DNA from: Isurus oxyrinchus
Lineage: Eukaryota
DNA length: 64,000 nucleotides
NCBI GenBank assembly: GCA_026770705.1
Contig: JANJGN010000342.1
Location: 310,001 to 374,000 of the forward strand
Direction: 5' to 3'
Shown here: piece after piece, positions 1 to 64,000 of the stretch
How the letters are laid out: each line of letters starts with the position of its first letter
How positions within the stretch are numbered: position 1 is the first letter of the stretch
Notes under the pieces: model-generated
The model's input: the letters and a program-made list of their open reading frames with translations, nothing else
Told to the model about the DNA's origin: nothing
The model's database searches: none
Program-made: the position numbers and the translations under genes

Positions 1-19
1 TTGATTGTGAAAGGAGGTA

Positions 20-1102
20 TCTTTGTCTGTTCTGTCTGTGGGTAAAGATTTGAAACATCAGTGTGACTGGAAAAGCACCGAGACACACACATACAGTGAT
101 TGTGTTCCAGTGAACTGACTGTAGAAGGAGCTTTAACCTGTTACACCACCTGAAACAAAGATTTCACCATGCACAGCAGGGAGAAACTGTGCAAATGTAC
201 TGTGTGTGGACAAGAATTCAACTGATTATCCAACCTGGAGAGGCACAGGAACATCGACACCATGGAGAAACTGTGGAACTGCGGGGATTCTGGGAAGAGA
301 TTCAGATCCCCCTCTGAGCTGGAAACTCATGGACGCATTCACACTGGGGAGAGACCGTTTATCTGTTGCGATTGTGGGAAGGGATTTGCTCGACTAACTA
401 ACCTCACTTCACACCAACTTGTTCATTCAGACATGAGGCCTTTTAAATGTTGTGACTGTGAGAAGAGCTTTAAAAGCAAAAAGAATCTGCTAATACACCA
501 GCGAGTTCACACTGGGGAGAGGCCTTTCACCTGCTTTGACTGTGGGAAGGGATTCACTCAGTTATCCAACCTGCTGTGACACCAGAGAGTCCACACTGGA
601 GAGAGGCCATTCACCTGCTCCAAGTGTGGGAAGTGATTCACTCAGTTAAGTACCCTCACTTCACATCAACTTGTTCACTCTGACATGAGACCTTTTAAAT
701 GTTCTGACTGTGAAAATTGCTTTAAAAGCAGAAAGCTTCTATTGATACACCTGAGGATTCACACTGGGGAGAAACCATTCACCTGCTGCAAGTGTGGGAA
801 GGGATTCACTCAACTAACCCAGCTCACTTCACATCAGCGTGTTCACTCTGAAAAGAGACCTTTTAGATATTCTGACTGTGTGAAAAACTATAAAAGCAGT
901 GGATCTGCAGACACACCAGCAAGTTCACACTGGAGAAAGGCCATTCACGTGTTCCATGTGTGGGATGGGATTCATTCACCCATCCCTCCGGCTGAAACAG
1001 CAGCGAGTTCACACAGGAGAGAGACTGTTCATCTGCTCCGTGTGTGGGAAGGGATTCAGTCTTTCATCCACCCTGCAGACACACCAGCGTATTCACAAGT
1101 GA
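20..1102 (+). pseudogene. Tandem C2H2 zinc-finger gene (KRAB-less), disrupted
   Basis: Repeated CxxC...HxxxH-TGERPF units in ORFs 262-579, 685-~895 and 899-1102. In-frame stops at 577-579 and 634-636, frameshift near 895, degenerate fingers at 20-260. Conserved ZNF 3' flank and AATAAA near 1247. Confidence 0.9.
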
Positions 1103-1782
1103 CTGCAGGGGTTGGATTCTGTTGTTATTGCTGCTGTTAATCACATCCAGGACTGAACCATGTTCATTCTGACAGTTGGGGTTTGCTTTTGCTGATGTTA
1201 CTAATCCCAGCAACTGCGCTGGAGTTTAATATTTTGGATAAAGGTTAAATAAATCAGCTTAGTGTCAAATACACAGTGCTCGAGTCCATGATTTCTCTAA
1301 GAACAGAGGAGACTGATTGATGTTCTGTTAATGACTTTTCTGGCCTTGGTCCTTCTCTCCTTTGTTAATGGAAGATGTGCATTTATATAGCACCTTTCAC
1401 AGCTTCAGGATGTTCCAAAGTGCTTTACAGGCAGTGAAGTCTTTTTGAAGTGTAGTCTCTGTGTAATGTGGGAAATGCATGTCGGACCAGCCGTGAGCTT
1501 CGTCCAAACCAATGGAGCCCCTCATCTTGCAGGAAATCCACCCCAGCCACAAGGACAAGGTTCTGATGACACCACCCCGGCTGTCTCAATGGGATCCATG
1601 AGGTCATTGGACATAACACGTCACCCAACAGTGATTGATCCCAAACAGCAAACCCCCAACAAGGGACTGGTGAGTTTCCCCTCTCACAGACCACAATGGG
1701 ACTGGCGAAGAGTTCGTGTCTCATGGTTTTGATCCCTGGAAAAGCAAAAATAAGCCGTGCGAGGCCATGAAAACCCCAACAC

Positions 1783-4022
1783 CAACAACAAACTGGTCTG
1801 TGTGGGTCAGGACTCCGGGTACAGGGTGACAGAGAAATGCAAACAATAAACTGGTCCTGTGTGGGTCAAGACTCCGGGTACAGAGTGGCAGAGAAACAGA
1901 AACAACAAACTGGTCCTGTGTGGGTCAAGACTCCGGGTACAGGGTGACAGAGAAATGCAAACAACAAACTGGTCCTGTGTGGGTCAAGACTCCGGGTACA
2001 GAGTGACAGAGAAACAGAAACAACAAACTGGTCCTGTGTGGGTCACGACTCCAGATACAGGGTGACAGAGAAACACTAACAACAAACTGGTCCTGTGTGG
2101 GTCAAGAAACTGGGTACAGGGTGACAGAGAAATGCAAACAACAAACTGGTCCTGTGTGGGTCAAGAAACCGGGTACAGGGTGACAGAGAAATGCAAACAA
2201 CAAACTGGTCCTGTGTGAGTCAAGACTCCGGGTACAGGGTGACAGAGAAATGCAAACAACAAACTGGTCCTGTGTGGGTCAAGACTCCGGGTACAGAGTG
2301 ACAGAGAAACAGAAACAACAAACTGGTCCTGTGTGGGTCACGACTCCAGATACAGGGTGACAGAGAAACACTAACAACAAACTGGTCCTGTGTGGGTCAA
2401 GAAACCGGGTACAGGGTGACAGAGAAACACTAACAACAAACTGGTCCTGTGTGGGTCAAGAAACTGAGTACAGGGTGACAGAGAAACACTAACAACAAAC
2501 TGGTCCTGTGTGGGTCAAGAAACTGAGTACAGGGTGACAGAGAAACACTAACAACAAACTGATCCTGTGTGGGTCAAGAGTTCGGGTACAGAGTGACAGA
2601 GAAACAGAAACAACAAACTGGTCCTGTGTGGTCACGACTCCAGATACAGAGTGACAGAGAAACAGAAACAACAAACTGGTCCTGTGTGGTCACGACTCCA
2701 GATACAGGGTGACAGAGAAACACTAACAACAAACTGGTCCTGTGTGGGTCAAGACTCCGGGTACAGGGTGACAGAGAAACACTAACAACAAACTGGTCCT
2801 GTGTGGGTCAAGAAACTGAGTACAGGGTGACAGAGAAACACTAACAACAAACTGGTCTGTGTGGGTCAGGACTCCGGGTACAGGGTGACAGAGAAATGCA
2901 AACAATAAACTGGTCCTGTGTGGGTCAAGACTCCGGGTACAGAGTGGCAGAGAAACAGAAACAACAAACTGGTCCTGTGTGGGTCAAGACTCCGGGTACA
3001 GGGTGACAGAGAAATGCAAACAACAAACTGGTCCTGTGTGGGTCAAGACTCCGGGTACAGAGTGACAGAGAAACAGAAACAACAAACTGGTCCTGTGTGG
3101 GTCACGACTCCAGATACAGGGTGACAGAGAAACACTAACAACAAACTGGTCCTGTGTGGGTCAAGAAACTGGGTACAGGGTGACAGAGAAATGCAAACAA
3201 CAAACTGGTCCTGTGTGGGTCAAGAAACCGGGTACAGGGTGACAGAGAAATGCAAACAACAAACTGGTCCTGTGTGAGTCAAGACTCCGGGTACAGGGTG
3301 ACAGAGAAATGCAAACAACAAACTGGTCCTGTGTGGGTCAAGACTCCGGGTACAGAGTGACAGAGAAACAGAAACAACAAACTGGTCCTGTGTGGGTCAC
3401 GACTCCAGATACAGGGTGACAGAGAAACACTAACAACAAACTGGTCCTGTGTGGGTCAAGAAACCGGGTACAGGGTGACAGAGAAACACTAACAACAAAC
3501 TGGTCCTGTGTGGGTCAAGAAACTGAGTACAGGGTGACAGAGAAACACTAACAACAAACTGGTCCTGTGTGGGTCAAGAGTTCGGGTACAGAGTGACAGA
3601 GAAACAGAAACAACAAACTGGTCCTGTGTGGTCACGACTCCAGATACAGGGTGACAGAGAAACACTAACAACAAACTGGTCCTGTGTGGGTCAAGACTCC
3701 GGGTACAGGGTGACAGAGAAACACTAACAACAAACTGGTCCTGTGTGGGTCAAGAAACTGAGTACAGGGTGACAGAGAAACACTAACAACAAACTGGTCC
3801 TGTGTGGGTCAAGACTCCGGGTACAGGGTGACAGAGAAACAGAAACAACAAACTGGTCCTGTGTGGGTCAAGAAACTGAGTACAGGGTGACAGAGAAACA
3901 CTAACAACAAACTGGTCCTGTGTGGGTCAAGAAACCGGGTACAGGGTGACAGAGAAACACTAACAACAAACTGGTCCTGTGTGGGTCAAGACTCCGGGTA
4001 CAGGGTGACAGAGAAATGCAAA
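1783..4022. repeat. 59-bp minisatellite (~38 units) with ~1059-bp higher-order duplication
   Basis: Unit about aacaacaaactggtcctgtgtgggtcaagactccgggtacagggtgacagagaaacact. The ORFs at 1859 and 2918 are identical and the order of unit variants repeats. Confidence 0.95.
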
Positions 4023-5092
4023 TGCCAATACCAACCACAACACCTGGTTGGAGACCTACCCAAGAAAGAGAGGATTTTAACAATGACAAGACACCCCAGA
4101 ACAAGCCAGAGAAACAGATTCTGGAAACTTAACCGCACAAAACCAATCAATACTCTGTAATCACTGGGTGGATGAAATATTTAAACCAGATAGTGTCCAA
4201 GCCATAGAAAAGGAGTGTCTTAATCTGAATCAAACAATTCTTCACATTGCCAAATCATTTAAACACACAATAATACCAGAGAAGTTCCGAAACAGAGGCT
4301 ACATTTTTTAGCAGTGTGAAATAATACAATGCACAAATCCAAACAAACTGAGAGAAATTCCATAGAAAAATCACACAAGACGACTTTTCTGATTACTCAA
4401 TTTCAGACAGGCCAAGTTCATCGCACAGATCAGATTGGATTTCTCCAGAGAATGAAATGAACACGGAAATATCTGACTTCATCGAAGCAACTCAGGAATC
4501 GAGAGAATCCCAGATGTAAAGGATAAACAAAACCTCATGAGGAGAGAAAGACAAGCGATCAGAGAATTAAAATTCAACACAGATATTGTCATAAAACCAG
4601 CAGACAAAGGCAGTAACATAGATATGGACAGACAACAAAACCTTATTGAAGCAAACAGACAACTCAACAAGACAAATTACTGCACCAAGTGAACTAAGTC
4701 CATGTATCAACAGAGACAAAAAGAAGTTAAGGACAGACTAACTGAACTTAAATATTCCAACTACATGAATCGAAAACAGATGGAATACCTAAAGGGACAG
4801 CAGCCACAGCCAAGGACATTTTACAAAATACTTAAACAGCTGGACACCTGGATGGTATCATGAGAAATCCTCCAAATTTCTATTACAGACTGTGACAGAG
4901 AATCCAATAGAATGGCAGAAGACATTGATTCATTTTGAATACCCCCACCCCAGCTCAATATTATCCCAATTACATTAAGGATACTTACCATTCAGTAAAC
5001 TCCCTCACTGTACCCTCCCGACAGCCTACTCTTCACAATGGATATTGAGAGTTTGGGCAGCAACATAGAAACAGAGGGATTCTAGCCATCTA

Positions 5093-5348
5093 AAACAGAG
5101 AAACTAGGAGCAGGAGTAGGCCATTCGACCCTTCGAGCCTGCACCACCATTCATTATGATCATGGCTGATCATCCAACTTAATAGCCTGCTCCTGCTCTT
5201 CCCCATATCCTTTGATCCCTTTCATCCCAAGAGCTATATCTAACTCCTGCTTGAAAACATACAATGTTTTGGCCTCAACTACTTTCTGTGGTAGCGAATT
5301 CCACAGGCTCACCACTCTCTGAGTGAAGAAATTTCTCCTCATCTCAGT
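5093..5348 (-). mobile_element. CR1 LINE 3' end fragment
   Basis: ORF 5160-5342 RRNFFTQRVVSLWNSLPQKVVEA...FKQELD is the CR1 ORF2 C-terminus, followed by a typical 3' UTR. Confidence 0.85.
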
Positions 5349-5686
5349 ACATCTTGAATAAATTCCACAATATCATAGACCAGGCAAAGCCATAATCTGA
5401 TTATTATATCTGGGACTAACAAAAAACAACTTTGAATTCAGGTGGAGAATACAATCTTCAAATTAAAAATATAGCCACTGGCAAAAAATTTGCACACTCC
5501 CCCCTCCCCCCATGCTAATATATAAATGTGTGGGGGAATGGGAAGAGAGTGTTTTCAAAGAATGTTCCAAGCTACCATTATGTTATTACAGATTTCTAGA
5601 TGATACGTGAGGAGTTTGGTCCCACACAGTGACAGAACTGGAGGAATCTACAAACAATCACTATCTGACTATCAAAATCACAACAA

Positions 5687-6267
5687 TGTTAAGAAACATG
5701 AACTTACCTGTCTCTCTGTGATATTTTCTGGCTGCAGACTGAGGACTAGGAGGCCCAGCATTCCCTGGGAGTTCCAGCACGTGTCCAGAGTGGGACAGGC
5801 AGCGCGGGCTCAGGAGAAGAGATTGAACCATTGGGAGGTGTGCAGTTATTGAGGCAATCCGAGTCAGAGCAGCTATGAGGGATGTCAGAGGCTAGATTCT
5901 TGAAAGTGGAGACCCTTGTGGGGGAGATGGAGTTTTCACGAGATTGTGTGACTCACAGTGAACACTGACATCTGGGTGGGTTGCTGAGAAATCTGTGGGA
6001 TCTGTCTTGACTGTCTGTCATTTAATGTGCAGTGCACAATGTTTGATCACAGCTGCCTGTTACTTCATATTTTTCTCATGTTAATTCTGAATGCTAGAGT
6101 ATAAGATAGATAATGCCAATTGTTTTACTTTTCTGACTCTGTATAATAAAGTTTAATTTGCTTGTTTAAAACCATGGAAGCTTGTAATTTTATTCTCTTA
6201 GTACTTGAGATTTCAAATATTGTCTACTTTAAACAAAAAGTTACTGGTCCATCACCAGATTGAAACA
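5687..6267 (+). mobile_element. Candidate solo LTR inserted in the old Penelope-like element
   Basis: TG...CA ends (tgtta...aaaca), internal AATAAA near 6145, and it interrupts the PLE RT coding remnant. Flanks acaa/ataa are an imperfect TSD. Confidence 0.4.
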
Positions 6268-7565
6268 ATAAATACAAAAATAAAATGAATTTCTTAGATA
6301 TCAGAGTTCAAACTAACACAAGAAGATAACACAAAACACATTAGCAACAAAGGTTTTCTTCAAACCAACAGACACGTGCACCCTATTATATACCAAAAGA
6401 CACCATGCTAAACACACCTTCCATGGATTAGTGAATTCACAACTAATGCGATTCCATGGCATTTGTACAGAACAGGTAGATTTAACAGTGTAGTCAATAC
6501 CTTATTCACTGCGTTGTGGCACAGGGGATACGCAGAAAGGTTCCTTAAACATATCAAAAACAATTATTGTAAAAAATTAGACAACCTTCCAAGATTAAAT
6601 CGACTCATTAAACCAATAAAATAACAGTCTTTAGACAGAATAAAAACCTAAAGGATCTTTTCATTAGCAGCAAGGTGAGCACACAAAGCACACCAAACTG
6701 TGGAAATAGAAACTGTATACCATTCAAGCACTTAAAAGTCCTGAAAACAAGACAAAAATTCAACACAGGGAAAACACCCCTTTAAACCACAGAATCGCAT
6801 GTGAACAACAATGTTGTCTATGCAATATGATATAAACATCACAAAATCTGATACATGGGAGAGACAAGTAACAGGTTAAGAACTAGACTCGCATCATGAC
6901 ATTAGAAGGAAGAAAGAACAGGAAGCTTTCAACAAACATTTTATTGAATATGGACCAGACCCTTTGGAAATAACAAGAATGGAAACAGATCTAAATTGGT
7001 TTACATTGCAAAGAAAGAGCAAAGAGGGACAGTGGATTCCAAATTTAGTAACAATGTCACCGAAAGACTTAAAGAAAAAACAAGTGTTATTAAAGAAAAC
7101 TGATAATCTGTTTATGAACTTGAATGACTCCCACTCTGGGAGGTTTGGTGAGATGGGAAAGAGCTATTCACACCTTCAGGGAAACCACTGTCATTGAGTT
7201 TACCCTTGTGGAAATTCGCCTTGGATTTCAGATGTCACATATCTGGGTAGGTCCTTTTGCAATTTACTTGAAGCTTCCTAGAAGCTTGGCAAATATTGCA
7301 GTTGTAAAAGGTCAGCTGACCTTTGGCAGCTATTTTTAAGGTTCCTTGCACCCATTTAAAAGAAATATTAGCTTGTTTTTACAAAATCTACCACATCACC
7401 ACACTTCATTTGTGACAAGATTCTCCCTCTTCGAGTCCTTTAAGTGGATGACTTAGGCTCTAGCTCAATCCCACACTTCACCCTCATTCTACCAAATAAC
7501 ACAGTTCACCACAAAACATCTTTCATGATTTTATTTGCCATTTTGAATGTTCCAGATGTGAATGT

Positions 7566-7647
7566 GGTCATGTGGTTGAGCAGTGTGTGGTACTGGAGTT
7601 AGGATCTTGTCCCTTTGGAGCTGTGGGTTTGAATCCCACCACTGCTA
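7566..7647 (+). pseudogene. tRNA-Leu(TAG) pseudogene
   Basis: Colinear over 82 nt with vertebrate tRNA-Leu, ending gtgggtttgaatcccaccactgcta, with many substitutions. Confidence 0.7.
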
Positions 7648-7863
7648 AAGTTTTGGGTGGTTTGCTCTGCTCAGTTGTTCCAGAAAGTTCTTCATGTGGG
7701 CAATGGGCAGCTGAGCTGTGCAGTGTTTCATTCTGGTTGGGAGAATGAGGAGAGACAGTAAATTACAGGTGACCAGGAAAGGGTGGGGGAAGGGCACAGA
7801 CTGGATGGACCGAATACCTTTTTTCTCTGTAACACTCTGTATCCATTCTATCATCCTTCCTGA

Positions 7864-7945
7864 GTAGTTGTGGGCGAGTGGTTAAGACGGTGGATTTGAA
7901 ATCCAGTGGGTTCTCCTCACGCAGGTTGGAAACCTGTCAACTCCG
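7864..7945 (+). pseudogene. tRNA-Ser(TGA) pseudogene
   Basis: gtagttgtgggcgagtggttaag...ttgaaatcca...gcaggttggaaacctgtcaactccg. T-loop/B-box mutated. Confidence 0.85.
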
Positions 7946-8319
7946 CTTCGCATCATTCCTGATTATAACCAATCGCAGAATTAGTTATCAGTTAAATGGA
8001 ATAAAAACCATCCAAATTCCCTGTGTTCCTTATTTCCATTCATCCCAAACATTCATTAAATTTGCAGTTTGAAATGGAACAATAATTGGCCTGGTTGGTG
8101 TCATCCGTGTTTTCTGGGTGTTTGTCTCTCCTTAGGCCTCTGTCACTCTTGGTGCATATGTCTGGGTGTGTTCCTCTGTGTGTGTGTGTCAATGCCGTTT
8201 AGTTCCCTGAGGGGGTGAACATACTTTTACCATCACAAACTTTATTCACATCAGTTGTGTAGCTTCGTAATAAAATGTTACAGAGAAAAAAATATCAGGG
8301 GTTTGTCTCTTTCTATGTA

Positions 8320-8840
8320 TGGACGACTTAAACAACAACTTACATTTATACATCGGTTCAACATGAACATCTCACAGGAGAATTATGTAAAAAAAAATGA
8401 CACTGACCCACATAAAGAGACATTAGATCAGATGGCCAAAAGCTTGGTCAAAGAGGTAGGTTTCAAGAAGAGTCTTAAAGGAGGAAAGTGAGGTAGAGGC
8501 AGAGAGGTTCAGGGAGGGAATTCCAGAGCTTGGGGCCTCGGCAATGAAACCACAGTCACCAATGGTGGAGGGATTCTGATTGGGAATGTACAATGAGCCA
8601 GAATTAGAGTGGCACAGATATCACAGAAGCTTGTGGGGTTCAAGGAGGTCACAGAGATAGGGAGGGTGAGGGCATGCAGGGATTTGAACACAAGGATGAG
8701 AACTTTAAAATAAAGACATTTCTTGATTCGGAGCCAATATGGGTCAGCAAGTACGTGGGAGATAGAGGATTGGGACTTGCCGTGAGTTAAGACACGGGCA
8801 GCAGTTTTGGATGAACTCAATTTATGGAGGGTAGAAAATT
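8320..8840 (-). mobile_element. L2-type LINE 3' fragment
   Basis: ORF 8509-8820 (AARVLT...ISHVLAD..WLRI....FKVLILVFKSLH) is an L2 ORF2 C-terminus. Confidence 0.75.
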
Positions 8841-8859
8841 AGGTCAAAAATGAACAAGC

Positions 8860-11050
8860 TGGACTTCAAATGTAGTAATCTCTGGATTACTACAAGTAAG
8901 TAAGTACAGAAATAGGAAGATAAGACAGATGAATCTGTGGCTGGAAAGATGGTACAGGAGGGAGGGCTTTAGATTCCTAGGACACTGGGATTGGCTCTGG
9001 TGAAGATGGCACCTGTACAAGTTGGACAGGCTGCATGTGAACAGAGCCAGGACTGAATTCCTGGCAGGGTGTTTTGCTCGTGCCATTAGGAGGGCTTTAA
9101 ACTAAATTGGCAGGGGTGTGGGAACCAGGAGAGAGCGTTAGAGAGGAATACCGATAGCACAAGAAAACAATAATAAGTTAATAGTCGGAGTTGGAGTAAG
9201 GGAGAACATCATAAAGACTAAATCAGGGTTAGTGTGCATGTATGTGAATGCATGGAATATTGTAAATAAGATTGGGGAGTTACAAGTGCAGATTGCCATG
9301 TGGAAATATAATGTTGTGGCAACAGACCTGGGTCAAGGAAGAGCAAGACATTCCTGGGTACAAGGTGTTCACAAAAGATAGAAAAGGAAGAGGGGTGGCA
9401 GTATTGGTTAAGGAGAGCATTGCAATGCTGGAGAAAGAGGATGTCCCAGAGGGCTCAAGGACAGAATCAATTTAGTTAGAGCTAAGGAACAAAAAGGGTG
9501 CAATTATATTATTTGGTGTCTATAGACCATCGGGAAGGATGCAGAGAAATCTTCAGAGAAATTAGGGATGCAGACATCATAGAGTAATTATAATGGGGGA
9601 CATTAGTTACCCGAATATAGACTGGGACAATGGTAGTGTAAAGGGAGGAGAGGGGCAAGAGTTCCTAGATTGTGTTCAGGAGAATTTTCTACAGCAGTGT
9701 GTGTCCAGTGCAACAGAAAAGGATGCACTGTTGGACCTGATTGCTGGAAATGAGGTGGGCCAAGTAGATCAACTGTCAGTGGGGGAACATTTAGGAGACA
9801 GTGATCATTATATCATAAGGTTTAGGATGATGTTAGAAAAGGACAATGTGCAATCCAGGGTGAGAATAATTAACTGGGGGAGAGGAGACTTCAATGGGGC
9901 AAGAACGGAGCAAGGCTGGATAGACTAGAACCAAATGTGGATGGGAAAAAACAGCTGATCAATGGGCTACCATCAAAGAAAAAATGGTTCGGGCACAGTC
10001 AAGGTATAATTCCTCCAAAGGGAAAGGTAGGGCAATCAAATCCAGAGCTGGCTGGATGATAAAGGAGATGGAAATCAAGATTAAGTAGAAAATGTGTGCT
10101 TATGACAGGTGTCAGGTAGAAAATACAATTGAGAACAAAGCTGAATACAGAAGGTTCGGGGCGAGGAGAGAAAACAAATATGAGAAACAAAGAAGGATCA
10201 TGAGAAAAGACTGGCAGCCGACATAATGGGGAATCCCAAGGTCTCCTATTGAGACAAAAATAGTAAGAGGATGGTCAAAGGAAAATAGGACTGATCAGGG
10301 ACTAAAAAGGGGATTTGCACAGGGAGGCAATAGGCATGGCTGAAGTGTTAAATGAATACTTTGCATCTGTCTTTAACAAGGAAGCAGATGCTACCAAGGC
10401 CATGGTGACAGAGGAGGAAACCTTGTCACTAAAATGATTCAAAATTAATGAGGAGGAAGTGTTGGATAAACTGTCGGTATTTAAGGTTGTTAAGGCACCG
10501 GGACCGGATGAGATGCAACCAAAGATATTGAAGAAAGTAAGAGTGGAAATTACAAGGGTATTGGCCATAATTTTTCAGTCTTCACCAGGCTCAGAGGAGG
10601 TTCCAGCGGATGGAGAATTGCAAACGTTAGGTCCTTGTTCAAAAAAGGCTGTAAGGATAAGCCCAGCAATTACAGACCAATCCGTTTAACTTCAGAGGTT
10701 GGGAAGCTTCTCGGGATAATTATATGGGATAGAATTAGTGGTCAGATGGAAAAATATGGGCTGATTAGGCAGAGCCAGCATGGATTTCAAAAGGAGAAAT
10801 CATGTTTAACTAATTTGCTGGAGTGTTTTGAAGAGGTAACAGAGAGGGTTGATGAGGTTAATGTTGTTGATGTGGTGCACATGGACTTTCAAAAGATATT
10901 TGATGCAGTGCCACACAACAGACTTATAAGAAAGCTTATTGTTCATGGAATAAAAGGGACAGTGGCAACGTGGATACAAAATTGGATGAGTAATAGGAAA
11001 CAGAGGGCAATGGCCAATGGATATTTTTCGGCCTTGAGGAAGGTTTGTGG
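8860..11050 (+). mobile_element. CR1 LINE, degraded (ORF1 esterase tail + ORF2 endonuclease/RT)
   Basis: Peptides MGDISYPNIDW, KAPGPDEMQPKILK, FKKG..D.PSNYRPIRLTS, SQHGFQKEKSCLTNLL, MDFQKIFDAVPH. Multiple stops. Confidence 0.9.
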
Positions 11051-11864
11051 CATCTGCAGCTTCTGTGCCGTTATAATTCTGTGATTCTGTGATTGACACA
11101 TCACCTGTCCTACCATCCTTAATGTGTTTTAAATAATTACTCAATTATATTAATCACCTATTTATATTGCTTTTTTATATATTAACTTTACCTCCAATTT
11201 GAATACTATTTTAAACCTTAAGAATAAAATAGGCCTTAACCACACACCAGTTACTCACCAAACAGCTAGCTCCTTTCCCTGTAGTAGAGCAAGAACCAAT
11301 TCCAACAGTGTGAGAAAGTTAAAAAAAAGGAAACGAGCATCTCCTCCCTCCACTTCACCAAACTCCCCCTCCTCACCAAACTCCAAGTATGCACTCGTTT
11401 GCCTTAGCTGCTCTGAAGAGGCCTGTATTTATAACCAACTGAACAGGGGCTAGAATAACCAGATTCTACCAGTTAGCGAATTAACTACTCAGCTCTCACA
11501 ACAGAGTGAATTTACCCTGTCTAAGCTGCAAGAAAACAAGAACTTAGCCTGCTTACACAGCACTTTCCTGTTACTGCTAAGGGAGTAAAGGTTTTTGGGG
11601 GCAGGCTCCTTGTGGAGTTGAAGCCACAATCAGATCAGCCATGATCTTATTGATTGGTTAAGCAGGCTCAAGGGGTCGAATGGCCTACTCCTGCTCTTAA
11701 TTATTATGTTCAATACAGCAAGTTTGATACAGAGCTGAGTTATTTGACTTATATTCACAATATTAACCCCGATAACTGGGCTAGAGTTTATCACAGCAGA
11801 AACAGACCCCAGTGAACATGATTCAGTCCTGGATGTGATTAACAGCAAAATCCAACCACTGTAG

Positions 11865-12989
<1,125 letters not shown>

Positions 12990-13384
12990 AATCCAATGAT
13001 ATTCAGGCTACAATAAATTGGGTGACTGCATCAGATTCTGATGTGATGTTTAGATTGAGTTTCCCGACTGCAAATCCTCGCTTTCTAACACCCTGTGGAA
13101 TTGATTTAAAACAGAAAAAAGGAGTGAGGGGAACACCCACAAAAACACAAAGGCAGGTTGTGAAATTGAGCTGAATGAATCAGATAATTTGTGGGGCCGG
13201 CATGAGGAAAAATAGACTGTTAAAGCTGAGGGATTGTCATAAAAACCCAACTGGTTCACTAATGTGTGACAGAATTTCCCAAACCCTCAATCTCCACCAC
13301 CTAGAAGGACCATGGTAGCAGGTGTATGTGAACACCATCACCTCCAAGTTCCCCTCCAAGTCACACACTGTCCTGACTTGTCTG

Positions 13385-13970
13385 ACATCCAGTACTAAAT
13401 GAGCAGAAATTTCCTCCATTTAAATATTGGGCAGATTGAAGCCATTGTCCTCAGTCCCCGCTACAAACTCCACTCCCTAGACACGGACTCCATCCCTTTC
13501 CCTGACAACTGTCTGAGACTGAACCAGACTGTTGACAAACATGGTGAAAACTTTCACCCCAAGATGAGCTTCCAACCACAGATCCACATCATCACCAAGA
13601 CCGCCTATTTCCACTTCAGTAACATCGCCCGACTCCACCCCAGTCTCAGCTTATCTGCTGCTGAAACTCTCATCCATTCCTTTGTTAGCTCTAGACTGAA
13701 CTATCCTAACGCACTCCCAGCCGGCCTCCCACATTCACCCTCCCTGTATTCTTGTGGTCATCCAAAACTGTGCTGCCCGTGAGCTTACTTGCACCAAGTC
13801 TTGTTCACCCATCACCCCTGTGTTCACTGAAGTACCTAAATGTTAAGCTTCTGATCCTTTCAGATCCCTCCTGGTCTCCCCCCTCCCTATCTCTGTAATC
13901 TGCTCCAGCCTCACAACCCTCCCAGATATCTTCACTCCCTCTAGTTCCAGATTCCTGACTTGAAATTGGA
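13385..13970 (+). mobile_element. L2-type LINE fragment
   Basis: ORF 13399-13782 (MSRNFLHLNIGQIEAIV...KTAYFHFSNIARL...AETLIHSFVSSRLNY). Confidence 0.8.
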
Positions 13971-13984
13971 ATTGCTGCAGATTT

Positions 13985-14575
13985 GAGCCCGGGTCTGTCA
14001 CTGGGAGGAAGCTGCGGCCTCGCTCGGAGCAAACGGCAGGAGGCTCCCCTGGGGACCGGGAAGTCCTTTTCCAGGTTTTTTACTGACACAACATGTTTAC
14101 GGAGCCTCCCCGGTCCACCCGCCGGATCCATCGCTCCCTCCGCCTCGCCGGTCACTCCCTTTCCCATTGAGGACCCGACAAAGGAGCATCTCCCCATCAC
14201 ACTTCGCATGCTTCACTCCCAGCCCCGCCCCTCATTCACTCCGATTGGCTGGAGGACCAGCCGCTCAGGTTCTGTCCTCCAGTCACACCCCCTCATCCTA
14301 TCAGCCGGGCATTGTGAGCTGTCAGGTGAGAGGTCATTGCCGGGGGGCGGGGTTTACAAATCCCAAGTGCGGCCCCAGAGCCTAATCTTATCCAATGAAC
14401 ATTCTCCACTCTCACTGTCCGCCGCTTTCGGCTTCTCTCCGGTACCAACCTCAAGTAAAGAGAACAGGAGACTCCGAGCATGCGCAATCCACCCGGACAA
14501 CGCGCGGCAGATAGGGCGGTTTCTGCGGCGCATGGGGCTGTGGGTAATCCGGCCGCCATTAGGGACCAAGTCTCA
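13985..14575. promoter_or_regulatory. CpG-rich, probably bidirectional promoter between divergent ZNF units
   Basis: High CpG density, GC boxes (ccccgcccc ~14223, ggggcgggg ~14344), CCAAT boxes (gattggct ~14243, ccaat ~14392), NRF1-like gcatgcgca ~14478, YY1-like ccgccatt ~14553. Confidence 0.65.
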
Positions 14576-14584
14576 GTTAATCTT

Positions 14585-14703
14585 TAGATAAAAGCAAAAT
14601 ACTGTGGATGCTGGAAATCTGAAACAAAAACAGAAAAAGTGGTTCTCTCTCCACAGATTCTGCCAGACCTGCTGGGTTTTTCCAGTATTTTCTGTTTTTT
14701 GTC
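14585..14703. mobile_element. Short collapsed palindromic remnant of Penelope-type terminal repeat
   Basis: ggatgctggaaatctgaaacaaaaacagaaa ... tgccagacctgctgggtttttccagtattttctgtttttgt is homologous to the PLE ends at 27095, 30770 and 60917. Confidence 0.65.
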
Positions 14704-15484
14704 ATAGTTAATCTTTATTTGGGGAAGGGAGGGGGATATTCTGTTAGCAAATGGATGGAGAATTCGAAAGATCATCTGCTACCATTTGTACCAAGTGATA
14801 ATATAGTTATGGGATATTTATGAGGAGGTTTAGAGTTAGAGACAATTCAGAGAAGGTTCACTCGGTTCATTACTGGGATTTTTAAAATTCATTCATGGGA
14901 TGTGCGCTTTTCTGGCTGGGCTGGACTAATTAATTATTATATATATATAATATAATAATTATTATAGGTGCAGACCCTTAATAAGAAACTAACAGTCCCG
15001 CGTTTGCAGCGAACAGACCGGCAATGTCTGGGTTTCTTCCCTGCTCGGCCGGGGGAAATGATTATGCAGAAGGGTGCATGCCCGGTGATTTGGTCCAGGA
15101 GATAGGAGGAGAGAAGTTTGTGCATTTCTTTCCTGGACTGACAGGGATGGATTTTGGAAACTCCTTTTACAGGGGGTTAGAAGGGGAGGATTTACACATA
15201 GCATACTCAAACCAAGAGAAATGTTTGTCTCTTCTCAATTTCCGTCGTGGGCTGACAGTGATGTATTTTTTATATAATCTGATTTTTACAGGATATTAAG
15301 TGAGAAGGATTTGCAGATAGGAAACTCAAACCAAGATCTGACAGAGTTACTTAATTCATCGGAACTTGGAGATTGTTGGCCTGTAAGTGTAAGCATTGAG
15401 TTCCTGGACATTACCACTCGCTGTGTAAAATTTATTCCTCACATCCCCATTGCAGATCTTGCCCCAAATCTTAAATCTGTGTTC

Positions 15485-16352
15485 TGTAATCCTTTTACAA
15501 TCAGATAATATGAATTTCATTTTTTAAACCAATCATAAGCATGTACATCTGTATCAAATCTCCCATCATTCTACTTTGCTCCAAGGAGAACAACTCCTGT
15601 TTCTCCAAACTAACTTTACAGCTAAAATCCCTCATCCCTTGAACCATTCTGGTAAATCTCCTCTGCAGCCTCTCATGGACCCTCAAATCCTTCATAATGT
15701 GTATTGATCACTGGTTTGCACAGACCTAGATGTTCTGTGTCCGTGTGTGACATCATTACACATCGACAATTACAGGGTGACATCATCACATATCGACAAT
15801 TACACGGTGACATCACCCCGCTCCCCAGGTATTTCCTGAACTGGGAGATTTTTCTCTGACTCCAGTGCTTCTGATATCTTTCCAGCTGCAGGCTCCGGCA
15901 GGAGAGTTTAAAGTTGAAAACAGAAGTTGTTTCAGGGCTGAGTAGTTCTGACCATTCACCTACAATTTGGACCTTTTATTGCTATGCTCTGTTATCTGTG
16001 AGAGGTTCCATGGCTATGCAGCAGGTGTGACTCCTTTACTGGAGATCTCAATCCATGTCCATCTATTTCTCTGTTTCACCTCTGCCCTCCCTGAACAACA
16101 CTCTGCCATTTTCTAACTCCTTCTGTCTCTAACAATCGGAGTTTAGCTCTGTTTAGGATTTCTCTTCCTTCTGTATGTAATCCTTTTACGATCAGATAAT
16201 GTGAACATTGTTTTTTTTAAACTAACCATAAACATGTACACCTCTATCAAATCTCCCATCAATATACTATGCTCCAAGGAGAACAACTCCTGTTTCTCCA
16301 AACTAACCTTACAACTAAAATCCCTCATCCCTTGAACGATTCTGGTAAATCT
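15485..16352. repeat. Local ~180-bp direct duplication containing a CR1 3' fragment (15485-15665 and 16176-16352)
   Basis: Both copies read tgtaatccttttac.atcagataat... and translate on the minus strand to MRDFSCKVSLEKQELFSLE. Confidence 0.8.
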
Positions 16353-16509
16353 CCGACTGTCTAAATGAGGTATCCACCGCTGCCCAACCCCCGACTGTGT
16401 GCTGCTGGCTTACCAGCTTTATCTTCCCACAGTATCTTCATAATCAAGAATTGTTTTTCCTGTGCTATATTCCATTTCTCTTTCACTTCTTAGCTTAGAT
16501 TGACCATCA

Positions 16510-17100
16510 TATACTGCCTGCCCTAAAACGTTAATTAATTAGTTCTATTGTGTAATAGAACATTGCAACGTGTTTCACAGGAGTGTTAGAAAGCAACATT
16601 TCACACTGAGCCACATGAAGAGATATCAGGGCAAGTGCACAAAAGTTTACTAAAAGAATTAGGTTTTATGGGATATCTTAAAGGAGGAAAGAGAGGTGGA
16701 GATGTTTAGGGGGAAATTCCAGAGCTTGTGGCCTTGGCAGCTGAAGGGGGCAATACCAAAGGTGGAGCAGTTAAAATCAGCAATGCTGGGGAGGCCGAAG
16801 TTAGAGAACCATAGATATCTCGGAGGGTTGTGAGGCTGGAGGAGATTATAGAGGTAGGGAGGAAGAGACATGGAGGGATTTGAAAACAAGGATGAGAAAT
16901 TTAAAATTGAGGTTCTCCTTAACTCAGAACCATTGTAAGTTGGTCAGTACCAGGGTGAGGGGTGAACAAGACTTGTTGCGAGTAAGCAGAGTTTTGGATT
17001 CCAAGGAGGCTGAATGTGGGAGGCCGACCGGGATGAGTTAGGATAGTTAAGTCTAGAGGTAACGAATGAATTGCAGACTGAGTAACTGCATAAACGGATA
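16510..17100 (-). mobile_element. L2-type LINE 3' fragment
   Basis: Homologous to the L2 pieces at 8320-8840 and 25600-26245. Confidence 0.7.
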
Positions 17101-17850
17101 TGAGGATAATGTGAGGAAAAGACATATATCATATTGAATGGTGGAGCAGGTTCGATGGGCTAAATGACCTACTCCTGCTCCTCTGTTCCCACAAACAGAC
17201 TGGTTCAGCCCCAGACAGTTGTCAGGCAGAGCGGTGGAGTGGGTCCCTTGGTAGTGGAGTTTGTATCAGAGACTTAAGACAATGGCTTCAGTCTTTCCAA
17301 TATTTAAATAGAGGAAATTTCCGATCATCCAGCACTGGGTGTCAGACAAGTCAGGACGGTGTGTTACTTGGGAGGGGAACATGGAGGTGATGGTGTTCAC
17401 ACACACCTGCTACCCTGGTCCTTCCAGGTGGTGGAGGTTGAGGGTTTGGGAGATTCTGTCAAAGTTCTTGTTGTGTTGTACAAATCACTTCACCCCCTGC
17501 CTCTCCCTCCCTCTTTTGCCTTGTAGGCGAGAGTTTTGTGTTGGTCCAGACCAGGTGGCAGACTCCCTTCCCTGAAGGACATTAGTGAACCAGTTGGGTT
17601 TTTATGACAATCCAGCAGTTTTCATGGTCACTTTTTCCTAGTGCCGGCCCCACAAATTCCCAGATTCATTCAGCTCAATTTCACAACCTGCCTTTGTGTG
17701 GGGTCTCTCTCACTCCCTTTCTTTGTTTTAAATCAATTTCTCAGGTAATTAGAAGGGGAAGATTTGCAGGCAGGAAACTGAAACCAAACATCACATCAAG
17801 ATCTGACAGAGTTGCCCATTTATCGTAATCCGAATATCATTGGATTTTGA

Positions 17851-18035
17851 ACATGGACGGACAAAGCCCCGTTAACAGTGGGGAGACACTGTGGAAATGT
17901 GGGGATTGTGGGAATGGATTTAGATATTCATCTGAGCTGGAAACTCATTGATGCACTCACACTGCTCCAAGTGTGGGAAGAGATTCACTGAGTGATCCAA
18001 CCTGCTCAGGCACCAGCGGGTTCACAAGTAACTAC
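17851..18035 (+). pseudogene. Internally deleted C2H2 zinc-finger gene remnant
   Basis: atggacggacaaagccccgttaacagtggg...tggaaatgtggggattgtggg...caccagcgggttcacaagtaa. Upstream 17340-17880 is an inverted paralog of 12960-13410. Confidence 0.8.
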
Positions 18036-18064
18036 ACTGATTGGATTTTGTTGTGAAGTGTTTT

Positions 18065-20860
18065 AACATACCAACAAGGAGCAGGAGTAGGCCATTCCAT
18101 CCCTCGGGTCTGTTTTGCCATTTAGTAAGATCATGGCTGAACTGACAGTAACCTGAAATCTGCATCTCACCTACTGTCGATAACCTATCACCCCATTGCT
18201 TACCAAGAATCTATCCACCTCTACCTTAAAAATATTCAAAGACTCTGCTTCCATTACCTTTTCAGGAGGAATTACAAAGACTCACTACCCTCAGTGAAAA
18301 AAATTTCACCTCATCTCTGTTTTAAATGGGCGACTCCTTGTTTTTAAAGAGTGAACCCTCATTCTCGATTCTCTCTCAAGAGGAAACATCCACTCCACAT
18401 CCACCCTGCCAAGATCCCCTCAGGATCTAATATGTTTCAGTCAAGTCGCCTCTTACTCTTCTAAACTCCAGCGGATACAAACCTAGTCTTTCCAACCTTT
18501 CCTCACAAGACAACCCATCCATTCCTGGTATTAGTCTGGTAAAACTTCTCTGAACTGGTTCCAAAGCATTTACATCCTTCTTTAAACAGGGTGACCAATA
18601 CTGTACACGATACTCCAAATGTGGTCTCATTAGGGCCATGTACAACTGAAGCAGAACCTCCCTACTTTTGTATTCAATTCTCCTCGCAATAAATGATAAT
18701 TTTCTATTAGCTTTCCTAATTACTGGCTGTACTTGCATATTAGCCTTTTGTGATTCACACACTCGGGACATCCAGATCCCTCTGCACCTCAGAGCTCTGC
18801 AATCTCTCACTATTTAGATAAAATGCTTCTCTTTTATTCTTCCTGCCAAAGTGGACAATTTCCATTTTCACACATTAAACTCCATCTGCCAGATCTTTGC
18901 TCACTCACTTATCCTATCTGTTTGTAGCCTCCTTATGTTCTCTTCACAACTTACTTTCCTACCTATTTTTGTGTCATCAGAAAATTCAGCATCCATCCCT
19001 TCATCCAAATCATTTATATGAATTGTAAACAGCTGAGATCCCAGCACTGATCCCTGTGGCACACCACTCATTACATCTTGCCAACCTGAGAAAGATCCAT
19101 TTATGCCTACTCTCTGCTTCCTGTTAGCCAGCCAATCTTCTATCCATGCCAATATGTTACCCTCTATACCATGAGCTTTTCCACACTAACCTTTTATGTG
19201 GCACCTTATCAACTACCTTCTGGAAATCTAAGTACAACACATCCATTGGTTCCCCTTTACCACAGCACATGTCACTGCCACAAAGAACACCAATTTAACC
19301 AATTTGGTTACACACAATTTCCCTTTCACAAAACCATGTTGACTCTGCCTGGTGACCTTAAGCTTATCCAAGTGCCCTGTTATAACCTCTTTAAGAACAG
19401 CTTCTAACATTTTCCCTATGACAGATGTTAAGTTAACTGGCCTACAGTTTCCTGCTTTCTGTTTCCTTCCCTTTTTGAATAAAGGAGTTACATTTGCTTT
19501 CTTCCAATCTAATGGGACCTTCGCCAAATCTAGGGAGTTTTAGAAAATTAAAGCCAATGCATCAACTATTTGACAGGACACTTCTTTTAAGACCCGAGGA
19601 TGAAGTCCATCAAGACCTGGGCTCTTGTCAGCCCACAGCTCCAAAATTCACTCAGTACAACTTCTCTGGTGACTGTAATTTTCCTGACTTCCTTTACCAC
19701 TTCCATTACCTGCTTTATAGCTGCTTCTGGGATGTTACTTGTATCCTTTGTAACGAAAACCGAGGCAAAATTTGCTCTCTCCTTGTTTTCCATGATCAAT
19801 TCTCCAGATTCACTTTCTATAGAGCAAACGCTCACATTGTTAACTCTTTTCTTTTTTAAATATTCATAAAAACTCTTCCAATCTGCTTTTATATTTCTGG
19901 CTAGCTTTCTCTCACTCAATCCCCACTCCCATCTTATTAGTCTTTTAGCTATTCCTTGCTGTCCCTTAGATTCTGTCAAATCTTCTGGCCTTCCACCTTC
20001 CTTTTCACAATTATCTGCTTTTTGTTTAAATTTGATATTATCTTTAACCTTTCTAGTTAACCACGGATGGTGTGTCCATCCCTTGGGCTTTTTCTTACTC
20101 GTTGGATTGTATCTATTCTGTGCATTCTGAAATGCCCCTCAAATATTAGCCACTGCATCTCTATTCACCTATCCCTTAACCTAATTTGCCAATTCATTTT
20201 CACCAGCTCAGCTTTCATGCTCTCATAATTGCCCTTATTTAAATTTAAAAACTTAGTCTCAAACCCACTCCTCTCCCCCTCAAACTGAATGTAAAATTCA
20301 GTCACATTATGGTCGCTGCTACCAAGGGGCACCTTCACTACGAGATCAATAATTACTCCGATCTCATTGCGCAATAACAGCTCCAGTATATCCTGCTCTC
20401 AGGTTGGCTCGAGAACACGCTCTTCCAAGAAACTATCCCGAAAGCATTCAATGTACTCCTCATCTTGGCTATCTTTGTCAATTTGACTTTTCCAGTCTAT
20501 ACGTAAATTAAAATCTCCCATGATTATCACCATGCCTTTCTGTTAAGCTCCATTTATTTCTTCCTTTATGCTCAATCCTACCATGTGGTTACTGTTAAGG
20601 GGCCTGTACACAACTCCCACAAGTGACTCCTTGTCTTTACCACTTCTCATCTCTACCCAAACTGTTTCCACATCCTGGTTTCCTGAACATTGGTCTTCCC
20701 TCTGTATTGTGCTAATACCATCATTAACTAACAGAGCCACCCCTCCAAGTTTTCCTCACTTCCTGTACTTCCTAAATATCCTGTGCCCATCAATATTCAG
20801 GTCCCAATCCATGTGTCCTGCAGCCATGTCTCCGTAATGGCTATCAAATTATAATTATTT
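18065..20860 (-). mobile_element. CR1 LINE ORF2 (endonuclease + RT) with 3' end, degraded
   Basis: Peptides LVGVVYRP, LGSSDHN, DWKKANVTPLFKKG, SGVPQGSVLG, FSDDTK, RPHLEYRVQYWSP, RRVRGDL. Confidence 0.92.
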
Positions 20861-20899
20861 ATTTCTTATTATCTATCTCTTACACACATTAGTTCCACT

Positions 20900-21960
20900 C
20901 GAAAGGCTCTCTCTCTCCCCTGTCTCCTCCTTCCTCACCTCCAACAACAAGTGTGAGGAGCTCATGAAGCTTCTTTGTCACTAAGATTGAGATAATCCAG
21001 TCAGCTGCCTCTGCTGCTTCCCTCCTATCCACTAACCCACCTATCCACAAACTACCTCTAAAAATCCCCCATGTCTGAGCCCTGAACTCATATCTTTCTT
21101 CAGTTTCTCTCCTATCTCCCCTCAGACCCTCTCAGTGCTTATCTTGCTCATGAGACCCATCTTTTGCTGTATTGACTCTATTCTCAATGAACTTCTGGTC
21201 ACCCAACTTCCCCATGTTGGCTGATAATTGTTAACGGTTCTCTCTCCTGGTACTGTTCCTCTCACCTTCAATTCCACTGTCAACACCCATCCTAAAAAAA
21301 TGATCTATCTTTGACCCCTCCTATTTCTCAGCTACATGCTGCCACTAGGCGGCATCATCCAAAAGCACCATGTTAGTTTTCACACGATGCACAGTGGCAG
21401 CAGTGTGCACCATCTACAAGATGCACTGCAGGAATTCACCAAGGCTCCTTCGACCGCATCTTCCAAACCCACGACCACTACCATCTAGAAGGACAAGGGT
21501 AGCAGATAGATAGGAACACAACCACCTGGAAGTTCACCTGCAAGTCACTCACCATCCTGACTTGGAAATATATCACCATTTCTTCATTGCTGCTGGGTCA
21601 AAATCCTGGAACTCCCTCCCTAACAGCACTGTGGGTGTACCCACATCACATGGACTGCAGTGGTTCAAGAAGGCAGATCACCACCACCTTCTCAAGGGCA
21701 ATTAGGGATAGGCAAAAAATGCAGCCCAGCCAACGAAGCCTACATCCGACGAATGAATCAAAAAAATCATGTACACTGACAATGCCCAGCTCTACCTCGC
21801 CACCATGCCTCTATTCCTCCACTGTTGCTAAATTTTCAAACTGCTTATCCCACACCAGTACTGGATGAGCAGAAATTTCCTCCATTTAAAAATTGGGAAG
21901 ACCAAAATCATTGCCTTCAGTCACCACTACAAATTCCGTTCTCTAACTACCGAGTCCATC
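20900..21960 (+). mobile_element. L2 fragments with a nested LINE 3' end (21385-21760)
   Basis: L2-like sequence on both sides. The insert reads GSKSWNSLPNST...FKK and also occurs at 13265-13385, 17340-17460, 35805-36130 and 39360-39780. Confidence 0.7.
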
Positions 21961-21969
21961 CCTATCAGG

Positions 21970-23194
21970 TAACATTGGGATACATTTTCCTTTGTCTGTC
22001 AAGCCAGAAATATCCTTATTGACTTCTTACAACAGGATTTCTGACTAACCTCACTATTTCTAAGCTACGAGCCTGTTTTCCTAATTTCTTGATGAGAAAC
22101 CATAGATAACGTATTAAAGCTACTGGAACTATCAGAATCACAGACCCTTGAGCTGCCACCAAGAATAAACGTCAAAACCTTTCCACTAAAATGTGGTAAC
22201 TATCAACTTAGATTCATCCTCCCCACCTGCTGATCATCTCACACAATCTAAATTATTAGCATGTGGTAAATACATCTGGTTCAAACAGAAGTTTATGCAG
22301 GGACTTTAAAGATTCTCCAGCTCTCTGCTCACCTGCATCCACCTTGTGGATATTTTCTAACTGATTCTGGATCTTCTTCAACTTAATTTGTCATTTCTGA
22401 CCCTCTTTAGAAATCCTATTGTGAATATAATCGTAATCCTGGTCACACTCTTCTCCAATCCCCAGGATCTCTCTCACACCCAGCCCGCATGCTTTCTCTG
22501 TCAGACTATCTATCAGTCGCTCCCTGTAATGTCTCAATGCCATTGTATACTCCTGGCTTCACTTAGGAACTTCTCCATTCATGTTTAACCATGACTGTTG
22601 TGTCTCAAGTTTATGATCTCGATCACTGTGATCCCGCTCCTAACACCACTTGTAAGATTTAGGTTCAGGAGTCACAGATTACTCAAAAAGAGGATAGAGC
22701 TCAGAAGAGATTTTAAAATAGTTTATTGAGAAGCAGCAGTTTAAATATGATGTGTAAGCTAACTAGATACGAAAAACACACGACCTGTGACAGGTGAGAA
22801 CGGTTTACCGGTACCAGAGGACAAACGGATGGATGATACAGAGTGAGTGCTGGTCTCTGTAGCTGGTGGTGACAGTCTCCTCTGAACAGTTTACTGGTGT
22901 GAGCCAGAGTGTGGGTGTTGGGCTGAAGCCAGTGTGGATCACGTCAATATCTCTGTGCTCTCGAGAGCCTGTTTTAACCTTGACACAGGCAGTTGGTTTA
23001 CAGATGGGTTATGAGATCCAATTGTATCAGGGTTAGAAATGTCTTGTTTCAGGGCCTGTGCTAGAGACATGTCCTTGGCAGAGATAACAGGCCTGTCCTG
23101 TGTTTGTCATCCAGCAAGCTGCTATGGACCTTGTTTCATAAGAGATAGACTGAGCAATTCTTATAATATTCCATAAATTTCTGAAGATTTTATA
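21970..23194 (-). mobile_element. LTR retroelement remnant: LTR (22651-23194), tRNA-Leu primer-binding site (22631-22648) and short internal piece
   Basis: The minus strand reads ...atcttaca ag TGGTGTTAGGAGCGGGAT, close to the tRNA-Leu PBS TGGTGTCAG(A/G)AGTGGGAT. AATAAA on the minus strand near 22723. Degenerate inverted terminus at 23187-23194. Confidence 0.6.
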
Positions 23195-23752
23195 AGGTTA
23201 TTAGGCAGTGATTTCTTGTGGTCCGTTACTTGGATTGAACTTGTCTCCATTCCGATGCCGAGGGGATTTTTCTGTACCAGGCGAGAGTGTTACAATTTGA
23301 GAATTCTCGATTCTCCACCAATTCCCATTCCCCTTCTTTCTGATGGATAATGGAGGTGTCACTGTGAGTAATGTACAAGTCAGTAAGAATTGGCAGCAAG
23401 GATTAATCAGCACTTGCTAATTGGAGATGTTAATCAGTGGAATCTCTCATTAAAATGAATTGAAGGATTCGTACCAAAGATCAATTTGAGATTGAAGTAC
23501 AAGTTCAGAATCTTGTTGTAAACTAGTTTCTGATGCGAGTTCCTGAATTCTGGGGAAAGATCAGAGACAGCGGTTCTTAAAGGGACACTGCAGCCCCAAG
23601 AACACAATCACAACAGATCCAGAATATTAAACTCTAGCCCAGTTACATGGATTGTGAACATCAGCAGGAACAAACCCCAACTGTCAGGATGAACATGGTT
23701 CAGTCCTGGATGTGATTAACAGCAGCAATCACAGCAAAATCCAACCCGTGCA

Positions 23753-24738
23753 GTCGCTTGTGAACTCGCTGGTGGGATGACTTAGTGAATCCCTTCCCAC
23801 ACTTGGAGCAGGTGAATGGCCTCTCCCCAGTGTGAATTCGTTGGTGTGTCAGTAGGTGAGATAACTGAGTGAATTTCTTCCCACAGTTAGACCAGGTGAA
23901 TGGTCTCTCTCCACTGTGAATTAGCTGGTGCTTCAGGAGATCAGAAGAACCAGTGAATCTTTTCCCACATTCAGGGCAAGTGAACAGCCTCTCTCCAGTG
24001 TCTCAACAGGTAGGCTGACTGAGTGAATCCCTTCCCACACTCAATGCAAGTAAATGGCCTTTCCCTAGTATGAACTCGCTGGTGTACTTTGAGGTGGAAG
24101 CAATACCTGAATCTCTTTCCACAGGAAGTACAGCTGAACGGCCTCTCCTCAGTGTGAATTCGCTGGTGCTTCTGCAGCTCAGAGGACCCAGTGAATCCTT
24201 TCCCACATACAGGGCAGGTAAACGGCCTCTCCCCAGTGTGATGTCGCTGGTGTCTCAGCAGGTAGGCTGACTGAGTGAATCCTTTCCCACACTCGGAGCA
24301 GGTGAATGGTCTCTTTCCAGTCTGAACTAGCTGATGTGTCAATAGGTGAGATAATTGAGTGAATCCCTTCCCACACTCAGAGCAGGTGAACGGCCTCTCT
24401 CCAGTGTGAAGTCGCTGGTGGACGGTGAGGTTGAACGAAGACTGGAATCTCTTTCCACAGGAACTCCAACTGAACGGCCTCTCCTCAGTGTGAATTCGTT
24501 GGTGCTTCAGCATATCAGAGGATCCAGTGAATCCTTTCCCACGCTCAGTGCAGGTGAATGGCCTCTCCCCAGTGTGAACCCGCTGATGTCTCAACAGGTA
24601 GGCTGACTGAATGAATCCCTTCCCACACTCAGAGCAAGTAAATGGTCTCTGCCCAGTGTGACTGTGTTGATGAATTTCCAGTTGGGATGGGGAATTGAAT
24701 TCTTTCCCACAGTCCTCACATTTCCATGGTTTCTCCAT
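23753..24738 (-). pseudogene. Tandem C2H2 zinc-finger gene, ~8 intact fingers then frameshift
   Basis: MEKPWKCEDCGKEF... (ATG at 24738, within ORF 23971-24804). A deletion near 24000 shifts frame, and further fingers run to ~23753. Two fingers lack a Cys (CTERGK, WSSCGK). May still encode a truncated protein. Confidence 0.85.
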
Positions 24739-25599
24739 GGTGCTTGTGTCCTGTGTCTCTCCAGGTTGGATAACCAGCTGAAGCCTCATCCACACAGAGA
24801 ACATGTGCAGTTTCTCCGCACTGTGAATGCTGTGATTTGTTTTTTTCAGGCTAAAGCTCTTTCCACAGTCAATTCACTGGAACACTTTCACTCGTGTGTG
24901 TGTGTGTCTCGGTGCTTTTCCAGTCGCTGCTGTTTGAAATCTTCTCCCACAGACAGAACAGATGAACATTTCTCCTTACACATTCAAAGGCCGATGATAC
25001 TCAGGTCCTCATGAATCGAATGACTCTGTCAGATTTTGATGTGATATTTGGTTTGAGTTTCCTGTCAGTAAATCCTCCCCTTCTAAATCTCAGTAAAATG
25101 AGTTTACAAAAGTCATTACTGTAAGAACAGGATAGAAACTCAGAACAGACAATTCCAGTTCCTATGGAACATTTTTTCCTCTCTTGTTCCCCCAAAGCCT
25201 CAAATCCCTGTCCTACACACACTCTCTCCTTCCTGTGCTGAAATCTAGTGAGAGTTTTGGACATCTCTTTCAGTATCTTTTTAACAAACTTGTACAACTG
25301 GAGGTGACAATATGTTTGATCATTCACTTCAGTTATTACTCGTGACAAAACATTAATCTGAAACCCCCTGACCGACTAAACAGAATAGCAGACGTTAACC
25401 TTGTGTCCAAAACTCACAGTGTGGAGATTTCATGAATGATCATGAAGATGGTTTCTCCAAACCTCCCAAGGTTTCCTTCCTTCTTTCTCTCCCTCTCTAA
25501 GTTAAACCCGGAATCAGTCTCATAGTTCATTCCAGTTCCTGCTTCTCTTCCTGATGACTAATTAACTCCAATTAAACACTGAGAAGGCTGAAGACACTG

Positions 25600-26245
25600 T
25601 TTTCAGTCCCTGCTCCAGTCTCCATTTCCCAGATACCAACTCCACCCTTCTCCCCGGGGAACAGTCTGAGATTAAACTAGTCTGTTCACAAACTCGGTGT
25701 TACACTTGATCTCGGGATAAGCTCCTGACCTCATATCTGTGCCATCACTAAGATCACCCGTTTCCACCTCCATAACATCACCCGACCTCACCCTGTCTCA
25801 GTGCATCTGCTGCTGAAATCCTCATCCCTGCCATTGTTACCTCCAGACTCGACTATTCCAACACACTCCTGGCTGGTCTCCAACATTCTATGCTCCGTAA
25901 ACTTGGCACCATTGCTGTTGGTGTCTTCACTGGCAATGTGGCCCATTGCCCTAACACCCTCTGCTTCCTGACCTGCCTTGGCTTCCGGTCAAGCAAGAAC
26001 TTGATTTTTAAATTCTCATCCTTGTTTTCAAATTCCTCCATGGCCTCGCCCCTCCCTGTCTTTGTCATCTCCTCCAGCCTCACAACCCTCTGAGATATCT
26101 GCACTGCTCTAATTCTGGCCATGTATATTCCCGATTTTAATCGCTCCAACATTAGTGTCGGTGCCTTCAGTTCCCTCGACCCCAAGCTCTGAAAATCTTT
26201 CCCTACATCTCTCCATCTGTCTACCACAATTTTCCCCCTTTAAGA
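25600..26245 (+). mobile_element. L2-type LINE fragment
   Basis: Homologous to 13385-13970 (SRLDYSN.LLAG, FKILIL-type motifs). Confidence 0.75.
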
Positions 26246-26769
26246 CAATTGAGTATGGATTAAAAAGTAGACATTCTGTCAAAACTTTTTAATCGTGTGC
26301 ACATCAGGAAAGACACAAGAACACCAAATTTCAGTCAGTCAGCCTCGTAATGTGGCTCACTTATCCTTGCCGGAAGCTGCAATATATTCATACACAAGGA
26401 CCTGTCCTCTGCAAACAGAAGGAACATGTCCAAGCTTGGGGCCTTTGGTTGAATTAAACAAAAGCACAGGAGATGATCGCTCCTTGATGTATTCTCCATG
26501 GCAACGCCTTAACCAATCAGAGCTGACTGGCCAAACCAGTCATCACCCTTTCCTCGTGCAGCATCAATTGTTGTTCACTTTGACATTTGGCTTTCTTGCA
26601 TCTGTCCGGATGAGTGCAACATGAAAACCTTCAATAGCACGTCTCTTTTTTAAGCAATAGTAAATTCTGTACTACTGACTGACTTTGGGTTTATAATTCT
26701 ATTGTTGCTGATCTAAAGGTCCCGGTGACCGCACATTTTATGAATGTCTCCCTCAGGCCTTGTCACCTA

Positions 26770-27000
26770 ACGCAAAATGCGCACGCGCCCTGTAGCACAT
26801 TGCACCTCCCTCCCTGGGATGGTGGGCGCATGCTAATTGCTGCACTTGCCACTATGAAGATGGTGGTCGCGCATGCGCCCATCATTACATTGCCCCTATA
26901 AAGATGGCGGCTGTAATCTGGGGCCTTTCTCTCGCAGCGCCGAGGGAACGCGGGACAGATGGCTCCTTATTGAGGATTTGGGGCCGACACCGTGAGTTTA
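26770..27000 (+). promoter_or_regulatory. CpG-rich promoter / first exon with NRF1 and YY1 motifs
   Basis: gcgcatgcgc ~26868, gcgcatgc ~26826, aagatggcggc ~26901, splice donor c|gtgagt at 26991/26992. Confidence 0.7.
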
Positions 27001-27158
27001 TGAATCTTCCCAACTCACCTGCCAGCCGTCTCTCTGTTCACGGTTTTAATTTCGGCTCTGGATCTGCACTCGTTCTTTCTAAACTCCGCATTTTAAAACA
27101 AAAACAGAATTACCTGGAAAAACTCAGCAGGTCTGGCAGCATCGGCGGAGAAGAAAAG

Positions 27159-27197
27159 AGTTGACGTTTCGAGTCCTCATGACCCTTCGACAGAACT
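27159..27197 (-). ncRNA. Minimal hammerhead-ribozyme-like motif (variant core CUGUCGA)
   Basis: AGUU-CUGUCGA-A-GGGUC-AUGAG-GACUC-GAAA-CGUC-AACU: stems I and II pair, with GAAA and a GUC site. Confidence 0.6.
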
Positions 27198-27664
27198 TGA
27201 TTTCGAGTCCAAGAAAGAGTTGAAATATAAGCTGGTTTAAGGTGTGTGTGTGGGGGGGCGGAGAGATAGGGAGAGAGAGAGGTGCTTGTGTAGACAAACA
27301 AGCAGTGATAGAAGCAGATCATCAAAAGATGTCAGCGACAATGGTACAAAAGAACACATAGGTGTTAAAGTTAAAGTTGGTGATATTATCTAAACGAATG
27401 TGCTAATTAAGAATGGATGGTAGGACACTCAAGGTACAGCTCTAGTGGGGGTGGGGGAGCATAAAAGATTTTAAAATATTTAAAAATGGAAATAGGTGGG
27501 AAAAAGAAAAATCTATATAATTTATAGCGAAAAAAAAGGGAAAAAGGGGATTTCCAGCATCCGCAGTTTTCTGTGTTTTTATCTCTGTGTTTAATTGACT
27601 GCCACTGCTCTCCAAGAAATGCCTACCTCCTTGAAGAAGTTCTGTTCCTCTCTGCGCACCTTCT

Positions 27665-30259
27665 TTGCTTTCCATTTCCTTCCTGGTGTTTGACAAGGTG
27701 TTTACTAAAACCTGCTTTCACAGCCATATCTCCTTTCTCAGTGACTGTCTCCGTCTCCGACTTACCCCACGTGGATTTCAACTGAAATTCCACCCCTCAT
27801 CTTTCGAACCCACCCAGGATTACCGGTATCTCCGGAACATAAAACGTTTCTCAGACTGCTGTTCCCGTCACATTCTGAAATCCACACTCAGTGCCATGCG
27901 CCGCCATATGAACACACTCGACCTCTCCCTCCAGCAGCACCGCCGTACCCTTTTTCAAAGCTGCGCGTGCCCCCAGTTTCATTTTATCCTCCGGCTCATC
28001 CGACGCCTCAACAAGAAACATTTTCTCTTTCTCTCAACTGCTAAGGAACGCAAGCTCCAACAACTCATCGACACCAACACCCATCTAGGACCCTCCACCC
28101 CAGCCTGTCCCTCCGTCCCCACCCCATCTTCCAATCCCAGCCCCAGCCGTGTATTCACTATACCCCCTGACCTTCCCCTCTCCGATGCTGAACGTTCAGT
28201 GCTCAGCAAAGGACTTAGTTTCATACCCTTACGCCCTCACCTCAATGAATTTCGGGCTCGGCATGATACTGAACTCTTCTTTCGCCGTCTTCGTCTCCGG
28301 GCTCACTTCTTCGGGCAGGAGTCCTCTCCCAATTCAACGGATCCTTTTACCCATCTCCAATATTCTCCCTCCACCTGGACCCCTCCCTCTGGATTCTTAC
28401 CTTCTCTTGATCTTTTCATTGAGAACTGTCGGCGCGACATTAGTCGTCTCAATTTCTCTGCTCCTCTCACCCATTCTAACCTGTCTCTCTCTGAACTTAC
28501 TGCACTCCATTCTCTCAGGTCCAACCCCGACATTGTCATCAAACCCGCTGACAAGGGTGGTGCTGTTGTTGTCTGGCGCACTGACCTCTACCTCGCGGAG
28601 GCTGAGCGTCAACTCGCAGACACTTCCTCCTATCTGTCCCTGGACCATGACCCCACCACTGAACATCAAGCCATTGTTTCCAGGACTGTCACTGACCTCA
28701 TCTCCTCTGGGGATCTCCCTCCCACAGCTTCCAACCTGATAGTCGCCCAACCTCGGACGGCCCGCTTCTATCTCCTACCCAAAATCCACAAACAGAACTG
28801 CCCCGGTAGACCGATCGTCTCAGCTTGCTCCTGCCCCACAGAACTCATCTCTCGTTATCTTGACTCCCTTCTCTCTCCCCTTGTCCAGTCCCTTCCCACC
28901 TACATCCGTGATTCCTCTGACACCTTACGTCACATCAACAATTTCCAGTTCCCTGGCTCCAACCGCTTCCTCTTCACCTTGGACGTCCAATCCCTCTACA
29001 CCTCCATCCCCCACCAGGATGTTCTGAGGGCCCTTAGCTTCTTCCTCGAACAGAGGCCCGAACAATCCCCATCCCCACTACTCTCCTCCGTCTGGCTGAA
29101 CTTGTTCTCACGTTGAACAATTTCTCCTGCAACTCCTCTCACTTTCTCCAAATCCTACTCCGGCCCCCTTCCACAAATTTTTCTCCGGTACATCGATGAT
29201 TACTTCGGTGCCGCTTCATGCTCTCGTCGGGACTTGGAAAAATTTATTAATTTTGCTTCCAATCTCCACCCCTCCATCATTTTCACGTGGTCCATCTCTG
29301 ACACTTCCCTTCCCTTCCTTGACCTCTCTGTCTCAATCTCTGGTGATAGACTGTCCACCAATATCCATTACAAACCTACCGACTCCCACAGCTACCTCGA
29401 CTACAGCTCCTCACACCCCGCTTCCTGTAAGGACTCCATCCCATTCTCCCAGTTCCTTCGCCTTCGTCGCATCTGTTCCGATGATGCTACCTTCAAAAAC
29501 GGTTCCTCTGACATGTCCTCCTTCTTCCTTAACCGAGGTTTTCCACCCACGGTCGTTGACAGGGCCTTCAGCCGTGTCCGGCCCATCTCCCGCGCATCCG
29601 CCCTCACGTCTTCTCCTCCCTCCCAGAAACATGATAGGGTCCCCCTTGTCCTCACTTATCACCCCACCAGCCTTCGCATTCAAAGGATCATCCTCCGCCA
29701 TTTCCGCCAACTCCAGCATGATGCCACCACCAAACACATCTTCCCTTCACCCCCCTTATCGGCATTCCGTAGGGATCGCTCCCTCCGGGACACCCTGGTC
29801 CACTCCTCCATCACCCCCTACTCCTCAACCCCCTCCTATGGCACCACCCCATGCCCACGCAAAAGATGTAACACCTGCCCCTTCACTTCCTCTCTCCTCA
29901 CCGTCCAAGGGCCCAAACATTCCTTTCAAGTGAAGCAGCATTTCACTTGCATTTCCCCCAACTTAGTCTACTGCATTCGTTGCTCCCAATGTAGTCTCCT
30001 CTACATTGGAGAGACCAAACGTAAACTGGGCGACCGCTTTGCAGAACACCTGTGGTCTGTCCGCAAGAATGATCCAAACCTCCCTGTCGCTTGCCATTTT
30101 AACACTCCACCCTGCTCTCTTGCCCACATGTCTGTCCTTGGCTTGCTGCATTGTTCCAGTGAAGCCCAACGCAAACTGGAGGAACAACACCTCATCTTCC
30201 GACTAGGCACCTTACAGCCTTCCGGTCTGAATATTGAGTTCAACAACTTTAGGTCATGA
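27665..30259 (+). pseudogene. Penelope-like RT/GIY-YIG endonuclease polyprotein, disrupted
   Basis: Motifs DIVIKPADKGGAVVV, FYLLPKIHK, GRPIVS, DVQSLYTSIP, RYIDD, LPFLD, NLVYCIRC...YIGET. Compared with the 53.8-56.8 kb copies it has a 1-nt deletion near 29075 and an ~83-nt deletion near 29153 removing GVAMG. Confidence 0.92.
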
Positions 30260-30670
30260 GCTCCCTCCCCCATCCCCACCCCCTTTCTGTTTCCCCCTTT
30301 TTCCTTTTTTTTTCCCTAATTATATAGATTTTTCTTTTCCCACCTATTTCCATTATTTTTAAATATTTTAAAATCTTTTATGCTCCCCCCACCCCCACTA
30401 GAGCTGTACCTTGAGTGCCCTACCATCCATTCTTAATTAGCACATTCGTTTAGATAATATCACCAACTTTAACTTTAACACCTATGTGTTCTTTTGTACC
30501 ATTGTCACTGACATCTTTTGATGATCTGCTTCTATCACGGCTTGTTTGTCTACACAAGCACCTCTGTTTCTCTCTCTCTCTCTCCGCCCCCCCCCCCCCC
30601 CCCCCCCCCCCCCCCCACACACACACCTTAAACCAGCTTATATTTCAACTCTTTCTTGGACTCGAAATCA

Positions 30671-30709
30671 AGTTCTGTCGAAGGGTCATGAGGACTCAAA
30701 ACGTCAACT
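30671..30709 (+). ncRNA. Hammerhead-like motif, GAAA mutated to AAAA (likely inactive)
   Basis: agttctgtcgaagggtcatgaggactcaaaacgtcaact. Confidence 0.5.
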
Positions 30710-31512
30710 CTTTTCTTCTCCGCCGATGCTGCCAGACCTGCTGAGTTTTTCCAGGTAATTCTGTTTTTGTTATGGAAATAGTTGGTTGGTTTTTATTTCA
30801 TTTAACTGATCATTAATTCCGAAGGCAGGGGTTGATCCGGGCTGTGTCACGGGAAAGAGAGGAATGAGGATCAGGAGGAGGCCATTCAGCCCTTTGACCC
30901 CGCTCCGCCATTCAGTAAGATCATGGCTGATCTGATTGTGGTCTCGGGGCCACTTTGCTGTCTCTCCTCAATATTTGGAAAATATTGTCAGTTAGCAGCG
31001 GGAAAATGGAGAAGGAACCAAAACAAAAACCCCAGTGTCCAGCTTTGTGAATCTTTAGAAACTCTTTGGGAACCGGAATCCGAGGAGCAATGAAGGGTGA
31101 TCAGTTCGACTGACCAGAGACATTCAAGGAAACTTTCCCTTCTTTAAGACGCTGGAAACATTAACTTTGATGTTGACAGTGAAGTTATCTGACCTGAGAG
31201 ATTGAAATGATTCTCGTTACTGCACATCAGGAATTCACACCTAACATCGGCTTCAGGACAATCAGAATACTTGGTAACAGACAAAACGCCGAAAGGCTCG
31301 AAGGGAGACGGCACCTGTTGTCAGAGAGCTGGTTCCCGGTGACATGGATGTGCCTGGAGTGGGTGGAATCAGACTGTTTCCATGTATCCACAGTGAATGT
31401 CCCTCCCTTGAGAAAAAATGAAGAGAATAATTGTCCTCCCGGTAGCAGCAATCTGAAGCTTAAACTCGCTGACACCCTGGGTTAGGAAAGCTGGCACATC
31501 AGCCTTACGTCA

Positions 31513-31586
31513 ATCTCTGTGGCGCAATTGCTTAGCACGTTCGATTATTAACTGAAAAGTTGGTGGTTTGGAACCACCCAGGGACG
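31513..31586 (+). pseudogene. tRNA-Asn pseudogene (anticodon GTT mutated to ATT)
   Basis: atctctgtggcgcaattgcttagcacgttcgattattaactgaaaagttggtggtttggaaccacccagggacg is colinear with tRNA-Asn(GTT). Confidence 0.85.
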
Positions 31587-32268
31587 AAGATTTCACTTTT
31601 TTCTCCCTATCAGCTTTCATTGTCACTCAGTTCCGGGCTCTCATTGGCTACTTGAGCTGCAAGAAATTATCCCGCAAACATTACCCTTAACCACAGTGTT
31701 CCCACACCGATGTTTTAGTTTTGAATGTTCATTTCAAACACAATAAAAAACAATAAACAACTATGTAATTACACCTAACTCATTAGACACGTGTGAAATT
31801 ATTGGATTCAAACAAACCCGTCAATGATTCTCTCTTTCTCAGCTCCACAGTGAGTGAGACAGGGGAAAAGCAGAAAAGTAGCAATATTCCGACCCCCCCA
31901 CTCTCCAATCACCCGCTGCCAGCTGAAAGATTTTCTCACTTTGCTGAGGGTTTATCCTGTGAAATGGTGAATAGGAAATGTAATGTGACTGAAAGATATT
32001 ACATTCACTTAACATGCAACTACAAACGCGAATGATGCAAAAGGTGCCAGCTCACTGTCAAAATAGATGCCTGTCATGCTTAATTTTAACAGGAAGAGCA
32101 AGGAGAGACAATATAAATTTAAATTGCAGTGGAGAAAATGAGGGGTTATCAAATTAGCTGAATTCCTTTTGCCATTAGCCGGCATTGTCACGATGGGCTG
32201 AATGTCGTCTTCCCTGCTGTAGATATTTATGATTTTATACCATCGACTTTAACCTGTGCACAGGGCCA

Positions 32269-32333
32269 GTTGTCATGGCCGATTGGTTCAGGTGATGGAG
32301 CCCAAGTCCATTGGGATTCCCGCTTCTCATTAT
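32269..32333 (+). pseudogene. Truncated tRNA-Ser pseudogene
   Basis: gttgtcatggccgattggttcaggtgatgga...tccattggg, T-arm lost. Flanks homologous to those of the Ser genes at 7864 and 37313. Confidence 0.65.
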
Positions 32334-32898
32334 TCCTGGTTTAAAGTGTGTCTACAGAGTTAATTATAGGTTAAGTTGAATAAAATCTATCCAAACACTT
32401 GGAGGGGATTCTATTTCTGTTCATTCACGAAAACACTCACGAAACTTGGAACTGGAATAAAACTTGGCTTCATGTTTGCTTTCTGGATATTTGCCTCTCC
32501 TTAGAGACAAACCCTTTCCCTCTGTCACTCTCGGTGCATATGTTTGTGTGTGTTCCTCTGTGTATGTCAATGTGAGTCAGTTCCCCGAGGGGTGAACACA
32601 TTTTTACCATCACTAACTTTATTTAAATTAGTTATGCAACTTCATGTTAAAATGTTAGAGAAAAATATCAGGATGAAAAATGAAAGAGAGAGTTTGCAAT
32701 GTTTGGAAGGAGGTACATCTAAGAAGTGGAAGATGGGAATGATGTTATTGATGATTGAGAGGAATGTATTGCAACCTAGGGGCTTTTGTAGGTCGATTCC
32801 CTTCTCCACTCTAAGATTCAGAACAAGCTGAGGCTCCAGGTGGAAAAAAAAACGTCTGTCGCCATATGTGTTGGGATATGAAGGATTCCTTCCCCCAT

Positions 32899-32971
32899 TC
32901 CCGGCTACCTCAGTCAATAGAATATAAAACGCTTAATTTCAGGTTCATGTGTTGGAGCCCCATGTTGGGGG
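32899..32971 (+). pseudogene. tRNA-Lys(CTT) pseudogene
   Basis: tcccggctacctcagtcaatagaatat...cttaatttcagg...gagccccatgttggggg is colinear over 73 nt with tRNA-Lys(CTT). Confidence 0.8.
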
Positions 32972-33942
32972 CTGTTGTCATTTGCAAACTTCCTGCTCTA
33001 AAACAAAAAAAAACACAACCTCATTCAGTGGCACCTACAAGGCAGAAAATCACCATTGGCACCAACTGACAGACATCAAATTCAAAACACTTTCATGTCG
33101 CGTTTCTTTCTGCTTCTGTCCCTGTCTCGCCTCCAGCTCCGTCTGCCCGTACAGCTCCCAGATCAATTAGCTGCTTGATGCAGACACAGTCAGTTCGTGA
33201 GAATGTAAGACACAACACGATAGGTTTGCAGACCATAGAGTAAAGACACACCAGGATCTCAAATTCCTGATTCTCCCAGATACTGATTACAGGAATGTGC
33301 ACAGTGCCGATTATCCACAGTCACACTCTCCTTCCAGTCTTGTCTACGTTAATCAGCTTTGAAGTTGTTCACATTTTTTACACTGGATTTCAATGTGGAG
33401 AAAGCAGAGCTGTGATAAGCTTATATTGTTCAGCAGATGTACTGCAGGAAGGTGCCTAACAGGCTGATGATAACAGGCTCTTTGGGCACGGTGAGCTCCA
33501 GTGAAGGATTGGCACCATTAATGTGTCGCTCATTTAGTCTCGTGACTAAATGACAAGAAAGCTCGCTGAATTTGCTCCATGTTTTGGTTTCGACGAGCCG
33601 AATACAAGGTAAGAAAGCGCATTTCGCTAGAGTGGGTTATAAAGTGGCAGTGTTGGGAAACATAACATTATAGAAAATTACAGCGTAGAAAGAGCCCATT
33701 GGGCCCGGCGCGCTGCTTTCAAAGCGGAGTCGATTGATCAGAAGTGATATCTGCGCCGGTACAAATGGAAGACAGTAACATTCGTCCTTCTCCCACCCAT
33801 GTTTCGCCTTGCAACCAGCCCTTCTTCCCTACTGTTTGTTCTCGACTAGTTCGAAGTGTGACATTTCTTGCTGTGACGCTAAACTTTAACTCTCGGTGGG
33901 GCTGTTTGAAAACAGAAAGTGACTACACTCAACAAACCTTAA

Positions 33943-34014
33943 TTTCCTGACCGGGAATGGAACCCGGGCCGCGGCGGTGAAAGCACCGAATCCTAACCAC
34001 TAGACCACCTGGCA
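33943..34014 (-). tRNA. tRNA-Glu(TTC), probably non-functional
   Basis: Minus strand tgccaggtggtctagtggttaggattcggtgctttcaccgccgcggcccgggttccattcccggtcaggaaa. Acceptor-stem mismatches and a T-loop G>C change. Confidence 0.85.
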
Positions 34015-35219
34015 ATCTATCAAACTGCTTTTAGATTTGGCTTATCCACGCTGCTTTTGGTATTGTTTTTCAGTTCAGATCTCTTTCACCACAAAACTGC
34101 CTGTTTAGCCTTAACACAAACGAATTCTTCAGCCAATAAAAACAACGGTTTCTGTGAGCTGGAACATGAAATCGACAGTGAGGTGAAATAGTCCCACAAG
34201 CTGCTCATGCGTAACTTTCAATTTCCAAACCCTCCACCCTATTCGCTGTGGGCCAATGGAAGCGCCGATCCCCAGTCATGAGACATAAGGGAAAGTACCA
34301 GAAAGGTTTGACATTTGGCATTTAGAGGTTACTTTCCACTTTTTTTTTTATTCCCGATCTTTTCACCAGAGAGAACTTTCTCCAACTAATTGCTCTGTTT
34401 AGGTTGAACACAGGAGACTTCTTTCGCCAATGAGAAGAACTATTGCTGTTAGCTGGAACATTAAATCGATACTTTGCTCCTTTAAGACAGTTTTTAAAAC
34501 CTCCCCCTTTGACCGAGCTTTTAGTATTCTGATCGAATATGAGGCTCGGTGTCACACTTTGTTATATAATGATCACGGGGGACGCCTCGTGACGTTTCAA
34601 CAGATTAAATGCACTTTATCAATATAAGTTATTAATGCAGAAGCATTATCAAAACTTGCCCTTTTAAGTGAGAGGAAAGCCGCCTTGTTCCTGTTTGTTG
34701 TTGGATATTAACTGAGCACAGTAACTTACAAGCGTCTTAGATTCGCCCTTCACCATTTCACAGAATAAACACTCAGGAAAGTGAGTGTATCTGTTTGCTG
34801 GCAGCGGGTGATTGGAGAGTGCGGGGGCCGGAATATTGCTGCTTTTCTGCTTTTCCCTGTCTCACTCACTGCGGAGCTGAGGAAGAAGGAATCATTAACG
34901 GGTCTATTTGAAACTAATAACTTCATAGATTTGTAGGTACCTGGTTGGTCAGTTGTTAAATTATATTTTAAATTAATATTCAGATAAAAAATAATCACTG
35001 CTGTTGGAACCCGCTGAGCAACAGCAGAGTTGGATTATTTTCTCTTTGTCGCTTAAGGACCCAATAACAACCCGGAACTGTCTGACGATGGATGTTGTTT
35101 GTGTTTTATATAAACGTGTCAATTTGGGGGAGAAACGTGTCTCTAATGAAAGAGGTTTGAAATGGAAATAAAAGGCACAGGTAGCATGACTTACCCAGGT
35201 TGTGAGGCTTGTGCGCACC

Positions 35220-35292
35220 TTCTGTGGTGGCCCAATAGCTCCGGTTCTTCGATTTCATAGTCAAGGGCGTGGGTTCGATTCCTGCTTAGGAA
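35220..35292 (+). pseudogene. Highly degenerate tRNA (Glu-like)
   Basis: Intact B-box gggttcgattcc, tggtgg near the 5' end, tttca at the anticodon position. Confidence 0.4.
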
Positions 35293-36131
35293 CCAGTGAA
35301 TTTGATAACTTAGGGCAAATCGCTAGGATGACCGTGAGTAATAAAAAACGTAGCAACCCTGCCGATCACCTCTACCAGAATGAATGGAGCAAAAGCTAGT
35401 ATCAGACCTCAGAATTGCAACAGCTCAAGAGCAAATACAGAGGTGAAGATCTGCGATGTAAGAACATTGCAAATTCCCCTTTCATCTGGATACTTTTCTC
35501 TGTTACATTGTAAGGTGAAGCTGCACAACCAATGTGTAAAACGTTTGTGATGGGAAAATATGTGTTTAACCGCTCGGGAGACTGAACCACATTGACACAC
35601 AGAGAGGAACACACAGGGACATGTACACCGAGAGTGATAGAGGCCTAAGGAGAGACAAAGACCCAGAAAACAACATTGTCGCCAATTTGGCCAATGATTG
35701 TTCCGTTTCAGACTCCAAATTTAGTGAATGTTTGCAACTGAAATAACTCTTAGTAACACGGATGAGAAGAAGATTTATGATTAATTCTGCAGACAGTATG
35801 TAATACATTCTCGGGATGTGGGCTTCGCTGGCTGGGCCAGCATTTATTGCCCATCTCATTATCCCTTGAGAAGGTGCTGCTGAGCTGCCTTCTTGAAACG
35901 CAGCAGTCCCCGTGGTGCAGGTACACCCAGAGTGCTGTTAGGAAGGGAGTTCCAGGATTTTGACCCAGCGACAGTGAAGAAACAGTGACATAATTCCGAG
36001 TCAAGATGGTGAGTGCCTTGCAGGAGAAATTCCAGGTGGTCGTGTTCCCATCTATCTGTTGCCCTTGTTTTTCTATTTGGTAATTGTCGTGGGCTTGGAA
36101 GGTTCTGTCTAAGGAGGCTTGGTGATTCCAT

Positions 36132-36162
36132 GCACATGTGATAACCACTCCCCTACAGAACA
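36132..36162 (-). pseudogene. 5' half of a tRNA-Val-like gene, truncated at a LINE fragment
   Basis: Minus strand gttctgtaggggagtggttatcacatgtgc resembles the tRNA-Val 5' half (GTAGTGTAGTGGTTATCAC). Confidence 0.45.
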
Positions 36163-37312
36163 ATACCTGACAAAGCCAGAGGCACCTGCACGCTATGTTA
36201 AACTGTGAGGTCCTGCTGCCGCACTTTGGGTCTTTGTTTTACAGAAATGGAATTCGGGTGGCAAAGTTCGAAATGTTGTGATCAAATTAATCTGATGATG
36301 TCATCATAAAATGGCAGAGTGTGCGAGGAGACCATTTAAACCATCATATCATTACCAGCATCTTACTATGTTCTTTCCAATTAGTCTCAATTTCCTTCTC
36401 TTTCTCCATCATCCTGAACGTTTTTCTCCCTTTCAAGTCATTGTCCAATTCCATTTCGAAAACTCTGAGTTAAGAAAAACAATATTGAAAGAGGCGCAGG
36501 AGCTGCTGCCGTGTCCATGCTCACTGTGTGAACATTAACAAAGTTCCCCTGACCCAGTGACATGAAGAGTTAGGCTGGGGATTCTTACACAGCTTTCGAA
36601 AAAATTAAGTTCATTTCAAATGGAATTTGAAAAGGAATTTTAGTCTGATGAAGCATCTCCTTATTTTTCTTATTCGATTGATACAATCTAATCCACCTGT
36701 CTGTACAACCTGTTACAGAGGCTGTTATAGGAAAGAGGGAAAGGTTTGCTGCAGTTATACAAAGCCCTGGTTAGATCACACCTGGAGGACTGTGTCTCGA
36801 TCTGGGAACGGCACCTTATAAAGGATCAACATTGACCTTGAAAGTTTCAGAGGAGCCGCATTGATGAGGAGGGTGGGTCTTGGAAATTGAAAGTTGCACA
36901 TCCACAGCTTGTGGCACTATTTCACCTCACTGTTCACTTCACGTTTATGTCTAACACACTCGATGCTGTTATTGGCTGAACAAGTCTTCTGTGTTTGAAC
37001 TAAACACGCTCCCACTCCTGGCCCTCCTCGGGGAATGTTGTTTTCTTGTTGCTGTGTGAACTGTCACCATGAACTGTTCCTGAAGTCTCTTTTCCCTGAG
37101 ATCTACAAAACCCATCACTTCTCTTCCTCTTTCATTCTCTCTCTTTCATTCCCAGTTTGGGAGGGAGAACGAGGAGGGACAATATAAATTGCAGGGTTAC
37201 GGGGAAAAGGCTGAGTTGTTGCAGTGACAGGGTAGGAAGAAGACGCTTTTTCTCTGCTGTAAGTATTCTATGATTTCATATATGAAATATATATATTGCA
37301 CAGTTCAGGTCT

Positions 37313-37394
37313 GTAGTCGTGGCCGAGTGGTTAAGGATATGGACTTGAAATCCATTGGGGTTACCTCGCGCAGGTTCAAATCCTGTCGACTACG
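37313..37394 (+). tRNA. tRNA-Ser(TGA), best-preserved copy
   Basis: gtagtcgtggccgagtggttaaggatatggacttgaaatccattgggg...gcgcaggttcaaatcctgtcgactacg, followed directly by a TTTT Pol III terminator. A few substitutions. Confidence 0.88.
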
Positions 37395-37499
37395 TTTTCC
37401 ATTATTTCTGATTTTAACCATTGATCTCAGAAACAGTAAATGGAATCGACATTTTCGCAACACCTGTAATAGCCAAGATTGACCAATTGATGGCAGTGT

Positions 37500-38810
37500 A
37501 ACCGTGATTGCTCACATCACATGAAGCAGGCGCTGTCTCAATTATTACTGCATTTGGCACTGTCTCTGTTCATATTAAATTAGACGCCGTTTCTATTTCT
37601 ATTACACTAGGACAGGTCTCTGATCATATTAGAGAAGGTCATCTCTCAGTTGTTTCTGTAATTGGCTCAGTCACAGTTGTGTATGCACTGGACGAGGGCC
37701 ACAATACAGTTGGCACTATCTGTCATGACTGCACTGAAGCAGGTCTCGGCTTACAATAAGCCATGCCCCAGTTGTCACTGCACTAGAGCTTGTCTCTGGT
37801 TATAGAAAACTAGAACACGTTTTTATTTGCATTTAACAAGACTCTGTCTCAGCTATTATACCAGTAGATCCTCCCACGTGTCTATCAAATTGGACTCTAT
37901 CTCAGGTAATGCTGCACCAATACATTCCTCCATTCATATCACACAATTCCCTGTTTCTATTGTTATTGTCCAATACCATTACTCGCTTATTGCCGTACTT
38001 GTCCATGCCTCTGTTTTTATTAATCTCGTACCTTTGCCGGTATTTAATTCACCAGACACTGCGTCAGATTATATTACAAAGAGCGCTGGATTATGTGAAG
38101 CTCCACTAGACTGTGTATCAGTTTTCTTATACTGGATCCGGTCTGTGTTATTACCACACTAGGCAGGTTCGTATTAAACAAGGTGCTGTCTCAATTATTA
38201 CTGCACTCTGCACTGCCTCACTTTTGTTCCACTAATCGCAGCCCTGCTTATAACACACTCAATCATGTCTGCATTTATATTCCGCTAGACCATTTCAGAA
38301 CAAGTTACACTAGATTGTGTATAAGTCTGTATCACACACGACTTTGTCTGTCTTTTCAATTAAAATGGATCCTGTCTTTGCAGAGGCTTTGTTTTTGTAC
38401 CTCTGTCTCTGCTTCTATTCCACTCTCCCTTTCCCTGATTTTACTCCACGAGATCATATCTGTCTCTCTTACACTGGCGGCAGTCTCCGTTATTATGACT
38501 TAGACTCTCTCTAGGAAGCTATTACTCTAGGCCCTGTGCCTGTAATAACTACCCTATTTCACTTGATATTGATCCAGGCCCTGTATTTCCGTCTCCGCTA
38601 TTATAACAGTAGACCCTGTTTATGTTAATAAAGCACTTGTCTCCGTCCTGTTATTCGTGCACTCAGTCACGTCTTTGCTTAAGTAACATTGGATGTTGTC
38701 TCGATTGTTACTGCACTTGTAATGTCTTTGCTTAAATTGCACTAGGCCGTGTCTCAGTAATTACCACACCAGACTCTGTCTCTGTTGTTATTTCACTTGT
38801 CTATGTCTCT
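37500..38810. repeat. Ancient degenerate tandem repeat, ~25-27 bp unit (attacactagaccctgtctctgtt-like)
   Basis: Recurrent acactag/gcactag...tgtctc/ggtctc...att motifs at short regular spacing. Confidence 0.65.
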
Positions 38811-63888: not shown

Positions 63889-64000
63889 GCTCTCACTCAC
63901 TGATTGTTGCTATAAGAAATAAAACCTTTCAGTCAGCAGAAGATTTGCAGATTTTGATTACAATTAATTCAAGAGTTTTAATCAGGAGCAGAACCTTGAG

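What the first reader, a model, noticed from the sequence alone, without database searches (positions are those of the whole stretch)
27095..30771. Fixed inversion breakpoint implies a tandem or circular RNA template for this Penelope family
Seen: the left arm begins with the reverse complement of ...ttctgtttttgtttt, and the body begins with ggatttccagcatccgcag (27548). In the other copy these two strings are directly contiguous (57297-57330). Copy 1 is therefore a precise flip of an upstream direct pseudo-LTR, and the element's tail runs into its own head. The left arm of copy 2 (53339) starts within 2-3 nt of the same point, and the right end of copy 1 stops there too. Inference: the T-rich tract ~60 nt downstream of the hammerhead motif is a defined priming site on a head-to-tail or circular template.
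Basis: partly seen in the sequence, partly recalled or inferred. Interest (0 to 1): 0.8.

Follow-up and report, generated by a model that had tools for sequence, protein, structure and literature searches.

The report
Ordinary Penelope-like insertions with fixed ends
Two shark Penelope-like retrotransposon copies, and two tiny relatives nearby, always end at one of two fixed points about 33 bases apart, which is the already published signature of how this class of mobile element starts copying its RNA.

Summary
Copy 1 (27095-30771) is an inverted 453-nt partial copy joined to a unit-length body. The body starts with the same letters that follow the 3' end in copy 2 (57311-57342/3).

I found two more mini-insertions of related subfamilies (14587-14705; about 60913-61112). 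Of the 8 outer ends, 5 stop at the T-rich end "E" within about 3 nt, and 3 run 32-34 nt further into a copy of the head (the "tail"), on one arm only. Contigs of public runs show the same E ends and E-to-head joints across the genome.

- Two adjacent internal start sites for reverse transcription, separated by the tail, on pLTR-ORF junction RNA, with both DNA strands cut and extended, were shown in vitro for an Anolis Poseidon element (PMC11167929).
- The inverted truncated copy plus a one-sided 30-40 bp tail is the standard drawing of these elements (PMC8557442).
- A circular template was proposed in 2014 (PMC4209133). Nothing here tests it.

Only the outer ends are fixed; the inner (inversion) junctions differ in all 4 insertions. 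The data require only about 33 nt of head after E in the template, not a full tandem or a circle.

This scan had already called copy 2, and similar insertions elsewhere in this genome, textbook cases.

The parts
27095..27547 (-). Copy 1 left arm: an inverted, 5'-truncated partial copy (reverse complement of 30294-30771). Its outer end is the element's 3' end E.
27548..30771 (+). Copy 1 unit-length arm, from head (H1) to 3' end E. It carries the RT and GIY-YIG reading frame, which is broken by a private 82-nt deletion at 29153/29154 and by stops in the head region.
   Evidence: (loose end at 29153)
27548..27581 (+). Head H1-34: the same letters as the 'tail' that follows E in copy 2.
30675..30705 (+). 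Minimal hammerhead-like motif (CUGUCGA box, helix II, GAAAC-GUC). This copy has A for G at 30698. The predicted cut is at 30705/30706.
   Evidence: table 3 (30698 A>G in most contig depth)
27163..27193 (-). The same hammerhead-like motif in the inverted arm, with 0 mismatches.
30757..30771 (+). Terminal T-rich tract E (start site 1). The copy 1 right end stops at ...gtttttgtt.
   Evidence: loose ends at 30771
53325..53338 (.). Left copy of the 14-nt target-site duplication of copy 2.
53339..55503 (-). Copy 2 left arm: inverted and 5'-truncated, ending outward at E without a tail. It holds a 604-aa frame with RVT_1 and a weak GIY-YIG match.
55512..57310 (+). Copy 2 right arm, 5'-truncated, running to E.
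57311..57342 (+). Copy 2 tail: 32-33 nt identical in kind to the head (start site 2 at its end).
57343..57356 (.). Right copy of the 14-nt target-site duplication of copy 2.
14587..14705 (.). Fragment A: a 119-nt tails-out mini-insertion of a related subfamily. The left arm is 14587-14637 (34-nt tail plus 17 nt of E, inverted). The right arm is 14638-14705 and ends at E. The 12-nt target duplication is at 14575-14586 and 14706-14717.
60913..61112 (-). Fragment B: a tails-out mini-insertion of about 200 nt of a related subfamily. The right arm carries a hammerhead motif with a CUGAAGA box, then E, then a head-like tail. The left arm is about 66 nt and ends at E. No target duplication was found, so the ends are approximate.

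Best explanation
These are ordinary insertions of a shark Penelope-like element (RT followed by a C-terminal GIY-YIG endonuclease), made by target-primed reverse transcription on both strands of a staggered cut.

On each strand the RT starts at one of two fixed places on the RNA: the end of the T-rich tract E, or 32-34 nt further on, at the end of a second T-rich run. Between the two sites lies a conserved 19-nt core that is also the first sequence of the element's body. The template RNA therefore carries at least the first ~33 nt of a head after its 3' region.

The two cDNAs grow toward each other, stop at variable places and are joined. This gives a 'tails-out' inverted pair inside one target duplication. 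Copy 1 is the case where one cDNA reached the unit's start and the other stopped after 478 nt.

Shown here: the anatomy, the fixed outer ends, the variable inner ends, and the target duplications for 2 of 4 insertions. Taken from the literature and inferred for this element: internal initiation and cutting plus extension of both strands.
For: Termini:
- 8 of 8 outer ends fall at E (5) or at E plus 32-34 nt (3). The tail is on one arm only in 3 of 4 insertions and absent in 1.
- One target duplication encloses the whole inverted pair in copy 2 (14 nt) and in fragment A (12 nt), with 0 of 2000 shuffles each.
- The arms of one insertion are the most alike pair for copy 1: 98.0%, against 92.1-96.7% for the cross-copy pairs. 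The copy 2 arms are 96.4% alike.
- The head core is 18/18 identical in 3 instances and 17/18 in the fourth. The neighbouring E regions of the mini-insertions are only 82-86% like copy 1.

Genome-wide:
- Loose ends behind 30771 with varied flanks: X1 324 contigs (agreement 0.39), X20 16.
- Loose ends behind 30776 that read on into the head: X1 251, X17 29, X20 8.
- Table 5c lists 8 go-back joints 30770/1 to 27548-50 in X1 and 3 in X17.
- Depth rises from 0.39M at the head to about 6M at the 3' end of the ORF, as 5' truncation predicts.

Domains: RVT_1 at E 2.4e-08; GIY-YIG at 2.9e-4 and 6.5e-4 in two copies.

Literature:
- PMC11167929 (main text): two adjacent internal RT start sites that bracket the tail, and both strands cut and extended.
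- PMC8557442 (passages): an inverted 5'-truncated copy and a one-sided 30-40 bp tail are typical.
Against: - No target duplication was found for copy 1 or fragment B, so a single event is not proven for them.
- The in vitro work was done on a Poseidon element of Anolis, where the start sites lie inside the ORF and the site is called an AC-rich stem-loop. Here the sites lie in non-coding sequence (all three frames across E-to-head have stops) and the RNA strand is U-rich.
- The E-to-head stretch folds no better than shuffles (z -0.47 and -0.55).
- One search shows only the best supported rows (2238 loose ends and 392 joints are not shown) and rests on contigs, which cannot give frequencies.
- Only 4 insertions could be read base by base.
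Confidence: 0.8

Rival explanations
1. The template is a circular RNA (cut by the hammerhead and ligated) or a long multi-unit tandem RNA, and the T-rich tract is the priming site on it.
For: E is followed by the head in 3 insertions and in many contigs. A hammerhead-like motif lies 66-68 nt upstream of E in all 4 large arms. A circular template was proposed in PMC4209133 (Discussion passage), and rolling-circle mobilisation is discussed for PLE-derived retrozymes (10.64898/2026.07.22.740005, abstract and passages).
Against: Each tail stops after 32-34 nt and is followed by target DNA, so only that much head is needed in the template. No direct repeat was found around either large copy (0 families in each of the two stretches scanned). 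A joined form that stands in DNA cannot prove an RNA circle. In the Anolis element, ribozyme mutants did not change insertion in vitro, and no reads began or ended at the cut site. The core here has U at position 6, and Rfam found no hammerhead.
Confidence: 0.08
2. The fixed ends are fixed 3' ends of the RNA (for example termination or processing at the two T-rich runs), and reverse transcription simply starts at the physical 3' end, as in R2 or LINE elements.
For: Both end points sit at the end of a run of T's. Genomic data alone cannot tell a fixed RNA end from a fixed internal start.
Against: For the related Anolis element, the main product did not change in size when the RNA 3' end was moved, and NGS mapped the starts inside the RNA. 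The body holds other T runs that do not appear as ends among the 8 termini.
Confidence: 0.1
3. Copy 1 arose as a direct pseudo-LTR that was later flipped by a DNA inversion, or as two separate neighbouring insertions.
For: The final order of letters is the same as a flipped direct pLTR, and no target duplication ties the two arms together.
Against: An inversion would need breaks exactly at the element's left edge and at the E/head border. Copy 2 and fragment A show the same tails-out layout inside a single target duplication, with other inner junctions. The copy 1 arms are 98.0% alike, the closest of the six arm pairs.
Confidence: 0.05

Closest known systems
PAc, the Poseidon element of Anolis carolinensis, studied in vitro (Frangieh et al. 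2024, PMC11167929; main text read)
   Same: There are two adjacent start points for cDNA, separated by the 30-40 nt 'tail', on RNA that spans the pLTR/body junction. Genomic ends fall on these points. Both DNA strands are used. A hammerhead motif lies a short way upstream.
   Different: In PAc the ribozyme and the start sites lie inside the start of the ORF (111-118 nt into it). Here they lie in non-coding sequence, 66-68 and about 100 nt after the predicted ribozyme cut. The shark protein has a C-x4-C-xx-C linker before the endonuclease, which the passages of PMC8557442 say Penelope/Poseidon lacks. Nothing was tested biochemically here.
Canonical insertion layout of Penelope-like elements (Craig et al. 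2021, PMC8557442, text and Fig. 2 legend seen as passages; it cites Evgen'ev and Arkhipova 2005 and Arkhipova 2006, which I did not read)
   Same: Heavy 5' truncation; an inverted 5'-truncated copy at the 5' side forming inverted repeats around the unit; a 30-40 bp tail, often at one end only; target duplications of variable length.
   Different: In this window none of the 4 insertions has a direct pseudo-LTR; all 4 are tails-out inverted pairs. Two are only about 120-200 nt long.
Circular-RNA and retrozyme models for hammerhead-bearing retroelements (Cervera and de la Pena 2014, PMC4209133, passages; Li et al. 2026 preprint, abstract and passages)
   Same: A minimal hammerhead without helix III in the repeat; the idea that a more-than-unit or circular RNA explains head-to-tail junctions.
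   Different: No tandem DNA array was found around either large copy, and there is no evidence of circles. The tail is a fixed 32-34 nt, not a further unit.
Twin priming of human L1 (recalled from memory, Ostertag and Kazazian 2001; not looked up)
   Same: Both strands of the target prime cDNA synthesis, giving an inverted pair within one target duplication and variable inner junctions.
   Different: In L1 this is a minority outcome and both primings rest on the poly(A) end. Here it is 4 of 4 insertions, and the starts are at two sequence-defined sites.

Membership tests
Penelope-like elements, canonical EN+ type (RT followed by C-terminal GIY-YIG) | Reverse transcriptase domain | tested here: met
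   RVT_1 at E 2.4e-08, 34.4 bits, above the 29.6 cut-off, in the copy 2 left-arm frame. A DKG motif can be read in the copy 1 translation. Relatives carry PF00078.
Penelope-like elements, canonical EN+ type (RT followed by C-terminal GIY-YIG) | GIY-YIG endonuclease C-terminal to the RT | tested here: met
   GIY-YIG matched in two copies at the C-terminal side (E 6.5e-4 and 2.9e-4; 20.4 and 21.5 bits, just under the 22.6 cut-off). Several relatives carry PF01541. The match is weak by score, but consistent in position and order.
Penelope-like elements, canonical EN+ type (RT followed by C-terminal GIY-YIG) | Partial upstream copy (pseudo-LTR), direct or inverted | tested here: met
   Inverted partial copies in 4 of 4 insertions. 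No direct repeat was found around either large copy.
Penelope-like elements, canonical EN+ type (RT followed by C-terminal GIY-YIG) | 30-40 bp tail equal to the start of the body, often at one end only | tested here: met
   Tails of 32-34 nt on one arm in 3 of 4 insertions.
Penelope-like elements, canonical EN+ type (RT followed by C-terminal GIY-YIG) | Hammerhead ribozyme motif in the repeat | tested here: inconclusive
   The core boxes and a 5-bp helix II are readable in 4 arms. Helix II differs on both sides in fragment B (GAAUC/GAUUC against GGGUC/GACUC). However, Rfam gives no hit, position 6 of the core is U, and the free-energy fold of copy 2 does not give the hammerhead. No cleavage test was done.
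Penelope/Poseidon clade | No CX2-5CxxC linker between RT and EN (per PMC8557442 passages) | tested here: not met
   C-x4-C-xx-C can be read just before the GIY-YIG region in the copy 1 translation. This points to the Neptune/Nematis type. No tree was built, so the clade is not settled.
Non-LTR retrozymes / circular hammerhead RNAs | Tandem DNA repeats each holding a type I hammerhead; circular RNA | tested here: not met
   No direct repeat families around either large copy. The fragment regions were not scanned for repeats. Circular RNA cannot be tested with contigs.

The most novel reading that the evidence does not exclude
The inner ends of the arms may record 5' ends of the template RNA, and both arms of one insertion may be copied from a single longer-than-unit RNA.

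One RT would start at the downstream E/head site and run to the head. The other would start at the upstream E/head site and run off the RNA's 5' end. Arms of about 66 nt (fragment A right arm, fragment B left arm) begin within about 6 nt after the predicted hammerhead cut. They would then be fossils of ribozyme-cut leaders, which would be evidence that the ribozyme cuts template RNA in vivo. The 478-nt arm of copy 1 would mark a transcription start.

This would give the hammerhead a visible role that the Anolis in vitro work did not find.
Probability: 0.15. Interest if true: 0.55.

Novelty: already known. Interest (0 to 1): 0.15.

Why it matters
It matters little for mechanism. The rule that these elements start cDNA at two fixed neighbouring sites, which leaves an optional 30-40 nt tail, and the tails-out inverted layout are both in print.

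The modest value is threefold. First, it is an independent genomic confirmation in a cartilaginous fish. Second, the element's endonuclease linker points to a clade other than the one tested in vitro. Third, it gives exact boundaries that help annotate this very abundant repeat: the last 110 nt before E reach a summed contig depth of 19.5M in X1, against 0.2-6.3M in the other bins.

Tried and rejected
Rfam found no hammerhead, either at gathering thresholds on the whole window or at E up to 10 on 30250-30850. It found only three tRNA hits elsewhere and chance matches.

I looked for a special RNA structure at the E/head junction. The folds of copy 2 (57196-57343) and fragment B (60912-61040) are no more stable than shuffles (z -0.47 and -0.55; 57 of 200 shuffles fold at least as well in each). 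They also differ from each other, so I dropped the idea of a conserved stem-loop.

RNAcofold of the ribozyme region did not return the hammerhead fold for copy 2.

To obtain more copies I tried four routes:
- The metagenome scan for the 18-nt head core gave 112 loci. In a BLAST against the copy 1 body and the copy 2 E-head stretch, 11 of the 112 gave matches, all only 20-25 nt long. These are chance matches.
- Raw reads of X21 (organism C) laid only 15 reads, all partial.
- A look-up of the copy 1 junction in the scan's notes by sequence was blank.

A search for target duplications of 6 nt or more around copy 1 and fragment B found none.

I could not measure how often an inverted arm abuts the head elsewhere in the genome. 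One search lists only 15 of 407 joints, and none of the 3 opposite-strand joints shown is at 27548.

Supplementary files of PMC11167929 (Figs S1-S2, Table S1, which show genomic and RNA-seq ends on the start sites) were not opened and may bear on the comparison.
Full report
**What is there**

The window holds two large insertions of one Penelope-like element family.

Copy 1 runs from 27095 to 30771:
- Its left 453 nt (27097-27549) are the reverse complement of its own last 478 nt (30294-30771).
- From 27548 a body runs in the forward direction to 30771.

Copy 2 runs from 53339 to 57342:
- The inverted arm is 53339-55503.
- The forward arm is 55512-57310.
- A further 32-33 nt (57311-57342/3) match the first 34 nt of the copy 1 body at 94%.
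- A 14-nt target duplication (53325-53338 and 57343-57356) encloses the whole of copy 2. No shuffle out of 2000 gave a shared word that long.

The protein frames carry a reverse transcriptase (RVT_1, E 2.4e-08) followed by a weak but repeated GIY-YIG match. The nearest named proteins come from sharks: Chiloscyllium punctatum 65-69%, Heterodontus francisci 77%, Stegostoma tigrinum 67%.

Both copies are broken:
- Copy 1 has a private 82-nt deletion at 29153/29154. Other copies read on there (loose end).
- Copy 1 has stops near the start of its frame.
- Copy 1 has an A for G in the GAAA box of its right-hand ribozyme motif. Most contig depth has G at that place (table 3).

**Checking the observation**

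Fragment A (14587-14705) is a 119-nt tails-out pair inside a 12-nt target duplication.

Fragment B (about 60913-61112, minus strand) is a tails-out pair of about 200 nt.

They belong to related subfamilies, with E regions 82-86% like copy 1.

I aligned all 8 outer ends:
- Five stop at the T-rich tract E within about 3 nt: both ends of copy 1, the copy 2 left end, the fragment A right end and the fragment B left end.
- Three run on for 32-34 nt through the conserved core into a second T-rich run and stop there: the copy 2 right end, the fragment A left end and the fragment B right end. The fragment B end point is approximate.
- No insertion has a tail on both arms.

The 18-nt core occurs 4 times in the window against 0.01 expected. 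It is identical in three places and differs by one letter in the fourth.

A possible fifth, old fragment at 39785-39829 also loses similarity at the T-rich end. It is too weak to count.

**The rest of the genome**

I laid contigs of three runs and raw reads of one run on 27548-30850 (runs chosen).

In X1 (DNA, probably the source species), summed contig depth rises from 0.39M at the head to about 6M near the end of the ORF. It reaches 19.5M in the last 110 nt before E. This fits heavy 5' truncation and a large population of very short arms.

The best supported loose ends at the 3' side are:
- Behind 30771: 324 contigs in X1 and 16 in X20, with poorly agreeing continuations (0.39 and 0.44), as expected of many different flanks.
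- Behind 30776: 251 contigs in X1, 29 in X17 and 8 in X20, with continuations that read the head core.

Table 5c lists 8 go-back joints from 30770/30771 to 27548-27550 in X1 and 3 in X17, with 2-4 (once 13) letters between.

The limits of this evidence are as follows. These are contigs, not reads. Only the best supported rows are printed (2238 loose ends, 392 joints and 218 rows of table 5c are not shown). X1 had so much laid that some differences were not counted. X21 laid only 15 partial reads.

The result therefore shows that E ends and E-to-head junctions are common. It does not give their frequencies, and it does not show how far the head continues after E.

**What it means**

The outer ends are fixed; the inner ends are not.

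The inner junctions are:
- Copy 1: 30294-equivalent against the head.
- Copy 2: 28637-equivalent against 29034-equivalent.
- Fragment A: 17 nt before E against about 68 nt before E.
- Fragment B: about 66 nt against about 135 nt before E.

The three opposite-strand joints printed (28655/30279, 29315/29769, 29783/30202) are scattered as well.

So 'fixed inversion breakpoint' describes copy 1 alone. In copy 1 one arm happens to be unit-length.

The tails-out layout inside a single target duplication means that both strands of a staggered cut primed cDNA synthesis from the 3' region of the RNA, and that the two cDNAs were then joined. In copy 1 they share 2 nt at the joint.

The arms of copy 1 are 98.0% alike, the closest of the six arm pairs. 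Those of copy 2 are 96.4% alike. This fits one event per insertion, although copy 1 and fragment B lack a detectable target duplication.

**Comparison with what is known**

Frangieh et al. 2024 (PMC11167929; outline and whole main text read) purified the protein of a Poseidon element of Anolis and reported the following:
- It cuts and extends both strands.
- Reverse transcription starts inside the RNA at two adjacent sites.
- The optional 30-40 bp 'tail' of genomic copies is the sequence between these two sites.
- Genomic ends fall on these sites.
- Ribozyme mutants do not change insertion in vitro.
- No RNA-seq reads begin or end at the ribozyme cut.

Craig et al. 2021 (PMC8557442; passages) describe the inverted 5'-truncated copy and the one-sided tail as typical of these elements.

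Cervera and de la Pena 2014 (PMC4209133; passages) found minimal hammerheads in the repeats. They proposed that cut and ligated circular RNAs could be templates for more-than-unit reverse transcription.

A 2026 preprint (10.64898/2026.07.22.740005; abstract and passages) derives animal retrozymes from the repeats of these elements.

Its well-supported half (defined start sites on RNA that carries a head after the 3' region) has been shown experimentally in another clade.

**Differences from the published case**

- The two sites here lie in non-coding sequence. All three frames across the E-to-head stretch of copy 2 have stops.
- The sites lie 66-68 nt and about 100 nt after the predicted ribozyme cut.
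- The RNA strand there is U-rich.
- The stretch has no fold that stands out from shuffles.
- The protein has a C-x4-C-xx-C linker before the endonuclease. The passages of PMC8557442 assign this linker to Neptune and Nematis and say it is absent from Penelope/Poseidon. I built no tree, so the clade is a lean, not a result.
- The ribozyme motif has U at core position 6 in all four large arms. Fragment B has the usual A there, and its helix II is changed on both sides. Rfam does not recognise the motif.

**Tandem or circle?**

The data do not require either. Each tail ends after 32-34 nt and is followed by target DNA. A master copy that itself bears a tail would supply the needed RNA. No direct repeat was found around either large copy (0 families in each of the two stretches scanned). 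Junctions seen in RNA-type runs also stand in DNA runs, so they say nothing about circles.

**A lead that I could not close**

Two short arms, the fragment A right arm and the fragment B left arm, begin within about 6 nt after the predicted ribozyme cut. Notes of this scan report the same for other windows (unchecked).

If such arms are run-off cDNAs on ribozyme-cut RNA, they would be evidence of cleavage in vivo. They would also show use of the start sites at the upstream repeat/body junction of a longer-than-unit RNA.

Against this, the depth in X1 is already 17.4M at 30698, upstream of the cut (table 3). Most of the abundant short arms therefore include the 3' half of the ribozyme.

**Verdict**

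Interest is low. This scan had already judged copy 2 and similar insertions elsewhere in this genome to be the standard structure.

Noticed in passing
window 14638-14705 and about 61046-61112: Two short arms (68 and about 66 nt) begin within about 6 nt after the predicted hammerhead cut. The fragment B right arm begins a few nt before the CUGAAGA box. They may be run-off cDNAs on ribozyme-cut RNA, or chance.
   Followed up: partly
window 30656-30766: The last 110 nt before E have a summed contig depth of 19.5M in X1, against 0.2-6.3M in the other bins (390k against 0.3k-71k in X17). This points to a very large population of short arms or non-autonomous relatives that share only this end.
   Followed up: partly
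window 30675-30705, 27163-27193, 53404-53434, 57212-57242; fragment B about 61047-61017: The hammerhead-like core has U at position 6 (CUGUCGA) in all four large arms. Fragment B has CUGAAGA, and its helix II is changed on both sides. Copy 1's right motif alone has A for G at 30698.
   Followed up: partly
window 39785-39829: A possible fifth, old fragment of the same 3' region (76% over 46 nt). Its similarity also stops at the T-rich end.
   Followed up: no
run X20: An RNA-Seq run labelled coral metagenome holds 42% of the sampled words of this shark element and shows the same E ends and E-head continuation. The label and the content do not fit, and this is unexplained.
   Followed up: no
window 7864-7945, 33943-34014, 37313-37394: Three tRNA matches above Rfam's gathering score. 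Two are 82 nt long with a long extra arm.
   Followed up: no
window 29153/29154: An 82-nt deletion private to copy 1. Contigs of three runs and both arms of copy 2 read on there.
   Followed up: yes
Relatives at 41-49% protein identity over most of the query come from corals, sea anemones, echinoderms and a tick, so the family is widespread in marine invertebrates.
   Followed up: no
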